Assembly: GCA_028692545.1 (NCBI GenBank)
Contig: JAQUXC010000004.1
Coordinates: forward strand, 630 to 64,629
From: Patescibacteria group bacterium
Lineage (GTDB): Bacteria > Patescibacteriota > Patescibacteriia > UBA1558 > S5-K13
Direction of reading: 5' to 3'
Length of the DNA stretch: 64,000 nt
Part shown: positions 1 to 64,000 of the stretch, piece by piece
Layout: each line of letters begins with the position of its first letter
How positions within the stretch are numbered: the first letter of the stretch is position 1
The notes under the pieces: generated by a model
Told to the model about the DNA's origin: nothing
The model's database searches: none
What the model saw: the letters and a program-made list of their open reading frames with translations, nothing else
Position numbers and translations under genes: made by a program

Positions 1-1087
1 GTGTTGGTTTAATATTCTCACACAAGTCCTTGATACTTTTACTCATTCCTGTTCCATATACCAACCTATCATTATCATATTTAGAAATTCCTACAATTGG
101 AATATTTATATTTATTTTCCTGAATAATTTAGAAATGTAATCAACTTGTGGTTTTCCACCGTCTATCATTATCAAATCGGGTCTTTGCCATTCATTATGA
201 TTTAATCTTCTTGAAATTACTTCTTCAAGTGCTCTTTCATCATCCCCTGCTGGTGCAGTTTTTATTTTAAATAATCTGTATTCATTTTTGTTTGCCTCAC
301 CATTTTCAAAAACAACCATTGATCCATATGATTCATGACCTCCAAAATGTGAAATATCATAGCCCTCTATTCTATTTATTTTCTCATTTATATCATCTTC
401 GTTTGTAAGAAGTGATACATCTTGGATATGTTTTAAAAATTTTGCTTTCTCAGGAGATTCTTCCATTAATTTTTTTAATAATCGTTTTTTTTCTCCGGAC
501 AGAAACAAAATAATATTAGAAATATTCTTTTTGTAATCTTTTTTTGATATTTCTGAAATACAAGTTCCTGGACATAATCCAATTTGATAATCAAAACAAG
601 GTTTTCCATTATTTGGAACACATGTGCTATATGGAAATATTCGTCTTATAATTTTTAGTGCATTTTGAATAAGATAAAGTGATTGATAAGGGCCAAATAC
701 TGCAAATTTATTTACAGGAAATTTGTGCAATTCACGTTCTCTTATTAATTTAACTTTTGGAAAATCACTATTTTTATCAATTGCAATGTAGATAAAAGAT
801 CTATTGTCTTTGTCTTTTATATTATATTTTGGCCAATATTTTTTGATATTTTTTGCTTCTAATATAATTGCTTCAAGTAAATTATCTGTTTCAATATATT
901 TAATATCATATGCGAGTGATACCATTTCAGCAATTCTTATATCAATATTTTTTTGAAAGTATTGTGAAACTCTGTTTTTCAAACTTGTTGCACGACCAAC
1001 ATAAAGAATGTGTTTATTTTTATCTATAAAAAAATATACCCCGCTAGATTTAGGAAATTTTTTAATTTTATCTTTTAATTTTGTCAT
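1..1087 (-). CDS. uvrC: Excinuclease ABC subunit C, N-terminal about 360 aa; the C-terminus lies beyond the window start
   Basis: Reverse translation from the ATG at 1087 gives MTKLKDKIKKFPKSSGVYFFIDKNKHILYVGRATSLKNRVSQYF, which is the GIY-YIG motif region, then FGPY...CPGTC...VVFENG...PDLIMIDGG blocks typical of UvrC. The ORF is open to position 1 and is absent from the ORF track because it is truncated. Confidence 0.8.
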   Translation of the reverse strand, partial: MTKLKDKIKKFPKSSGVYFFIDKNKHILYVGRATSLKNRVSQYFQKNIDIRIAEMVSLAYDIKYIETDNLLEAIILEAKNIKKYWPKYNIKDKDNRSFIYIAIDKNSDFPKVKLIRERELHKFPVNKFAVFGPYQSLYLIQNALKIIRRIFPYSTCVPNNGKPCFDYQIGLCPGTCISEISKKDYKKNISNIILFLSGEKKRLLKKLMEESPEKAKFLKHIQDVSLLTNEDDINEKINRIEGYDISHFGGHESYGSMVVFENGEANKNEYRLFKIKTAPAGDDERALEEVISRRLNHNEWQRPDLIMIDGGKPQVDYISKLFRKININIPIVGISKYDNDRLVYGTGMSKSIKDLCENIKPT

Positions 1088-1120
1088 GAATTAATATTAT
1101 AATAAATAGCTAATTTTGAC

Positions 1121-1154
1121 TATATCCTGTGAGATGATATTATCTCACAGGATA
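1121..1154. repeat. 34-nt perfect inverted repeat atatcctgtgagat-gatatt-atctcacaggatat between uvrC and the RAYT gene
   Basis: Seen directly; 14-bp arms with a 6-nt spacer. It lies 34 nt upstream of the uvrC start and 58 nt upstream of the RAYT start. Confidence 0.6.
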
Positions 1155-1211
1155 TATTGACATATAAATTAGAAATAATAAGATATATACATAATCATTT
1201 GAAAAGCGATT

Positions 1212-1826
1212 ATGAACAAAAATAAAGCCTTATTATTCAAAAATAAATATAGAATTGAATCAATTCGATTAAAAAATTGGGATTATTCTGATCCTGGTTT
1301 TTATTTTATTACCATTTGTATAAAAGATAGAGAAAATATATTTGGTGAAATCATTGATGGAAAAATGGTTTTAAATATATATGGGTATATTGTGAAATAT
1401 TGTTGTCGTGATTTACCAAATCATTATAAAAATTGTATTGTGGATTCATATGTAATAATGCCGAATCATTTCCATGGGATAATACAAATCAAAGATGCGG
1501 TTCGCGTTGGGATGGTTCGCGACGCATTTGTAGAGACGATTCATGAATCGTCTCTACGCGAACCATCCCAACGGGTCCGACGTGAATCGTCCAAATGCAA
1601 ACACAACACAAAACAACGACGTAAAATGTTATTATCAAAAATAATTGGACGGTTCAAAATGCAATCATCCAAAAAAATCAATTTGGTAAATCACGCAATA
1701 TATTTTCGTTGGCAAAAATCATATTACGAATACATAATCAGAAATGAACAATCATTATATAGAATTCGACAATATATAAAAAACAATCCAATAAATTGGG
1801 ATTGCGACAGAAATAATAACAAATAA
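1212..1826 (+). CDS. IS200-like/RAYT-type Y1 (HuH) transposase (COG1943-like) with an in-frame palindromic insert
   Basis: HuH motif MPNHFHGII; C-terminal WQKSYYEYIIRNEQSLYRIRQYIKNNPINW matches the YYDHIIR...YI.NNP..W signature of REP-associated tyrosine transposases. Confidence 0.7.
   Translation: MNKNKALLFKNKYRIESIRLKNWDYSDPGFYFITICIKDRENIFGEIIDGKMVLNIYGYIVKYCCRDLPNHYKNCIVDSYVIMPNHFHGIIQIKDAVRVGMVRDAFVETIHESSLREPSQRVRRESSKCKHNTKQRRKMLLSKIIGRFKMQSSKKINLVNHAIYFRWQKSYYEYIIRNEQSLYRIRQYIKNNPINWDCDRNNNK
1503..1575. repeat. GC-rich compound palindrome inside the RAYT ORF
   Basis: Outer arms cgcgttgggatggttcgcg and cgcgaaccatcccaacggg (17/19 complementary) enclose a perfect 26-nt palindrome tagagacgattcatgaatcgtctcta. 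Translated in frame as VRVGMVRDAFVETIHESSLREPSQRV, about 30 aa extra between the HuH motif and the catalytic Tyr region. Confidence 0.7.
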
Positions 1827-1827
1827 T

Positions 1828-2019
1828 TTATTTATTTTTCTGTTTTTTAATTATTTTTACAACCCCAAAAATCACGAACAATAATCCCAATCCTTGTGCG
1901 CCGGGACTATCATCATATCCGCCATAAACAAATATAAAAATACCGAACAGTATTAATGGAATTAAATATAATAGTTTTTTGAGTTTCATATAATTTTTCT
2001 TTTTCTTATCTCTAAACAT
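1828..2019 (-). CDS. Small 2-TM membrane protein; the likely start is the internal MKLKKLL
   Basis: Hydrophobic LYLIPLILFGIFIFVY and GLGLLFVIFGVV segments; a truncated paralog sits at 3240-3353. Confidence 0.4.
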   Translation of the reverse strand: MFRDKKKKNYMKLKKLLYLIPLILFGIFIFVYGGYDDSPGAQGLGLLFVIFGVVKIIKKQKNK

Positions 2020-2058
2020 AAATTATTCCCGCCTCAATATAATTTATAATTGTTCCGA

Positions 2059-2086
2059 AATCCCGCTTCGCGGGATTATTTTTCAT
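2059..2086 (+). terminator. Hairpin aatcccgc-ttc-gcgggatt followed by atttttcat
   Basis: 8-bp GC-rich stem and T tract on the + strand. Which transcript it terminates is unclear. Confidence 0.4.
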
Positions 2087-2119
2087 ATAGGTTTGTTAAG
2101 AATTTATTTTACAACAACA

Positions 2120-3181
2120 TTATTTTATAATTTTATATCTTGTGCTTCTTCCCTGACCAATTCTTTCAACTAATCTAAGTGTTAATAATTTTCTAAGTGC
2201 TTGTTTGATAGTAACTAGTGGAATATAATTATTTAATTTTTCATTAATTTCTGAAACACTCAAAGTTTCTCCATTTTTTAATAATTCAAAAACTATCTCT
2301 TGTTTTCCTGACAAAAGTTTTTCTGGTTGTTGTAAGTTCATTAATTCTTTTGCTTTTTCTGCTTGTATGAATAATTTATCAAGAAAAAAACTTAACCATG
2401 GAGTAATATCCTCATTCTTTGTTTTATGGTTTTTTTGAGTAGCTCTAAGTGAAAGATAATAATCATCTTTATTATCTTCTATTATTTCATCAATAGAAAT
2501 ATATGGAACATATGCATAATTATTACGAAGTAAAAGTAAATTTGTAAGAGCTCTGCTTAAACGACCATTTCCATCAAGAAAAGGATGGATAGCTAAAAAT
2601 TCAAATATAAAATTTGCAATAATCAAAATTGGATGTAATTCTTTTTTATCAAATTGTTCATTTGTCCAAGAAATAATTGATTCCATTTCTGGTTTTACTA
2701 AATAAGGTTTTGTTGGATTAAATAAAACAATTTCTTCTCCTGTTTCATTTTTCATTATTACTGTATTTTCTGAACTTTTATATTTCCCTAAATGAGATTG
2801 ATCTTTCTTTGAAAATTGCAAAAGAATACTATGAAATTGAAGTATGTTATTTTCTGTTAATTTAAGTGTATTATAATTATCAAAAATTTTACCAAGCAAG
2901 TCAGCATAACCAGCGACCTCTTCTTCGTCACGATTTTTAGGTGGATTGAGTTTTAATCCGCGAAGCAATCTAGCCACTTCTTCATCTGTCATTTTTGATC
3001 CTTCAATACGAGTAGAAGCACCAGTGGAAGTTATAATAACAGAAGATTTCAGGCGACCTAAAATTTGTGGATTAAGTTTCAAACTTCCACGCCAAAGACC
3101 CTTAAATTCATCTATTTTAGTTATTTTACCTAGTATTTCTTGATTTAATTTAATTCTATCGTAAAATCTATCTTTTTCCAT
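2120..3181 (-). CDS. Fic family protein (class II, with N-terminal inhibitory motif) and C-terminal wHTH-like region
   Basis: Fic active-site motif HPFLDGNGRLSRAL; inhibitory (S/T)xxxE(G/N) motif as STRIEG near the N-terminus. Confidence 0.85.
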   Translation of the reverse strand: MEKDRFYDRIKLNQEILGKITKIDEFKGLWRGSLKLNPQILGRLKSSVIITSTGASTRIEGSKMTDEEVARLLRGLKLNPPKNRDEEEVAGYADLLGKIFDNYNTLKLTENNILQFHSILLQFSKKDQSHLGKYKSSENTVIMKNETGEEIVLFNPTKPYLVKPEMESIISWTNEQFDKKELHPILIIANFIFEFLAIHPFLDGNGRLSRALTNLLLLRNNYAYVPYISIDEIIEDNKDDYYLSLRATQKNHKTKNEDITPWLSFFLDKLFIQAEKAKELMNLQQPEKLLSGKQEIVFELLKNGETLSVSEINEKLNNYIPLVTIKQALRKLLTLRLVERIGQGRSTRYKIIK

Positions 3182-3239
3182 ATTTTTAATGTTTTAATCA
3201 TATATATTTAACTATATACGATTATATACGAAAGTATCT

Positions 3240-3353
3240 AAAAAGTCAAATCCCAGGGCTACGCCGAAGCCTTGGCGAAGGCGAGGCCATAAAAAAACAC
3301 AAAAATACCGAATAGTATTAATGGAATTAAATATAATAGTTTTTTAGTTTTCA
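3240..3353 (-). pseudogene. Truncated paralog of the 1828-2019 small membrane ORF, cut short by a GC-rich element
   Basis: Reverse strand reads MKTKKLLYLIPLILFGIFVFFYGLAFAKASA-stop. Nucleotides about 3286-3353 match 1921-1988 with about 3 differences. Confidence 0.45.
3252..3288. repeat. GC-rich mini-element cccagggctacgccgaagccttggcgaaggcgaggcc
   Basis: Isolated GC island in AT-rich DNA. It shares the motifs gctacg / cgaaggcga(g) with the islands at 4772-4803 and 22036-22070. Confidence 0.5.
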
Positions 3354-3365
3354 TGTGGGCTTATT

Positions 3366-3632
3366 TTAAATTTTAGCTTTATTTAATATATTATCAATTA
3401 TCCAATATTTGTAATTACCAATATTTAAATAATTATATATTTTTGAATCAAATAAGGATTCATAACCTTTTATTTTTAATTCATTTGATAAACTATCTAA
3501 AAATGTTGTCTTGCCTTCTCCCCATTTACCAGAAATGCCAAAAATAAATGATTCATTTTGGATATTATCATAATTTTTTTCTATAATATCTACAACATTT
3601 TTTATAAATTTTTCTCTACTTTTTATTTGCAT
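3366..3632 (-). pseudogene. 88-aa fragment resembling the N-terminus of a KAP-family P-loop NTPase
   Basis: GISGKWGEGKTTFL matches the KAP NTPase Walker A pattern GxxGxWGxGKT. At 88 aa it is far too short for an intact KAP NTPase. Confidence 0.4.
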
Positions 3633-3687
3633 ATATTTACTAATTCATATTTTATCTAATACTAATCTTTATAATATTCTAATTTAC

Positions 3688-6204
3688 CTATTTCTTCAAA
3701 TAACTCTTCAAATATTCCCCAGTCACACTTTTTTCATTTCTAACAATATCTTCAGGTGTTCCATAAGCAATTACACGACCACCATTTTCTCCACCATCAG
3801 GACCCAAGTCAATTATATAATCCATTGATTTTATAACATGCAAATTATGCTCAATAATCAGAATTGTGTTTCCACGTTCTACAAGTTTGTTTAACACGTG
3901 GAGCAACAATTCAATATCATGATAATGAAGTCCTGTTGTGGGCTCATCCAACAAATACAATGTGCGTTTTCCAAGTGTGTTTGTAAGCTCTTTTGCGAGT
4001 TTTATGCGCTGAGCTTCTCCACCTGAAAGAGTTGTTGCTGATTGTCCCAGCTTCAAATATCCAAGTCCAACTTCTATTAGAACTTTTAATTTATCAGTTA
4101 TAAAGTAATTTCCGTCAAAAAGTTTGTATGCCTCATCAATTGTGAGGTCTAGCACATCAGCAATACTATGATTTTTGTATTTTACTTGTAATGTTTCTCT
4201 GTTAAATCTTTTGCCATGACATACTTCACACTCCACAAGTACTGGTGGTAAAAAATGCATTTCAATAAGGTTAAATCCTGCTCCAGAACACGCTTCACAT
4301 CTTCCACCTGCTCGATTGAATGAAAAACGAGATAATGTATATGCTCTTTCACGTGATTCTGGAAGTTCTGCAAAAAATTCTCTAATTGGTGAAAATATTC
4401 CAGTATATGTTGCTGGATTTGATCGTGGAGTTCGACCAATTGGTGATTGATTTATAATTACTAATTTATCAACATATTCTAATCCTTTTATTTCTTTTAC
4501 ATTTTCTAAATTTGGTTTTGCGGGTCTACTCATAATCTTTGAAACATTTTTGTATAACACATCATATATAAGAGATGATTTTCCACTTCCTGAAACTCCA
4601 GTAATACTAACCATACGGCCAAGAGGAATTTCTACATTTACTCCTTTTAGATTATTTGCTTTTGCACCTATAATTTTTATAGCTCCTTTATTTTTCTCAC
4701 GTCGGTGTGCAGGAACTTCGATTTTTCTCTGTCCTCTTAAATATTGCAAAGTCAAAGATTTTTGGAATTTTGATCGCGACGTAGCCGAAGGCGAAGTCGG
4801 ATCAAGTAATTCTAAAGTATTTCCAATTGCCATGACTTCCCCTCCGTGAACTCCAGCAAGAGGTCCAAGATCTACTAAATAATCTGATTCAAGAATAGTT
4901 CTTTCGTCGTGCTCAACAATTATTACAGTATTATTTTTATCGCGTAATGCTTTTAGAGTTTCAATTAATCTGTCAGTGTCTCTTTCATGGAGTCCAATTG
5001 TTGGCTCATCTAAAACATATAGTGTTCGAGAAAGTTGAGATCCAATCTGTGATGATAATCTTATACGTTGTGCTTCTCCACCTGACAATGTTTCTGCTTC
5101 ACGACTAAGTGATAAATAATTCAATCCAACTTTTGATAAAAACTCATATCTATTTATAATTTGATTAATTACCAAATCAGCAATTGCCTTTTGTCGCTTT
5201 GTCATTTTGTCTTGGAAGTGTTTGAAAAATTCAATTGCCTTATCAATAGACAAATCACAAACTTCTGCAATATTCTTTTTGTTTATTTTTACTGACAATG
5301 CTTCATCACGTAATCTTCTACCATTACATTTGTCACATACTTTTCCTTTGAAACCAATTTTTCCCAAACCAGAACATTTTTCACATGCACCATGAGGAGA
5401 ATTAAATGAAAATAATCTTGGCTCTACTTCTGGAAATGAAAAACTATCATTTGGACAAGTCCAGTTTGACGATAATAAAAATTCTTCTTTGTTTATTTGA
5501 ACAACTACAAGACCTTTACTATATGCTAGTGAACTTTCTACTGCTTCAAATAATCTCGTTTCATCAGTTAGCATTACCTTATCAACTACCAAATCAATGC
5601 TGTGCTTTTTCTTTGGGTCTAATACAATTTTTTCTCGAAGTGAATGCATTTTTCCATCAACTCTAACTTCTCCATAGCCAAGTTTTAGATAATCATAAAG
5701 CATTTGATAATATTCACCTTTTCTGTCCATGACAATTGGTGAAAGTATTACTGCAAAGTCCTTATCACCTACTTTTTTAGAAATAATAATATCTATCATT
5801 TCCTCAAGAGATAATTTTTCTATTTTTGTTCCGCAAAGTGGACAAAATACTTCACCAACTCTCGCATAAAGAATTCTTAAGTAATCATAAATATCAGTAA
5901 GTGTTCCAACTGTAGACCTTGGATTATGTGATAGAGCTTTTTGGTCAATAGAAATTGATGGAGCAAGTCCAATTATTTCATCAACATCAGCGGGTTTTTT
6001 TTGTCCCAAAAATTGTCTCATGTATGGTGAAAGTGACTCAACATATTGACGCTGACCTTCAGCAAAAATTGTATCAAAAGCAAGAGACGATTTCCCACTT
6101 CCAGAAAGTCCTGTTATTACTGTTAATTTGTTGTGCGGAATTTCTAAATCTATGTTTTTTAGATTATGCATTCTCGCACCATGTATAATTATTTTTTCTT
6201 CCAT
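3688..6204 (-). CDS. uvrA: Excinuclease ABC subunit A
   Basis: Two ABC modules ([14 protein letters not shown] and [13 protein letters not shown]), LSGGEAQR signature repeats, and Zn-finger Cys clusters. Confidence 0.95.
4772..4803. repeat. GC-rich palindromic insert, in frame, in the uvrA inter-domain linker
   Basis: gatcgcgacgtagccgaaggcgaagtcggatc encodes [11 protein letters not shown] between ...GNTLELL and [11 protein letters not shown]. The E. coli linker is shorter here (recalled from memory). Confidence 0.5.
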
Positions 6205-6219
6205 ATACTAATTTTTTTA

Positions 6220-6294
6220 TGCCAATATACAAATGACATACCAATTATACAAATGACATTCGTATTATTGGTATAAATTTGTATATTAGTATTA
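6220..6294. repeat. Intergenic repeat element, copy A (uvrA upstream region)
   Basis: tgccaatatacaaatgacataccaattatacaaatgacattcgtattattggtataaatttgtatattagtattat. Near-identical cores occur at 17038-17180 and 39272-39475. Confidence 0.55.
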
Positions 6295-6297
6295 TAT

Positions 6298-8157
6298 TTA
6301 CTCGTTATTATTGGCAATATCCAAGAAATCTTCTATATCCTTTATTATAGTTTTTGGAACAATGTTATTCTTTTTATTATATTCAATTTGCTTTTTTCTA
6401 CGTCTTTCTACTTCTTTTATTGCCTTTTTCATTGAGTCAGTTGTTTTATCAGCATAAAGAATTATTTTTCCTTTTACATTTCGCGCTGCACGACCCATTG
6501 TTTGCATAAGCGATGTCTCACTTCTTAAAAATCCTTCACGATCAGCATCAAGTATTGCAACAAGAGTTACTTCTGGTAAATCCAATCCTTCACGAAGTAA
6601 ATTTACACCGATCAAAACATCAAATTTTCCAAGACGAAAGTTTTTTAGTATTTCATTTCTTTCAAAAGTTTTTACATCAGAGTGTACATAATTAGATCTA
6701 AATTTATGTTCAGTTAAATACGCATGCAAATCCTCAGCTTGTTTTTTTGTTAAAGTATTTACAATTACTCTCTCATGTATTTTTGCAAGTCTTTCAATCT
6801 CATCCATTATGTCATTTATTTGGCTTCTGTTGGTTTTTTTATCGAACACTGGTCTAATTTCCACTTCTGGGTCAATGAGGCCTGTAGGACGTATAATTTG
6901 CTCTACAATGGCCTTAGAATGCTCATATTCGAACTTTCCAGGAGTTGCAGTTGTAAAAATTACTTGCCCAATTCTTTTTTTAAATTCTTCAAATCTCAGT
7001 GGTCTATTATCAAGTGCAGATGGCAATCTCCAACCATATTTTACAAGCGCTTGTTTTCTACTTCTATCACCTTCATACATTCCACCAATTTGTGGAACTG
7101 CAATATGTGATTCATCTATAATTGTTAAAAAATCTGGTTTGCCATTTTTTACAGGAAAATATGCGAGTAATGAGTCGGGTGATTCTCCGGCTAATTTTCC
7201 TGACAAATGTCTTGAGTAATTTTCTATTCCATGACAATATCCAATTGATCTAATCATTTCCATATCATATTTAGTACGTCTCTCTAATCTTTCAGCTTCT
7301 AAATACAATTTATTTTTTTTAAAATAAGATAATCTTTCTTTCAATTCTGCTTTTATATTTTTCAAAGCAATTTTTATCTGAGGTGCGTTTGATATAAAAT
7401 GCTTCGGAGGAAAAATTAATATCTCTCTTAAATTTTCTAAAATATTTTGGGTAACATTATCTACAACATCAATACTTTCTATTTTTTGATCTTTTAATTC
7501 AATTCTATAAGTAATATCTTGGTCCATTGGTTTTAATTCAAACACATCACCTCTTATTCTAAATTGTCCACGAGTCAAAACTCCGCTCGTTCTTTCAAAT
7601 TGAATTCTTACAAATTGTGTTATTAAATCAGCTCTTACAATTTCTTGATCTTTTTCTAAATGAATTGATGATTCTTGATAATTTTCCGGAACTCCTAAAT
7701 TATAAATACATGAAACAGATGCAACAACTATTACATCTCGCCTTGTTGATAATGCAGTTGTAGCACCATGGCGAAGTTTATCAATCTCCTGATTTATCAT
7801 TGCTTCTTTATCAATATAGGTATCAGTAATTGGCAAATATGCTTCTGGTTGATAATAATCATAATAAGAAACAAAATAATGAACTGCGTTTTCAGGGAAA
7901 AAGTTTTTATATTCTCTGTATAATTGTGCTGCTAATGATTTGTTTGGTGCAATTACAAGAACGGGTTTATCAATACCAGAGATAATATTTGCGACTGTAA
8001 ATGTTTTACCAGATCCTGTGACACCCATAAGTGTTTCAAAATCAAAACCTTTCTCAAGTCCCTTTTTGAGTTTCATAATTGCCTCTGGTTGATCGCCAGC
8101 TGGCTTAAATGAAGATTTTAATTTAAATAGTTTTGCCATATTTATTTTCGGTAACAT
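6298..8157 (-). CDS. uvrB: Excinuclease ABC subunit B
   Basis: GVTGSGKTFT Walker A, YYDYYQPEAY block, helicase motifs, and a C-terminal UvrB/UvrC interaction region. Confidence 0.95.
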   Translation of the reverse strand: MLPKINMAKLFKLKSSFKPAGDQPEAIMKLKKGLEKGFDFETLMGVTGSGKTFTVANIISGIDKPVLVIAPNKSLAAQLYREYKNFFPENAVHYFVSYYDYYQPEAYLPITDTYIDKEAMINQEIDKLRHGATTALSTRRDVIVVASVSCIYNLGVPENYQESSIHLEKDQEIVRADLITQFVRIQFERTSGVLTRGQFRIRGDVFELKPMDQDITYRIELKDQKIESIDVVDNVTQNILENLREILIFPPKHFISNAPQIKIALKNIKAELKERLSYFKKNKLYLEAERLERRTKYDMEMIRSIGYCHGIENYSRHLSGKLAGESPDSLLAYFPVKNGKPDFLTIIDESHIAVPQIGGMYEGDRSRKQALVKYGWRLPSALDNRPLRFEEFKKRIGQVIFTTATPGKFEYEHSKAIVEQIIRPTGLIDPEVEIRPVFDKKTNRSQINDIMDEIERLAKIHERVIVNTLTKKQAEDLHAYLTEHKFRSNYVHSDVKTFERNEILKNFRLGKFDVLIGVNLLREGLDLPEVTLVAILDADREGFLRSETSLMQTMGRAARNVKGKIILYADKTTDSMKKAIKEVERRRKKQIEYNKKNNIVPKTIIKDIEDFLDIANNNE

Positions 8158-8218
8158 TATTACGATTCATAAAACTATACGTTTTATATTTTTTATTTTT
8201 TGTAGTTTTTTTCTATTC

Positions 8219-8240
8219 CACCCTTTTCTAGAAAAGGGTG
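8219..8240. promoter_or_regulatory. Perfect 22-nt palindrome cacccttttctagaaaagggtg in the divergent uvrB / 8625-gene intergenic region
   Basis: Exact dyad symmetry seen directly; operator-like. Confidence 0.4.
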
Positions 8241-8287
8241 TAGCCTAAAAGTCGCGAGCACATAAAAATTTTTAAATTTATCATTTC

Positions 8288-8345
8288 GTCAAGCTAAAAC
8301 TTCAAATGTTACCTATCGGTAACTTGAAGTTTTTTTACGCTTGAC
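8288..8345 (+). terminator. Nested long hairpin (gtcaagc...acttcaaatgttacc-tatc-ggtaacttgaagt + T7...gcttgac)
   Basis: 13-bp stem followed by a run of seven T on the + strand, inside a 470-bp intergenic region. Could be an intrinsic terminator for an unannotated short transcript or an attenuator. Confidence 0.4.
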
Positions 8346-8429
8346 TACACTCAAATTTTAATAAAATTTTCATAAGCTCGCAAATAAAATCAGATACAAT
8401 TTTAGATTAAATTGTGCAGTTTAGAAGTT

Positions 8430-8449
8430 AACGTAAGACGTCTTACGTT
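8430..8449. promoter_or_regulatory. Perfect 20-nt palindrome aacgtaagacgtcttacgtt
   Basis: Exact dyad, seen directly. Followed by direct repeats of caacgaaac. Confidence 0.35.
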
Positions 8450-8624
8450 TAACGAAACTACCATCGTAGACATATATCATACAACGAAACCAACCACCTA
8501 TTGATGTATAGGGGTTGTATGAATAATTTAATTAATGTGAATTATAACAAAAAAATGCGTTTTTGACAACGTTAATTTAATGTGTTAGATTATTTAATCA
8601 AAACTAAATTTTCGGGAGGAAATA

Positions 8625-9278
8625 ATGACAAACCAAATATTGGTACCAAATCTTTTAGAGACAATAAACTTTGCTGGGAAATTATTCAGAGAGCGCTTAT
8701 TTTTTAATGTTTTTTCGTATTGTGTGATTCTTATCTTTGTTATTATGAGTAATATTTTGAATATTTATAGTTGGGGATGGGGAATTATTCCATGGTTTTT
8801 TATAGCTTTTATTCTTGGCTGGATATTGAGTAGGGTTAAAAATAAAATATCCCGCAAAGGATATTTTACAAAAAAAATAACCAGATGGATTAAATATCAA
8901 AAATCATATCATAAAGAAAACTTTGTAATGGGAATGTATTTTTGCATACAACATGGATTCCCAGAAATAGAATCTTATGAAGATAAGTTTTTTATAAAAC
9001 ATTATCTAGTAAAGAATTATATTCATTTTATGGATTTGGAATTTATTTTGTCCAATATAAAACTGCTTCAGTATTTAGGAGGTCCAGCAAATTCAGAAAT
9101 TGAATTCAACAAAATCGTCGCTGATTATGTTTTTGAAAAAATTCAAGAACATGAAAAATACAGGGAAGAACAAAACAAAGAACATACCTTCGGAGTAGAG
9201 ATGATTAAAAAATATCATACTTGGTTCAGTGACATAGCACTTCCCAAAGAACAAAGGGAATTCTATAAAAAGATATAA
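8625..9278 (+). CDS. Hypothetical membrane protein (2 TM plus cytoplasmic domain)
   Basis: GGGAGG Shine-Dalgarno 8 nt upstream; hydrophobic N-terminal segments. Confidence 0.6.
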   Translation: MTNQILVPNLLETINFAGKLFRERLFFNVFSYCVILIFVIMSNILNIYSWGWGIIPWFFIAFILGWILSRVKNKISRKGYFTKKITRWIKYQKSYHKENFVMGMYFCIQHGFPEIESYEDKFFIKHYLVKNYIHFMDLEFILSNIKLLQYLGGPANSEIEFNKIVADYVFEKIQEHEKYREEQNKEHTFGVEMIKKYHTWFSDIALPKEQREFYKKI

Positions 9279-9296
9279 TACACTAATAATAAAAAA

Positions 9297-9326
9297 TAAA
9301 ACGTCAGGCGAGGTCTGGCGTTTTTT
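9297..9326 (+). terminator. Intrinsic terminator
   Basis: aaaacgtcaggc-gag-gtctggcgtttttt: 8-bp stem with two G-U pairs, then T6. Confidence 0.6.
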
Positions 9327-9434
9327 AATACAATAAGTGCGTATTATGAATATATTTTATAGTAGAAAATATAGATAAAACTAGTTTCATAAAAAATCGA
9401 TGGGTTAAACTTGATGATTTTTTTATAAATAATA

Positions 9435-9827
9435 TTATCTTTGTAATTTTTTCCTAATCTCTTCCAGGGCTTTTGTTGGTTTATACATAAGGTCAGAATT
9501 CATCATAAGATTAGTTGCCTCTTTTTGTAAATTATCTGGTAAGGAAGATAATTCTTTCAATGCTTCAATCTCCTCTAAAGCTCTTTTTGGGCTATATGCA
9601 GGATGTGGTTTTCTTAAATAATCCAAAGCAATTTCTTTATAATTATCTGTAAGATTATTGATTTCCTGCATAGCACGAACTTCTTCCATGGCTTGTTCTG
9701 GAGTGTGTTCCCAATCTGGATCTAAAAATTCATCAAAAATCTTTTTTAAATCATCTGAAAGTTCATCATATTGTTTTTTTATTTCTGGTGGAATATTATC
9801 TAGACTTAAATTTTCAAAATTATTCAT
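9435..9827 (-). CDS. Acidic helical-repeat protein with LP(E/D)(D/N)L motif; paralog of 10781-11605 and 11648-11902
   Basis: Repeats ALEEIEALKELSSLPDNLQKEA / ALEEIRKKL; N-terminus MNNFENLS is shared with its paralogs (MNFENP, MPNFEQ). Confidence 0.6.
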   Translation of the reverse strand: MNNFENLSLDNIPPEIKKQYDELSDDLKKIFDEFLDPDWEHTPEQAMEEVRAMQEINNLTDNYKEIALDYLRKPHPAYSPKRALEEIEALKELSSLPDNLQKEATNLMMNSDLMYKPTKALEEIRKKLQR

Positions 9828-9936
9828 CTTTTTTGTATTATTAATTATATGGTTAGTTTAACAAATTGTGTATACAAAATCAATTTGAAAATATTGACTT
9901 ATCATTATTTTTATTATATAATAATAAATTCTAAAA

Positions 9937-10650
9937 TTGAATATAGGAGTAAAAATGAATGTATTTTGTCGAGATTTCAGGACAGAAAAACTGCATAAGA
10001 GAAGAATGATTCATGGATTTGTAGGAATTCATGAGAAGGTAATATTGGAAGTGGGGTGTGGTAAGGGATACTGTACGGAGATTTTGTTAACAGAAGATAA
10101 TTTTTTGCTTGGAATAGATCCATGCGAAGAAGATATCAAAGAAATAATGACTCGTAATTTTCCAAGAAACGCTCAATTTAGAGCATGTGGCTTACAACAC
10201 ATGACTCATGGATATAGTTTTGATCTTATTGTATTCTACAAGAGCTTTCATGAATTACAAGGAATAAGCCTTGAAGAAGCTCTGATAAAATCAAAACATC
10301 TACTCAATCCAAACGGCAAAATTTTGATAATTGAGGAAAGTCTGAAGTCTCAATTATTTAAAATTCATAACTACGATCCATTCAAAGAAAGAGCAGAAAA
10401 CTTGGAAATTGAAAAAGTTTCAAGAGCTCAAAAATGTGTCATGAACACAAAATATGAGTTATGCGTCTTAAGAACTACGATTGAGTTTAAAAATGTGGAA
10501 GATTTCTGTATTAGAGAGCTTCACGAGACAAAACCTGATCAATTATTTAAAAGTATTGTAGTATTAGCAATAAAAGAAGCTACATCAGTTTATGCAGGTG
10601 AAAAACCATTTTGTTTGAAAGAGGTAATGAATATGTATCTAATTTCATAA
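9937..10650 (+). CDS. Class I SAM-dependent methyltransferase-like protein; paralog of 17247-17891
   Basis: Motif I ILEVGCGKGYCTEILL, then GIDP; the paralog has ILEVACGSGHLTRSLL ... GIDP. Confidence 0.7.
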   Translation: MNIGVKMNVFCRDFRTEKLHKRRMIHGFVGIHEKVILEVGCGKGYCTEILLTEDNFLLGIDPCEEDIKEIMTRNFPRNAQFRACGLQHMTHGYSFDLIVFYKSFHELQGISLEEALIKSKHLLNPNGKILIIEESLKSQLFKIHNYDPFKERAENLEIEKVSRAQKCVMNTKYELCVLRTTIEFKNVEDFCIRELHETKPDQLFKSIVVLAIKEATSVYAGEKPFCLKEVMNMYLIS

Positions 10651-10671
10651 TAAATGGACATTATTAAGTAT

Positions 10672-10704
10672 ATAGCAGACCGGAAACGGTCTGCTATTAT
10701 TTTT
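10672..10704 (+). terminator. Intrinsic terminator
   Basis: agcagaccg-gaaa-cggtctgct followed by tatttttat. Confidence 0.6.
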
Positions 10705-10780
10705 ATAAATTTAATATCAATTAATAAAACAAAAAACTGTGAATTAACACAGAATTTTGTTATTTAAAATAAGTTTTCCT

Positions 10781-11605
10781 TTAATTTTTTGTATTTTGCA
10801 ATAATGCAAGTTCTAAAGCTTCTTCTGGCTTATATTTTTCAGTATCATCTTTATAATAACCAACCACGTGTTCTGTGTTTAAATATTTTTCAGCAATAAC
10901 CCTGAGATTTTCTGGTAATTTATTAATTTTATCTCTTGCAATTGTAGATTTCAATGCAGAATTATAAGATTTGTATTGTTCTTTATATTCATTAGCAATA
11001 GATTTTAAATCTTCTGGTAATTTATCTATTTCACCAAAAGCAATGGCTTCTTTTAATTCAAATTCAAGAGATCTGTCTTTTGAATTTTGTAGATTAGTGT
11101 AGGCAAAATTTCTTAATTTTGGAGGAAGATCATTAATACCTTTTAATGTTTCAGCAATATGCTGAAGTTCAACTACGTGAGCATGAAAAAAATCTATTAT
11201 CTTTATTTTATGTCTTAAATCTTTGAATTCATCAGGTATTTTATCAGCCTCTTGGTCTGCTTTAAACTCAGTTAAAGCTAACAATGGATTTTGATCTATT
11301 GCTGAACTATTAATGGAATTTCTTAAATCTTCTGGTAAATTATCAATTTCCTGTTGAGCTCTAACTATTTCTAATATGGTTTTCATATCATAATCATCTC
11401 TATTAAAATGTTTTTCAGCAACGAGTTTTAAATCATCTGGTAATTTTTTAAGTTCATCTACTGTATCTTTGTCTATATTATTTTCACTATAAACCCTTAA
11501 TAAGGTTTCGTATCTTGATTCATCTTTTTTAGGTATTTCTACCTCATCTTCTTGTTTTCCATCATCATCTTCATTTGAATTTATTGTTGGGTTTTCAAAA
11601 TTCAT
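10781..11605 (-). CDS. Acidic helical-repeat protein (LPEDLK repeats), 274 aa
   Basis: At least 6 repeats such as EIDNLPEDLRNS, EIDKLPEDLKSIANEY, KINKLPENLRVIAEKYL. Confidence 0.6.
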   Translation of the reverse strand: MNFENPTINSNEDDDGKQEDEVEIPKKDESRYETLLRVYSENNIDKDTVDELKKLPDDLKLVAEKHFNRDDYDMKTILEIVRAQQEIDNLPEDLRNSINSSAIDQNPLLALTEFKADQEADKIPDEFKDLRHKIKIIDFFHAHVVELQHIAETLKGINDLPPKLRNFAYTNLQNSKDRSLEFELKEAIAFGEIDKLPEDLKSIANEYKEQYKSYNSALKSTIARDKINKLPENLRVIAEKYLNTEHVVGYYKDDTEKYKPEEALELALLQNTKN

Positions 11606-11647
11606 ATTTTTTGTTTATTCATATTTTTTAATTATTTAAAGTATATA

Positions 11648-11902
11648 TTATGATGCCTTTTTCATATTTTCTAAAGCTGCTTTTAAAGCATCAATAGGAG
11701 AAAGATCTTCGTATCTAGGTCCTATCATTTTTTCGGCAAAAAGTTTCGCATCTTCAGGAAGTTGCATAATTTTTTTATATGCTTCTACTTGTTCTGAGAG
11801 AGCATTTTCATTGTCAATTGAATAGAATAATTTAATTCTTTCTCTAATATCACTATCTTCTTCACTTGTATTTGGCGTTGGAATTTGTTCAAAATTTGGC
11901 AT
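11648..11902 (-). CDS. Short member of the same LPED repeat family
   Basis: MPNFEQ N-terminus; QLPEDAKLFAEKMI repeat. Confidence 0.5.
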   Translation of the reverse strand: MPNFEQIPTPNTSEEDSDIRERIKLFYSIDNENALSEQVEAYKKIMQLPEDAKLFAEKMIGPRYEDLSPIDALKAALENMKKAS

Positions 11903-11962
11903 ATTTTTTTACTTATTAATTATATATTTATAATAAAACAATAATTTTTTTTGTCAAACAAA

Positions 11963-12442
11963 TTATTTATTTTCTAAAATTGGCAAAGTAAACTTTTCTT
12001 TTAGATATTTTTTGTATAATTGTAAATTTTCATAAAAATCAAAAGCGATTAATTCTTTTTCTGGTAAACTATCCAGATCAAACCATCGTATTTCTAAATT
12101 TTCTCCATCAATTTCAGAAACTTTCTTATCAGCTTGAGCAATATATACAAAACTAAGATTCTGTCTATCCTCCGCTGGTCTATTAGGGTTATCAATTATT
12201 GTAAGAAGTTCTAAATTTTTTATTATCCAGCCAGTTTCTTCTTGTGTTTCTCTTTTAATAGTTTGTTTTAACGTTTCATCTCTTTCCATAAACCCTCCTG
12301 GTAATCCCCATTTTCCAATTTCTAAAACACTAACAGGCCCTCTTTTACCCATTAAAACTTTATTATCGCGCACAACAATTGCATTTACAGTTACATGGCG
12401 TAAACTTGTTTTATTTCCATCTTCAAATTCACAATTTATCAT
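11963..12442 (-). CDS. NUDIX hydrolase
   Basis: Nudix box GGFMERDETLKQTIKRETQEETGW. Confidence 0.8.
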   Translation of the reverse strand: MINCEFEDGNKTSLRHVTVNAIVVRDNKVLMGKRGPVSVLEIGKWGLPGGFMERDETLKQTIKRETQEETGWIIKNLELLTIIDNPNRPAEDRQNLSFVYIAQADKKVSEIDGENLEIRWFDLDSLPEKELIAFDFYENLQLYKKYLKEKFTLPILENK

Positions 12443-12444
12443 AA

Positions 12445-13038
12445 TTATTGTTGATTATTTTGATTATTAATTACTTGTTGAGGATTTAGTTTGTCTTGTT
12501 CCTTTTTATAAATAATTTCTAAAATTATAGATATCATAAAAATAAGCATCATTCCAAATAGCAAAATCATTGGATATAATATATATCCACCGTATATACA
12601 ATTAGAGCTTTCACTACAAAGTTTGATATTAATAAATGTAGTATATCCCCAATAAAGACATATTGCTAAATTTATATAAAATAAAACCCAAAATTTCTTT
12701 TTTAGATAAAGACCAAGAATAATTAAATATAAAAATATAACTATAAAATATCTTATTGTTATAGTTATTTCTATAAATATTTTAATATCTCTCATAAAAA
12801 AATTCATAAAAAGAAACACCATTAATAAAAATAGTGGGGATAATATTATTAATAGTGCTCTAAAAAATATGAAGAGCGAATTTTTATGTTTAATATTATA
12901 AAAAATTGCAAAAATTAATAAAAATGGAATTAAAAATAAATAAGATTGTAAATAATTAAGATTAAAATAAAATCGTAGCATAAAAAATATAAATATTATG
13001 GGAATTATCATTAACAATGTTTTAAATGTTTTACTCAT
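12445..13038 (-). CDS. Polytopic membrane protein, hypothetical
   Basis: Five or six hydrophobic segments; tightly packed between two Nudix genes (3-nt and 6-nt gaps). Confidence 0.55.
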   Translation of the reverse strand: MSKTFKTLLMIIPIIFIFFMLRFYFNLNYLQSYLFLIPFLLIFAIFYNIKHKNSLFIFFRALLIILSPLFLLMVFLFMNFFMRDIKIFIEITITIRYFIVIFLYLIILGLYLKKKFWVLFYINLAICLYWGYTTFINIKLCSESSNCIYGGYILYPMILLFGMMLIFMISIILEIIYKKEQDKLNPQQVINNQNNQQ

Positions 13039-13043
13039 ATTTT

Positions 13044-13430
13044 TTATTTACTACTAAAATATTCTATTATTCTTTCTTTGCAATCTATTGCAAAGTCCAA
13101 TTTATTTATTTCTTCCTCATCAAACCAACCAAAATCATCAAAATCTTCTTTGTTTGGAATTGGTTTCGATTTAAATTTTACTATAAATGTTTTAAAAAAT
13201 CTGTTGTTGAAATGATAAGTTTTGAAAAATTCCAATATTTCTATTTCACAATTCAATTCTTCTTTTATTTCTCTTTTAAGTGCTTGTTCTGGATTTTCGT
13301 TTTCTTCAATATGACCTCCAACAGTTTCCCATAATTCAGGAGAAAACTCTTTGTTTTTACTACGTTTTGCAATAAAAATCTTATTATCAATATTTCTTAT
13401 AATTATTGAACTTACTGATCCGTAATCCAT
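13044..13430 (-). CDS. NUDIX hydrolase
   Basis: Nudix box GGHIEENENPEQALKREIKEELNCEI. Confidence 0.75.
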   Translation of the reverse strand: MDYGSVSSIIIRNIDNKIFIAKRSKNKEFSPELWETVGGHIEENENPEQALKREIKEELNCEIEILEFFKTYHFNNRFFKTFIVKFKSKPIPNKEDFDDFGWFDEEEINKLDFAIDCKERIIEYFSSK

Positions 13431-13642
13431 ATTAATTTAAATTATATATTTTATATTCTATAACTTTCAACTTTATACTTAGAACTTTATAACTTCCCTT
13501 ATATTTTCTCACCTTATTATTAAAAAGTAAAACAAAAAAACTACTTGTAACAAATTAAATAGTTTTTTTATTATCTATTGACTTATTTTATATATATAAT
13601 ATAATGAATTTATCATTACGATGAATTAAGTTCTCTAAGGGG

Positions 13643-14194
13643 TTAGTCCCGACGAGAGCTTTTTTCTTTATATTCAAGTTTATTTCTCAAATCATTAATA
13701 AAATCTAAAATATTATTTTGAGGAGTACTCAATTTATCTAATAGACAAGAATAACTAAATTTATTTGGGATTAATACTTTTTTTAATTTATTTTTATTAA
13801 TTAAATATTCAACAAGACAATGAAAATCACCATCACCAGAAATAATTAAAGCTTTGTTGTAATTATTAAACTCTATTATTGCATGTAATACCAATTCAGC
13901 ATCAACATTTCCTTTAACAATTCCATTTTTTAATTCTAGAGTGGGCTTGAAAATACAAATATATCCAGATTCTTGTAGTTGTGTATATAGTATTTGATTA
14001 CCAGGTTTGTATCCTATAAATAAAAAGGCTTTTTGAATATTATATTTATCCTTTAAGTAAGTTCTAAAACGTCTATAGTCAAGTTTCCAACCCGAATATA
14101 TTTTTATATTATTTTTGTAAATATCATTTAATATCCCCAAATGAAGATTTTGACTATCTATAAATGCATAATTATTATTTTTCATAAAAATCAC
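13643..14194 (-). CDS. NYN-domain (LabA-like, PIN-fold) putative RNase
   Basis: AFIDSQNL ... ISGDGDFHCLVEYL ... VLIP pattern typical of NYN/LabA. The last codons SSRRD overlap a GC-rich patch. Confidence 0.65.
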   Translation of the reverse strand: MIFMKNNNYAFIDSQNLHLGILNDIYKNNIKIYSGWKLDYRRFRTYLKDKYNIQKAFLFIGYKPGNQILYTQLQESGYICIFKPTLELKNGIVKGNVDAELVLHAIIEFNNYNKALIISGDGDFHCLVEYLINKNKLKKVLIPNKFSYSCLLDKLSTPQNNILDFINDLRNKLEYKEKSSRRD

Positions 14195-14212
14195 TTTCTT
14201 TATATGTTTTTA

Positions 14213-14243
14213 TAAAATAAAAAAGTCGCTTCTGCGACCCTTT
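14213..14243 (-). terminator. Intrinsic terminator after ppdK
   Basis: On the minus strand: gtcgc-agaa-gcgac followed by ttttttatttt. Confidence 0.6.
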
Positions 14244-14284
14244 TATTATCTTACAACTTTTATTTTAAAATACAATATTTATAT

Positions 14285-16948
14285 TTATTTCTTCAATAAG
14301 TCTCTTACTGCTGCTTGAGCTGCTGCAAGACGAGCAATTGGCACTCTAAATGGTGAACAAGATACATAATTAAATCCATTTCTGTGACAGAATTCAACTG
14401 ATTTTGGCTCGCCACCGTGCTCTCCGCAAATTCCAATCTTCAAATCTTTGTTTGCGCTTCTACCTTTTTCTACTGCAATTTTTATTAGCTCGCCAATACC
14501 TTCTTGATCAAGTACTTCAAATGGATCATCTTCAAATATTCCTTGATTTACATATTCTTTCAAGAATTTTCCAGCATCGTCACGAGAAAGTCCTGCACCC
14601 ATTTGAGTCAAATCATTTGTACCAAATGAGAAAAATTCAGCACCAGCTTCAACAATCTTATCTGCTACTAATGCTGCACGAGGAACTTCTATCATTGTTC
14701 CAACTTTGTACTCAATTTCAATTCCAGCTTCTTTTAGCTTATTTTCAACAATATTTACAATCCTATCTTTCAAAATAGAAAATTCTTTTGTAGTTGCAAC
14801 AAGTGGAATCATAATTTCTGGCTTTACATCATGTTTAGCACCACATTTTGGACATTTTGTAGCAACTTCTATTGCTGCTTCTATAATAGCTCTTGTTTGC
14901 ATATCACAAATCTCAGGAAATGTTATTGCCAATCTACATCCACGATGACCAAGCATTGGATTGAATTCATGCAAATCATCAATTTTTGATTTTATAGTTG
15001 CGATATCAACATTCATCTCTCCAGCTAATTCTGCAATATCTTTTTCTTCTCTTGGTAAAAATTCATGAAGCGGTGGATCAAGTAATCTAATTGTAGTATC
15101 ATACTCATCCATTTCATGAAATAATCCAATAAAATCTTGTTTTTGATATGGTAATAATTTTGCAAGTGCTTTTTCTCTTGCCTCTAGATTATCTGACAAA
15201 ATCATTTCTCTTACAGCTTTTATTCTATCACCTTCAAAAAACATATGTTCTGTTCTGCAAAGTCCTATTCCTTTTGCTCCAAATTTTATAGCAATTGAAG
15301 CATCATGTGGAGTATCAGCATTTGCTCTTACATCTAATTTTCTAAATTCATCAGCCCAACTCATAAGGGTTCCAAAAGTTCCGGACAATTCTGGATCTTG
15401 AGTTCCTACTTTATTCAAGTAGACTTTTCCAACTGATCCATCTAGTGAAATAAAATCCCCTTCTTTCAAAATTATATTTTTGCTTTTTATTGTAAGTGTT
15501 TTTGCTTTTTCATCAATTGACAAGTCACTGCATCCTGCTACACAACATTTTCCCATACCACGAGCTACAACTGCAGCATGACTAGTCATTCCACCTCGAG
15601 CTGTAAGAATTCCTTTTGCGCTATGCATTCCATCAATATCTTCAGGCGAAGTTTCTGTTCTTACCAAAATTACATCTAATCCGCTATTTGTTTTTTCAAA
15701 TGCTTCTATTGCAGTAAATACAACTTCACCAACAGCAGCACCAGGAGATGCTGGCAAACCTTGAGCAATTTCTTCTGCATTTTGCAAAGCTATTGGGTCT
15801 AATTGTTTATGTAACAATTGATTTAATTGATTTGGATCAACTCGAAGTATTGCTTCTTCTTTTGTAATGAGTTTTTCTTCAACCAATTCAACAGCAATTC
15901 TTATTGCTGCTGCTCCAGTACGTTTTCCATTTCTAGCTTGCAAAATATATAATTTATTATTTTGAATGGTAAATTCCATATCCTGCATGTCTTTGTAATG
16001 TTTTTCAACTTTATCACAGGTATCAACAAGCTCTTTGTAAATTTCTGGATTTTGAGTTTCTAACTCTGAAACTGGCATTGGAGTTCTAATTCCTGCTACA
16101 ACATCTTCTCCTTGAGCATTCATTAAGTATTCACCATAAAATTTTGCTTCACCTGTGGAAGGATTTCTTGTAAAACACACTCCTGTACCACTATCTTCTC
16201 CAAGATTTCCAAATACCATACTTTGAATATTTACTGCAGTTCCAATCAATCCTCTTATACTATTTAGTTCACGATAACGAATAGCTCTATTATTATTCCA
16301 AGAACTAAATACTGCATTTATTGCCAAAAACAATTGTTCAATAGGATCTTGTGGAAATTCTATTCCTTTTATTCCTTTTATTTTTTCTTTGTATCTTTTT
16401 GTTATTTCTTGTAAATCTTCTGTTGTAAGGTCTGTATCATATTTAGCACCTTTTGTATCTTTTACATTTTCCAAAATATGTTCAAATTCAGAGTGTTCTA
16501 CTTCCATCACAACGTCTCCAAACATTTGTATAAGACGTCTATAAGAATCCCATGCGAATCTAGGATTGTTTGACTTGTTAGAAAGACCAATTACTGATTT
16601 ATCATTTAATCCTAAATTTAGAATTGTATCCATCATTCCAGGCATAGAAGAAGCAGCACCAGATCTCACAGAAACCAAAAGTGGATCAATATCATCACCC
16701 AATGTTTTTCCCATTTTTTTCTGAAGCTCATCTAAATACCTTAAAATTTCACTTCTTACTTCTTGAGTGATTGTTTTATTGCTTTTATAATACAAATCAC
16801 AAACTTCTGTTGTGATTGTAAATCCAGGAGGAACATTTATGCCGAGTGTTGACATTTCAGCTAGGTTTGCACCTTTTCCACCAAGAATTTCTTTCATGTC
16901 CTTATTTCCTTCTTCAAAAGAATAGATATATTTCTTTACATCTGTCAT
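14285..16948 (-). CDS. ppdK: Pyruvate, phosphate dikinase
   Basis: 887 aa; phospho-His motif GGMTSHAAVVARGMG, CRTEHMF, PEP-utilizing C-terminal domain. Confidence 0.95.
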   Translation of the reverse strand: MTDVKKYIYSFEEGNKDMKEILGGKGANLAEMSTLGINVPPGFTITTEVCDLYYKSNKTITQEVRSEILRYLDELQKKMGKTLGDDIDPLLVSVRSGAASSMPGMMDTILNLGLNDKSVIGLSNKSNNPRFAWDSYRRLIQMFGDVVMEVEHSEFEHILENVKDTKGAKYDTDLTTEDLQEITKRYKEKIKGIKGIEFPQDPIEQLFLAINAVFSSWNNNRAIRYRELNSIRGLIGTAVNIQSMVFGNLGEDSGTGVCFTRNPSTGEAKFYGEYLMNAQGEDVVAGIRTPMPVSELETQNPEIYKELVDTCDKVEKHYKDMQDMEFTIQNNKLYILQARNGKRTGAAAIRIAVELVEEKLITKEEAILRVDPNQLNQLLHKQLDPIALQNAEEIAQGLPASPGAAVGEVVFTAIEAFEKTNSGLDVILVRTETSPEDIDGMHSAKGILTARGGMTSHAAVVARGMGKCCVAGCSDLSIDEKAKTLTIKSKNIILKEGDFISLDGSVGKVYLNKVGTQDPELSGTFGTLMSWADEFRKLDVRANADTPHDASIAIKFGAKGIGLCRTEHMFFEGDRIKAVREMILSDNLEAREKALAKLLPYQKQDFIGLFHEMDEYDTTIRLLDPPLHEFLPREEKDIAELAGEMNVDIATIKSKIDDLHEFNPMLGHRGCRLAITFPEICDMQTRAIIEAAIEVATKCPKCGAKHDVKPEIMIPLVATTKEFSILKDRIVNIVENKLKEAGIEIEYKVGTMIEVPRAALVADKIVEAGAEFFSFGTNDLTQMGAGLSRDDAGKFLKEYVNQGIFEDDPFEVLDQEGIGELIKIAVEKGRSANKDLKIGICGEHGGEPKSVEFCHRNGFNYVSCSPFRVPIARLAAAQAAVRDLLKK

Positions 16949-17037
16949 AGATTTTATTTTTTTATGTTTTTAATTAAAAATAGTAGCTATATTCTCTCAT
17001 TTTTTAGAATTAAAATCAAGTATACAAATAAATACAA

Positions 17038-17180
17038 TGCCAATACCTGCCTGCCCGCCTGCCTGCCGGTAGGCAGGGCAGGCAGGTACAAATGATATAC
17101 CAATTATACAAATGACATTAGTATTATTGGTATAAATTAGTCCGCCTTGGCTTTGCCGTTAGGCGAGACGAGTATATTTA
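17038..17180. repeat. Intergenic repeat element, copy B, interrupted by two GC-rich palindromic inserts
   Basis: Core caaatgatataccaattatacaaatgacattagtattattggtataaattag matches copy A. The inserts are cctgcctgcccgcctgcctgccggtaggcagggcaggcagg (about 17046-17088) and tccgccttggctttgccgttaggcgagacgag (about 17142-17176). Confidence 0.5.
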
Positions 17181-17246
17181 TATATTCAATGTTGCTTTAA
17201 TGCTAATATTCTGTTATATTATTCTATTACAATCAAGGAGGATAAA

Positions 17247-17891
17247 ATGATTGATTTCATCGTTTCTAAAAGACAAATGATAATTCAGTCATTTGTCAGT
17301 CTTCGAAAAAAGAAAATTTTAGAAGTAGCATGTGGAAGTGGACATCTAACAAGATCACTTCTCACTGGTGATAATTTTGTACTTGGAATTGATCCAAATA
17401 CAAAATCTATTGAAATAGCCAAAAAAGTTGCTCCAAAAGCAGCATTTATGACTAAGAGTTTTGAGGATTTCAGTCCAGGAGAAAGGCAATTTGATCTTGT
17501 GATATTTTCAATAGGTCTTCATGAAATGGAAAATCAAGAAGAACTAATTATGAAAGCAAAAAAAATAGTTACTCAGAGCAATGGAAATGTTTTAATTATT
17601 GAAAGAGATATTACAACCCAGTTTTTTAATGTCATAAATAAAATAAATCCTTCTATAATAGAGGATGAATTTAAAAAAGTATCTAAAACATCTGAAATTT
17701 TGAATTCTTTGTCTCCTATCAATATAGGTATTCTTCCGAATATTATGCACTTTCAAAATGCAATAGATTTTTGGAAGATATGTCTCAATGGAGACAAAAA
17801 AGTGACCATTATTTCTATAGTCGAAGCTTTGAATGTAAAACTCAATCAAGGTTTTTACATAGAAGATAATATGATAATGTATTTATTATAA
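17247..17891 (+). CDS. Class I SAM-dependent methyltransferase-like protein (paralog of 9937-10650)
   Basis: AAGGAGGA Shine-Dalgarno; ILEVACGSGHLT motif I. Confidence 0.7.
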   Translation: MIDFIVSKRQMIIQSFVSLRKKKILEVACGSGHLTRSLLTGDNFVLGIDPNTKSIEIAKKVAPKAAFMTKSFEDFSPGERQFDLVIFSIGLHEMENQEELIMKAKKIVTQSNGNVLIIERDITTQFFNVINKINPSIIEDEFKKVSKTSEILNSLSPINIGILPNIMHFQNAIDFWKICLNGDKKVTIISIVEALNVKLNQGFYIEDNMIMYLL

Positions 17892-17926
17892 AAGCAGGTT
17901 GGGAATTCTAACCTGCTTTTGAATTT
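17888..17926. terminator. Bidirectional intrinsic terminator between the convergent methyltransferase and P-type ATPase genes
   Basis: aaaagcaggtt-gggaattct-aacctgctttt: 11-bp stem flanked by A and T runs. Confidence 0.65.
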
Positions 17927-17932
17927 TTATAA

Positions 17933-20449
17933 TTAAATATTATTGTTCATTTTTTTATAAAACATAAGTTTGACTGTTTCTGAACATATAAAATATATAA
18001 ACACTATCGCCAGTATAATAATCATGTGAGAAGTAGCTGGTTTTACAAAATGGAATGTATTTTGTCCAAAACTTGTATATGGAATCATAATTGTCAAAAT
18101 TATTGCTAATATTGTAAGAACACTCAAAGATGTAGATGGTTTTGAAGCTTTTATAAATAATGCTTTACTACGGACAGAAAATATTAGGATAAGTTCCGTA
18201 AGAATACTTCCAATGAACCAATTTGTTTGCAAAACTTCTGGAGATATACGATAAAACAAACCAAAAAATATAAAATCAAAAATAGTACTTACAATTCCCA
18301 AAACTATTGAAAAAAGAACTATTTCTTTTACTTCATATTTTTTAGGAAGCATTAATTCTTTTTTGTCTGCTGTATCTGTGTAAATAGATATCATAGGAGT
18401 GTCTGATAGTAAATTTATCAAAAGAATCTGTACTGGCAACATTGGTAAAAAATCTACAAGAAGAGATGTACTTGCAACTGCAAAAAAATTACCAAAATTA
18501 GATGCAAGTGTTGCTTTTATATATTTTGTAATATTTGCAAAAACAGTTCTACCTTCTTTTATTCCATCAAGTATTACTGTAAGATTTTTTTGTAATAATA
18601 TTATATCAGTCGATTCTCTTGCTATGTCAGATGCACTATTTACCACAATAGAAACTCCAGCAATCTTCAAAGCTGGTGCATCATTTATACCTTCACCCAA
18701 AAATCCTATCATTTTATCTTCTCGCAAAAGTTCTATTATCTTATATTTTTGTTCTGGTGAAACTCTTGCGAAAACAGAATATTCTTCAAGCGCGTCTAAT
18801 TTTCTGTCTCTTGTCATATTTTCCCAAGTAGAACCAAGTATTACTTTTTCTGGAGAATCTATTAGTCCTATTTGATGAGCTACTGCTCCAGCCACTTCAA
18901 TACTATCCCCTGTAATTATTTTTATTTTTACACCCAAACTGTTGGCTTTTTTTACAATTTCATAAGAACTATCTTTTATAGGATCTACAAATGATATTAC
19001 ACCCAAAAATTCAAAATCTTTTTCTTTTATCAAATCTATATTTTCTATTGATTTATTTTTTATTATTTTTCTTGCAATAGCTAGTGTACGATGTCCCTGT
19101 ATACCCTCCATAGAAATCCATTTTTCAATATTTAATCTTTCATCTTTTGATATTATACTTTTATCTAAAATTTCCTCTATTGCACCACGAGTTATAATTT
19201 CTATTTTAGAAGCACTTTTTACAAGAACTATATTTCTTTTTGTATTTGGATTAAATGGCTCTTCTTCTAATATTTTACTATTTTCTATAATCTTTTTTTG
19301 ATCTTTTTTTATTGCTTTCCATAATGCTATATCAAATGGTTCTAGTTTGCATTTTTCATCACATTCTCCAGCTAAATTAGCACAAATAAGTATTTCATCT
19401 CTAAAATCAGAATAAATATTTGCAACCTTTAATTCATTTTTTGTAAGTGTTCCTGTTTTATCAGAGCACAGTATTTCTATTCCGCCCAAATCCTGAATAG
19501 CTGACAATCTTTTTACTATGACATCATGTTTTGCAAGACTTCTTGCTCCTTTTGAAAGAGAAAATGTAGTAACAAGTGGAAGTGCTTCTGGTATTACACT
19601 TACAGTAAGTGCAATTGCAAAAATAATAAGTTCTATATAATCCAATTTACCTTTTTTTATAATTATATTTGCCAACAGAATTACAACAAGAGTTATAGCA
19701 ACTAATTTCAAAATAAAATTCGAAAAATGTGATATACCTTTTTCAAAATCACTAACTCTTTTTGTTTCAGTTGAAAGTTTTGCAATATTTCCAAAAACAG
19801 TTTCTTTTCCAACAGCTAAAACTACAGCAATCATCTTACCACTCAATACATCTGTTCCAGAAAATGCCAAATTATTTGCTTCATAATATGATTTTGCTTG
19901 TTCTTTTAATACTCCATCTATTTTTTTTACTGAGACTGACTCCCCAGTAAGTACAGATTCATTTATAGTTAAATTATTTTGTTCCAAAATACGCACATCA
20001 GCAGGTACTTTGTCTCCTGTTTTCAAAATTATAATATCCCCTATTACCAAATTTTTTGATGGAATTGAAATTATATTCTCATCTCTTAAAACTTTTGTTT
20101 TTGGCATTGTGTACTTATTCAAAAGTTGAACAGTTTTTTCAGATCTATACTCTTGATAAAAACCCAAAAAAGTATTCACAGCTAAAAAAATAAATATCAT
20201 TAATGTATCTAATCTTTGCCCAAGAATTATAGTTATTATTATTGCTGCAATTAACAAATAAACAAAAGCTGACTTAAATTGACGGATAAAAATTTTAAAT
20301 CCATTGAGCTTCAATGAATCTATTTCATTGTATCCATTTTTTAAAAGTTTTAAATTGACATCTTTTTCTGTAAGACCTTTTTTGATAGATGTTTTTAATT
20401 CATCTAAAATATCTTTTTTTTCTTTTATAGAATATTCAAATATGTTCAT
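17933..20449 (-). CDS. Cation-transporting P-type ATPase (P2/P3-type, Ca2+/Mg2+-like)
   Basis: CSDKTGTLT phosphorylation motif, TGDSIEVAGA, GEGINDAPALK, about 10 TM segments. Confidence 0.9.
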   Translation of the reverse strand: MNIFEYSIKEKKDILDELKTSIKKGLTEKDVNLKLLKNGYNEIDSLKLNGFKIFIRQFKSAFVYLLIAAIIITIILGQRLDTLMIFIFLAVNTFLGFYQEYRSEKTVQLLNKYTMPKTKVLRDENIISIPSKNLVIGDIIILKTGDKVPADVRILEQNNLTINESVLTGESVSVKKIDGVLKEQAKSYYEANNLAFSGTDVLSGKMIAVVLAVGKETVFGNIAKLSTETKRVSDFEKGISHFSNFILKLVAITLVVILLANIIIKKGKLDYIELIIFAIALTVSVIPEALPLVTTFSLSKGARSLAKHDVIVKRLSAIQDLGGIEILCSDKTGTLTKNELKVANIYSDFRDEILICANLAGECDEKCKLEPFDIALWKAIKKDQKKIIENSKILEEEPFNPNTKRNIVLVKSASKIEIITRGAIEEILDKSIISKDERLNIEKWISMEGIQGHRTLAIARKIIKNKSIENIDLIKEKDFEFLGVISFVDPIKDSSYEIVKKANSLGVKIKIITGDSIEVAGAVAHQIGLIDSPEKVILGSTWENMTRDRKLDALEEYSVFARVSPEQKYKIIELLREDKMIGFLGEGINDAPALKIAGVSIVVNSASDIARESTDIILLQKNLTVILDGIKEGRTVFANITKYIKATLASNFGNFFAVASTSLLVDFLPMLPVQILLINLLSDTPMISIYTDTADKKELMLPKKYEVKEIVLFSIVLGIVSTIFDFIFFGLFYRISPEVLQTNWFIGSILTELILIFSVRSKALFIKASKPSTSLSVLTILAIILTIMIPYTSFGQNTFHFVKPATSHMIIILAIVFIYFICSETVKLMFYKKMNNNI

Positions 20450-20632
20450 AAAAAAGTATCATAACAAGTTAAAATACAAATTAATTATATCATAAATAAA
20501 TTTACTTAAATGACAATGGTTCAAAAAAATAGGTCATGGAACCTATTTTAATGAAAATTTAGCAAAATATTTTTATATAATATATTATTTTTGAATTCTC
20601 TGTTTTTGTATTCTTTACTAAAGTACACTCCA

Positions 20633-20696
20633 AGATAATATGGTGATGTATTTATTATAAAAGCAGGTTGGGAATTCTAACCTGCTTTTAAATTTT
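20633..20696. repeat. Direct repeat of 17864-17926 (last ~9 codons of the methyltransferase plus terminator hairpin)
   Basis: agataatatgGtGatgtatttattataaaagcaggttgggaattctaacctgctttt differs from 17864-17920 at only 2 positions. The hairpin also works as the terminator for gene 20708-21556. Confidence 0.6.
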
Positions 20697-20707
20697 ATAA
20701 AAACAAA

Positions 20708-21556
20708 TTAAGTTAATAATTTTTTTAAAAATTCATCATCAAATGTTATATGGATACTTTTTTCTTCTAGATTATCAGGGCGCTTTTCGCGAACAATTTT
20801 TAATGAAATTCCTTCTATATCTGTTGGGAGTTTAACAGTATAATTCAAAGGATCTATTTTGTCCTTAGATAAATTCTCATAAATATTTGGAATATCAATA
20901 AATTCCTGATCATCTTCTAATGCCCCCATAGATTTACAAAATTCCGTTGATCCATTTTTTGAAAAACTATAATTAATAGCTTCCATTCCATTATCTTCAA
21001 TTATTTTTTTATTTTCTTCTATTTGAGAATAATTTTTAAACCAGCCACCGGCTTGAGTACCAGATGTACCATAAACCCAACCTCCATCTTGATCAATTTG
21101 ATGCGTAACTGGAATGCCTTTAGCAAATTTTACAAAATGTCTCTCATATTGATTATTAAAATTTTGTAAAAAAATCTCTACTGATAATCTTTTATTAGTA
21201 CGGTCTTCATACTCTTCCTTGTATTTTTTAAAAGCTTCGATATAGCGCTCTATTCTTCTTTGTATTTTTGAAACTATTTCATAATCTTGCTCTAATCCCA
21301 TTTCTTTCATATTTTGGACAATTTCATTTAAACGATTAATTAATCTTTCAACTGGATTTTTTTCTTTTTCAATATCATATTCTTGCATTGTTTTTTCTGC
21401 TTGCTTTTCAGCAATTTTGATCAAAGATTCCTCTTCTTCATGGGTAATATCTATACCTTTAGATAAATCCCTTATATTATTTTCTTTATTAGCACCAATC
21501 ATAGCCTTTTCCTCTGAATCAATATAAGAATCTGGTTGAAATGATTCATTTTCCAT
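20708..21556 (-). CDS. Hypothetical protein
   Basis: ORF only; coiled-coil-like N-terminal half. Confidence 0.5.
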   Translation of the reverse strand: MENESFQPDSYIDSEEKAMIGANKENNIRDLSKGIDITHEEEESLIKIAEKQAEKTMQEYDIEKEKNPVERLINRLNEIVQNMKEMGLEQDYEIVSKIQRRIERYIEAFKKYKEEYEDRTNKRLSVEIFLQNFNNQYERHFVKFAKGIPVTHQIDQDGGWVYGTSGTQAGGWFKNYSQIEENKKIIEDNGMEAINYSFSKNGSTEFCKSMGALEDDQEFIDIPNIYENLSKDKIDPLNYTVKLPTDIEGISLKIVREKRPDNLEEKSIHITFDDEFLKKLLT

Positions 21557-21757
21557 ATTTTTCTTGTCCCGTTGAATAACGGGAATTATTAGTTGATTAA
21601 ATATAAAAACCTATATATATTTTCTCACATTATAGATAAAAGATCAAAACAATATCTTAATAAAAAATACTTTAATGCTTTAATCAATCCTGGTAAGTTG
21701 ATTACTCGAAACATATACTAGTTTAGCTCCGGGGGCATAACTTTCACCCCACCAATT

Positions 21758-21831
21758 GGCTGTCGGGGCAGGACTCGAACCTACAACATCTACGTTAACA
21801 GCGTAGCGTTCTACCATTGAACTACCCGACA
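21758..21831 (-). tRNA. tRNA-Asn (anticodon GTT), CCA encoded
   Basis: Reverse complement TGTCGGGTAGTTCAATGGTAGAAC...CTACG-CTGTTAA-CGTAG...GGTTCGAGTCCTGCCCCGACAGCCA folds as a cloverleaf with a 7-bp acceptor stem. The 21680-21886 ORF overlapping it is spurious. Confidence 0.85.
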
Positions 21832-22017
21832 ATAAAATAAAAATCAGCTTTGCGAGCTGATATTGTAAAACAAAAATAGCTCGCAACTTATCCGAGATTG
21901 TTATTATTATTTAGTTTTGCTATTTTTATTATCATATAAATATAATAACACAAAAATAAATAAATGCAATACACATATTTACTATTATATATTTATATAT
22001 TATAATTATTTTTATCC

Positions 22018-22079
22018 TTCGGGGATCGTCTAATGCTCGCCCGCATCGCTACGCGAAGCGTTGCGAGCGGGGTAGGACA
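22018..22079 (+). pseudogene. Truncated duplicate of the tRNA-Gln 5' part (acceptor/D-arm, about 26 nt) split by a 35-nt GC-rich palindromic insert
   Basis: ttcggggatcgtctaatg[ctcgcccgcatcgctacgcgaagcgttgcgagcgg]ggtaggaca matches 22343-22368 of the intact tRNA on both sides of the insert. Confidence 0.55.
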
Positions 22080-22084
22080 AAATT

Positions 22085-22333
22085 ATGTATTATACATATG
22101 TTTTAAAAAGTAAAAAAGATGATAAACTATATATTGGTTATACTAAAGATTTAGATAATAGATTCAAAGAGCATAATAATGGATTAGTTTTTTCAACTAG
22201 GAATAGAAAGCCATTTGAAATAATATATTTTGAAGCATGTTTAGTTAAAAAAGATGCTATAAAAAGAGAAAAGCAATTAAAAACTGGTTTTGGAAGAACT
22301 TACTTAAATAGAAGGTTGAGTAATTTAAAATAA
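22085..22333 (+). CDS. GIY-YIG domain nuclease (about 82 aa, stand-alone)
   Basis: YTYVLKS...DKLYIGYTKDLDNRFKEHNNG...FEIIYFE...REKQLK. Confidence 0.8.
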   Translation: MYYTYVLKSKKDDKLYIGYTKDLDNRFKEHNNGLVFSTRNRKPFEIIYFEACLVKKDAIKREKQLKTGFGRTYLNRRLSNLK

Positions 22334-22342
22334 AATACCATT

Positions 22343-22416
22343 CGGGGATCGTCTAATGGTAGGACAGCGGGTTCTGGTCCCGTCAATCTGGGTTCGATTC
22401 CTAGTCCCCGAGCCAT
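22343..22416 (+). tRNA. tRNA-Gln (anticodon CTG)
   Basis: TCGGGGATCGTCTAATGGTAGGACAGCGGGTTCTGGTCCCGTCAATCTGGGTTCGATTCCTAGTCCCCGAGCCA. Anticodon stem GCGGG/CCCGT, loop TTCTGGT, T-loop GTTCGATTC. Confidence 0.85.
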
Positions 22417-22494
22417 CGAGAAAGCATTGATATAATCAGTGTTTTTTTGTTTATGATGGTATTAATAAAGAAATCTTTTTTGTTTAATTTAAAA

Positions 22495-24291
22495 TTAGAT
22501 ATTTCTTTTTCTACTATGTCTAACTCTTTCAATTTCAGTTAGATGTTTTTTTCTAAGTCTTATATTTTTTGGAGTAATTTCTAAATATTCATCAGAATTC
22601 ATAATACTCATTCCACTTTCAAGAGTAATTTCTATTGGGGTTACAAGTTTTATTGCATCATCAGCATTTGAAGATCTCATGTTTGTAAGTGCTTTTCCTT
22701 TTATTGGGTTTACTACCATATCCATTCCTTTTGCAGTATTTCCTACAATCATTCCTTCATATACTTCTATATTTGCTTTTATATAAAGTGCTCCCCTTTC
22801 TTGTAAATTGAAAAGTGAAAAACCAAGTGCTTTTCCTGTTGCCATAGAAACCATTGAACCAAGTTTTGTTTTTTCTATTTTTCCAGCATATTTTTTGAAT
22901 CCTATTACACGAGAATACAATATTCCTTCACCTCTTGTATCAACAATAAATTCATTTTTATACCCCAAAAGTCCACGAGTTGGAATTTCAAAAACTATTC
23001 TTGTATGTCCGTGCTCTGGTTTCATTTCTGTCATTACACCACAACGCATTGAAAGTTTTTGAATTATAGTTCCAGACATTTCTTGTGGAACATTTATAGT
23101 TACCTCTTCAAATGGTTCTAATTTTATTCCATCTTGCTCTTTTATAATTACATGTGGTTGAGAAATTTGGAGTTCATATCCTTCTCTTCTTAAATTTTCC
23201 AATAAAATTGCAATATGCATCTCACCTCTACCATAAACTTTGTAAAATTCTTTTGAGGTAAAATCAATTTTGAGTCCTACATTTACTTCCAATTCTTTTT
23301 CTAATCTTTCTTTTAATTGTCTGCTTGTTACAAATTTTCCATCACGACCGGCAAATGGAGAATTATTTACAAGAAAATTCAAACATATTGTTGGTTCATC
23401 TATATTTATATTTGGAAGTGCTTCTTGATTTTCATTTTCATAAATTGTTTCTCCAATATATATATCAGGAAGTCCTGCTATCATTACAATATCACCAGAG
23501 ACAGCAGTTTCCACTTCTTTTCTATTCAAACCCTCAAAAGTAAACAATTTTCCAATTTTCCCTTTTCTAACATTTCCATGGACATCTTTTATAAAAACAT
23601 TTTGTCCTTGACTTATTGTTCCTTCATAAACTCTAGTAACCGCAAGTCTTCCCAAAAAATTATCATAAGCCAAATTAAATGGTTGAACCAAAAGTGGCAT
23701 ATTATCTAATTCTTCGCTCGATGCAACAGGAACTTTTTCCAAAATTATATCAAGAAGTGGTGCAAAATCTTTTGCATCATCATGCATTTTGTGTTTTGCA
23801 ACTCCATCACGTGCAATTGCATATATTGTGGTAAAATCTAATTGTTCATCGCTTGCCCCAAGGTCTAGAAATAATTCAAAAATCATTTCCTTTACTTCGT
23901 CAGGATTTGCAGCTGGTTTATCAATTTTATTTATTACAACAATTGGTTTGAGTCCCAAATTCAAAGATTTTTTCAAAACAAATTTTGTCTGAGGCATTGG
24001 CCCTTCTTGCGCATCAACAACCAAAACTACAGAGTCAATAGATCGCAAAACTCGCTCAACTTCAGATCCAAAGTCAACGTGTCCAGGAGTGTCTACAATA
24101 TTTATCTTTGTATCTTTGTAATAGATAGAAGTATTTTTTGAGTAAATTGTAATTCCTCTTTCTTTTTCTAAGTCATTGCTGTCCATACTTACATCACTAT
24201 TACTCATTCCAGTCTGACGCATCAGCATGTCTGTAATAGTTGTTTTTCCATGGTCAACATGAGCAATAATTGCTATATTTCTTATTTCCAT
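22495..24291 (-). CDS. typA: Translational GTPase TypA/BipA
   Basis: [25 protein letters not shown]-motifs; 598 aa. Confidence 0.95.
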
Positions 24292-24500
24292 ATATTAGTA
24301 AAATATATAATATTAAAAGTGCTTTAAAGAATATAATAATTTTTTTGTATTGTCAATGTTAATAGATGATAATTTATATTATGCAAATACCCACTCCGGG
24401 GGGTGACGTAATCCCAGAGTGGTATTTTTAAAAGTCTTATTTTTTAAATTCATATCTTGATTATTTCCTAAATAATGCTACCATAAATATATTCAAAAAT

Positions 24501-24563
24501 ATGACATTAAACAAATTTCAGAATACAAATAAATCTTGGTGGACTACCTATAATATTGGGTAG
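24501..24563 (+). CDS. Putative trp leader peptide MTLNKFQNTNKSWWTTYNIG (20 aa) with tandem Trp codons
   Basis: ATG at 24501, TGG TGG at 24537-24542, TAG at 24561-24563. The stop codon sits inside segment 2 of the alternative hairpins. No strong Shine-Dalgarno. Confidence 0.5.
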   Translation: MTLNKFQNTNKSWWTTYNIG

Positions 24564-24581
24564 AGATATTTTGTTTTAAAA

Positions 24582-24618
24582 TTTTTAGAAAACTACTCAA
24601 TATTGTTTCAATTGGGTA
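24582..24618 (+). terminator. Attenuator terminator upstream of trpB
   Basis: aaactactcaat-attgtttca-attgggtagttt (12-bp stem with one G-U) followed by T7. The upstream segment attgggtag (24555-24563) is identical to the 3' arm, so it can pair with the 5' arm as an antiterminator. Confidence 0.6.
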
Positions 24619-24732
24619 GTTTTTTTATTTATCAAAAATTATTATGCATTACTATTTTTATAACAAATCAACTCAACCTTGGCGATAAATATGTCTAGTG
24701 TTATTTATTAATTATTTAAACTTAAAAATTAT

Positions 24733-25953
24733 ATGAAAAATTCATTAAAAATGTCCCCTGATCGATTTGGCTACTTTGGAAAATATGGCGGACAAATTAT
24801 TCCTGACATTTTAAAACCAATATTTGATAATATTGCAGTAGCTTACAGAAATGCTCAGCATGATTCTAATTTTCAAAAAGAATATCAAAACCTACTAAAA
24901 AACTATGTAGGGCGACCATCACCACTATATTATGCTAAAAATCTATCAGAAAAATTTGGTGGTGCAAAAATATATCTAAAACGTGAAGATTTAAATCACA
25001 CAGGAGCACACAAAATAAATCACACTCTTGGTGAAGCATTACTTGCTAAAAAAATGGGAAAGACAACATTATTAGCAGAAACAGGAGCTGGTCAACATGG
25101 TGTAGCACTGGCTACAGCAGCAGCGCTTGTTGGAATAAAATGTGAAATTCATATGGGTGAAATAGATGTTTTAAAACAACATCCAAATGTTATTCGCATG
25201 CAATTATTAGGTGCAAAAGTTGTCACAGTAAAATCTGGTGGAAGGTGTCTAAAAGATGCAGTTGATAGTGCTTTTGATGCTTTTGTAAAAGATTCAAAGA
25301 ATATTTTCTTTGGCATTGGCTCAATTGTAGGCCCACATCCATTTCCTATGATAGTCAGAAATTTTCAATCAATAATTGGAAAAGAAACAAAGGGTCAAAT
25401 TTTAGAACAAGAAAAGAGATTGCCAGATTATCTAATAGCCTGTGTTGGAGGTGGTTCAAATGCAATTGGATTGTTTCACGAATTTTTAGATGATACAAAT
25501 GTAAAAATGATAGGAGTTGAACCTAGTGGACGAAGTTTCAAACCAGGAGATAATGCAGCCACACTAACATTAGGAAGACCAGGAAATATTCATGGTATGT
25601 TTACTTATTTACTACAAGATGATAACGGAGAACCATTGCCAGTCCATTCCATTGCTTCAGGATTAGATTATCCAGGGGTTGGACCAATTCACTCTGACTT
25701 GAAAGATAAAGGAAGAGTAATCTATAAAACTATAAATGACATAGAAGCACTTGATGCATTTCAAATTTTAACTAAATCTGAAGGTATAATTCCTGCATTA
25801 GAAAGTTCTCATGCACTAGCACATGCTATAAAAATAGCCCCTAGATTAAATAAAAATGAAATTATTATTGTCAATTTGTCTGGTAGGGGCGATAAAGATA
25901 TTGATTATGTGGCAGATAGATTAGAACTTTCAAAGAATAATTCACAATATTAA
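24733..25953 (+). CDS. trpB: Tryptophan synthase beta chain
   Basis: PLP-lysine region [40 protein letters not shown]. No trpA or other trp genes in the window. Confidence 0.9.
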
Positions 25954-26102
25954 ATTTCCTATATCCCCTACTCCTCCACTACCCCTTGCAATTATTAATT
26001 ATTTGTGTTATCATATTTGAATTAAAGATTGTTCTATAGATTTTCCAAGAAATAATATAAATTTCGAAGCTCTATACAGCAATTCGGAATTTATTAATTA
26101 TT

Positions 26103-27512
26103 TTGCATCAAAATATGATTTTTGGTGCATTTGGAAAACATTTTATGCAAAAAAACACATCAGGGAGAGCGTTTTCTCCGTCATTTACTTCTACAAGTAA
26201 AAAAAGGAAAATGAACTACAAATCATTTAATTCAAATGGTTTTTCTAAACGTGAGGAAAGCCCTAAAAAATCAAGCGAAAGTACTCCAAAACCATTTAGT
26301 TCTGGTAATTCTTTTGCAAATAGAAATACTCAACACTCCTCTTTTGGCGGACAAAGAAGAACTTTTGGAAACCGTGCAAAAGGCAAAAGACGTGGAGAAA
26401 ATATTGACATTATGAAATTTGTTCAAAAATCTGTTGTATCTTCTGAAATAAAAATAGTGGAAATAAAACATTCCTTTTCTGATTTCAAATTTTGTAAAGA
26501 CATAGAAAATAATTTGAAAAGAAAAAATTATATTACTCCAACCCCTATTCAAGATCAAACAATAGAACTTATTATAAATGGATCTGATATTGTAGGACTT
26601 GCAAATACTGGTACAGGAAAAACTGGGGCATTTTTGCTTCCACTTATAGACAAAGTTTTTCAAAACAGAAATGAAAAAGTTTTGATAATTGCTCCTACAA
26701 GAGAATTAGCTGTTCAGATTGAAAATGAATTTAGAGAATTTTCAAATGGTATGAGAATATTTTCTGCAATTTGTGTTGGTGGAGCTCCGCTATACAAACA
26801 AATTGAAAGTTTGAAAAGAAATCCAAACTTCGTAATTGGAACCCCAGGAAGAATAAAAGATCTTAGCAAAAGAAATTTGATAAAATTTGAAACATTTACA
26901 AATGTTGTCCTTGACGAAGTCGACCGTATGCTTGATATGGGTTTTGTAGATGAAATAAAAGAAATATTAAATACTTTACCAGAAAAAAGACAATCTTTAT
27001 TTTTCTCAGCTACAATTCCTACAAAAATAAAAGAGCTTATAAACACTTTTATGAAAAATCCTATAACCATTGAAACTACAACTGGCGAAACAGCCTCAAA
27101 TGTTGAGCAAGACATTGTAAGATCTAGTCGCGATAAAGGTTTGAAATTTGAAAAACTTCAAGAAATATTAAAACAAGATGAATTTGTAAAAGTTTTGATA
27201 TTTATTGAAACAAAAATAGAAGTTGAAAGATTGACTCAAAATTTGATTTCAAAAGGATTTCGTGCTGATTCAATTCATGGAGATAAAAGACAAGGTCAAA
27301 GACAACGTGCTCTTACGCAATTCAAAAATAGTTATGTTGATGTTTTGGTTGCAACTGATGTTGCAGCTCGTGGTCTTGATATAAAAGATATTTCTCACGT
27401 TATAAATTACACAATTCCACAAACCTACAATGATTATATTCATAGAATTGGAAGAACTGGCCGTGGCACAAGTAAAGGCAAAGCTCTTACATTTGTAGAA
27501 TCTGTAATGTAA
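26103..27512 (+). CDS. DEAD-box ATP-dependent RNA helicase; true start probably the internal Met near 26208, preceded by AAGGA
   Basis: Q motif TPTPIQ, motif I ANTGTGKT, Ia PTRELA, II as VLDEVD, III SAT, VI HRIGRTGR. Confidence 0.9.
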   Translation: MHQNMIFGAFGKHFMQKNTSGRAFSPSFTSTSKKRKMNYKSFNSNGFSKREESPKKSSESTPKPFSSGNSFANRNTQHSSFGGQRRTFGNRAKGKRRGENIDIMKFVQKSVVSSEIKIVEIKHSFSDFKFCKDIENNLKRKNYITPTPIQDQTIELIINGSDIVGLANTGTGKTGAFLLPLIDKVFQNRNEKVLIIAPTRELAVQIENEFREFSNGMRIFSAICVGGAPLYKQIESLKRNPNFVIGTPGRIKDLSKRNLIKFETFTNVVLDEVDRMLDMGFVDEIKEILNTLPEKRQSLFFSATIPTKIKELINTFMKNPITIETTTGETASNVEQDIVRSSRDKGLKFEKLQEILKQDEFVKVLIFIETKIEVERLTQNLISKGFRADSIHGDKRQGQRQRALTQFKNSYVDVLVATDVAARGLDIKDISHVINYTIPQTYNDYIHRIGRTGRGTSKGKALTFVESVM

Positions 27513-27534
27513 ACTAAGAAATTTATAGATTTAT

Positions 27535-27566
27535 AAAAGCTCTGACTAAAATCAGGGCTTTTATAT
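27535..27566 (+). terminator. Intrinsic terminator after the helicase
   Basis: aaagctctga-ctaaaa-tcagggcttt followed by ttttatatat. Confidence 0.55.
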
Positions 27567-27579
27567 ATATGATAATATT

Positions 27580-29403
27580 TTATATATTAATTTGTTCCTT
27601 ATATTTATTTTCCAAATCTGACCAATCAATAAATTTATCAAAAAATTTATTTATTTCAGATTCATTCATATGTCTTAATTTATTTGCATTTGAAATAAAT
27701 GGAAACAAATATATTTTATAATCATCAAGGTTTTTTAAATCTATTGAAATTCCAACTGATAATCCCTCTTGAGTGTCGTATGAAAAATATTGATCAAATA
27801 TAAAATTTCCAAGTGAATAAAATATTGGTTTATTTTTGTATATTTCCATGCCCTGTACTACATGTGGATGATGACCAATTATCATATCTGCACCATTGTC
27901 AATAAAAGAATGTGCAATCTGTTGTTGCAACGCACTATTTATATGAGTATATTCTGTACCCCAATGTACATTTACTATTACAATATCAGAATTACTTTTT
28001 AGATTTTTTATTTCCTCAATTGCTTTTGCACTATCAAATGTTCCATACACCATACTAAAACCAGCTGTTCCTATTTTGCAATTTCCTATATTTATAATTT
28101 TTGAACAATTTGTAGCTTCTTTGTCAGGACAACCAGAATAATTGAAATTCAACTTATCTAAATTTTTGTAAGTTTCTTCGAGTCCAATTCTACCTTGATC
28201 TGTAATGTGATTATTTGAAATATTAAAAAAATTGAAATTATAATCATGCAATTTGTTTACCAAATTTGGATCAAATGCAAAATCATATGCAACTGTAGGA
28301 CTATAATGATTTCCGTTATCAGTAACAGCGCCTTCCAAATTCAAAGATACAAAATCCAATCCTTTAAAAAATCTATTTTCTTCACCACCAGAAAAATCTT
28401 TTAATATATAATCTAAATCAGAATTTTTTATTTTTGTTTTTACATTTCTATCAAGCATCACATCTCCAAAAAACAAAAAGTTTAAAACATTGTTATTTAA
28501 TTTTTCACCACGCATAAAATAAAAAATATTATGACTTGTAGTCTCTACATATTTTTTTCCTATCAAAGTTCCTGAATCTGTAGAAAATAATAATTCTGAT
28601 TTTTGTAATTTGTTTAATTCCAAATATTTCAAAAGCAAATATGCTGATGGTGGTGAATCTATTTCCATTTGATAAATTCTATCAAAATCAAAGCTACTTA
28701 TTATAGAATTGCTTCTAGTATCGTGAAAATTGGCTGTATTTGAGCTCTGGTAATGCGAAAAGTCAATACTGGATATAAACAGCACTTCATCTATGTTTAC
28801 GCTATTTGTGATAGTTGTGGCTAGTTGCGTTAGTTCTTCTTCAGTTGTACCTAATTTTACTATTATTGGGACTATTTTTGTATTTGGAAAAGAATATTTT
28901 ATGAATGATACAAGTCCTGAAATAGAATGTTCACTATCAAATGGACTCTCACTTATTTCCAAATTCAATTTTTTTATTAGTTTTGAGTCTGGTTCTATAT
29001 TTCCATAAGGAGTAATCCACATAGCATTCGAAGCTATAATATTATTTTTTCCATTATCAAAATGATTCGGTCCAACAAGAATAATAGTTTTGTAATTTTC
29101 ATTTTTTATTCCTTCAAAAAAACTTGCAATTTTATCTTTTACTATTAAGTGATGTGGAATAATTCCACCATAAACCTTAGTTTCAGGATTTTTTGTTTGA
29201 TCTTTTGCATTGTTATAAGCTTCATCAAAAAAATCCTTATTCATAAAATACGAATAATGTTTTTCCAAATCAAAATTATCTATATTTTTAAAAGTTTTAG
29301 TCAAATCAATACTACTTACATTTTTAGATAATATAAATATTAACCCTGTTTGTACAACAAACAGGGTTAATAATATAAAAATAATTTTTTTTATTTTTGA
29401 CAT
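27580..29403 (-). CDS. Membrane-anchored fusion protein: MEMO1/AmmeMemoRadiSam-B-like N-terminal domain plus CapA/PgsA-type metallophosphoesterase C-terminal domain
   Basis: N-terminal TM; GGIIPHHLIV...LVGPNHF...EHSISGLVSF (Memo-like); GHHPHVVQG...YSLGNFIFDQ (CapA family). Confidence 0.65.
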   Translation of the reverse strand: MSKIKKIIFILLTLFVVQTGLIFILSKNVSSIDLTKTFKNIDNFDLEKHYSYFMNKDFFDEAYNNAKDQTKNPETKVYGGIIPHHLIVKDKIASFFEGIKNENYKTIILVGPNHFDNGKNNIIASNAMWITPYGNIEPDSKLIKKLNLEISESPFDSEHSISGLVSFIKYSFPNTKIVPIIVKLGTTEEELTQLATTITNSVNIDEVLFISSIDFSHYQSSNTANFHDTRSNSIISSFDFDRIYQMEIDSPPSAYLLLKYLELNKLQKSELLFSTDSGTLIGKKYVETTSHNIFYFMRGEKLNNNVLNFLFFGDVMLDRNVKTKIKNSDLDYILKDFSGGEENRFFKGLDFVSLNLEGAVTDNGNHYSPTVAYDFAFDPNLVNKLHDYNFNFFNISNNHITDQGRIGLEETYKNLDKLNFNYSGCPDKEATNCSKIINIGNCKIGTAGFSMVYGTFDSAKAIEEIKNLKSNSDIVIVNVHWGTEYTHINSALQQQIAHSFIDNGADMIIGHHPHVVQGMEIYKNKPIFYSLGNFIFDQYFSYDTQEGLSVGISIDLKNLDDYKIYLFPFISNANKLRHMNESEINKFFDKFIDWSDLENKYKEQINI

Positions 29404-29408
29404 AATTA

Positions 29409-31214
29409 TTATTTATGCAAAGCTCCGCCCCACTCTACAACAGTAAATCCTCTTCTTACAGTATTTTTTATAGTTTGAGGTGCAATATTTACATAATTAT
29501 CTAATCCTTCAAAATCCATAAACACTCTTATTATTGTATCTGGTTTTGGTTCTATACTAAGTGGAGCCAATTTATCAAACTGTTCTTGTGGAACAAATGT
29601 TATAAAATAATAATTTTTTTCTTCCATTTTTGGAAGCCAAAATTCTATAAATTCATTATATTCTTTTTCTATAAGACCAAATTGTGATAATTTATCTTTT
29701 AAGAATTGTTCTACATTTGCTTTTGCTACTACAAATCCAGTTTTTGGTCTTTCATAATTCATACCATGACCTTCCCAAAACAAATATGGATAAACCGTTT
29801 TGTCACTATAATTATACAATTCACTATCTTTTGTTGCTCTCACATACCAACCATTATTATAATCTGGTTCTGTTATAGTAAATCCTCCGGTTGGAGCTAC
29901 TTTTACTGATACATTTGTAGTTTTTGTAGGATACAAATATATAACTGGTTTTCCACATTCTACTGCTGGTAAATATTTTGCATCACGAAATTCTATGAAT
30001 TTTCCAAATGGATCTTTCCAAAATATAAGTGGTCTATTGCTCAAAAATTCTTCAAAAGATATTTTCTCATTCTGTGTCTGAGTTTGTGAATTATAGCCAG
30101 GATAATACTGGTCATACATTACTTTTAATATATCCTTAAAATTAGAATCTCTTAACCCATAAATAGAATCACCCGTTGAAGTTTTTCCTATTTCTTTAAT
30201 ATCATTATCACTTATATAATTTACATAATTATAACATCCACTTGCACCGCAACCAGTCATAGCTTTAAAAATATATTCATTTGTATTTTTTGAACTATTA
30301 GTCCATGTAATGTCCAATTTATAAGGGATAGCATGTGCTGGTTGACTGTCACCCTTTTGACCTAAAAATTTTAAGTCAAATGAATATTCTCTTACAGTTC
30401 CGTCATTAGCACGTGCTATAAAACAATTACTGGTTTTATCTTTGTAAATATAATCCTTATCATTATATTTGAAAAGTTTTTCTGGATTATCATAACTCGT
30501 CATTAATTTAAATGGTTCACTATCTGTTTTTTTCAAAACAAAACTTGAATCAGGAATATTTATAGTTTCCAAAACTCCAAAATTGGCAATACTAATATTA
30601 TTATTTACAATAAAAAATTTCTGATAAAATTCATCTAATTGATCAGAATTCTTACCAATAACTATTAAATCATCATTATCTTTTATAACTCTAAGCATTT
30701 GCACTCTTATAGGTCCCTCTGGCTGAAATGTAACAATATACAAATCATTTCCAGTATAACTACCTTCTATAATTTTACCAACCTTGAGTACACTAAAACT
30801 ACTTATAAGATTACTTATATTTTCGTCTGTATTTTTGAAAAATTCATCATCTTTTAAAAAATCCTGCATTTTTTGGTAATTAAATATATCCCATCCAGTT
30901 TTTGAGGCAGGCCATTCACTCCATTCAATTAAAATTTCTCCATCTTTCAATGCAACCTCTTCTGTTGTAGTAGTTGAGTTATCAATATTATTAAGATTTT
31001 CTTCTTGGATTATATTTTCTACTTTCTTTATACTCTCATCAATTCTCTTTTCTTTTACATTTTTGAAAATATAATAAAAAGCACCTGCATTACCAATAAA
31101 TAAAAGAGATACAACAATAATAAGTATATACTTCGTAAAATTATTATTTGGTTTCATTTCTCGATCAGGATCGAGAGATGTATTTTGTTCTAAATTATTT
31201 TCTTCTTCGTACAT
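29409..31214 (-). CDS. Hypothetical membrane-anchored protein (601 aa)
   Basis: Single N-terminal TM (YILIIVVSLLFIGNAGAFYYIF); large extracytoplasmic domain. Confidence 0.55.
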   Translation of the reverse strand: MYEEENNLEQNTSLDPDREMKPNNNFTKYILIIVVSLLFIGNAGAFYYIFKNVKEKRIDESIKKVENIIQEENLNNIDNSTTTTEEVALKDGEILIEWSEWPASKTGWDIFNYQKMQDFLKDDEFFKNTDENISNLISSFSVLKVGKIIEGSYTGNDLYIVTFQPEGPIRVQMLRVIKDNDDLIVIGKNSDQLDEFYQKFFIVNNNISIANFGVLETINIPDSSFVLKKTDSEPFKLMTSYDNPEKLFKYNDKDYIYKDKTSNCFIARANDGTVREYSFDLKFLGQKGDSQPAHAIPYKLDITWTNSSKNTNEYIFKAMTGCGASGCYNYVNYISDNDIKEIGKTSTGDSIYGLRDSNFKDILKVMYDQYYPGYNSQTQTQNEKISFEEFLSNRPLIFWKDPFGKFIEFRDAKYLPAVECGKPVIYLYPTKTTNVSVKVAPTGGFTITEPDYNNGWYVRATKDSELYNYSDKTVYPYLFWEGHGMNYERPKTGFVVAKANVEQFLKDKLSQFGLIEKEYNEFIEFWLPKMEEKNYYFITFVPQEQFDKLAPLSIEPKPDTIIRVFMDFEGLDNYVNIAPQTIKNTVRRGFTVVEWGGALHK

Positions 31215-31346
31215 ATTTTTCTTGTTCAGTCTTTATGACTGGATTATTTAATTAAAATTAGTATGTGAATTGAACAGTAGAAAGTATTTTATCAATTATT
31301 AATTTTGATGATTCATCAAAGGTACTCATTAAAATTATTACATATT

Positions 31347-32711
31347 TTATTTAATCCTAATCGTAGGTTGAACAAACTCTTGAATTAAATCACAACCATG
31401 TGGACGTCCAGAACCATCATCGAATCCACTACCACAACTGGACATAAATAAAAGATATTTTCCTGAAAATAATAATGGATATTTTTCTTCACCCGCCGAG
31501 CAAACACCAAAATCTTTTTGAAAATCATCCATATTTTCATAATCAAATTTGTTTTGTATTACTCTAACAACCCAAACACCAGGTTCTTGAGTTATACCAT
31601 TATATTCAAATATGTACTCTATGCCTAAATCTTCATTAGAATATCTAGATAAAACATTTTGAAAATATTCCTTAGTTTTATCTGTATCACACCTATTGGA
31701 ATATAATTCATCGGCAGTAAATTTTTCCAAGACTTTAAATTCTTGTTTGGAAACTTTATCAAAAAGCTCATTATTATTTGTATATGTAAATGGTTCCAAT
31801 TTTATATAAAAAGTTTCAATAATATCATCTATCATTTTTTTGAATTCTTGATCAGTTTTTGTATTTCCTGATGCATTTGCCCTGACCTCATAATAACCAT
31901 CTTCAACCTGATATCTTGCAATTATACGCATTGTATGTTTTTGATTTTTCATAGAAATCCATCCAGAAAAACTACCATTTTCATATAACTGAGCATTAGA
32001 TTCATTTTTTATTTCATTAAAAATCATTTCCGAATATTTTCCTTGTACTTCACTATAACTATAGGTATTAGCTAAATTTTGTGGCACAAATCCAAAATTA
32101 ATATTAATTCCATCATCTAACGCATATTGTCTAGAATATACCTTGCCACACTGACCTACAAGAACGTTTCCTCCATAATCTTTATTTTCAGATAAGGTCC
32201 ATCCACCTGGACAAACAAATGAAAATTTATCTGAATTTTTATATATATTTTCCCCCATTTCAATCTTATTAAGATTTTCATTTGTTACTCCTAAAGATAA
32301 TTTTCTAAATAAATCCATCAAATTTACCCAAGTTACCTCATGTCTTTTATAATCAGAAGGAGATACATACCAAATTCTTCCCTTGTCTTGTACTTGAAGT
32401 AAAAATTTTCCACTTAATCTTTTTGCTAAATTATGAATAGGTGTTTTTGAATTTGGTAATGGCATACTTTCTAAATCAGCATTATTAATTCCTAGCGAAA
32501 ATCTTTGAAATAATGATAATGCATTTTCAAAAGTTACTTCATATCTTTTTCCATCTGTTTGATTTACGTACCAAATTCTTCCCTTGTCTTCAACAGCTAA
32601 AAGTAATTTCCCTTTTAGTTTGTTTGTTAATGCTTGATCATAATTTGTCGCAGAAACAAAAGTTATACCGAGTAAAATTACTACCAAACTTACAAAAAAT
32701 ATTTTTTTCAT
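31347..32711 (-). CDS. Secreted hypothetical protein with two about 60-aa tandem repeats
   Basis: Signal peptide; repeats GKLLLAVEDKGRIWYVNQTDGKRYEVT...LFQRFSLGI and GKFLLQVQDKGRIWYVSPSDYKRHEVT...LFRKLSLGV. Confidence 0.55.
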   Translation of the reverse strand: MKKIFFVSLVVILLGITFVSATNYDQALTNKLKGKLLLAVEDKGRIWYVNQTDGKRYEVTFENALSLFQRFSLGINNADLESMPLPNSKTPIHNLAKRLSGKFLLQVQDKGRIWYVSPSDYKRHEVTWVNLMDLFRKLSLGVTNENLNKIEMGENIYKNSDKFSFVCPGGWTLSENKDYGGNVLVGQCGKVYSRQYALDDGININFGFVPQNLANTYSYSEVQGKYSEMIFNEIKNESNAQLYENGSFSGWISMKNQKHTMRIIARYQVEDGYYEVRANASGNTKTDQEFKKMIDDIIETFYIKLEPFTYTNNNELFDKVSKQEFKVLEKFTADELYSNRCDTDKTKEYFQNVLSRYSNEDLGIEYIFEYNGITQEPGVWVVRVIQNKFDYENMDDFQKDFGVCSAGEEKYPLLFSGKYLLFMSSCGSGFDDGSGRPHGCDLIQEFVQPTIRIK

Positions 32712-32765
32712 AACATTATACTTATCCCAAAAGATAAGATTAATTATTTGTTAATTACTTATTTA

Positions 32766-34367
32766 TTATACAAGCTCCCCTCCAAAATTATCAAGTAAAT
32801 TATTTAAATTATTATTATCTTCCATGCTTGTATCTGTATAAATATCTTTTATTATTTTTTTGCGATTTTCTTCATAATCCTTATCTATATCTCCATCTAT
32901 AAAAACTTTTGTACCAACTATACCAGAAAGTGTATCCTCTATCACTTGTTTGAAGCTCATTATTCTATCCAAATGAAATTTGAACTGAAATCCTATAGTT
33001 AATTTATTATTTTCCAAACATATAGGATGTCCTGACTTTACAAAAGCTGATAGAGAATGATTACAATCTTTTAAATTTATAAGTAATTGTGGCCAAGCTT
33101 TTGTTATATCTTCTATATTTATATTTTTATTGTTTTTTGTTTCTTTGAAGACAATATCATTTTCATCATTTGATTCCTTTATACTTGATTCTATAAAAGA
33201 TTGTTTTTTTGTGATAGGTTTTATAACTTCTTCTTTTTTAAAACTTATAACTTTTGATTCATAATCTGCATTATCAAAAAATTTATTTTTTATAGATACT
33301 ATTGCCATTTCAAGTGGGAGTTGTTTAAATCTGTCATTATTTAATTCATTAAAAACAGAAAAAAATTCTTTTAATATTCCATACCAAATTTTGAGATCTA
33401 ATTTTTGAGATTGTTCTATAATTTTTTCTTCTATATTTTTATCTACATCCCACAAATATTTTTCTGATACTCCAGACATTTTTACAAGTATTACTTTTCT
33501 AATATAATTTATAAGTTCTTCTGTAAAATAATTCAAATTTACTCCATCTGAGACAAGTGAATCTAAAACCTTTATTGCAAAATCGAATTTTTGAGAAATT
33601 ATATCATCGACAAGATGGGTAATAGATTCAAAATCTGATTTTGGCAATATCAAACTAGCAGTGTCAGAATTTACTTCATTGTTTTCTGAAAGAGATAAAA
33701 TTTGCCCAAGTATTGAAAGTGCATCTCTTGCATAACCACCACTTCTCCTTGCTATTTTTTCTATTATATCATTATCTACTTTTATATTTTCTTTTACACA
33801 AACATCTTTTAAGTGAGTTTTTAATTTTTCAATAGGTATTACTTTGAAATCAAATTTTTGACATCTTGATATTATAGTTAGTGGTAGTTTATGAAATTCT
33901 GTTGTAGCTAGAATAAAAATAACATGTTTTGGAGGTTCTTCTAATGTTTTTAGTAGTGCATTAAAAGCTTCTACTGTAAGCATATGTACCTCATCTATTA
34001 TAAATATTTTATATTTATTTTTTGAGGGAGAATATCTCACCATTTCACGAAGCTCTCTTATTTCATTTATACCTCTATTTGAAGCAGCATCTATTTCTAT
34101 CAAATCCAAATTATTACCATTTATGACTGATATACAATTTTCACATTCATTACATGGTTCAAAATCTTTTCTATTTGTGCAATTTACAGATTTGGCTAAA
34201 ATTCTTGCTATTGTTGTTTTTCCTATTCCTCTTGGTCCAGAGAATAAATAAGCATGAGATATTTTGTCATTTAGAATTTCATTTTCTAAAGTTATTTTTA
34301 TATGTTCCTGACCTATTACCTCAGAGAATGTATTTGGTCTATATTTTCTATATAAAGTTTTTGACAT
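32766..34367 (-). CDS. dnaX: DNA polymerase III subunit gamma/tau
   Basis: YRPNTFSEVIGQEH...YLFSGPRGIGKTT, Zn-module Cys cluster, DEVH box. Confidence 0.9.
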   Translation of the reverse strand: MSKTLYRKYRPNTFSEVIGQEHIKITLENEILNDKISHAYLFSGPRGIGKTTIARILAKSVNCTNRKDFEPCNECENCISVINGNNLDLIEIDAASNRGINEIRELREMVRYSPSKNKYKIFIIDEVHMLTVEAFNALLKTLEEPPKHVIFILATTEFHKLPLTIISRCQKFDFKVIPIEKLKTHLKDVCVKENIKVDNDIIEKIARRSGGYARDALSILGQILSLSENNEVNSDTASLILPKSDFESITHLVDDIISQKFDFAIKVLDSLVSDGVNLNYFTEELINYIRKVILVKMSGVSEKYLWDVDKNIEEKIIEQSQKLDLKIWYGILKEFFSVFNELNNDRFKQLPLEMAIVSIKNKFFDNADYESKVISFKKEEVIKPITKKQSFIESSIKESNDENDIVFKETKNNKNINIEDITKAWPQLLINLKDCNHSLSAFVKSGHPICLENNKLTIGFQFKFHLDRIMSFKQVIEDTLSGIVGTKVFIDGDIDKDYEENRKKIIKDIYTDTSMEDNNNLNNLLDNFGGELV

Positions 34368-34431
34368 TTATTTGAAATTTAATTAAAAACCACCAGCAAA
34401 GCTGATGGATGATGATAATTTTTATTTGATA

Positions 34432-35094
34432 TTATATTAAATCTACATTATCAAATATTTTATCTTCTGAATCATCTTCTACTTCATCAACTTTTTCAAA
34501 ATCCGAATTATCAATTGAATAATTTATAGAATTAATTTGATTTTGATTATTTGCATTTATAATATTTTCAACAGCAGCCCATATTGATTCTCCGTCTTTT
34601 GGAACAAGTATTATAACATCATCACCATTATTACCATGAAAATAAGTGACACTTGCCTTTATAACGTTATATTCTCTATCACTTCCTGTTATTACTTTAT
34701 AATCACCAGTTATTAAATCTTGAACCAATCTACCTTTTACTCTTTTTCTATCTATTGGACCTATTTGTTTATAAACAAAACTTCCATCTTCTTTTATTAC
34801 TAATTTTAATATATCTCCTTCTACCAATTTTGATTTTGAACAATAGTTTGCTGGAATGGAATATTTTTTACCATCTGGTCCAATCATTTGCTGTCCATCA
34901 AAAACACCTTCTATAACCTTACTCGTACCTTCCATTGTTTCAGATCCAAAAGTTTTTGCTTTTTCACTAAAATTATTGAAATCAACATCATCATTTATAT
35001 CCACTCCTATTTCATTAAAAAGTGATTTTGCTTTATTAATTTCTAACTCTATTTTAGCTATTATATTTCTCAATTCTTCAAATTTGTTAAACAT
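34432..35094 (-). CDS. Hypothetical protein with acidic C-terminus
   Basis: ORF only; weak terminator-like hairpin downstream (ccatcagc-ttt-gctggtgg followed by T5). Confidence 0.5.
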   Translation of the reverse strand: MFNKFEELRNIIAKIELEINKAKSLFNEIGVDINDDVDFNNFSEKAKTFGSETMEGTSKVIEGVFDGQQMIGPDGKKYSIPANYCSKSKLVEGDILKLVIKEDGSFVYKQIGPIDRKRVKGRLVQDLITGDYKVITGSDREYNVIKASVTYFHGNNGDDVIILVPKDGESIWAAVENIINANNQNQINSINYSIDNSDFEKVDEVEDDSEDKIFDNVDLI

Positions 35095-35178
35095 TTTTAT
35101 TTTTATTTAATGATTTTTATTTTATTTTATTTTAATAGAATAATTATACAATAGTTTATTAAAAAAAGAAATGAATAT

Positions 35179-37698
35179 TTAAGCAACATCCATGTCACTT
35201 GAAATAGATCCACCTATTGTCATTATTCTATTTTTAATTTCATTTTCTATAATTACTCTATCTCTTCCATATTTTAATCTTGATAATTCTTTTATTTCTT
35301 TAACAAATTGTTCTTTTGGTTCATCTCTTTTTATAGTCATCATAGAAAATGCAGGTGGATTATAATTATCTATCAAAAGCTTTATATATGCATTATAAGC
35401 TGGAACATTTACAAGGTCATATTCACTAAAAATAGGAGCAAATTGTTTTGCCACAATTTCTGCATCTTTCACACCTATTCTAAAACTCACAAATGTTCCT
35501 ACGTTTCCAAAAACAGCATCTTTTATTCTCTCATCGCCCTTTTCTATAAGTTGCGTTATGTACTGATGAGCTATAACAAGATTTAATTTATATTTCCTAG
35601 CTTCAGACAATATTACAGCAATACTATCTGTAATAAAATTCTGGAACTCATCTATATATAAATAAAAATTATGACGATTTTCTTCAGAAGTATCAACTCT
35701 CGAAAGTGCTGACATTAAAATTTTTCCAACAAAAACCATACCTATCAAACTACTATTAAGTTCGCCAATTTTACCTTTTGAAAGATTTATTAGTAAAATC
35801 TTTTTTTCATCTATTATTTTTCTAAAATTAAATGAACTTTTTTGTTGAGAAATAATAGGACGCATAACATCGTTTGTAATAAATGGTGTAAGTTTACTAG
35901 TAATATATGGTACCATATTTGCAAGTGCTGCTTCTCCGCCTGCTTTTTGTGCTTGTTTTTCCCAAAAATCTCTTACTAAATAATCTTTACATTTTGATAA
36001 TTTGTATTTTCTAAAATCCTCATCAGCAAGTACTCTAGGAATTTCCAAAAGTGTAGAACCTGATTCAGGATCCTCCATTACAAGAAGCATTGCATTTCTC
36101 ATATATTGTTCAAACATTGGTCCACCAGTAGCCTTTAGATCATATAATTTATCAAAAATCTTTATCATTTCATTTATAACAAAAGTTTTCTGATCTTGCG
36201 TGTCAAATTCAAGCATGTTTACCCCAAGTGGTCTCTCTGTGTCAGATGGATCAAAAAGAATTACATCTTCTATTCTTTCTTTTGGTATATATTTCAAAAT
36301 TTCTTCTATCAAATCTCCGTGAGGATCTATAACACAAATACCCTCACCATTTTTTATATCTTGAATAGCCATATTAACTTGATAATAAGATTTTCCCGTA
36401 CCAGACTTTCCAATTATATACATATGCCTACTTCTATCATCTTCTTTTATTTTTATAATAGTTTCTTTATCTCTATATATATTTCTTCCAAGTGAAATAC
36501 CTACGCTTGGAATATTATTAGGAGCTCCTGATTTTTTTGCTTCAAGCCAAGATATGTTTGGAGTAGATGTTGATGACAAAGGAAGGTGATATATACTAGC
36601 TAATTCTTCTGTATTTAATATGATTCTCTGTGAATCATTAAATTTTCTGTATATAAAATCAGATATTAATGTATTTTGATTTACTTTTGATGCAAAAAAA
36701 GAATTTCCATATTCATACATATTGTATTGACTGAAAGAATTTGAAATATTATCTAAATATATTTTTGCCGTACCTTCAGTTTTTGCACTTACTATTATTC
36801 TAATATTTAAATCCAATCCAGCTTTTGAATTTTTTTCCTCAATACCTTTCAATGTTTCTTGTTCCATTTGAGATAATTTTGGTGTCTGATTTGGATCTTT
36901 CATCGCATTTTTTGATGATTCCGACTTGAATACATCAAGCAACAAATTTATAAATTGAAAAAATAAATTCATAGTAATTCCTCTTCCAAGTAATCTTCTT
37001 GCGGAAAGCAAATCTCCTGTCTTTGAAACTTTTCTAGTAAATCTACTACTTTTTTTGTGCCATCTTTTATATGAACTTCTTGCTATAATTTGAATAGCTG
37101 CTGAATCACCTATTTCTAATTTTGTAAGAGAGTTTGTTATAGAGTCAAATGGATCGAGCTCTATTTTTTTATAAGTCTTTATAGGAAATATGTAATGATT
37201 CTTTAGTCTTATAGAAGAACCAAGTACAACTCCATCTGGATTAAAAATATTATAATCTTCGACTGGTTCTATCTCTACATCAGGATAAACAGACTGTATT
37301 CTTTCTTTAAAAAAATTTATAGAATTCTCTGGTAATCCAATATAAAAATATATAAGTCCATCTAGAAGCACAACCTCCAATGAAAAATGATCAGTTCTTT
37401 TACCAATAATGGAATTTATACCTCTCTGAGCCTTCATTCCACCTAGGGTACTATACAAATTTTCTATTACCGAAATTCTTTCTTGTGTTTTTTGTTGAAA
37501 ATTTTGTATATTTTCTTTTTTTCCATCATCTGAACAAAACTTAGGAACTCTTAATTTCAATAATTTTAATTTAAATGCATTATCTATTTGAGATTTATTT
37601 ATTTTTTTTATAATAAAAAATATTATAGTAAAAAATAATACCAAAAAGATTAAAAAAATATATATAGAAATTGTGATATCACCTATTTGTAAATACAT
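35179..37698 (-). CDS. Membrane-anchored P-loop ATPase, VirD4/TraG-like (DUF87-like core plus TraG-D_C-like C-terminus)
   Basis: N-terminal TM; Walker A IIGKSGTGKSYY followed by VIDPHGDL; Walker B YLYIDEFQNF; SEARKYKLNLVIAHQYITQL block. Confidence 0.6.
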   Translation of the reverse strand: MYLQIGDITISIYIFLIFLVLFFTIIFFIIKKINKSQIDNAFKLKLLKLRVPKFCSDDGKKENIQNFQQKTQERISVIENLYSTLGGMKAQRGINSIIGKRTDHFSLEVVLLDGLIYFYIGLPENSINFFKERIQSVYPDVEIEPVEDYNIFNPDGVVLGSSIRLKNHYIFPIKTYKKIELDPFDSITNSLTKLEIGDSAAIQIIARSSYKRWHKKSSRFTRKVSKTGDLLSARRLLGRGITMNLFFQFINLLLDVFKSESSKNAMKDPNQTPKLSQMEQETLKGIEEKNSKAGLDLNIRIIVSAKTEGTAKIYLDNISNSFSQYNMYEYGNSFFASKVNQNTLISDFIYRKFNDSQRIILNTEELASIYHLPLSSTSTPNISWLEAKKSGAPNNIPSVGISLGRNIYRDKETIIKIKEDDRSRHMYIIGKSGTGKSYYQVNMAIQDIKNGEGICVIDPHGDLIEEILKYIPKERIEDVILFDPSDTERPLGVNMLEFDTQDQKTFVINEMIKIFDKLYDLKATGGPMFEQYMRNAMLLVMEDPESGSTLLEIPRVLADEDFRKYKLSKCKDYLVRDFWEKQAQKAGGEAALANMVPYITSKLTPFITNDVMRPIISQQKSSFNFRKIIDEKKILLINLSKGKIGELNSSLIGMVFVGKILMSALSRVDTSEENRHNFYLYIDEFQNFITDSIAVILSEARKYKLNLVIAHQYITQLIEKGDERIKDAVFGNVGTFVSFRIGVKDAEIVAKQFAPIFSEYDLVNVPAYNAYIKLLIDNYNPPAFSMMTIKRDEPKEQFVKEIKELSRLKYGRDRVIIENEIKNRIMTIGGSISSDMDVA

Positions 37699-38211
37699 TT
37701 ATTTTTTGTTTTCCTTGCATACTGGCAAGTTGTTTAATTCTAATATTTTATCTGTTTTTATTTTTGCAGTCTGTTTCACAAAAAATTTATTTACTTTTGG
37801 AACAACATTTAGCCAATCAATAATTAATCCTATAATTTTTTTTACTTTTACCTTAACATCTTTCAAAAGTATAGATATTTTATTAGCAGTTTCTTCTCCC
37901 TTTTCTTTGAATTCCAATTTTTTATCTTCTGGCATATTCATATAAAACTCAGACAAACCTTCTTCTAATATATTTTCTATTTTCTTTGATAGAACCTCAT
38001 CATAAACTTTTATATCTTGTACTAGAACGGTTGTAGATAAATCATCTGATACATTCTTGCTAACATTTGGTTTTTCTTTATTTTCTTCTCTTGTTTTTTC
38101 TTGTTCTTTTTCGATTATATTGTCTATATTAGAATCATGTTCCAATATTTTTCCAAGATCTATATTTATTTTTTCTTGAGAACCAATCTCTATTTTTTCT
38201 TTTTCTACCAT
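37699..38211 (-). CDS. Lys/Glu-rich hypothetical protein, translationally coupled upstream of the ATPase
   Basis: Its stop abuts the start of 35179-37698; low-complexity charged sequence. Confidence 0.45.
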   Translation of the reverse strand: MVEKEKIEIGSQEKINIDLGKILEHDSNIDNIIEKEQEKTREENKEKPNVSKNVSDDLSTTVLVQDIKVYDEVLSKKIENILEEGLSEFYMNMPEDKKLEFKEKGEETANKISILLKDVKVKVKKIIGLIIDWLNVVPKVNKFFVKQTAKIKTDKILELNNLPVCKENKK

Positions 38212-38342
38212 ACTAATAAATTAATAAATAATTAAATATATTATAACACATTTTACAATCATTAACATACAATGATATAATATATCCAATAATAAATAAT
38301 ATTTTGCTAGAAGCTGAAAACTAATGGCTAAAAACTAATAAT

Positions 38343-39266
38343 ATGAGTCTTATAAATAAAATAAAAACAAAAAAATTTGATTGGATAAATATAGCAAAAC
38401 CAAATGCTGGTTCTATAGAATATTTAAGACAAAATTTTAAATTTCACCCATTAGAATTAGAAGACTGTATAAATCCATCACCAAGAGCTAAATTAGATGA
38501 TTTTGATGATCATTTGTTCATAATAATGAATTTCCCTATATTTGATAGAAAAACTAGAAAAATATCACTTTCTGAATTAGATATATTTATAGGAAAAGAT
38601 TATCTCATCACAATAAATGATGGGCAATTAGAACCAATTAAAAAAATATTTGATAATTGCCAAATAAATCAAATTGAGAGGACAAAATATTTAAATGATG
38701 ATACAACATTTCTTTTATATCAAATAATAGATAATTTACAACAATATTGTCTCCCAATACTAAGTCATATAGATCAAGATTTAGACAATGTAGAAAATCG
38801 AATATTTAACAATGAAGAAAAGGAAATGGTAAGAGAAATACTTATCATAAAGAGAAATATAGTAAATTTTAGAAAAAGTGTTCAGTCACATAAAAACGTT
38901 ATAAAAAAACTTGGAAAAATGAGTTATAAAGATTTTGTAAAAGATGATTTAGATATATATTTTGCAAATGTCTTAGAACAATCAAAAGAAATATGGGAAA
39001 CAATAGAAAATGAAAAAGAAATAGTAGATGCACTACACGGAACAAATGAATCACTTATCTCTTTTAAATTAAACACTATAATGAAAGCCCTTACAATAAT
39101 TTCTGTACTTGTATTTCCTGCAACACTTATTTCTTCAATGTTTGGAATGAACTTTATAATCCCATTTCAAGCATCACAATACGGTTTTTTAGGCGCAATA
39201 ACTGTAATAACAATTTGTATGATAATATTATTTCTTTATTTCAAAAAAAAGGACTGGCTAGACTAA
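38343..39266 (+). CDS. corA: Magnesium transporter CorA
   Basis: C-terminal two TM segments with the MFGMNF (GMN) motif. Confidence 0.9.
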   Translation: MSLINKIKTKKFDWINIAKPNAGSIEYLRQNFKFHPLELEDCINPSPRAKLDDFDDHLFIIMNFPIFDRKTRKISLSELDIFIGKDYLITINDGQLEPIKKIFDNCQINQIERTKYLNDDTTFLLYQIIDNLQQYCLPILSHIDQDLDNVENRIFNNEEKEMVREILIIKRNIVNFRKSVQSHKNVIKKLGKMSYKDFVKDDLDIYFANVLEQSKEIWETIENEKEIVDALHGTNESLISFKLNTIMKALTIISVLVFPATLISSMFGMNFIIPFQASQYGFLGAITVITICMIILFLYFKKKDWLD

Positions 39267-39271
39267 TAAAT

Positions 39272-39475
39272 ATGCCAATATACGAATGACACTAATTATA
39301 CGAATTTCATTTGTATTATTTACATAAAATTAGTATATTAGTATTAAATTAGTATAATTAGTAAAATTAGTTTGCCTTCATTTCCACCTTCATTAAAACT
39401 TCAGTGGACTAGAAAGTTTCAGCGAGACAAGTATATTAGTATTATTAGTAAATTAGTATATTAGTATGTTTTTAT
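39272..39475. repeat. Intergenic repeat element, copy C (degenerate), with (a)ttagta microsatellite-like repeats and an about 60-nt insert
   Basis: tgccaatatacgaatgacactaattatacgaatttcatt... parallels copies A and B. Multiple attagtat repeats. The insert ends in gcgagacaag, similar to the copy-B insert ending ggcgagacgag. Confidence 0.45.
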
Positions 39476-40887
39476 ACAATACACTCACAAGAGAAAAACA
39501 AGAATTTAAATCTATTAAAAAGGGTTTTGTTGGGCTATATACATGCGGTCCGACTGTTTACAATTATGCTCATATTGGAAATTTGAGAACATATATTTTT
39601 GAAGATATTTTAAAAAGAGTTTTAAAATACAACGAATATAAAGTAAAACATGTAATGAATATTACTGATGTTGGACATTTGACTGGTGATCGTGATATGG
39701 GTGAAGACAAACTTGAAAAAGAAGCAAAACTTGAAAACAAATCAGCTTGGGATATAGCAAAATTTTATACAGAAGAATTTAAAAAGAATTTAAAAGATTT
39801 AAATATAATAGAACCAAATATTTGGTGCAAAGCTACAGATCATATAAAAGAACAAATAAAATTGGTAGAAACTTTAGAAAAAAAAGGATTTACATACAAA
39901 ACAAGTGATGGAATTTATTTTGATACTTCAAAATTTCCTGCTTATAATAAATTGTCACATCAAAAATTAGAAAATCTACAAGAAGGGGCAAGAGTTGAAA
40001 AAAATACTGAGAAAAAAAATCCAACTGACTTTGCTTTATGGAAATTTTCGCCTTATGATGAAAAAAGGCAAATGGAGTGGAATTCTCCTTGGGGAATTGG
40101 ATTTCCTGGTTGGCATATAGAGTGTTCTGCAATGAGTATGAAATATTTGAAAAATAATTTGGACATTCATTGTGGTGGTGTAGATCATATAAATATTCAT
40201 CACAGTAATGAAATTGCACAATCAGAAGCTGCAACAAGAAAACCATTTTTCAATTTTTGGATTCATGGAGAATTTTTAAACATTGCATCTGGTGACAAAA
40301 TGGCAAAAAGTGAAGGAAACTTCTTGAGAATACAATCTTTGATTGATAAAAATATAAATCCATTAGCTTTTCGATTAATGTGCCTAACAACTCATTACAG
40401 AAAATCTTTAACATATAGCAATATAGCATTACAACATTTTAATGATGTTTTTATTACAATTAAAAATAATTACTTACAACTATTAAATGAGGTTAATAAA
40501 CCAGTATCTAAGATTTTGAAAGATGAAAAAAAATTAGTTGAATTTATCAAGAATAGAGAAATGATAAATTTTGAAAATGCAATAAATAATGATATGAACA
40601 TGGCTATTGCTTTTAGTGAATTTTATGATGTAATTAGAAATCATAATAATCCTGAAAAAAGTTTATATTTAGCATTAAAAATGGACGAAATTATTGGTCT
40701 AAATTTAAAAGATATTAAAGCTAAAAGACAAATTATTCCTGAAGATATTAAATTATTAGCAGAACAAAGATCAAAAGTAAGAACTGAAAAAAACTGGAGT
40801 GAATCGGATAGGTTAAGAAATGAAATAAATAAATTTGGATATGAAATCGAAGATACTGGTGATGGATATAATTTGAAGAAAAAATAA
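39466..40887 (+). CDS. cysS: Cysteinyl-tRNA synthetase
   Basis: HIGH as HIGNLRT, KMSKS as KMAKSEGN, and Zn-binding Cys/His. Confidence 0.95.
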
Positions 40888-40892
40888 ATTTT

Positions 40893-42005
40893 ATGACCAT
40901 AGAAAAACCAAACGAAATAAATCAAGAATTAAATGAGTCAAATAAAGAATTATTTAACTCTTTATCATATAAATATGAAAAACACAGGCCTATTGAAGAT
41001 AGTATAGTAAGACTTGATCAAGAAGAAGAAATTTATGAAGATCTTGAAAACAACAAATCTATTCTTATAAGAGGAAATTGGCGAGCCGGAAAAACAAGCA
41101 TGCTCAAATCTCTTGAAAATCATAAATTTGGTAAAGAAAATTCTATATTTATTGACGTTGCAGTGTTATCCTCATATTCTCTTGAGGAATTCAAAAAAAT
41201 ATTTGGAAAATATCAAATAATAGATTTTATATCACAAAAAACAAATCAAGACGAAAATAAAGTAGAAGAACAAATAAAAAATAGTGGAAAAACACCTATT
41301 GAATACTTAATTCAATATTTAGAACAAAATAGTGAAGAGAATATTTTTTTAGAAATAGATGAAGTAATTTCTCTTGCCCAAAAAAATCCAGAAGCATTAA
41401 AATATTTAGCTAGCTTAAAAAATGTCAGCCAAATTAAACTCGCTATAGTATTACATAGATTTCATTCTTTTGAAGAAGATTTTAAAAAAATATTTGATGG
41501 TTTCGAAACTCATTTTGTAAAACCACTTTCTTTTGATGAAGCAAAAAAACTTGTTTTAGCTCCACTAAAAGATACTCCTATTACTTTTTCAAATGATGCA
41601 ATAAAAAAAATTCTTGAATTCAGTGGTGGAAGACCATATGAAATAAATAATTTGTGTCACGCAATAATGAGTGATAATTCAGAGAGTAGTAATCAAAAAT
41701 TAAATTATGAAAAAAGTGATATAGAAAAAGCAATAAATAATTATCATGATTTATATAGTGATATTAGTAATGTAGTATACAACTATGAAGCAATATATTT
41801 AAAATCATTGAGTCAAGAAGAAAGAGATATCATTGATCTTTTAATTACAAAAAAACAAATTCCTATATCAGATATTGATAAGAAAATTATTCAACCACTT
41901 ATTGATACAACTTTTGTCAGATTAAACGAAAAGGATAGTGTTTATGAAATAAATGGTTCTTTTTTCCAAATATGTTTAGAGAAAAATTTGATAAGGAAAA
42001 AATAG
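40893..42005 (+). CDS. Predicted AAA-superfamily ATPase, hypothetical
   Basis: P-loop ILIRGNWRAGKTSML; hhhhDE Walker B-like FLEIDEV. Confidence 0.5.
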   Translation: MTIEKPNEINQELNESNKELFNSLSYKYEKHRPIEDSIVRLDQEEEIYEDLENNKSILIRGNWRAGKTSMLKSLENHKFGKENSIFIDVAVLSSYSLEEFKKIFGKYQIIDFISQKTNQDENKVEEQIKNSGKTPIEYLIQYLEQNSEENIFLEIDEVISLAQKNPEALKYLASLKNVSQIKLAIVLHRFHSFEEDFKKIFDGFETHFVKPLSFDEAKKLVLAPLKDTPITFSNDAIKKILEFSGGRPYEINNLCHAIMSDNSESSNQKLNYEKSDIEKAINNYHDLYSDISNVVYNYEAIYLKSLSQEERDIIDLLITKKQIPISDIDKKIIQPLIDTTFVRLNEKDSVYEINGSFFQICLEKNLIRKK

Positions 42006-42019
42006 TTACTTGTTTATCA

Positions 42020-42085
42020 GCTTACGGCTTCGAAACCAGTTTCGTAAAACGTAATACTTTACGAGCATCGTAGCCGTCCAACATT
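42020..42085. repeat. Structured GC-enriched intergenic element
   Basis: cttacggcttcgaaaccagtttcgtaaaacgtaatactttacgagcatcgtagccgtcc; contains ggcttcg / cgtagcc motifs (reverse complements of gccgaagcc / ggctacg seen at 3257) and a cgtaaa...tttacg hairpin. Confidence 0.4.
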
Positions 42086-42098
42086 ACCGAAACAATAA

Positions 42099-43115
42099 AT
42101 GCCTAAAATAATAAAAAATTATAAAACAAAGAATTTCTGGCTTTCACTTAGAAAGCCAATTTTAGCTTTGGCACCTATGGCAGGAATTACTGACAGCGCA
42201 TATTGTACAATTTGTCGCAAAAACGGAGCTGATGTAGTTTATACTGAAATGATTTCTGCGGATGGCTTAAATTACAATTCCAAAAAAACTGGTAATATGT
42301 TAAAAATTCTAAAAGGTGAAAAACCTGTTGTGGTACAACTTTTTGGAAAAGATCCTGAGAAATTTGTACGTGCAACTCAAATTGTTACAAAATTAGGATT
42401 TTCTGGAATTGATATAAATTTTGGTTGTCCAGCAAAAAAAGTAGCGGGCCATGGTGGTGGTGCAACTTTGATGCGAGATTTAAATTTGTGTTACAAAATT
42501 ATAAAATCAGTTTGTGATAATACAGATCTACCAGTTTCTATAAAAGTAAGAAAATCAATAACTGCAAATAGTTGTAAGATTAAAAAATTAAAAGTTGAAA
42601 GCAATAAAGAAATTATTACATCACTCGATTTGATAAAAAAAATAAAAAACTTGAGAATTTCCACAATAATGATCCACTCACGAACTTATGAGCAGGGATT
42701 TAGTGGTGAAATTGATTATAATTACATCAAAAATGTCAGAAAACACTTCAAAGGTATAATTCTAGCAAATGGTAATATAAACACTCCAGAGATGGCAAAA
42801 AAGACCTTAGAATTGACAGGGGCTGATGGTATTGGAATTGCTCGTGGAGTATATGGAAAACCATGGATTTTTAAGCAATGTAAAGATTATTTGGAAACTA
42901 ATAAATACAAAGAAAAAACTTGGGCTCAGATAAAAAAAATAGCACTTACTCATGCTAAATTAAATTTTGAAATTAAAAGTGATTATGGAATAGTAGAAAT
43001 GCGCAAACATTTACTCTTTTATACAAAAAATCAAAAGTTTGCAAAAGAAATGAGAAGAGAACTGGTAAATGTAAAAACAATATCAGAAATAAAAAAAGTA
43101 TTTGATAAATACTAA
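42099..43115 (+). CDS. tRNA-dihydrouridine synthase (DusB-like)
   Basis: LALAPMAGITDSAYCTICRKNGADVVYTEMISA, DINFGCPAKKV, HSRT. Confidence 0.85.
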   Translation: MPKIIKNYKTKNFWLSLRKPILALAPMAGITDSAYCTICRKNGADVVYTEMISADGLNYNSKKTGNMLKILKGEKPVVVQLFGKDPEKFVRATQIVTKLGFSGIDINFGCPAKKVAGHGGGATLMRDLNLCYKIIKSVCDNTDLPVSIKVRKSITANSCKIKKLKVESNKEIITSLDLIKKIKNLRISTIMIHSRTYEQGFSGEIDYNYIKNVRKHFKGIILANGNINTPEMAKKTLELTGADGIGIARGVYGKPWIFKQCKDYLETNKYKEKTWAQIKKIALTHAKLNFEIKSDYGIVEMRKHLLFYTKNQKFAKEMRRELVNVKTISEIKKVFDKY

Positions 43116-43123
43116 TTTTACTA

Positions 43124-43198
43124 TGGTACCGTCACGGAGAATCGAACTCCGATTACCAGGATGAGAACCTGGCGTCCTAGCCGTTAGACGATGACGGC
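43124..43198 (-). tRNA. tRNA-Glu (anticodon CTC)
   Basis: Reverse complement GCCGTCATCGTCTAACGGCTAGGACGCCAGG-TTCTCAT-CCTGGTAATCGGAGTTCGATTCTCCGTGACGGTACCA. Confidence 0.8.
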
Positions 43199-43262
43199 AA
43201 AATCACACATTATTAAATCTATAAAAACTCTGACTACTAAAAGCTAATTAGACTAAGCTTAA

Positions 43263-43733
43263 TTAATAAACTTCTATTTTCACATCCCCTATTCCAGCTT
43301 TATCAATTCCAATAGCTTTTGCTCCAGCATATGATAAATCTAGTTCTGCACTATATTTCTTAATCTTTTCTCCAGAACTATTTTCTACAGATTTATATGA
43401 AAATGGTCCACGATCTTTTACAACAACATAAACATATTTACCATTTGCCATATTTGTAACTTTTAATTTTGTACCAAATTTATATCTTCTATGAGCAGCA
43501 GTATTTTCATTGTACATATCAAACTTTTCTCCATTTGCCATTTTTTTACCATGAAATGCTTTTCCATACCACATAGCTTTTCCAGTATAAACTTTTTTTG
43601 GCTTTTGATTTTCTGGAATTCCTAATGTATTTATGGTAGATTTTGTATCCTCTATCTTTGCAAGCAAATAACTCGGAAACAAAATAAAAAAACTAAACAA
43701 AAAACATATTAAATATTTATATTTTTTTTTCAT
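43263..43733 (-). CDS. RlpA-like double-psi beta-barrel lipoprotein/secreted protein
   Basis: Signal peptide; AMWYGKAFHGKKMANGEKFDM...TAAHRRYKFGTKLKVTN...VVVKDRGPF. Confidence 0.75.
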   Translation of the reverse strand: MKKKYKYLICFLFSFFILFPSYLLAKIEDTKSTINTLGIPENQKPKKVYTGKAMWYGKAFHGKKMANGEKFDMYNENTAAHRRYKFGTKLKVTNMANGKYVYVVVKDRGPFSYKSVENSSGEKIKKYSAELDLSYAGAKAIGIDKAGIGDVKIEVY

Positions 43734-43781
43734 ACAATTTTTTTAGAAAATAATAAAATCTATTTTATTATATATCAAAAG

Positions 43782-45158
43782 TTAATATAAGTCATCCCCT
43801 GTTGTATATTTCCAATCTTTACTTGAAACTGTTATAACTTTATTCCAATCAAGTCCTCTTCTTATAAAAGCTTCTTCTGTAAAAAATGGTCTTTTTTTAC
43901 TATTATCTAACATATAAATTGCATTTTCACCTTCATATCTTATAAGAGTTCCCGTTGGATGTTTACTTTTTTTTGTAAGACTTTTCATTTCTCTATAATT
44001 GTTCAAAACAGAATCATCAACTACTTTTATCCATTCCCATTTAAAACCTAATTTATTAAATGCCTCTTCATCTTCTATCCAAGATTTTTTTGTTCCATCT
44101 ATAAAATATACTTTATTATTTGATCCTTTAGCTAAATCCCCAGAAGATAATTGATTTCCGAGTGCTTTTGTTTTGAAACTCATTATACCACTTGTATAAC
44201 TCTTATTTCCAAAACTATTATATAACTTTATTTTGTAATAATATATCGTATTTGGTTCTAATTCTTTTAAGGTAATATAGTGCTCTAATTCATAAAAAGT
44301 ACTTACATCTACTTTTTTATTTACTTTTTTTGGATCAGTACCATAATAAATAAGACTCTTCGAAGCTAATGTACTACCCCATGAAATATTTGCCTCTGTC
44401 TGAGAAACTTCATCACTATTAAAACTACCTGGTTTTACATTTTTCACATTCAAATCTCCTTCTTGGGAAGTTGTTCTAAAATTCATTACTACAGAAGATT
44501 CATTTTTATCCCTATCTATTGCAGATATTTTTATATAATATTTTAAGGATGGTTTAAGTTTTGTAATAAATTTTACATGTTCTGTGTCGTAAGAACCATA
44601 AGTCACGCTATTTAACATTAATTCTTGATTTTCATCATAATAAATATTGGCTTTTGTTTCTTCATCTGTTGTCCATTTTATTAAAACAGCATCATTTGTT
44701 GCTTGTATTATTTTATAATCAATAAATCTAGGTGGATTTTCATCTATCATATCATCTGTTGAAAAAGTACGTATTGTAGATTCATATTCATTATCAGCAT
44801 TGTCTATTGCTACTATTTTATAATAATAAGATTCATCACCAGAAAGACCTGTTAAAGTACTATTGTGAAACATTGTATATACGCCATATCCCATACTTTT
44901 ATCCATATTTTCAGGATCTGTACCATAATATACAGTACCTTTTACGGTAATATTTGTATTCCATTCTAAATTGACAGAACCATTTTTTAAATTTGAAATT
45001 TCAAATTTGTTAAATATATCAGATGCTTGAATTGTTTTTGTATTAATAACACATAAAAACATTAAAAATAACAATAAAAAAAATATTTTTTTCATAATAA
45101 TAATTAATTTATTAAATATATTATTAAAATAACATATTATATTAATAATGTCAATCAA
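43782..45158 (-). CDS. Secreted protein with three FN3-like repeats
   Basis: Repeats such as VNLEWNT...GTVYYGTDPENMDKS...YYYKI occur three times; signal peptide. Confidence 0.55.
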   Translation of the reverse strand: MIDIINIICYFNNIFNKLIIIMKKIFFLLLFLMFLCVINTKTIQASDIFNKFEISNLKNGSVNLEWNTNITVKGTVYYGTDPENMDKSMGYGVYTMFHNSTLTGLSGDESYYYKIVAIDNADNEYESTIRTFSTDDMIDENPPRFIDYKIIQATNDAVLIKWTTDEETKANIYYDENQELMLNSVTYGSYDTEHVKFITKLKPSLKYYIKISAIDRDKNESSVVMNFRTTSQEGDLNVKNVKPGSFNSDEVSQTEANISWGSTLASKSLIYYGTDPKKVNKKVDVSTFYELEHYITLKELEPNTIYYYKIKLYNSFGNKSYTSGIMSFKTKALGNQLSSGDLAKGSNNKVYFIDGTKKSWIEDEEAFNKLGFKWEWIKVVDDSVLNNYREMKSLTKKSKHPTGTLIRYEGENAIYMLDNSKKRPFFTEEAFIRRGLDWNKVITVSSKDWKYTTGDDLY

Positions 45159-45280
45159 TAATATTTATCTCTTTTATAATAACACAATACAAAAAAATTA
45201 AAAAATAAACAAATTACCAGTCAATGATTGTTTTTATGGTTTAAATTTGATAGAATTTTCATATAAATTAATACATATAA

Positions 45281-46657
45281 ATGTTTACAAATATAAACAA
45301 AATTCGTTTCAAAAAAATAATATTACTAATTGGGGATATGTTTTTTTTATATTTTTCTCTTTTTTTAACATTATTATTAAGATTTAAAAATAATTATACA
45401 TATGAATTATTAAAAGAACATATATATAATTTTAGTATTCTGTATATTTTTTGGATAATAATGATATTCAGCTTTAGACTCTATGAAGCAAATAAACCTA
45501 TTACAAAAACAACTACTCTTGCCATAAATATATTAAACTTTTCAATAATCAATTTCTTTATAAGTGTATTGTATTTTTATATAAAACCAAATGTAGTTAT
45601 AACACCAAAAACCGTACTTATAATAAATATATTTGTTTTTGCTGCAATATTCTATATTTGGAGAATACTTATAAACAAAATTATTTACAAAGGTTCAAAA
45701 TCCAAAAATTGCTTATTGATAACAAATAATACCGAATTAATAAAAGATGTGGCAAAAAATCTAGAATTAGAACTTAATGTAAAAACTTATGTAAACCCAA
45801 GTGATGAAATAAACAATTCTGAAATAGAAAAAATACAATTAAATAATATAAATTATTATATCAAACAGAATAATATACAGACTATAATCATTGATGATGC
45901 ATTACTTGAATCAAAAAGAACTGCAGATCAATTATTTGAATGTATTAAATTGCGCCTTGAAATAATAAAGGCAAGTGACTTCTATGAAAAATTTTTGGGA
46001 AAGGTGTCAATATCTAATATCAATCAACTTTGGTTTATAAGTAATCTAAATGAAAATGCTAAATATTTTTCTGATTTTATAAAAAATGTACTAGACAAAA
46101 TATTAAGTATAATATTTATAATAATTTCGATTCTACTATCTCCATTTATAATTTTACTTATAAAAATAGATTCTCGCGGTCCTGTACTCTTTAGACAAAT
46201 TAGAACTGGAAAAAACAACAAAAAATTCATGGCTATGAAATTTAGAACTATGAATATTGATGCTGAAAAAGATGGTCCTCAATGGTCAAAAAATAATGAC
46301 CCGAGAGTTACAAAAATAGGAAATTTTTTGAGAATTTCAAGGCTAGATGAAATTCCTCAGTTTATAAATATATTAAAAGGCGAAATGTCTCTTATTGGGC
46401 CAAGACCAGAGCGACCCGAATTTGTAAAAGAATTAAGAGAAAAAATAGATTTTTATGATCAAAGATTACTTGTAAAACCAGGACTCACTGGCTGGGCTCA
46501 AATAAATTATCCATATGGAAGTTCAGTAGAAGATGCTTATGAAAAATTGCAATATGATTTATATTATGTAAAAAATAGAAGTTTGATATTGGACTTATCC
46601 ATAATACTAAAAACAATACACACTATTACAAAAAAATTAATTGGAAAGGAATTGTGA
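45281..46657 (+). CDS. Initiating polyprenyl-phosphate sugar phosphotransferase (WbaP/bacterial sugar transferase family)
   Basis: C-terminal domain SRGPVLFRQIRTGKNNKKF...LDEIPQFINILKGEMSLIGPRPERPEF. Confidence 0.85.
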   Translation: MFTNINKIRFKKIILLIGDMFFLYFSLFLTLLLRFKNNYTYELLKEHIYNFSILYIFWIIMIFSFRLYEANKPITKTTTLAINILNFSIINFFISVLYFYIKPNVVITPKTVLIINIFVFAAIFYIWRILINKIIYKGSKSKNCLLITNNTELIKDVAKNLELELNVKTYVNPSDEINNSEIEKIQLNNINYYIKQNNIQTIIIDDALLESKRTADQLFECIKLRLEIIKASDFYEKFLGKVSISNINQLWFISNLNENAKYFSDFIKNVLDKILSIIFIIISILLSPFIILLIKIDSRGPVLFRQIRTGKNNKKFMAMKFRTMNIDAEKDGPQWSKNNDPRVTKIGNFLRISRLDEIPQFINILKGEMSLIGPRPERPEFVKELREKIDFYDQRLLVKPGLTGWAQINYPYGSSVEDAYEKLQYDLYYVKNRSLILDLSIILKTIHTITKKLIGKEL

Positions 46658-47615
46658 TATGAATATACTTGTGACTGGAGGCGCTGGGTTTATTGGTTTT
46701 CATCTTTGCAAAAAATTATTAGAAAATAATGAAAATATAATAATAATTGATAATTTCAATGATTATTATGATATTAAACTAAAAAGAGATAGAATATTTG
46801 AATTAAAAAAATTTGGAAATTTTAAGATTTATGAAATAGATATATCTGAGTTTAATAATTTAAAAAATGTATTTTCTGAAAATAAAATAGATAAAATTTG
46901 TCATTTGGCAGCTCAAGCAGGAGTGAGATATTCAATAGAAAATCCATTTGTATATGAACATACAAATAATCTAGGAACATTAAATTTACTTGAACTCTGT
47001 AAAAAATTTAATATAAAAAATTTTATTTATGCATCATCATCCTCTGTTTATGGTGGAAATGATTCTGAAATATTCTCCGAAATAGATAATGTTGATAAGC
47101 CAATATCACTATATGCTGCTACAAAAAAAACAAATGAGCTATATGCTTATACATATCATCATTTATATAATATAAATTGCACTGGTCTTAGATTTTTTAC
47201 TGCATATGGCCCATGGGGACGTCCAGATATGGCATATTTCAAATTTACAAAAAATATTTTAGAAAAAAAAGAAATAGAAATATACAACAATGGAGAAATG
47301 ATGAGAGATTTTACTTATATTGATGATATAGTATTGGGAATAATAAATGCTTTAGAAAAATGTTATCCTTATGAAATATTTAATTTAGGAAACAATAATC
47401 CTATAAAATTATTAAATTTTGTTGAAATAATAGAAAAATGTTTAGATAAAAAATCTATACAAAAAATGATGCCACTTCAAGATGGAGATGTTATAAAAAC
47501 ATGCGCAAATATAGACAAAGCAAAAAAAATGTTAGATTTTAATCCAAAAATAGATATGAATACAGGAATAAAAAATTTTATTAACTGGTATATCAAATAT
47601 TACAATGTTAAATAA
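46641..47615 (+). CDS. NAD-dependent epimerase (UDP-glucuronate 4-epimerase-like)
   Basis: GGAGFIG, YAATKKTNE (YxxxK), RFFTAYGPWGRPDMA. Confidence 0.8.
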   Translation: MERNCDMNILVTGGAGFIGFHLCKKLLENNENIIIIDNFNDYYDIKLKRDRIFELKKFGNFKIYEIDISEFNNLKNVFSENKIDKICHLAAQAGVRYSIENPFVYEHTNNLGTLNLLELCKKFNIKNFIYASSSSVYGGNDSEIFSEIDNVDKPISLYAATKKTNELYAYTYHHLYNINCTGLRFFTAYGPWGRPDMAYFKFTKNILEKKEIEIYNNGEMMRDFTYIDDIVLGIINALEKCYPYEIFNLGNNNPIKLLNFVEIIEKCLDKKSIQKMMPLQDGDVIKTCANIDKAKKMLDFNPKIDMNTGIKNFINWYIKYYNVK

Positions 47616-48867
47616 TTCACAAAATTTTATTTACAAAATTCTAAAAAAATCTGAAAAATTTTTTCAAACAGATATGATATATGTTGCAAAGAATGGATTT
47701 TGGCTTACATTGGGCCAAATTATATCTTCAATATCTTCATTTTTATTAGCAATAGCTTTTGCAAACTTATTACCAAAAGAAATTTATGGAACTTATAAAT
47801 ATATTTTATCTATATTAGGAATATTATCTATTTTTACATTATCTGGTATAAATACATCTTTGACTCGTTCAGTGGCTAGAGGTTTTGATGGTTCTCTAAA
47901 ACTTGCCTTAAGGGAAAAAATAAAATGGGGTTCAATTGGAAGTATAATATCTCTTGGAATATCAATTTATTATTATTTGAATGGAAATTTTGTTTTAACA
48001 ATTTGTTTTATTATTACAACTATATTTTTACCATTTATGGATTCTTTCAATATTCATATTGCAATTCTAAATGGCAAAAAAGATTTTAAATTAGCTACAA
48101 AATACAATATTATAACTCAAGTAATTTCATCAATTTTGATGATTTTAATATTAATAATTTCAAAAAATATATTTTTATTGTTATTAATTTATTTTATATC
48201 TTATACAAGTTTAAGGCTTATATTTTTAAAATTAACTATAAAAAAAGAAAATCTCAATTTCAAAATAGAGTCTGACACAATTTCTTATGGAAAACATTTG
48301 AGCTTAATGAATGTAATAGTTTTGATATCAAATCAAATTGACAAAATAGTAGTCTGGCAATTTATTGGTTCAGCAGAACTCGCAATATACTCAATAGCAA
48401 TTGCTATGCCAGAACAAATAAAAGGATTTTTGGGAAATATAAATACATTGGCATTTCCAAAATTTGCCGAAAAATCAAAAGAGGAAATAAGAAAAAATAT
48501 TTACAAAAAAATAGGAAAACTTTTTATTATTGTAATTTTAATTATTGCAACATATTGGCTTCTATCTCCTATAATTTTCAAAATTCTTTTCCCTAAATAT
48601 TTGGATAGTCTTTTTTATAGTCAATTGTTTTCACTTGGACTTATAAATATTCCAATCGCTTTTATTGGATTACCAATTCTTCAATCTCATAGACTTACAA
48701 AAGAATTGTATAAAATAAATATTTTCAATTCTATAATACAAATTGTATTAATATTATTTGCAACTTATTTCTATGGGTTAATAGGACTTATAATAGCAAG
48801 AATAATCACCAGAGTTATTATTGGCATTGTTTACCTACTAAAATTAAGAAGTCTTAAATATTTTTAA
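47605..48867 (+). CDS. Wzx-type oligosaccharide flippase (polysaccharide biosynthesis protein family)
   Basis: About 12 TM helices; position in the glycan cluster. Confidence 0.65.
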
Positions 48868-49348
48868 TTATCTCCGCTGGAACACCAGCAACAACTACAT
48901 TTGATGGAATATCTTTTGTTACAACAGATCCAGTACCAACAACAGAATTTGTTCCAATTGTAACTCCTGGATTTATTATTACACCAGATCCAATCCATAC
49001 CCCATGTTCAATATTTATTGGCTTAGCAATATGAATTCTATCACCCATTTTCTTTTTATAATCTAATCCACCAGAATTTATAATCACATAAGGCGAAATA
49101 TGAACATAATCACCAATTATAATTTTTTCTCTTGCATTCAAAAACCCACTTTCATTTATAGTAGAATTATTACCAAAATTTATATTTTCTGAATTAATCA
49201 CATTTATAGAGCCAAATATATTACTATTTTTTCCAAAATTAGAAAATAAATTACTATAATAAAAATTTCTTGTTTTCAATAAAATACATTCTCTTTTTAT
49301 AAAAATAAATTTTATAATAGTTTTTATAATACCATTTTTATTCATCAT
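48854..49348 (-). CDS. Hexapeptide-repeat sugar O-acetyltransferase
   Basis: Left-handed beta-helix repeats [25 protein letters not shown]. Confidence 0.8.
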
Positions 49349-49354
49349 AAATAT

Positions 49355-50164
49355 TTATTGTATTAAAATTATATAGCGTTGTTCTTTTCTAATTTCCCTT
49401 AAACTTATATTTCTACTTTTATCAAATAATGCCATAAAATCATTAATAGATTTGCCTGTTAAATCCGCATGAAATTCTCCTATTATTTCACATATAGAAT
49501 TTATTGATTTTATATTTTGAAAAATTTCAAATTCCGCACCCTCAACATCAAATTTTAAAATATCCACAAAATCTATATTATTTTTAAACATATAATCATC
49601 TATAGAAAAGGAATTAACTTCTATAAAATTTTGATTTTTTAATCTCTGTATCATACTAGAAGACATACTACTATTTGGATATGGATAAAATTTTATTTTT
49701 CCAGTTGATTTAGTGATAGCCATATTTTCACAAATCACATCTTTAAATTGTGATGTATTTAATTTTAAAAAATCGAATACTTTTTTGTCTGGCTCAAAAC
49801 AATAAATTATTGCTTGAGGAAATTTTAATTTAAAATAAATAACAGATAAACCAACATTTGAACCAATATCAAATATAATATTTGCTACATTTTTTGAATC
49901 AAATTTATATTCTTTATTTATAAAAATTTCATCAAAAATAGCAAAATCACAGTTACTCATAGGATAAAAATTAAAATATTTTATATCATATCCATCCACA
50001 AACTTTAAACATAACTTAACTCTAATTTGTGGTAATAAAGAGATCTTTTTTTTCAAAGAAAAGAACGAAATCACAAAAAGTATTTTTATAAATTCAACCC
50101 TATTAGCACTTATATTATGTGCAAATTTTATTTTTTCAATTATCCTATTTGATATTTTATTCAT
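49355..50164 (-). CDS. FkbM-family methyltransferase
   Basis: FDIGSNVGLSVIYF...CFEP pattern. Confidence 0.7.
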   Translation of the reverse strand: MNKISNRIIEKIKFAHNISANRVEFIKILFVISFFSLKKKISLLPQIRVKLCLKFVDGYDIKYFNFYPMSNCDFAIFDEIFINKEYKFDSKNVANIIFDIGSNVGLSVIYFKLKFPQAIIYCFEPDKKVFDFLKLNTSQFKDVICENMAITKSTGKIKFYPYPNSSMSSSMIQRLKNQNFIEVNSFSIDDYMFKNNIDFVDILKFDVEGAEFEIFQNIKSINSICEIIGEFHADLTGKSINDFMALFDKSRNISLREIRKEQRYIILIQ

Positions 50165-51278
50165 TTTTTTTATTAATAAAGTTTATAATATTCTTTACTC
50201 TTAAATTCCAAGTATTTATATAAACATTTTTTTTTGCCTCCAAAGATATTTTTTCTGCAAAACCCACATTATCTATTATCTTTTTAATACTATCAACTAA
50301 AGAATTAATATTATTAGCTGAAAAAAGTATAGAATTATTATCATTTAATATTTCTTTTATAGAGGGCAAATCTGATGCAACAGTAGGTGTTCCACTCGCC
50401 ATATATTCAAATAATTTTAATGGCGATGTGTAGAATTCAGATGTTTTATTACCTTTTTTGTTTGGTAAAACCAATATATCTGCTGCTTTTAAAAATAATG
50501 GGATATATTTATGCTCTTTTTTTTCTAAAAATAAAATGTTTGAATAATTTTTGTATTTATTTTTCATTTCAACAATTTCATTATTATTTCCACCAATTAA
50601 TATAAATAAATAATTATTATCAAAATATTTAGAAGATTCTATAAATAAATCTACTCCTTTCCAATCATAAAGATAAAAGCTTCCAGTATATAAAATAATT
50701 TTCTTGTCTTTTGGTAGTTTTAATATTTTTCTAATTTCATTCTTATCTTTACTTATATCAAAATCTTTTAAATCCACAGCATCTGCAGAAACAATAATTC
50801 GATTTTCTAAAATACCACGATTTATCAAATCAATTTTCAAATAACTTGTTAAAACAATTAATTTTTTTGCCTTTTTCAATAAATACAAAATTACATTATT
50901 TATATTTTTTGGCAATTCATGTAATTCCAAAATATAATTTTTATAAAATAAACCCAAGAACTTATCTCTTGTATACAAAATATCATAATTAATAAAAAAC
51001 AAATATATTTTTGAAAATAATAAAAAACTTAATGTTTGAATCCAAAAACCCATTATACCAAATTGAGAAAAATCTAAACATGGAATTTTTATAATATCAA
51101 ATTTATTTTTTATATCATAATATTGAAATACATCTTGTTTTATTTCATTAAATCTTCTCGGAATTATTAATTTTAATTCAATATTATTTTCGATAAATGC
51201 CTCACACATTTTGCATATTTGATATCCATGAGCTTTTTCTGTAGGAATTCTAGAATTTGTTATATAAATTAATTTCAT
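50157..51278 (-). CDS. Glycosyltransferase family 4
   Basis: E-x7-E region ...SPLKLFEYMASGTPTVASD. Confidence 0.75.
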   Translation of the reverse strand: MKLIYITNSRIPTEKAHGYQICKMCEAFIENNIELKLIIPRRFNEIKQDVFQYYDIKNKFDIIKIPCLDFSQFGIMGFWIQTLSFLLFSKIYLFFINYDILYTRDKFLGLFYKNYILELHELPKNINNVILYLLKKAKKLIVLTSYLKIDLINRGILENRIIVSADAVDLKDFDISKDKNEIRKILKLPKDKKIILYTGSFYLYDWKGVDLFIESSKYFDNNYLFILIGGNNNEIVEMKNKYKNYSNILFLEKKEHKYIPLFLKAADILVLPNKKGNKTSEFYTSPLKLFEYMASGTPTVASDLPSIKEILNDNNSILFSANNINSLVDSIKKIIDNVGFAEKISLEAKKNVYINTWNLRVKNIINFINKKNE

Positions 51279-51294
51279 ATTTTATAAATTTTTA

Positions 51295-53142
51295 TTATTT
51301 AAAATTTTGTTTATACCAAATCTGAAAAGTAATCAATGACCAAATTGTATTTAATGCATATTCTTTATAATTTATATGATTATCTAATATTTTTTTTATT
51401 TCATAAAAATCAAAAAATTGTTTTGTATCTGGATTATAATTTGGCGACAATATTTCATAAGCTATTTCTTTCAAATCAGTTCTGAGCCATTTAGATGTTG
51501 GCGAAAACCATCCAGTTTTTTGTTTATTATATATATAATCTGGTAAATAATCTTTTATTGCCTCTTTAAAAATTTTTTTACCTTGATGTTTATTTCCTAA
51601 TTTATAAGATATTGGAATAGAAAATGCAAAATCTACTAATTCTTTATCCAGAATTGGCACTCTTTCTTCAAGTGCAAAAGCCATAGACATTTTATCTGAT
51701 CTAGAAAGAGATTCATCTGTAAGCCATGTACAAAAATCTACTTTCATTAAATAATTAGCATAATTTTTAAATAGTAAATCAAAATAATTATTATTAATTA
51801 TTTCCTTACTTTTATTTAGATTATTAACATCATGTTTTAAAAATCTTTTTATAATATTTTCTTTTTGTGCACTGAACTGCCAAAACAAATCAATACCACT
51901 TTGAGAATTAAGTTTATAATATTCACTTTCCTTACCAAATATTTTTGCTACATTATATGTAAATTTATTGTCTCTGATTAATTTTGGTATATTTTGCCAT
52001 TTATCAACTAAATTATAATAATAATATCTATCATAACCTCCAAATATTTCATCTCCTCCATCTCCACCCAAAACTACATCAACATATTTTTTAGCTTCTT
52101 TTGACAATAAATATGTTGCTACTTGTATATGATTAGAAACTAAGTCATCCATATGATACACTACTTTTTCTAAATTTTCTGTCACATCTTGCGCAGTTAT
52201 CAAAAGTTCATGATGCTCTGTATTATAAAATTCACTATTTTTTCTGGCCAAAATACTATCCATATTAAATTTTTCTTCTTGAGTATCAACGTCAAATTTT
52301 ACTGTAAAAGTTTTTATTTTGTTTTTAACAATTTTAGACATTGATCCTAAAATAGCTGTTGAATCTATTCCGCCGCTCAAAAAAATTCCAAGCGGTCTAT
52401 CAGAAATTAATTGTCCTTCTACTGCTTTATCAAATTTTTTTCTAATAATATTTTTTGCTTCTTCATAAGAACATTCATTTTGCTCAGTTGGTAAATTATG
52501 ATACTTTTTTATCTCTATTTTATTTTCTTTAAAAATTAAAAAATGCCCTGGTTGTAATTTTTTAATATATTCAAAAATTGTTATAGGTCCAGCAATATAC
52601 AAAAATCTAAAATATAAATTTAGCGCATCAATACTTATTTGTTTATCAATATCATGCTCCAAAATTCCTTTTATCTCTGAAGAAAATATAAATTTATTAT
52701 CTTTAAAATAATAAAACAATGGCTTTACACCAAAATTATCTCGAGCAATAAATAATTTTTTATTTTTTTTATCCCAAATAGCAAAAACAAAAATACCATT
52801 GAATTTTTCTAAACATTTTTCTCCATAGGCTATATAAGAATTCAAAATTACTTCTGTGTCAGTATCTGAATGAAAATGAAATCCATTATTCTCTAAATCT
52901 TTTTTTATTTCTTTAAAATTATAAAGTTCTCCGTTGTATGTAATTATATAATTTTTATCATCACTTTCCATTGGTTGATGACCACGCTGTGATAAATCTA
53001 TTATAGAAAGTCTATTATGACCCAAAGATATTTCATTATCAACAAAAATACCAGTATCATCTGGACCTCGATATTCTATTTTCTTGTTCATTTTCTCTAT
53101 TAAATTTTGATCAGAGAAATTAAATCCATTTATTCCACACAT
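51295..53142 (-). CDS. asnB: Asparagine synthase (glutamine-hydrolysing) homolog, likely a sugar amidotransferase in this context
   Basis: MCGINGF N-terminal nucleophile Cys; SGGIDSTAI PP-loop. Confidence 0.85.
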   Translation of the reverse strand: MCGINGFNFSDQNLIEKMNKKIEYRGPDDTGIFVDNEISLGHNRLSIIDLSQRGHQPMESDDKNYIITYNGELYNFKEIKKDLENNGFHFHSDTDTEVILNSYIAYGEKCLEKFNGIFVFAIWDKKNKKLFIARDNFGVKPLFYYFKDNKFIFSSEIKGILEHDIDKQISIDALNLYFRFLYIAGPITIFEYIKKLQPGHFLIFKENKIEIKKYHNLPTEQNECSYEEAKNIIRKKFDKAVEGQLISDRPLGIFLSGGIDSTAILGSMSKIVKNKIKTFTVKFDVDTQEEKFNMDSILARKNSEFYNTEHHELLITAQDVTENLEKVVYHMDDLVSNHIQVATYLLSKEAKKYVDVVLGGDGGDEIFGGYDRYYYYNLVDKWQNIPKLIRDNKFTYNVAKIFGKESEYYKLNSQSGIDLFWQFSAQKENIIKRFLKHDVNNLNKSKEIINNNYFDLLFKNYANYLMKVDFCTWLTDESLSRSDKMSMAFALEERVPILDKELVDFAFSIPISYKLGNKHQGKKIFKEAIKDYLPDYIYNKQKTGWFSPTSKWLRTDLKEIAYEILSPNYNPDTKQFFDFYEIKKILDNHINYKEYALNTIWSLITFQIWYKQNFK

Positions 53143-53145
53143 AAA

Positions 53146-53754
53146 TTATCTCTTTTCCAAAATAAAAAAATGATGATACGGATTTTCAAAAGAAACAAAA
53201 TCCTTTTTTATATCAAAATAATTATCAATGATTTTTTTTATTTTATTTAATTTAAAACCCTTTTTACCTATTTCCCAATAATGTTCTCCGTTAAAAATAT
53301 GTTTTTTTGCCAAAAATGGTAATTTAAAATGAACTTTTATTTCATGAAAATATGGCAAAATAATTTTAAAACCAAAATTTCTTCCCCAATGTGGAACACT
53401 TATAATACAATATTTTTTACTAACTCTATGAAGAGATTTTAAACATTGTTCTAATTTTTCAAAAGGTAAATGTTCCAAAACTTCAAATGCACAAACAATA
53501 TCAAACAAATTATCATCCAAATTTATATTATCAACACTGGAAACATAATCTGGGTTTAAATCTGGATTTATATCCAAAGTTTTGAAGGAAATATTTTTGA
53601 AATTATTATCAAAATAATTTTTCAAAAAACTATTACCAATTCCAATTTCCAAAATATTATTTTGTTTTAGTTTTAATATTTCATCTATTTGATGAAAATA
53701 ACTATTCCATCTAGATATATTATCATATATTCCAAATTTATATTTATTATTCAT
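53146..53754 (-). CDS. Class I SAM-dependent methyltransferase
   Basis: ILEIGIGNSFL motif I. Confidence 0.6.
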   Translation of the reverse strand: MNNKYKFGIYDNISRWNSYFHQIDEILKLKQNNILEIGIGNSFLKNYFDNNFKNISFKTLDINPDLNPDYVSSVDNINLDDNLFDIVCAFEVLEHLPFEKLEQCLKSLHRVSKKYCIISVPHWGRNFGFKIILPYFHEIKVHFKLPFLAKKHIFNGEHYWEIGKKGFKLNKIKKIIDNYFDIKKDFVSFENPYHHFFILEKR

Positions 53755-54800
53755 AAATTAATTTTATTAGAAATATTAGTTATCAACTGACTTAAATTAT
53801 AATCTTTTTGTATCAAATCTAATAATCTTTTTGTATCTTCTAAGTTACTATTTCTATAAATATTATAAATTTTCGTAGATAATTCTTTTGTATCTAAATT
53901 ATCTAAAATAAAAACATCTCCATATTCACCAAATACATCTTTAAATGCTTTATTAAAAACTATACAAGGAACACCACAAACAAAAGATTCCAAAACAGTT
54001 TTATCCATTCCACCAGTTGGTGATAAATTTATACTCAAATCATGGTTATTGTAAATATCAGACATTTTATCAATAGGAATATTTCCAAGAAAACTAATAT
54101 AATTATTTAATTTATAATCATTGATTTTCTTTTTTATATTATTTAAATATCCTCTATCTGATTCATAAACTACATCTCCAACTATAGTCAATGATAAATT
54201 ATTAATTAAAGAATCTTTTTTTAATATATTAAATACTTCAATTAAAATATCTAAATTTTTTATAGGAGATATTCTTCCAACATAAAGTAATTTGTATAAA
54301 TTCTTGTCTTTTTCTATATTAATTTTTCTAAATATATTTAAATCTACTCCATGTCCCAAAAAAATAATTTTTTTTGATTTTATGAGGCACGATTCTTTGG
54401 AACTAGTAAATATATTTTTTACAAAAATATTTACGATTCTTAAATAAATATTTTTTGATTTATGTACATACCACAAATATATTTTTTTGTTTAAAAATTT
54501 CCAAAATATTCCACCCAAAATCACATATTCTGAATTCATATGTACAAAGACATTGTCGTATTCTTTTCTATATTTCCAAATATATTTATAAAATCTAAAA
54601 ATATATTTTAATCTACTTTCTCCATTCTCTTTTCCTAAAGATAAAACTTCTACATTTTTTGGAAAATCATATTCCCCTTGAAATAAACAAATTACTACAA
54701 CTTTTTCACAATGTTTTGTAAATTCAATAATCCAGTTATGAAAAAAGCCCAATACTCCATCATTTTTATCTACCTTTTGTGTACAAATTAATAATTTCAT
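53751..54800 (-). CDS. Glycosyltransferase family 4
   Basis: GGMDKTVLESFVCGVPCIV. Confidence 0.75.
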   Translation of the reverse strand: MKLLICTQKVDKNDGVLGFFHNWIIEFTKHCEKVVVICLFQGEYDFPKNVEVLSLGKENGESRLKYIFRFYKYIWKYRKEYDNVFVHMNSEYVILGGIFWKFLNKKIYLWYVHKSKNIYLRIVNIFVKNIFTSSKESCLIKSKKIIFLGHGVDLNIFRKINIEKDKNLYKLLYVGRISPIKNLDILIEVFNILKKDSLINNLSLTIVGDVVYESDRGYLNNIKKKINDYKLNNYISFLGNIPIDKMSDIYNNHDLSINLSPTGGMDKTVLESFVCGVPCIVFNKAFKDVFGEYGDVFILDNLDTKELSTKIYNIYRNSNLEDTKRLLDLIQKDYNLSQLITNISNKINL

Positions 54801-54896
54801 TCCGTTAGATATTTTATTTTAAATTATTTTATTTAATTAGTTATAAATATTTCCTTTAAATATATATTTGCAATTATTCTATATATCTAATGTAAT

Positions 54897-55988
54897 TCAC
54901 AAAACTGCCTTTTCCCAAGATTTTTTATACAAATTAAATGTTTCTTCTTTCGTTAATAATTTAGAAATAGATTTTTTTACATTTTCTGATAATTTTGTTC
55001 TCAAATCATTGTTTTCTATTAAATCAATCATTTTATACTCCAATGCTTTTTGATCTCCAATAGGAATTACAATTCCATTTTCATTGTTTGTAATAAATTC
55101 TCCAGCACATCCAACATCAGTCATAATAATTGGCAATCCATAATTTGCAGCTTCAATAATTACTATTCCCCATCCTTCATAATTTGATGTAAGTAAAAAC
55201 ACATCTGCTTTCTTGTAAAAATCATCTAAATTATTTCTCCAACCAAAAAATTCAACCTTTTTATCAAGATTTAAATTATTAACCTGAGATATTAATTTTG
55301 TTTCTAACAAACCACCACCAATTATCCACAGTTTTAAATCCTTGACTTTTTTTTGACTATTGTTCTCAAAAAAATTTACTACATTTTTAAATGCTTTTAT
55401 TTGCATTTGTATATTTTTTACTTTTACCAATCTGGAAATTGTAATAAATATAAATTCACTATTATCATTTAGACATGTGTCTATTTTTTTTAAATCAGAA
55501 TAAATAGGTACAATAGTTATTTTATTTTCTAAAACTCCAAAATCTCTTATAAGTTGATTTTTCAATCTATCACTTACAACTCTTATAGAATTTGCATTTT
55601 TCAAAACATATTTTGCTAATAATTTCCTAATTCCATAAAATTTTTCAAATCCATGAACCTGTATCTCTGTACCAATTCTAAACATTTTTGATAGCAAATA
55701 AGCAACAAAACCCAAAAAATATTGATCTTGAACGCTTATAACATCAAATTTTTCATTTTTAAAAATTTTTATAGAAGAAAAAAATAATTTTATAATTTGA
55801 AAAAATTTATTTTTACCACCAAAGCTAAATATATTCAAATGTTCTGACACATTTAAATTAATCGTTTTATTATTCGGTACAACTACTGTATACTTTTCTA
55901 CAAGCTGGGAATATTCAACAACTCTTCCAAATAATTTAGACTCTTTATCAAAAATATTTTTGTCATTTCCAATTACAAAAATCTTCAT
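54897..55988 (-). CDS. Glycosyltransferase family 4
   Basis: SNYEGWGIVIIEAANYGLPIIMTDVG. Confidence 0.8.
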   Translation of the reverse strand: MKIFVIGNDKNIFDKESKLFGRVVEYSQLVEKYTVVVPNNKTINLNVSEHLNIFSFGGKNKFFQIIKLFFSSIKIFKNEKFDVISVQDQYFLGFVAYLLSKMFRIGTEIQVHGFEKFYGIRKLLAKYVLKNANSIRVVSDRLKNQLIRDFGVLENKITIVPIYSDLKKIDTCLNDNSEFIFITISRLVKVKNIQMQIKAFKNVVNFFENNSQKKVKDLKLWIIGGGLLETKLISQVNNLNLDKKVEFFGWRNNLDDFYKKADVFLLTSNYEGWGIVIIEAANYGLPIIMTDVGCAGEFITNNENGIVIPIGDQKALEYKMIDLIENNDLRTKLSENVKKSISKLLTKEETFNLYKKSWEKAVL

Positions 55989-57106
55989 AATATTTCTTCA
56001 AATAATTTAATTGTATCTCGTAGCATATCTTCTTTTTTATAATTATAATTTATATTCTTTACTTTCTTTAAGTATTCCAAATAAAAATCCTCATTCATTA
56101 TATTTTCCAATGCTTTTTTTATTTCTTCATTATATAGTGGATCAAACTCCAAAACTTTTCCTCTTAGCCAATCAAATCCATGCTCTTTTGTAATGACAAA
56201 TGGAGTTTGCAAAAATAAACATTCTATTGCTGTATTTGGACTAATATCTGTATAACTAGGCAAAACAACAGCGCGACATTTTTTCAAAATACCCATTAAT
56301 TCATTTCTATTTTTACTATTTTCAATAAATATTTTTTTATTATCTGATTTTTCTTTTAATTTATCAAACATAGGTCCATCACCAATTAATCTCAAAACAA
56401 AATTATCTTGTTTAATTGACAAAAAAATATCAATCAATCTTTCTAAATTGTTTTTATTTATCATTCTTCCTGGACAAATTATTTCATTGTTTTTTATATC
56501 ATCTGCCAAATCACCTATATTTGAATCAAAAAAAACTGGATTATTTATTACAGAAATTCTATCACTTTTCAAATTATAATATTTTTCAAAGATTTGTTTT
56601 TGAAAATTTGTTGTAAATACCAATCTATCAGCACTTTTCAAAACAAATTTTATTATAAAAAAACGAAACAAATCTTTTTTATAAAGCCCTAATTCATAAT
56701 AATTTTTCAAAGTTTCTGCTGTGTAAGATATATTCAAATATCTTTCCCAAATAAAATCTCCACCTATTCTTATCATTATTTTTTTTCCAAACAATTTAGA
56801 AACAATAAGCGATGGAATTCCAGCGCTAAAATAATCAAATGCATAAACAACATCATAATTATTTATATTTTTACAAAGTGCTATAAAATATTTTATATAA
56901 TTTAATAATTTATTTGTTCTTTTTATTCTTATTAATTTATACTTTAAATCTTTGTCCGATTCGCTAATATTTATATTTGAATAAGTCAAAATACAAACAT
57001 CATACCATTGATCTTTTAGTATTTTTGCTAATTCTTTTGAATATGTAGCCGGACCTCCAATATCTGGCGGATAAATTCCTGTAGCTATTAATATTTTTTT
57101 ATTCAT
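55985..57106 (-). CDS. Glycosyltransferase (GT1/GT4-like)
   Basis: PSYTDISPNTAIECLFLQTPFVI; 4-nt overlap with its neighbours. Confidence 0.65.
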   Translation of the reverse strand: MNKKILIATGIYPPDIGGPATYSKELAKILKDQWYDVCILTYSNINISESDKDLKYKLIRIKRTNKLLNYIKYFIALCKNINNYDVVYAFDYFSAGIPSLIVSKLFGKKIMIRIGGDFIWERYLNISYTAETLKNYYELGLYKKDLFRFFIIKFVLKSADRLVFTTNFQKQIFEKYYNLKSDRISVINNPVFFDSNIGDLADDIKNNEIICPGRMINKNNLERLIDIFLSIKQDNFVLRLIGDGPMFDKLKEKSDNKKIFIENSKNRNELMGILKKCRAVVLPSYTDISPNTAIECLFLQTPFVITKEHGFDWLRGKVLEFDPLYNEEIKKALENIMNEDFYLEYLKKVKNINYNYKKEDMLRDTIKLFEEIL

Positions 57107-58209
57107 TAAAATTTGTATAAATTACTTATTTGTTCTACGATTTTTCCCCAATCATACTTCAAAACACTTTTCTTTGCATTTTCAATAAATTTATTCCTTA
57201 ATTCTTCACTATTTAACAATTTTATTATTGAATTTGTGATTTGTTCACTATTTTTTGATTCTATCAGTAAACCATTTTCATTGTTTACTATGATATCTGG
57301 AATTCCTCCGACTTTTGTACCAATTACAGAAACATTACAAGCCTGAGCTTCTATAAAAACAATTCCAAGTCCCTCTGCCAAAGATGGGCATACAAAAACT
57401 TCTGACTTTGAAATTTCAATAAGTGTTTTTTCGTGAGAAAGATTTCCTTTCAGTTCAATACTACTTTCTAAATTTAAATCTTTTATTAATTTTTCTATTT
57501 CATACCTCTTATTACCCTCTCCTACCAAAACCAATTTTGCATCTGGAATTTGTACAATCAATTCTTTCCAAGCCTTCACAAGATAATCAATTCCTTTTTC
57601 CCAAGATAATCTTGCAACACATAGTACTCTATTTTTTACTTTATCTATATTTTGAGGAATTTTTGAAAAATCCACTCCATTTGGTATTACATAAATATCT
57701 TTTTCATCTACTCCTAGCTTGATAGCCCTATTTGCAAGAAAATAACTTATTGCTGTAATAATATCTGGGCTTTTATGAATACTTTTCCAAAATAATTTTA
57801 TAAAAAATTTTCTTTGTTTTCTATTATCATCCAAATCCCCGCTTTGTAAAGTTAGTATTCTTTTTGCCTTACTATAAAAATATTTTGTAAATATCAATGC
57901 TACTCCAGCATAACTCTCCATAATAGCATGAACGATATTTGGTTTTATTTTCAAAATTACAAAATTTGATAATATTGGATACAAAATTTTATCTATCACT
58001 TTATTTCCAATTCCTACTCTTATAATCTTGAAATTTTCTCTTTGTTCAATTTTTTCTAATTTTTTATTAAATCTTCCAGTAATAATTGTAATATCATAAA
58101 AATCACCTAATTTTTCAGAAATCTCTTTAACCATCTGTTCTGCACCAGACATAAATGGCTCATAAAAAGCAGATAGAATTACTATTTTTATATTATTTTT
58201 TGTTTGCAT
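57106..58209 (-). CDS. Glycosyltransferase family 4
   Basis: CPSLAEGLGIVFIEAQACNVSVIGTKVGG. Confidence 0.8.
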   Translation of the reverse strand: MQTKNNIKIVILSAFYEPFMSGAEQMVKEISEKLGDFYDITIITGRFNKKLEKIEQRENFKIIRVGIGNKVIDKILYPILSNFVILKIKPNIVHAIMESYAGVALIFTKYFYSKAKRILTLQSGDLDDNRKQRKFFIKLFWKSIHKSPDIITAISYFLANRAIKLGVDEKDIYVIPNGVDFSKIPQNIDKVKNRVLCVARLSWEKGIDYLVKAWKELIVQIPDAKLVLVGEGNKRYEIEKLIKDLNLESSIELKGNLSHEKTLIEISKSEVFVCPSLAEGLGIVFIEAQACNVSVIGTKVGGIPDIIVNNENGLLIESKNSEQITNSIIKLLNSEELRNKFIENAKKSVLKYDWGKIVEQISNLYKF

Positions 58210-59206
58210 AATATTCGTAGGTCTTTTTCAAATTTTCATCCAAATTATCTTCTATTTTTTCCCCCAACAAACTTTGCATCTTTGAAACATCTGGGCTTCT
58301 ATATTTTATTTCATAACCACGCTCGCCTATAAAAACTGGTTTTAAATCCTTATTGCTTATTTTAATAATTCTTTGTGCTAAATCAAGTATTGTAGTTTGT
58401 CTTCCAAGTCCAATATTTATTGTTTCACCATTTGTAGAATCTGACAAAAGTGCTTTTATGGCAGATCTGACATTATCTTTTACATAGATGAAATCTCTTG
58501 TTTGATATCCATCTCCATAAATCGTTAGAGATTCACCCTTTAAAACCTGTTTTATGAATACTCCAACTACAAAACCATAAGCAGATGATTCCTGTCTTTC
58601 TCCAAATACATTAAAAAATCGCAAAGAACAAGTTTTTACTCCATAATTATCATTGTAAACTTTCATAATTTTTTCACCCATCAATTTCACAAGTGCATAT
58701 AAACTCGTACTGTGTGTTTGATAAGAAAGTTCCTTGTTATTATCTTCTCTAAGAGGTAATTCATTCAAAGTTCCATATGCCTCAGATGATGATGAAAAAA
58801 CAACCTTTTTTATAGAAAATTCTTTTGAAAGTGATAATATATTTTTTATTCCAACTATATCATCCAAAACCAAAAGTGGTTGCTCCATTACTCTCTTTAC
58901 GCCAAGCACTGCTGCATAATGAAAAATATAATCAAAATGATATTGCTCGAAAACAGATTTTAGTAAACTTAGATCATTTACATCTCCTTTTACAAATTCA
59001 AAATTAGAATTTTTACTTGCTAATTCCAAATTTTCCATTTTTCCCGTTGAGAGATTATCCAAAGCTACGACATTTGCATTTAAATTCAACAATTCATCAC
59101 ATAAATGAGATCCTATAAATCCAGCTCCTCCTGTTACCAAAATGTTTTTATTTGTTAATTTATCCATATTTTTAGGTTGAATTATAATAATATAATACAA
59201 TAACAA
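58193..59206 (-). CDS. NAD-dependent sugar-nucleotide 4-epimerase (WbpP/Gne-like)
   Basis: GGAGFIGSH, SSSSEAYG, YALVK, RFFNVFGERQ. Confidence 0.8.
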   Translation of the reverse strand: MLLYYIIIIQPKNMDKLTNKNILVTGGAGFIGSHLCDELLNLNANVVALDNLSTGKMENLELASKNSNFEFVKGDVNDLSLLKSVFEQYHFDYIFHYAAVLGVKRVMEQPLLVLDDIVGIKNILSLSKEFSIKKVVFSSSSEAYGTLNELPLREDNNKELSYQTHSTSLYALVKLMGEKIMKVYNDNYGVKTCSLRFFNVFGERQESSAYGFVVGVFIKQVLKGESLTIYGDGYQTRDFIYVKDNVRSAIKALLSDSTNGETINIGLGRQTTILDLAQRIIKISNKDLKPVFIGERGYEIKYRSPDVSKMQSLLGEKIEDNLDENLKKTYEYYANKK

Positions 59207-59239
59207 TACAATAAATGAGTCATAAAATCAATCTTACCT

Positions 59240-59268
59240 CACCCCCGGGGTTGCCAACCCCGGGGGTG
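59240..59268. repeat. Perfect GC-rich palindrome cacccccgggg-ttgccaa-ccccgggggtg
   Basis: 29-nt dyad in the divergent promoter region. It has the same cac...ttgccaa...gtg frame as the REP at 63193-63221. Confidence 0.6.
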
Positions 59269-59285
59269 GGAGTTAAAATTAAACT

Positions 59286-60431
59286 ATGAATAAAAACAAA
59301 ACAAAACTTTGCCACATAATAACACAAACACACTTTGGCGGTGCTCAAAAATATCTATGTGACATAATAAACAATCTTGATGATAATTTTGAGATAACTA
59401 TTGCCTTTGGTGAAGGAAAAAAAGAAGAATTAAAAAAATATATAACAAACAAAAATGTAAAAATTGTCAAATTAAAACATCTAATAAGAAATATAAACAT
59501 TTTTAAAGATAAGCTAGCATTTTTGGAATTATTTATATTTTTCAAAAAATATAAATTTGATATTATTCATCTTCATTCTTCAAAAGCTGGTTTCATAGCT
59601 TCAATAACTGGAAAACTAACTGGAGTGAAAAAAATAATTTATACAGCTCACGGTTGGGTTTTCAAAGAAAATCTAAATCCCACAAAAAAACAATTCTATA
59701 TATTATTGGAAAAATTTTCTTCAAAATTCAAAGACAAAATAATTTGTGTGTCGCAAAATGATTATAATTTAGCACTTGAAAAAAATATTGTCTCAAAAAA
59801 CAAACTTACAATGATTTACAATGGAATAAAGTCTAAAAATTATTTAAATAATGAAGATGCACGAGAATTTTTATTTCAAAAAATAAACACGCTAGACACA
59901 AAACAAAAAATAATAGGAACCATATCCAACTTATATTCAAACAAAGGTATAAATTATTTAATCGAATCAGCAATATTATTAAATGAAAAATATAATAATT
60001 TATTATTTATAATTATAGGATCCGGCCCAGAAAAAGAAAATCTTCAAAAACTAATAAAGAAAAATAATTTAAAAAACTTCTTTTTGATAGGTAATATAAA
60101 CAATGCTTATAAATATCTAAAAGCTTTTGATATATTTGCCCTCACATCAATCAAGGAAGGTCTTCCTTATACACTTTTAGAGGCTCTAGAAGCCAAAATT
60201 TCAATAGTTTGCAGTAATCTTGAATCATTGACTGAAATTATAGAAAATAATCAAAATGGGCTAATATATGACGTAAAAAATATAAATGATTTAACAGATA
60301 AAATACAAACACTTTTAGACAATAATGATGTTGCAGAAAAATTAAAAAATAATGATAGGTTAATATTATCAAAATTTGATTTTCAAAATTTTATAGAGAA
60401 TATAAAAAATATCTATCTAAACAAATTATAA
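59286..60431 (+). CDS. Glycosyltransferase family 4
   Basis: LTSIKEGLPYTLLEALEAKISIVCSN. Confidence 0.8.
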   Translation: MNKNKTKLCHIITQTHFGGAQKYLCDIINNLDDNFEITIAFGEGKKEELKKYITNKNVKIVKLKHLIRNINIFKDKLAFLELFIFFKKYKFDIIHLHSSKAGFIASITGKLTGVKKIIYTAHGWVFKENLNPTKKQFYILLEKFSSKFKDKIICVSQNDYNLALEKNIVSKNKLTMIYNGIKSKNYLNNEDAREFLFQKINTLDTKQKIIGTISNLYSNKGINYLIESAILLNEKYNNLLFIIIGSGPEKENLQKLIKKNNLKNFFLIGNINNAYKYLKAFDIFALTSIKEGLPYTLLEALEAKISIVCSNLESLTEIIENNQNGLIYDVKNINDLTDKIQTLLDNNDVAEKLKNNDRLILSKFDFQNFIENIKNIYLNKL

Positions 60432-60803
60432 ATTATTTGCTACTAATTTTGTTTTTATTTTAGCTCTATTTGGTAAAGATTTGAGTTCATCTATATGTAA
60501 ATATTTTAATTTATCAATATCTGAACTAATTCCCATACCAAAATCCCAATCAATTAAATCTTGTTTACTTATTTTCTTTTTAAGCTCTATATTGACCTCA
60601 TCAAATCTTTCATTCATTTCACATCTTAATTCATTTATACTTTGACTTGTATTTATAGCTATTTCTTCTCCTAATTCTTTTATTTTCCTAAATATATTTT
60701 TGTTACTATTCACAAACTCACTCTTTGTAACAAGATTCTTATTATTCTCAATAAGTTCATCTTTGATAATCTGTTTAATTTGTTTTAAATCGCTTTTCAA
60801 CAT
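60426..60803 (-). CDS. Hypothetical coiled-coil protein
   Basis: ORF only. Confidence 0.4.
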   Translation of the reverse strand: MLKSDLKQIKQIIKDELIENNKNLVTKSEFVNSNKNIFRKIKELGEEIAINTSQSINELRCEMNERFDEVNIELKKKISKQDLIDWDFGMGISSDIDKLKYLHIDELKSLPNRAKIKTKLVANNL

Positions 60804-60900
60804 AATTTAAATTTAATAATTTTGTCTCTATATTTTATAACTATAAAACAAATTGGTCAAAGACAATTATTAACACAATAAAGGCCGTCTATAATTGATA

Positions 60901-63126
60901 TTACTTAATATTTGTAGTTGTAGAAGTATTGTTGTATAAATATGAAGCTTTATTAAAATTTTCTTCTGCTTTATCATTCATTCCCTTTTCTTGATATAAT
61001 TTTCCAAGTTCTGAATAATATTTTGGGTTATTTTCATATTTTATAATATTTTCATACAAAAATATTCTCTGATCTGAATATCCATCTTCACCATATAACG
61101 CTATTGCCTTTTTTAAATCACCTAATAAAAATCTATGATTATGTTTTATAGCATTATCTATATTATCCAAGATTATTTTTTTATCAACGCTCATATATGA
61201 ATAAACTTCTCCAATCAACCAATAAGTTGTACCATATTTATCATTATATTTAAGAGCTGTTTGTAAGTCTTCTAATGCTTCATCCATTTTCCCTAGATTG
61301 AGATTTGCCCTAGATCTTAAGAAATAATTATGCAATTTCTGAGGAGATAATTCTATTGAATAATCTATTATTTTTTTTGATTCCTCTAAATTATTTTTAA
61401 ATTCATCACTATCTTGAGAAAACATACTAGCCTTACCCATATAAAGTCTAGCTAAATTAAGTTGCGTATAAGCATCTTTTGAATCCTCCTTTAGATATTC
61501 CTTATTTTTATCTATCAAAAAAATATATATATTATTAAAAATCTCCGCTTTTTCTTGACTATTTATTTTTGACATTGAGCTGGTTAGTATGTCAGTTGTC
61601 ATAGATACAGAATCTTTATTTAAATATCCAGGATAATTAAATAACTCTTCTATATTAGTATATATATCTGTAAAATCTGTACTTTGATGAAAACTTCTTT
61701 GTACAATATAATCTTGCTTTGCAATATTTAAATGATTCATATTCATACCAAGTACAAAATAAAAAACTATTATTCCAGCAAAAGAAATTATTATCCAGTT
61801 TGAATTACTTATTTTTTCCCACAACAATTTTTTATCAAAAACTTCATTATAGCTACTTTCAATATATGCAATTATAAAGAAAAACATTGTTGTAACTGCT
61901 AATGTATCAAATACAAACAAATTTTGTATAAAATAAGCTACTACTATAACTGCAAGAAATATAGAAAATATTTTTTCATCTTCATCTTGTTGAGTTTTAT
62001 GAATTTTAAAAAGATAATAAAAAAGAATAACAAATATTGATAAATAAGAAAGAATACCAAATATTCCAGTAGCTACCAAAGTTTCTACAACCATATTATG
62101 AGCCCTATCAAACCATACTTCAGTAGGGGCTATATTGTAATAATCAGCCTGAAAATATTTATCAAAAGCATAACCATAATTTTCCATTCCATAACCAAAA
62201 ATAGGTCTTTCTTTGAATGCTTGCCATCCTCCATTCCATGATATAAGTCTAGTTCTAACGGTACCTTCAGCAAAAGAAATATTAACAATTCTTTTTGTAA
62301 TTACATTATTTTTTACCCAATCAGCATCTTTGTTTGCAAAAGCTAATCCAAAAAATGTAATAATAGATAGCAAAAATACAATAAGTGAAATCTTTAAAAC
62401 TTTTGAACTACCTCTAAAAATAAAATATATTCCCAAAATCAATATAGCAGCCATTAAACCAACTTGAGCACCTCTAGTTTGAGTCAAAAACATAGCAGGA
62501 AGTTGTATAAATATATGAGTAGCAAAAATCAATTTAAAGTACCATTCTTTTTTTGTGACTAATAAATATAAAGACAACAAAACTCCCAAAATAAGAAGTC
62601 CTGCTGTATATGAAACATTACCCAAAACACTCTGAATCATTTGACCACCAGTTTGAAATACAAAGGACACATTCCATCTTTGTAAATATCCATAAAAAGC
62701 AATATAAGAGCAAAATATAAGTGAAACATTCAAAAATACAAACCACTCTTTTTTTGTTTTTAAAAAATTACTAAGCACTATAAAAAATAAAACCAAATGA
62801 AGCCATGTATTTATACCCCACATTCTTTCAAGGTCTCCAACAAATGATAGCTTTGGATTTAGTCCAAATATAGCTGTAATAATAGTTATAAATGTAAAAA
62901 TAATAATTGATAAAAGTAAAATGGATTTTTTTGGTCTATATTTTGGATAATATAAAGCTAATACAAGATAAAAAAATGACAATAACTCAACTAATATTCT
63001 AAATGGTATTGCTTTTGATGTAATATATGGAAATATCCATTCCCTAAATATCAAAGTACAACTTATAAAAACACCTACAATAAGTATGTTTATCACAATT
63101 CTTAAGTTCTTTTCTAAATTATTCAT
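60901..63126 (-). CDS. O-antigen ligase/polymerase-like (Wzy_C) polytopic membrane protein with C-terminal TPR repeats
   Basis: More than 10 TM segments, a TQTRGAQVG loop region, and TPR-like YYSELGKLYQEKGMNDKAEENF at the C-terminus. Confidence 0.65.
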   Translation of the reverse strand: MNNLEKNLRIVINILIVGVFISCTLIFREWIFPYITSKAIPFRILVELLSFFYLVLALYYPKYRPKKSILLLSIIIFTFITIITAIFGLNPKLSFVGDLERMWGINTWLHLVLFFIVLSNFLKTKKEWFVFLNVSLIFCSYIAFYGYLQRWNVSFVFQTGGQMIQSVLGNVSYTAGLLILGVLLSLYLLVTKKEWYFKLIFATHIFIQLPAMFLTQTRGAQVGLMAAILILGIYFIFRGSSKVLKISLIVFLLSIITFFGLAFANKDADWVKNNVITKRIVNISFAEGTVRTRLISWNGGWQAFKERPIFGYGMENYGYAFDKYFQADYYNIAPTEVWFDRAHNMVVETLVATGIFGILSYLSIFVILFYYLFKIHKTQQDEDEKIFSIFLAVIVVAYFIQNLFVFDTLAVTTMFFFIIAYIESSYNEVFDKKLLWEKISNSNWIIISFAGIIVFYFVLGMNMNHLNIAKQDYIVQRSFHQSTDFTDIYTNIEELFNYPGYLNKDSVSMTTDILTSSMSKINSQEKAEIFNNIYIFLIDKNKEYLKEDSKDAYTQLNLARLYMGKASMFSQDSDEFKNNLEESKKIIDYSIELSPQKLHNYFLRSRANLNLGKMDEALEDLQTALKYNDKYGTTYWLIGEVYSYMSVDKKIILDNIDNAIKHNHRFLLGDLKKAIALYGEDGYSDQRIFLYENIIKYENNPKYYSELGKLYQEKGMNDKAEENFNKASYLYNNTSTTTNIK

Positions 63127-63192
63127 TTATTTTTCTATAATTATTAACTTATAAATATTCTATAATATATAATCTAAATAGGCAATTCTCTC

Positions 63193-63221
63193 CACGTCCG
63201 ACGTTGCCAACGTCGGACGTG
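63193..63221. repeat. REP-like palindrome cacgtccgacgttg-c-caacgtcggacgtg (5' flank of the RAYT gene)
   Basis: 14-bp perfect arms; seen directly. Confidence 0.7.
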
Positions 63222-63317
63222 TGGTATATAGTATTGACTTTGATATATTCTGAAGTAAAATATAAACATGGGTCGCAAAAGCGATCTTTTTGTTTTAATA
63301 AATAAAGAAAAGCGATT

Positions 63318-63926
63318 ATGATAAGGAATATATTATCAAACAATATTTATCATGTTTATAATAGAGGAACTGAAAAAAGAAGAATTTTTTATAATCAAAG
63401 GGATTATAATTATTTTTTGAGTAGAATGTTTTTTTATAAAGATCAGTTTAAAGTAAAAATTTTATCTTATGCAATATTACCAAACCATTTTCATTTTTTA
63501 CTAGAAGAACCAACGTCGGACGTTGTTAACGTCCGACGTTGCAGTTACAAACCAAATACTAATCAATATCATGGATCAAAAATATCAAAGTTTATATCTA
63601 TTTTATTAAATTCTTATACAAAATATTTCAATAATAGACGAGAGCATTCTGGGAGAATTTTTCAAGGACCATTTAAATCTAAACTTATAAGTAGTGATAC
63701 TTATTTGCAAACAGTTTTTGTTTATGTAAATTTAAATCCAATAAAGCATGGGGTTGTAAATAATATAAATGACTGGCTTTATACTTCCCATCATTATTTT
63801 TCAGATAAATTTAATTCTGGAATAGTAGATAGTAATGATTTTATAGATAAAACTATCTATAAATCTATTATCAAAAATTATAAAGATAAAATAGAAAATA
63901 ATGACGTAGATTTGGAATTTGATTAG
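63318..63926 (+). CDS. IS200-like/RAYT-family Y1 transposase flanked by REP-like palindromes
   Basis: HuH motif LPNHFHFLL; GRIFQGPFKSKLISSDTYL...YVNLNPIKHG...W block typical of COG1943. Confidence 0.7.
   Translation: MIRNILSNNIYHVYNRGTEKRRIFYNQRDYNYFLSRMFFYKDQFKVKILSYAILPNHFHFLLEEPTSDVVNVRRCSYKPNTNQYHGSKISKFISILLNSYTKYFNNRREHSGRIFQGPFKSKLISSDTYLQTVFVYVNLNPIKHGVVNNINDWLYTSHHYFSDKFNSGIVDSNDFIDKTIYKSIIKNYKDKIENNDVDLEFD
63511..63541. repeat. REP-like palindrome inside the RAYT ORF (caacgtcggacgtt-gtt-aacgtccgacgttg)
   Basis: Same arms as the flanking copies; translated in frame as PTSDVVNVRRCS immediately after the HuH motif. Confidence 0.7.
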
Positions 63927-63928
63927 TC

Positions 63929-63962
63929 ACCAACGTCCGACGTTGGCAACGTCGGACGTGGA
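63929..63962. repeat. REP-like palindrome 3' of the RAYT gene (acgtccgacgttg-g-caacgtcggacgt)
   Basis: Begins 3 nt after the RAYT stop codon. Confidence 0.65.
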
Positions 63963-64000
63963 AATCCCCCAAAAAAACAAAATCTCCCACCCCGCAAAGC

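Follow-up and report, generated by a model that had tools for sequence, protein, structure and literature searches.

Leader-peptide attenuators and the trpB leader of a CPR bacterium

In Escherichia coli and other enterobacteria, the trpL leader (RF00513) combines a leader open reading frame (ORF) containing tandem UGG codons with four alternately pairing RNA segments. Two Trp sensors are arranged in series in the Bacillus subtilis anti-TRAP (rtpA/at) operon, where Chen and Yanofsky are said to have described a T-box followed by a leader peptide, rtpLP, with three Trp codons. rtpLP acts through its stop codon, which overlaps the rtpA Shine-Dalgarno sequence; to our knowledge, its peptide sequence has not been reported as conserved. 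Candidate trp attenuators in Actinobacteria include those upstream of trpB1EDGC and trpB2A (Corynebacterium diphtheriae) (PMC1262725).

The leader analyzed here lies in a 64-kb window, the whole stretch of DNA that was studied, which is a metagenome-assembled genome (MAG) contig of uncultured Patescibacteria (CPR); the initial guess of a CPR-like genome was therefore borne out. The features shared with trpL are a short leader ORF that ends soon after a tandem UGG pair, four segments whose 1:2, 2:3, and 3:4 pairings exclude one another, a stop codon located at segment 2, and a U-tract intrinsic terminator ahead of the first structural gene. The residues after the Trp codons are also similar, WWT(T/A) here resembling the WWRTS of E. 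coli trpL. In contrast to trpL, the CPR leader has no sequence or covariance-model similarity to it, appears to control a single trpB instead of trpEDCBA, has a first upstream ORF (uORF1) that lacks a Shine-Dalgarno motif and is near-leaderless in relatives, and contains a second conserved uORF (uORF2) farther downstream. The Actinobacteria candidates (PMC1262725) likewise have leader peptides with double or triple UGG codons and an antiterminator and terminator directly before a trpB-first operon; however, they are G+C-rich, conserve different triples (gGCC-rGCy-GGCC), and were not described as having a second conserved uORF, and the CPR elements form their own sequence family.

Organization of the leader in the window

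The leader and the gene behind it consist of the following features.

24457 to 24484, + strand: putative sigma-70-type promoter (–35 TTGATT at 24457-24462, 16-nt spacer, –10 TACCAT at 24479-24484)
24501 to 24563, + strand: uORF1, leader peptide MTLNKFQNTNKSWWTTYNIG, 20 codons followed by TAG (direct reading and ORF list)
24537 to 24542, + strand: tandem Trp codons UGG UGG, codons 13 and 14 of uORF1, the proposed sensing site (sequence reading)
24544 to 24550, + strand: segment 1, CUACCUA, 5' arm of the 1:2 hairpin, starting 1 nt after the second UGG (folding)
24555 to 24563, + strand: segment 2, AUUGGGUAG (DNA ATTGGGTAG), containing the uORF1 TAG stop (folding)
24590 to 24601, + strand: segment 3, AAACUACUCAAU (DNA AAACTACTCAAT), 5' arm of the terminator, with 24593-24601 complementary to segment 2
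24611 to 24626, + strand: segment 4, AUUGGGUAGUUU, 3' arm of the terminator running into U7, predicted site of premature termination
24733 to 25953, + strand: trpB, tryptophan synthase beta chain, 406 amino acids

On its TIGR00263 score of 567 bits (cutoff, 392) and an additional PF00291 match, the downstream gene is a genuine trpB, and it is very probably the gene regulated by the proposed leader. TrpB contains no Trp residue in the window or in any of the 65 CPR relatives. The original prediction regarded trpB as an orphan with the rest of the pathway apparently absent, which stands for the 64-kb window and for ±3 kb around trpB in the relatives but not as a statement about the genome. A tblastn search with 711 ORFs flanking non-CPR trpB relatives returned no other trp genes in the window or the CPR flanks, although this set has limited power to reveal other pathway genes, as it also gave no match beside the non-CPR relatives; an approximate E. 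coli TrpA query had no tblastn match in the window or the CPR flanks either. In one set of Patescibacteria MAGs, trpA was found in 15% and trpB in 18% (PMC8672522).

The region before trpB is a long divergent intergenic spacer. The promoter block directly 5' of uORF1 is retained in relatives L161 and L002 (TTGATTATTT..AAATA.TG.TA..AT), and promoter spacing read by eye is similar in L001, L003, and L082; in L161, 6 nt separate the –10 box from the uORF1 ATG, consistent with a leaderless-type start. uORF1 has no Shine-Dalgarno motif, which is normal for this genome because only 4 of the 49 window genes have one. UGG accounts for 0.74% of codons in the window genes, so that any one 20-codon ORF would contain a tandem pair with an expected frequency of ~1e-3. 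Intergenic TGGTGG/CCACCA sites number only three in the 64 kb, including that in uORF1; the other two are situated a few bases 3' of a tRNA-Asn gene and in a terminator stem.

The 7-bp 1:2 hairpin, formed by segment 1 and positions 24557-24563, begins one base past the Trp codons, its 3' end lying in the stop codon, whereas the antiterminator formed with segment 3 can use the full 24555-24563. The terminator has a 12- to 15-bp stem with arms AAACTACTCAAT (24590-24601) and ATTGGGTAGTTT (24611-24622), a 9-nt loop, and T7 at 24620-24626. RNAfold places both the 1:2 hairpin and the terminator in the minimum free energy (MFE) and centroid structures; the 24530-24630 fold reaches –24.1 kcal/mol (z = –3.6), and none of 200 shuffles folds as well. 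The free energies are –8.9 kcal/mol for 1:2 and –10.9 kcal/mol for the terminator, and with segment 1 masked, 2:3 reaches –10.3 kcal/mol. These hairpins are A/U-rich and modest in energy, and the outcome would depend on kinetics. A simple terminator scan flagged the 1:2 hairpin and missed the terminator, solely because the 9-nt loop exceeds the 8-nt limit of the scan.

Most of what the original prediction had read from the letters agrees with these features. The 20-codon ORF with TGG TGG, the rarity of this codon pair, segment 2 at 24555-24563 overlapping the leader stop, and a 12-bp-stem hairpin followed by T7 (24590-24626) are all confirmed; the distance to trpB, given as about 190 nt, is 196 nt from the first Trp codon to the ATG at 24733. 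Segment 1 is present as proposed, but its coordinates (24545-24549) were off by one, CTACC(TA) occupying 24544-24550.

Conservation and covariation of the pairing segments

Upstream of trpB, 54 distinct CPR sequences carry a leader ORF with W or WW and, after it, the 1:2, 2:3, and 3:4 pairings, and the same uORF-hairpin-terminator arrangement occurs under the lineage labels Falkowbacteria, Kerfeldbacteria, Moraniibacteriota, Nomurabacteria, Paceibacterota, Parcubacteria, and others. A covariance model, R1, built from 16 close sequences, locates the element at the expected place in ~50 CPR loci. Weak R1 matches also lie upstream of related trpB genes in Actinomycetota (L028 and L141, MAVNVN(R/Q)MWWTA and a stop) and Bacteroidota (..YWWRC..).

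The positions of the codons relative to the segments are conserved as well. UGG is tandem in 42 of the 54 relatives and single in the other 12, and in 44, a distance of 8 or 9 codons separates the first UGG from the stop. Counted from the first base of this UGG, segment 1 starts 4 to 8 nt downstream in ~40 of the 54 rows, so that a ribosome stalled at UGG would cover it, and in 45 of the 54 loci, the uORF1 stop ends between –5 and +4 nt from the segment 2 3' end.

In the close alignment, 93.4% of the cells of helices 1:2 and 3:4 are paired, compared with 32 to 53% in slid controls, and seven pairs change on both sides, a result that none of 500 shuffles reaches, although the relatives share phylogeny and shuffle statistics overstate their independence. 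Helix 3:4 taken by itself is 92.7% paired, with five pairs changing on both sides. The antiterminator 2:3 is paired in 97.9% of cells in the close set (22 to 44% in slid controls), and RNAalifold, unprompted, selects an 11-bp 2:3 helix. Masking of segment 1, to mimic a stalled ribosome, leaves segment 2 paired with the terminator 5' arm in at least 43 of the 53 loci, with free energies of –10 to –22 kcal/mol. Cross-locus pairing was measured by segment-based energy tests instead of the covariance model-derived alignment A2, which was left out of the pair counts since reverse-strand terminators were mixed in and distant terminators fell in insert columns. The mean energy of the segment 2-segment 3 duplex is –12.8 kcal/mol for own-locus partners, –7.8 kcal/mol for cross-locus partners, and –5.6 ± 2.9 kcal/mol for shuffled sequences. 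At least eight distinct sequence types covary over all four segments while keeping 1:2, 3:4, and 2:3; the types include CUACC/GGGUAG, CUGCC/GGCAG, CCGCC/GGCGG, CUCAC/GUGGG, and CUGUC/GGACAG.

The conservation of the W/WW leader and its hairpins, with compensatory changes, strongly supports the proposal of a trpL-type attenuator, in which 2:3 competes with the 3:4 terminator, and every structural element of such an attenuator is present. A Trp-codon leader ORF, an intrinsic terminator, mutually exclusive 2:3 and 1:2 pairings, and a geometry matching the ribosome footprint, the features by which a trp-type attenuator is recognized, are all found at this locus.

Proposed mechanism and alternative readings

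We consider it highly probable that the leader before trpB is a ribosome-mediated transcription attenuator sensing charged tRNA-Trp, with 24457-24732 supplying the promoter and leader for a transcript that carries trpB as its only gene. Transcription would begin at a putative start ~10 nt before the uORF1 ATG, and uORF1 would be translated by a ribosome with RNA polymerase ahead of it. When Trp-tRNA is plentiful, the ribosome would reach the UAG, the last three bases of segment 2, and cover this segment; on its release, segment 2 would re-pair with segment 1, while segment 3, left free, would pair with segment 4, and the hairpin and U7 would stop the transcript near 24626, short of trpB. When Trp-tRNA is scarce, the ribosome would stall at UGG UGG, and its footprint would hide segment 1, which begins one base farther on; segment 2 would then pair at once with nascent segment 3, the terminator would be blocked, and the polymerase would continue into uORF2 and trpB. 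Because TrpB contains no Trp, it can be made during starvation. The anatomy, the alternative pairings, their covariation, and the conserved spacing are observed features, whereas the translation of uORF1, its coupling to transcription, and the response of the leader to Trp are inferences. Relatives with a single UGG would have a weaker sensor.

It is very unlikely that the leader is instead read by a factor other than the ribosome, such as a T-box-like tRNA contact, a TRAP- or TrpR-like protein, or a metabolite riboswitch, with uORF1 being incidental. Relatives do offer some grounds for such a reading, as L144 has a T-box-like leader at the same position (51.8 bits, compared with an Rfam gathering score of 93) and a Trp_repressor-family gene lies directly upstream in some relatives. 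However, Rfam searches found nothing relevant in the whole window at the gathering score and nothing at E values up to 10 in 24250-24800, permissive searches in five relatives came back empty as well, and neither the Trp_leader model RF00513 nor the T-box model RF00230 matched in the window, the sub-threshold T-box being confined to L144. A TRAP site holds ~9 to 11 (G/U)AG triplets 2 to 3 nt apart, whereas 24491-24732 has only five, irregularly spaced, and the 64-kb window contains no TrpR-like gene. In addition, the reading frame, the Trp codons, the stop on segment 2, and the distance from the Trp codons to segment 1 are conserved, which only a translating ribosome would require. The leader works like RF00513 but is not a member of that family by sequence. 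There is a negligible probability that the long divergent spacer merely contains a chance ORF and, next to it, a routine terminator or insulator hairpin. A/T-rich DNA easily gives rise to short ORFs and A-U hairpins, and promoter and terminator scans yield about as many sites as in shuffled sequence, but many CPR lineages, represented by the 54 distinct sequences, keep the arrangement upstream of trpB and show compensatory changes in it, and no gene on the + strand upstream of the leader would need a terminator. A G+C-rich hairpin followed by T5 at 24386-24432, considered as a part of the switch and rejected, is not kept in a 91%-identical syntenic relative or in L002, and it shows what unconstrained sequence in this spacer would look like. 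Since the attenuator arrangement is conserved in ~50 other loci, the comparative data refute a chance origin.

A second conserved leader ORF

The four-segment anatomy of E. coli trpL is found in the proposed CPR attenuator, but the original prediction missed a second conserved leader ORF, and regulation is not fully trpL-like given this ORF. Absent from the earlier description, it lies between the terminator and trpB.

24644 to 24688, + strand: uORF2, MHYYFYNKSTQPWR, 14 codons followed by TAA, with the peptide conserved across 50 distinct sequences
24680 to 24695, + strand: UGG CGA (Trp-Arg, 24680-24685) and a possible weak hairpin between GGCG (24681-24684) and UGUC (24692-24695), followed by an A/U-rich spacer to trpB

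uORF2 has the motif [YF]x[FY]x[NHQ]x[SCAG]TxxWR, which is conserved at the amino acid level in 50 distinct loci while third positions vary synonymously. The Trp is invariant (50/50), with Arg at +1 in 46, Phe or Tyr at –8 in 48, and Thr at –3 in 42; aromatic residues occupy –10 and –8, Ser is encoded by both TCN and AGY, and Thr is encoded by ACT, ACC, ACA, and ACG. A six-frame search of 1.07 Mb with the motif gave 49 matches, all just upstream of trpB, and in the 91%-identical relative, the changes in uORF2 are synonymous or conservative only. The Met-to-Trp length is 12 to 17 residues. The stop falls 2 to 34 codons after the Trp codon, usually 25 to 50 nt before trpB, and five loci have a uORF2 that extends to the trpB start or beyond it. 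For this Arg, only CGN codons occur (29 CGA, 10 CGC, 5 CGT, 2 CGG) and never AGR, although AGA makes up 69% of the Arg codons in the window. Many relatives show covariation in a hairpin that starts at GGCG (for instance, GGCGAU/AUCGUU and GGCGCAA/UUGUGUU), but this hairpin is weak, with a mean of –5.7 kcal/mol compared with –3.6 kcal/mol for shuffles, individual significance in 16 of the 50 loci, and –2.8 kcal/mol in the window. Sequestration of the trpB start by uORF2 or its hairpin was considered and rejected: folds computed for each locus between the uORF2 Trp codon and trpB+18 gave no consistent pairing, and the region before the trpB ATG is unstructured, being A/U-rich, or C/U/A-rich in G+C-rich genomes.

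uORF2 behaves as a module that some lineages combine with a T-box or a TrpR-like gene. In L144, uORF2 is kept where the tRNA-sensing module is a T-box-like element in place of uORF1, and its order of T-box-like element, terminator, uORF2, and trpB is exactly that of rtpA/at. CPR leaders and rtpA/at share an arrangement of two sensors, putative in CPR, in series, a transcriptional one and then a short Trp-codon ORF by the structural gene. Unlike rtpLP, however, uORF2 usually stops well before trpB, has no Shine-Dalgarno sequence, and is conserved as a peptide. In L081, the whole uORF2 module is missing, and the first terminator is followed immediately by the same U/A-rich sequence.

uORF2 may provide a putative layer of control beyond the attenuator, for which two readings can be weighed. 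One, which we regard as possible but tentative, is that uORF2 adds a simpler Trp-codon attenuator in tandem with the first: by stalling on the single UGG, a ribosome would cover the GGCG hairpin and so prevent a second terminator or a Rho entry site, multiplying the dynamic range. The UGG is present in all 50 loci, the hairpin begins at or next to it in most, and the exclusive use of CGN points to an RNA-level constraint on UGGCG. A clear U tract follows the hairpin in the A/T-rich relatives L144, L100, L119, L120, L094, L082, and L084, and the clean loss of the module in L081 fits as well. However, the G+C-rich relatives L010, L011, and L108 have no U tract there, the hairpin is weak in the window and many other loci, and a second intrinsic terminator after uORF2, convincing in some lineages, was rejected as a general feature. 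In addition, no antiterminator partner exists, a translating ribosome would melt the hairpin at any Trp level in the five loci where uORF2 reaches or passes the trpB start, and the peptide conservation 5' of the Trp is left unexplained.

That conservation, with synonymous third-position variation, speaks for the other reading, which we hold to be somewhat unlikely, namely, that uORF2 is a nascent regulatory peptide that would stall its own ribosome on free L-Trp or indole and set trpB translation or read-through independently of tRNA charging. It would complement the attenuator and does not exclude it. The occurrence of the motif only upstream of trpB, the short and constant Met-to-Trp length, and the retention of uORF2 next to the T-box-like element in L144 also favor an arrest peptide. 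TrpR is a free-Trp sensor in E. coli, and uORF2 is almost mutually exclusive with an adjacent TrpR-family gene, being missing in 7 of 8 such loci, although this count rests on ~4 to 5 independent lineages. Short Trp-responsive arrest peptides exist, namely, TnaC and PepNL (PMC11890864), which share with uORF2 a short (14 to 24 amino acids) conserved peptide with an invariant Trp ahead of a gene for Trp or indole metabolism. However, stalling of uORF2 is hypothetical, and it has no TnaC similarity: the W12/D16/P24-stop pattern (W-x3-D-x7-P at the stop) is absent, and TnaC precedes tryptophanase with a Rho-dependent spacer, whereas the gene downstream of uORF2 is trpB, which is biosynthetic and not catabolic. 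The stop position of uORF2 is not fixed, so any stall would not be at termination; no consistent downstream RNA switch was found for a stall to operate, the GGCG hairpin being weak; and the logic by which a Trp-induced stall lowers trpB expression would have to be invented.

Implications for CPR biology

The trpB leader appears to be a known kind of regulator in a lineage for which a search of open-access papers on CPR/Patescibacteria leader peptides, attenuation, riboswitches, and tryptophan synthase and indole found no such report. As an alignable RNA family with a covariance model and ~50 members, it can be used for the annotation of CPR genomes. Peptide-level conservation in a leader of 14 to 25 residues is the signature of a nascent-peptide regulator, and we know of none for a Trp biosynthesis gene. 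It is doubtful, but would be of consequence, that uORF2 represents a new nascent-peptide family that senses free Trp or indole in the ribosome tunnel and gates trpB, a TrpR-like gene having replaced it in some lineages. If uORF2 does sense a free metabolite, CPR bacteria would possess a protein-free dual sensor, with charged tRNA-Trp read by uORF1 and the metabolite by uORF2, functionally equal to TrpR plus attenuation in E. coli.

If the attenuator model is right, CPR bacteria, with their tiny genomes, few regulators, and, in the genome studied, hardly any Shine-Dalgarno sites, would use classic leader-peptide attenuation. Transcription and translation would then be coupled in these organisms, and very short or leaderless uORFs would be translated. 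Their Trp supply would be actively monitored, most simply to switch on the salvage of indole to Trp by a Trp-free TrpB when charged tRNA-Trp is low.

Structure of the trpB leader

The window (G+C content of about 27%) carries trpB in divergent orientation to typA, and the genome uses the standard genetic code, with UGG making up 0.74% of codons. Direct reading of the DNA bore out the leader described in the original prediction, consisting of an upstream ORF (uORF1) with tandem Trp codons, pairing segments, and a terminator; only the coordinates of segment 1 had been off by one. A second leader ORF (uORF2) between the terminator and trpB had gone unreported.

22495-24291, minus: typA (TIGR01394, 804 bits)
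24292-24732: typA-trpB spacer, 441 nt, between divergent genes
24501-24563, plus: uORF1, 20-codon Trp leader ORF, encoding MTLNKFQNTNKSWWTTYNIG and a stop (read from the DNA)
24537-24542, plus: tandem UGG UGG within uORF1
24544-24550, plus: segment 1, CUACCUA
24555-24563, plus: segment 2, AUUGGGUAG, its end being the UAG stop codon
24590-24601, plus: segment 3, AAACUACUCAAU
24611-24622, plus: segment 4, AUUGGGUAGUUU, continuing into U7 at 24620-24626
24644-24688, plus: uORF2, MHYYFYNKSTQPWR and a stop
24733-25953, plus: trpB (TIGR00263, 567 bits versus a cutoff of 392)
3' of trpB: DEAD-box helicase gene

Segments 1 and 2 can form the anti-antiterminator hairpin, segments 2 and 3 the antiterminator, and segments 3 and 4 the terminator. 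The RNAfold minimum free energy and centroid structures both contain both hairpins (z = -3.6; 0 of 200 shuffles were as stable). In the window, the three helices differ little in strength (-8.9, -10.3, and -10.9 kcal/mol), which fits what a kinetic switch needs. A conserved promoter-like block (TTGATT-16 nt-TA..AT) lies just 5' of uORF1. In the 91%-identical syntenic relative L161, uORF1 appears essentially leaderless because the -10 box is only 6 nt from its ATG, and the spacing of 6 to 8 nt in relatives suggests that the leader peptide would be translated from leaderless transcripts. The lack of a Shine-Dalgarno sequence before uORF1, uORF2, and trpB is normal here, since such a motif precedes only 4 of the 49 genes (all long ORFs of the window), the start regions being A/U-rich instead.

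Directly after the 1:2 hairpin, close relatives (L001, L003, L004, and L081 to L084; for instance, L003 2804-2835) carry GGUUUUUUGUUU, with AGAUAUUUUGUUUU as the counterpart in the window; this could be an RNA polymerase pause or partial terminator synchronizing ribosome and polymerase. The spacer also contains, 5' of the leader promoter, a G+C-rich hairpin (24386-24432, AUACCCACUCC...GAGUGGUAU) followed by T5. It is not conserved in L161, where there is an extra 217-amino-acid gene, or in the relative L002, and may be a leftover terminator. Elsewhere in the window, three minus-strand ORFs of near-equal length (3688-6204, 17933-20449, and 35179-37698; 838, 838, and 839 amino acids), the middle one a P-type cation ATPase, may be paralogues.

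Conservation of the probable attenuator in CPR bacteria

NCBI assigns the window's TrpB to a "Patescibacteria group bacterium." The protein has many close relatives of 75 to 91% identity, and all those with an organism name are labelled CPR bacterium or plain "bacterium." We took 160 trpB loci from genome and metagenome collections, about 66 of them from CPR bacteria. The leader ORF and hairpins are kept upstream of trpB in 54 distinct CPR sequences, all with the same build of a short W/WW ORF, a hairpin beginning right after the W/WW codons, and a terminator ending in a run of U. According to record titles, the lineages include Falkowbacteria, Kerfeldbacteria, Moraniibacteriota, Nomurabacteria, Paceibacterota, and Parcubacteria.

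In an alignment of 16 close leaders, 93.4% of terminator-state pairs (1:2 plus 3:4) are paired, and in 7 pairs both partners have changed; no shuffle out of 500 reached the observed value, and slid controls gave 32 to 53%. The antiterminator 2:3 is 97.9% paired (22 to 44% for slid controls), and RNAalifold without an input structure predicted a 2:3 helix of 11 bp enclosed by 1:4. A covariance model built from the alignment recovers the element, where it would be expected, in about 50 CPR loci. It also weakly matches the leaders of related trpB genes from Actinomycetota and Bacteroidota (L028 2842-2921, L141 595-674, L036, L037, L046, L047, L060, L149, and L069), with WW leader ORFs reading MAVNVN(R/Q)MWWTA and a stop, or ..YWWRC...

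Because the model misplaced distant terminators, pairing was also tested by energy. Segment 1 was kept unpaired, as it would be under a ribosome halted on UGG, and the RNA was taken to end short of segment 4. Of 53 loci treated in this way, at least 43 had segment 2 capturing the 5' arm of the terminator, with energies of -10 to -22 kcal/mol; the failures were mostly artefacts of the hairpin parser. The mean segment 2:segment 3 duplex energy was -12.8 kcal/mol for own-locus, -7.8 for cross-locus, and -5.6 ± 2.9 for shuffled pairs, and all four segments have changed jointly in at least 8 sequence types. Spacing is likewise regular. In about 40 of 54 loci, the start of segment 1 falls 4 to 8 nt after the first UGG base; in 44 of 54, the distance between the first UGG and the stop codon is 8 or 9 codons; and in 45 of 54, the end of the stop codon falls at -5 to +4 nt relative to the 3' end of segment 2.

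Anatomy, covariation, and spacing agree with the established trpL model. With the ribosome halted on UGG, segment 1 would be concealed, allowing 2:3 to pair and polymerase to read through. With the ribosome at the stop codon, segment 2 would be covered, so that 3:4 would pair and the transcript would end near 24626. We infer that uORF1 is translated, that its translation is coupled to transcription, and that the leader responds to Trp. TrpB itself has zero Trp residues in the window and 65 CPR relatives (66 sequences), where codon usage in genes of the window would predict about 3, and is therefore translatable during Trp starvation.

uORF2, a second conserved leader ORF

uORF2 recurs in 50 distinct sequences (for instance, L002 2913-2966 and L017 940-987) with the motif [YF]x[FY]x[NHQ]x[SCAG]TxxWR. 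Codon columns aligned on the invariant UGG show that the peptide itself is conserved.

Conserved uORF2 positions relative to Trp (n = 50)
-10: Tyr/Phe, 46/50
-8: Phe/Tyr, 48/50
-6: Asn/His/Gln, 41/50
-4: Ser/Cys/Ala/Gly, 49/50; Ser via both TCN and AGY
-3: Thr, 42/50; ACT 22, ACC 8, ACA 8, ACG 4
0: Trp, 50/50; UGG
+1: Arg, 46/50; CGN always

The motif has 49 matches in 1.07 Mb (six frames), every one immediately upstream of trpB. In the 91%-identical relative, uORF2 carries two synonymous substitutions and two amino acid replacements: Tyr to His, at a position that is variable, and Lys to Arg. In this genome 69% of Arg codons are AGA, yet the uORF2 Arg is only CGN, which suggests that UGGCG is also constrained at the RNA level. 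Many loci show covariation in a hairpin that starts from GGCG, and some have a clean U tract after it; overall the hairpin is weak, and G+C-rich relatives lack the U tract. In 46 of 50 loci, the distance between the UGG and the ATG of trpB is 46 to 80 nt. The stop follows the Trp codon by 2 to 4 codons in about half of the loci and stands 44 nt before trpB in the window, and uORF2 reaches or overlaps the trpB start in five loci (L110, L130, L011, L082, and L112; ATGA overlaps in L110 and L130), implying translational coupling in some lineages.

Combinations of leader modules

Leader modules are combined differently from lineage to lineage.

L081, L012, L102: uORF1 and terminator only
L144: T-box-like leader 2633-2842 (RF00230, 51.8 bits, subthreshold) and terminator in place of uORF1; uORF2 homologue 2857-2910, MKYFIFYNRCSEYWPCC and a stop, then a clean hairpin with a U tract
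L112: Trp_repressor-family gene 2611-2865, then directly uORF2, without uORF1
L014, L018, L090, L116/117, L124, L129: Trp_repressor-family gene, uORF1, and terminator, without uORF2

Stem I of the T-box-like leader looks truncated, and its score is below the gathering score; three tRNA genes lie just upstream. The Trp_repressor-family gene (PF01371) is directly 5' of the trpB leader in all the loci listed with it, which come from several CPR lineages (2448-2741 in L014 and 2593-2844 in L129). L014 also has, further upstream, a PF00579 gene (1438-2445) for a class I aminoacyl-tRNA synthetase of the W/Y family, probably trpS. The 64-kb window contains no TrpR-like gene.

Because it is combined separately with a T-box or a Trp_repressor-family gene, or is absent, across lineages, uORF2 is an independent module. 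Two ideas lead as to its role: it may be a second checkpoint that reads a Trp codon, or a nascent peptide that senses a ligand. Its near-exclusion with the TrpR-like gene, seen in only about 4 to 5 independent lineages, weakly hints at a sensor of free Trp.

Stand-alone trpB and relation to known systems

The orphan status originally ascribed to trpB stands at the level of the locus rather than of the whole genome: with a poor probe set, neither the 64-kb window nor the flanks of ±3 kb around trpB in 66 CPR loci yielded another trp gene. trpA adjoins trpB in 0 of the 160 loci, non-CPR included, and the loci suggest that trpB genes standing alone make up a widespread clade, several of its members having a Trp leader ORF. 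In one set of Patescibacteria MAGs, trpA was found in 15% and trpB in 18% (PMC8672522).

The element has all structural features that define a trp-type leader-peptide attenuator. By sequence it belongs to neither Rfam Trp_leader nor T-box, and unlike TRAP-regulated leaders, it has no TRAP site. Similar candidate attenuators have been described in Actinobacteria, including upstream of operons starting with trpB (PMC1262725); in the open-access literature, we found no paper on leader peptides, attenuation, or riboswitches in CPR/Patescibacteria. The attenuator would thus be a known mechanism in a new lineage, the CPR, and the uORF2 module is potentially the part that is new.

Follow-up and report, generated by a model that had tools for sequence, protein, structure and literature searches.

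Within the 64-kb stretch of Patescibacteria DNA that we analyzed, hereafter called the window, a compact unit comprises a gene for a 202-aa HuH/Y1 transposase and three GC-rich palindromes of 29-31 nt, located upstream of the gene, in frame inside it, and just after it. The source contig ends 152 nt away from it. Its neighbours are a Wzy_C/TPR gene and several consecutive glycosyltransferase genes; the original prediction had put the unit at the edge of a glycan island. The features are as follows.

59238..59270, no strand assigned: second repeat variant, CAC-CCCCGGG-GTTGCCAAC-CCCGGGG-GTG, with half-site ACCCCSGGGGT
63191..63223, no strand assigned: upstream repeat doublet (REP), containing the 14-bp-arm palindrome CACGTCCGACGTTG-C-CAACGTCGGACGTG (63193-63221), with half-sites ACGTCCGACGT (63194-63204) and ACGTCGGACGT (63210-63220)
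63204-63232: candidate promoter TTGCCA-17-TATAGT, overlapping the next, its -35 being the repeat centre
63234..63261, plus strand: promoter-like site TTGACT-16-TAAAAT, directly past the upstream repeat, by consensus match only
63270..63292, plus strand: leader hairpin GGGTCGC-AAAA-GCGATCT with a trailing TTTTT (terminator-like), past the promoter-like site and ahead of the start codon
63318..63926, plus strand: RAYT-type Y1/HuH transposase gene, 202 aa, ORF intact, with HuH residues H57/H59 at 63486-63494, catalytic Y136 at 63723-63725, and N140 and H144 as metal ligands
63511..63541, no strand assigned: internal in-frame repeat doublet, CAACGTCGGACGTT-GTT-AACGTCCGACGTTG, with half-sites at 63513-63523 and 63529-63539
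63929..63962, no strand assigned: downstream repeat doublet, with the palindrome at 63931-63961 and half-sites at 63933-63943 and 63949-63959

All three of the 14-bp-arm palindromes that had been reported for this locus were found on direct inspection, the third with its span of 63929-63962 narrowed to 63931-63961 for the palindrome proper. The 11-nt half-site ACGTCSGACGT occurs six times in the window, always within these palindromes; shuffling gives an expectation of 0.03, and none of 100 shuffles reached six, so the repeats at the RAYT locus are not a product of chance. Folded as single-stranded DNA, each palindrome yields -15.5 to -17.7 kcal/mol (z -4.6 to -7.4), and for the internal one, taken as mRNA, the folding energy is -23 kcal/mol. 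The sequences at 63191-63220 and 63933-63962 are exact 30-nt inverted copies (100% complementary), bracketing the gene as had been proposed, and the downstream repeat begins 4-5 nt past the stop codon. In the sense of a repeat dispersed genome-wide, REP is a provisional name here: the remaining 62.6 kb of the window contain no ACGTCSGACGT-type copy, and there is no GTAG tag (across 11 loci, GTAG/CTAC stands within 14 nt of 2 of the 34 repeat copies, which is the chance level, and of none in the window). Because the repeat was seen at the RAYT locus only, it is a putative repetitive element in the source genome. The intergenic variant at 59238..59270, between divergent epimerase and glycosyltransferase genes, shares the scaffold of the RAYT-linked repeat and differs by paired, symmetry-preserving changes only. 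An Rfam search of 62900-64000 matched no family, even at E <= 1.

The gene encodes a domesticated-type transposase (RAYT), and the IS200-like/RAYT identity originally proposed for it was borne out by profile, sequence and fold matches. The sole family match was to NCBIfam REP_Tyr_transpos (NF047646), at 64.3 bits, or 70.1 without the loop encoded by the palindrome; as this is below the curated cut-off of 80 bits, the window RAYT represents a divergent branch rather than an equivalog, and its relatives score 49-68. Against Pfam Y1_Tnp ('Transposase IS200 like'), removal of the palindrome-encoded loop raises the score from 22.1 to 34.2 bits, the cut-off being 23. Since the insert pushes the score below this threshold, these proteins are annotated as hypothetical. 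The E. coli TnpA-REP 4ER8 is the only sequence match in the PDB and also the best fold match there for an AF2 model of the window protein, and JGI names homologs RayT. H57, H59, Y136, N140 and H144 align to H59, H61, Y115, N119 and H123 of 4ER8, the active site of which has been described (PMC3479197), and are invariant across 52 relatives. The protein is under purifying selection, with a dN/dS of 0.20 against its ortholog when the loop is excluded. The original prediction was to be given up if the palindrome proved confined to this locus and the protein also failed in HMM searches; since both would have been needed and HMM matches were found, the identification stands. Taken with the bracketing repeats, this is a real REPtron-like unit.

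Read in frame, the middle palindrome corresponds to codons 65-75, PTSDVVNVRRC, and the 4ER8 alignment places it between the HuH motif (H57/H59) and Y136/N140/H144, exactly as anticipated. The peptide belongs to a loop (residues 64-87) that joins the HuH strand to the helix after it, and the structure model gives this loop a pLDDT below 50. As a palindromic, in-frame insert that encodes a low-confidence loop, it is of the RPE-like or intragenic-REP kind. The same DNA core is translated into different peptides and in different frames (PTSDVVNVRRC compared with QRPTFLTSDVG), and a peptide signature, TxxV / [DHN][PLV]x[GR], can be found in 45 of 52 subclade protein loops, although this motif is loose and was given little weight. 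Given the variable peptides and frames, the pLDDT below 50 and the dN/dS of 0.20 outside the loop, the internal copy acts at the level of nucleic acid and not of peptide; judging from the model, the peptide itself is probably a tolerated, disordered loop. The insert is not private to this gene. Every close relative examined has an in-frame repeat of locus-specific sequence, and distant relatives (30-40% identity) alone are without one at the post-HuH site, with some carrying one elsewhere in the ORF.

The upstream repeat is associated with promoter-like sequence. Its centre, GTTGCCAAC, resembles a -35 box, and the consensus match at 63234..63261 suggests a promoter directly beyond it. A promoter scan is not significant alone (9 sites in the region compared with 7.3 expected), and we relied on positional conservation: a TTGAC[AT] box is present within or after the upstream repeat in 13/13 loci of the subclade. 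The leader hairpin may be an attenuator, an insulator or a 5´ stabiliser; relatives have a hairpin starting GGTCG with a T-run at the same place in the leader, and GAAAAGCGATT stands between the hairpin and the ATG in the window.

To characterize the unit beyond the window, we compared, at the DNA level, 13 independent loci of the same Patescibacteria subclade, drawn from NCBI, JGI, ENA and Logan assemblies. All 13 carry an in-frame repeat 7-20 codons past the HuH motif, a position kept though the proteins are just 46-75% identical. Upstream repeats are present in 12 of the loci, and a downstream repeat 2-25 nt past the stop in 11. The cores vary between loci, and in each locus the internal core is that of its own flanking repeats: the diagonal of the 10-mer matrix has a mean of 16.2 matches compared with 0.8 off the diagonal, where the signal is confined to loci sharing a repeat family. 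At least one in-frame half-site is kept in every locus (13/13), and in L125, L213, L214 and L216 the internal copy is degenerate or reduced to one half-site. A hairpin filter set strictly (9-10 or more pairs, GC of 0.5 or more) misses internal repeats that are degenerate or in direct orientation (L125, L127, L130); these, and the in-ORF repeats of distant relatives, were found by base-level reading together with k-mer and LCS tests.

A clean change is seen between the window and L212, which are orthologous loci with 86% nucleotide identity and conserved synteny. All five visible half-sites in L212, upstream, internal and downstream, have switched from ACGTCSGACGT to ACCTCSGAGGT, with the same paired substitution (G3->C/C9->G) at every one. 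The length and centre of the L212 doublet have also changed, which indicates a cassette-like replacement. The internal copy always matches the flanks of its own genome even after the sequence has changed, and thus gene and repeat evolve together; the repeat in the ORF evolves in concert with the flanks.

In-ORF cognate repeats also recur across the wider family. Loci of more distant relatives have their own repeat embedded at two further places in the ORF, and exact ORF-flank matches of at least 14 nt were found in 24 of 88 loci compared with 4 of 352 controls, at three hot spots. 'Inside' hairpins located before the HuH motif in distant loci were not counted, the ORFs there being over-extended upstream. 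There is one RAYT copy per contig, and most relatives share the inverted flanking layout. Between L125 and L216, synteny extends over 20 kb, the cassette having been flipped between its inverted repeats; this synteny, like that of the window with L212, is domesticated-like behaviour. Additional copies in relatives are sparse, at about one dispersed site per 35 kb. They include a REP-spacer-REP unit of ~60 nt in L122, duplicated 6.8 kb away, and an in-frame triple unit (3 units, 48 nt) inside PrmC in L129. A contig scan with ACGTCSGACGT-N3-9-ACGTCSGACGT returned at least 120 matches, a pattern that is too loose. Most of the matches listed are (ACGTCGG)n heptamer tandem repeats from GC-rich genomes, and among them L004 alone is informative; L059 has a similar dispersed repeat.

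We think the probable explanation is a REPtron-like RAYT unit of Patescibacteria in which an internal copy, acting as nucleic acid, is kept matching the flanks by copy-replacement. In this model, the cognate repeat is a tandem doublet of two self-complementary units of 15-16 nt that holds three fixed places: beside the promoter, in the in-frame loop after the HuH strand, and just past the stop. What would be maintained is the match of the internal copy to the flanking copies, by copy-replacement (concerted evolution) of every copy at the locus, and a change of core would hit all three positions together because all copies undergo it. The most probable driver would be hairpin-directed cleavage and strand transfer by the RAYT itself, favouring repeats near its gene, with short-patch gene conversion as an alternative driver. 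By analogy with related enzymes, we infer that the RAYT recognizes these repeats and drives their homogenization, and it may bind and cleave the cognate hairpin on ssDNA. What the data themselves show is that gene and repeat co-vary.

The internal repeat could instead be a selected cis-regulatory site, a reading that we regard as possible but doubtful. Here the RAYT or another repeat-binding factor would bind the copy inside the RAYT gene and limit expression, recognizing it either as the mRNA hairpin of -23 kcal/mol or as a DNA hairpin extruded from the non-template strand, and the internal copy would act together with the promoter-adjacent upstream copy to repress the RAYT (autoregulation or self-limitation). 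Autoregulation would explain why the internal copy needs to match the specificity of the enzyme, and the internal copy does follow specificity switches. Retention is near-universal, counted at 13/13 loci for the DNA and 45/52 proteins for the peptide signature; if the copy were a purely passive passenger, some loci would be expected to have lost it, and this points toward selection for function. The upstream copy abuts or contains a -35-like box in 13/13 loci, with TTGACA as the repeat centre itself in L130 and L125, the mRNA hairpin is strong, and the terminator-like leader hairpin suggests tight control of expression. However, HuH enzymes are known as binders of ssDNA hairpins and not of mRNA, and some internal copies are degenerate or a single half-site (L125, L213, L214, L216). 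Independent embedding elsewhere in the ORF, at two sites used by other subclades, also speaks for regulation, but the three embedding sites, which include trivial C-terminal overlaps, and the PrmC insert fit insertion pressure plus tolerance equally. A related proposal, that the in-ORF repeat is a selected self-recognition module and the cassette is rewritten at three positions when enzyme specificity shifts, can likewise be held only tentatively.

An autonomous insertion sequence of the IS200/IS605 type, with the flanking palindromes as end hairpins and the internal one incidental, is an improbable reading of the unit. The fold and motifs are common to the IS200, IS608 and ISDra2 TnpA proteins, and the Pfam name reflects this, but in sequence, HMM and fold the protein is closest to TnpA-REP and not to IS200 TnpA, and it has 202 aa with a C-terminal extension. 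Hairpins do stand just outside the ORF; the flanking copies, however, are inverted relative to each other and not on the same strand. The terminator-like leader hairpin recalls IS200, and several contigs break beside the gene. Against mobility, the loci are syntenic across lineages at 50-75% protein identity, indicating vertical inheritance at a fixed site, each contig has one copy, and no tnpB partner was found beside the RAYT in any locus examined.

Still less probable is that the palindromes are sites for some other dimeric dsDNA-binding protein (a regulator, for instance, or a component of restriction-modification) and lie near a transposase by coincidence. A single half-site already forms a palindrome of 11-15 bp centred on an S or W base, and such palindromes are typical of dimer-binding or type II sites (GACGTC, CTCGAG, CCTNAGG). 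Coincidence would have to account for repeats that accompany the RAYT in varied contexts, both in 13/13 loci of the subclade and in many distant relatives, that change in step with it, and that are almost absent elsewhere in the loci. Least probable is a recent lineage-private selfish insertion or assembly artefact in a decaying pseudogene: in-frame palindromic inserts are known from Rickettsia RPEs and intragenic REPs (PMC3733652), but these readings are ruled out by the intact frame, invariant catalytic residues and dN/dS of 0.20, by the same arrangement in independent NCBI, JGI, ENA and Logan assemblies, and by a co-varying repeat conserved across the subclade at one position in proteins 46-75% identical.

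The long-term matching of RAYTs and REPs is an open question, as is the way in which REPs are copied. Our data are direct evidence that the repeats at a REPtron are rewritten in concert, including a clean switch between two orthologous loci, with a presumed target inside the coding sequence of the enzyme in lock-step with the flanks. The loci form a natural panel of cognate enzyme and repeat pairs, with 11-nt cores that are one or two compensatory pairs apart, which is well suited to the biochemistry of specificity, and the unit is a candidate for self-regulation of a transposase through an intragenic target site. If the self-recognition reading is true, repeat embedding at three ORF hot spots would be a general, convergent feature of Patescibacteria RAYTs, and a dozen or more pairs would be a ready series for working out the repeat-recognition code of HuH enzymes.

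Among known systems, the closest are the REPtrons (E. coli TnpA-REP, 4ER8; PMC3479197, PMC8266576), which give the best sequence, HMM and fold match. They share the Y1/HuH enzyme with its HuH, Tyr and N/H ligands, and inverted GC-rich palindromes on both sides of a gene that seems to be single-copy and passed on vertically; in the Marinomonas REPtrons Ma and Mb, the repeats are concentrated beside the gene, as in the Patescibacteria unit (PMC8266576). The latter differs in its host (Patescibacteria, 27% GC), in an NCBIfam score below the equivalog cut-off, in a repeat that is a tandem doublet of self-complementary 15-16-nt units without a GTAG tag, in very low dispersal (none in 62.6 kb), and in a third cognate copy, in frame in the ORF, that co-varies with the flanks. 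REPIN-RAYT systems (Bertels and Rainey; PMC3116915, PMC5581495) are also alike in having an apparently single-copy RAYT, flanking repeats as doublets and, as it seems, long-term vertical co-inheritance of enzyme and repeat, and the duplicated REP-spacer-REP unit of L122 is similar in kind. REPIN populations, however, are extragenic and comprise tens to hundreds of members per genome, whereas the Patescibacteria copies are few and one of them is coding. The RAYT surveys that we consulted analyzed the extragenic flanks alone and leave repeats inside the RAYT ORF unmentioned. The literature that we searched contains intragenic REPs in host genes and no REP in a RAYT ORF, an absence that is not proof of novelty.

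With the IS200/IS605 TnpA proteins (IS608, ISDra2, IS200), the unit shares the catalytic fold, hairpins just outside the ORF, a terminator-like leader hairpin and, by analogy, presumably hairpin-directed ssDNA chemistry. It is set apart from them by a longer protein, a structural match weaker than that to TnpA-REP, inverted rather than same-strand ends, and syntenic copies, one per contig, in which mobility of the RAYT gene was not seen. A further parallel is with the Rickettsia palindromic elements (RPE), reportedly described by Ogata et al. in 2000. Like intragenic REPs, these are in-frame palindromic repeats in coding genes that are tolerated as extra loops (PMC3733652), and the PrmC insert of L129 is of exactly this kind. 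Known RPEs and intragenic REPs sit in host genes that have no relation to them and are considered neutral. In contrast, the insert documented here decorates the presumed transposase of the repeat itself, at a site conserved across the whole subclade and with a sequence that stays in step with the flanking copies.

Three GC-rich palindromes mark the right end of the window, whose overall GC content is 27%, and the outer two enclose a gene for a transposase of the REP-associated tyrosine type (RAYT):

63193-63221, upstream palindrome, two half-sites ACGTCSGACGT
63270-63317, conserved leader
63318-63926, RAYT-type ORF, intact, 202 aa
63511-63541, internal palindrome, two half-sites ACGTCSGACGT, in frame within the ORF
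63931-63961, downstream palindrome, two half-sites ACGTCSGACGT

Each palindrome consists of two near-self-complementary 11-mers, ACGTCSGACGT, spaced 16 nt apart; this half-site occurs six times in 64 kb, always within the three palindromes (0.03 expected). As ssDNA they fold at approximately -16 to -18 kcal/mol (z-scores -4.6 to -7.4). The original prediction of a gene bracketed by two of three repeats is borne out, with the third copy (given as 63929-63962) at 63931-63961 and the outer copies exact inverted copies over 30 nt. The internal copy is, as was claimed, in frame, and is read as residues 65-75, between HuH and the catalytic Tyr. The minus strand of 63511-63541 runs on into GGTTCTTC (complementary to the conserved E-E-P codons), and together they score like an intrinsic terminator, one that could block antisense transcription into the RAYT gene.

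The predicted RAYT identity agrees with the sole NCBIfam match of the protein, REP_Tyr_transpos, at a score (64 bits; 70 after loop removal) under the curated cut-off of 80. For Pfam Y1_Tnp (cut-off 23) the score is 22.1 bits, slightly too low, and 34.2 bits once the palindrome-encoded loop is excised; depression of this score by the loop explains why long-insert relatives have no Pfam annotation. E. coli TnpA-REP (4ER8) was the only match in a PDB profile search with 52 relatives, and was the top structural match of the AlphaFold model (pLDDT 84), with the ISDra2 and IS608 transposases ranking behind it. H57/H59, Y136, N140 and H144 are invariant across the 52 closest homologs and correspond to the E. 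coli active site, H59/H61, Y115, N119 and H123 (PMC3479197). The model places the palindrome-encoded segment within a low-confidence loop (residues 64-87) from the HuH strand to the next helix, for which the E. coli counterpart is 'TLPEGDDDFSS'. With no GTAG tag, a score under the curated HMM cut-off and no dispersed copy of the repeat in the other 62.6 kb of the window, the unit is more aptly called RAYT-like than a certified member.

The segment following 'LLxEP' varies strongly in length among the 52 homologs aligned (46-75% identity), which all stem from uncultured Patescibacteria-like sources. We compared 13 independent loci of the subclade at the DNA level, and all 13 have an in-frame repeat 7-20 codons past the HuH motif, mostly a doublet and occasionally a single half-site. 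At each locus the internal core is that of its own upstream (about -50 to -180) and/or downstream (+2 to +25) repeats, and the cores vary among loci.

Repeat cores of the subclade loci (L-numbers label the DNA loci compared)
ACGTCSGACGT: window, L004
ACCTCSGAGGT: L212
ACCCTSAGGGT: L122
AAGGGCWGCCCTT: L125
ACCTCGAAGGT: L127
ACCYCGAGGGT: L130
ACCCGNCGGGT: L132, L133, L216, L218
ACCTSCSAGGT: L213
ACCCCTNGGGGT: L214

When insert 10-mers are matched against the flanks (13x13 matrix), the mean is 16.2 hits on the diagonal and 0.8 off it, where signal occurs only between loci with a common repeat family. Even L213 (186 aa), the 'insert-less' member, retains a single half-site in frame that matches its flanks exactly. 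The core common to the window and L004 encodes PTSDVVNVRRC in the former and QRPTFLTSDVG in the latter; conservation therefore lies in the nucleic-acid sequence and not in the peptide.

The closest relative, the L212 protein (75% aa identity), documents a concerted switch. Given the Wzy-type gene upstream of both and 86% DNA identity, L212 is an ortholog of the window locus. All its visible half-sites (two upstream, two internal, and one downstream, after which the contig ends) read ACCTCSGAGGT where the window has ACGTCSGACGT; each has the identical paired change, G3->C and C9->G, and retains self-complementarity. Doublet centre and length also changed, the internal doublet being 3 nt longer. 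Independent point mutations at five or more sites are not credible; the copies must have templated one another or been overwritten from a common donor. A further GC-rich intergenic palindrome at 59238-59270 (CACCCCCGGGGTTGCCAACCCCGGGGGTG, ACCCCSGGGGT, CAC...GTTGCCAAC...GTG), 4 kb away between divergent epimerase and glycosyltransferase genes, is a third variant built on the scaffold of the RAYT-linked repeat, its core differing by paired, symmetry-preserving changes. Possible explanations are that a second RAYT encoded elsewhere in the genome targets it, or that it survives from an earlier type of repeat.

Most of 80 more distant metagenomic loci (about 26-52% identity, mostly about 215 aa) have the classical REPtron layout, with a hairpin immediately upstream and downstream and none after HuH. 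On whether the 12-aa insert is absent from relatives, the comparison shows that most distant relatives lack a repeat at this site, many of them embedding their own flanking repeat elsewhere in the ORF, and that 13 of 13 subclade loci have their own in-frame repeat. Exact matches of at least 14 nt between an ORF and its own flanks were found at 24 of 88 unique loci versus 4 of 352 mismatched pairs (19/88 versus 0/352 at 16 nt or more), and fall at three in-ORF sites:

Site 1: 7-20 codons after HuH; the window's subclade
Site 2: 69-80 codons after HuH, in the loop past the catalytic-Tyr helix (e.g. 'YVNLND-KIPLGGLTAKL-TKSSW'); L151, L156, L157, L165, L178, L182
Site 3: C-terminal tail; L141, L147, L134 and others

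Cognate repeats within the ORF thus recur across this RAYT family, and the post-HuH site is the hallmark of the window's subclade. In L151 and L156, the insert (NLND-KIPLGGLTAKL) replaces the region expected for the H123-equivalent metal ligand, raising the question of continued enzyme activity. Patescibacteria genomes of about 44% GC (L022, L047, L058, L070, L097, L120, L203 and others) have longer single hairpins with the same apex motif, GACGTCSGACGTC (e.g. ACGTCCGACGTCCACTTGGACGTCGGACGT), a core recurrent among CPR repeats.

All 13 subclade loci have a TTGAC[AT] box within or after the upstream repeat. A hairpin starting with GGTCG, with a T-run after it, separates box and ATG (window 63270-63292); the window's leader comprises this terminator-like GGGTCGC-AAAA-GCGATCT hairpin and T-run, then GAAAAGCGATT, then the ATG. 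Relatives have a GGTCG-initial hairpin at the equivalent place with differing 3' partners, and in one group of loci it abuts the ATG directly, with no obvious Shine-Dalgarno sequence.

Gene context suggests vertical inheritance of the RAYT loci. The window is syntenic with L212, and L125 and L216 have about 20 kb of neighbours in common (HSP70, DnaJ, PDZ and sigma-70 on one side of the RAYT; DUF5667, a 1,200-aa protein and Wzy on the other), with the cassette in opposite orientations relative to them, as expected from recombination between inverted flanking repeats. Small lineage-specific ORFs (104 aa, 171 aa) adjoin the cassette there. Dispersal is low: the other 62.6 kb of the window contain no copy of the RAYT-linked repeat, and relatives' flanks have about one dispersed site per 35 kb. 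In L122, a REP-spacer-REP unit of about 60 nt is duplicated 6.8 kb apart (16785-16845, upstream of the RAYT, and 9865-9925), a REPIN-like dispersal; the duplicate adjoins a diversity-generating-retroelement-like cluster (bAvd, reverse transcriptase). In L129, three 16-nt units (2293-2340, 48 nt) lie in frame within a PrmC/HemK methyltransferase gene and encode ATFEVANLRGCQPSRL immediately ahead of the ILDIGCG motif for SAM binding; this is a coding insert of the RPE kind, carried by a host gene. Rfam matched no family in 62900-64000. At 63983-64000 lies the hairpin TCTCCCACCCCGCAAAGCGGGATGGGAGA, which in the contig reaches about 64011 (L001 10666-10694); its minus strand continues into a T-run, which makes it a probable terminator of a convergent gene. 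Only 152 nt of contig remain beyond the RAYT stop, and contig breaks beside the gene recur in several relatives, which suggests repeat-induced or heterogeneity-induced assembly breaks. Unrelated GC-containing hairpins from the window scan lie at 10672-10697 and 31155-31180 (ATAGCAGACCGGAAACGGTCTGCTAT and CATTTCTCGATCAGGATCGAGAGATG).

We consider it probable that this is a REPtron-like unit (a RAYT gene with flanking cognate REPs) of a divergent Patescibacteria RAYT lineage, with an in-frame cognate repeat in a tolerated loop and local copies homogenised by copy-replacement. Such replacement would keep all local copies identical, and would most probably occur through cleavage and strand transfer by the RAYT itself at nearby hairpins, or otherwise by gene conversion. 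A more tentative possibility, compatible with the same anatomy, is that selection maintains the internal copy as a site of self-recognition or autoregulation: this copy is retained in 13 of 13 loci and would form a strong mRNA hairpin (-23 kcal/mol), and the upstream copy adjoins a promoter-like site. However, embedding at several sites, including another gene, equally fits insertion pressure and tolerance. From family behaviour and co-variation, we infer that the RAYT recognises these repeats; binding sites of an unrelated protein are unlikely, as is an IS200/IS605-type insertion sequence, 4ER8 being the leading match. Outside the loop, window versus L212 dN/dS is 0.20, so the enzyme is under purifying selection, and an artefact or pseudogene is likewise unlikely.

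Prior work has established REPtrons, RAYTs and REPINs (PMC3479197, PMC8266576, PMC3116915, PMC5581495), as well as REPs and RPEs that sit in frame within host genes (PMC3733652). In the literature searched, we found no report of a cognate repeat conserved within a RAYT's own ORF or evolving in lock-step with its flanks, and no description of REP/RAYT systems in Patescibacteria. Unlike classical RAYT/REP systems, the window's unit scores under the curated HMM cut-off and has no GTAG tag; GTAG or CTAC lies within 14 nt of 2 of 34 repeat copies from 11 loci, the chance level, and of none in the window. To the classical REPtron, the subclade adds an in-frame cognate repeat within the RAYT ORF itself.
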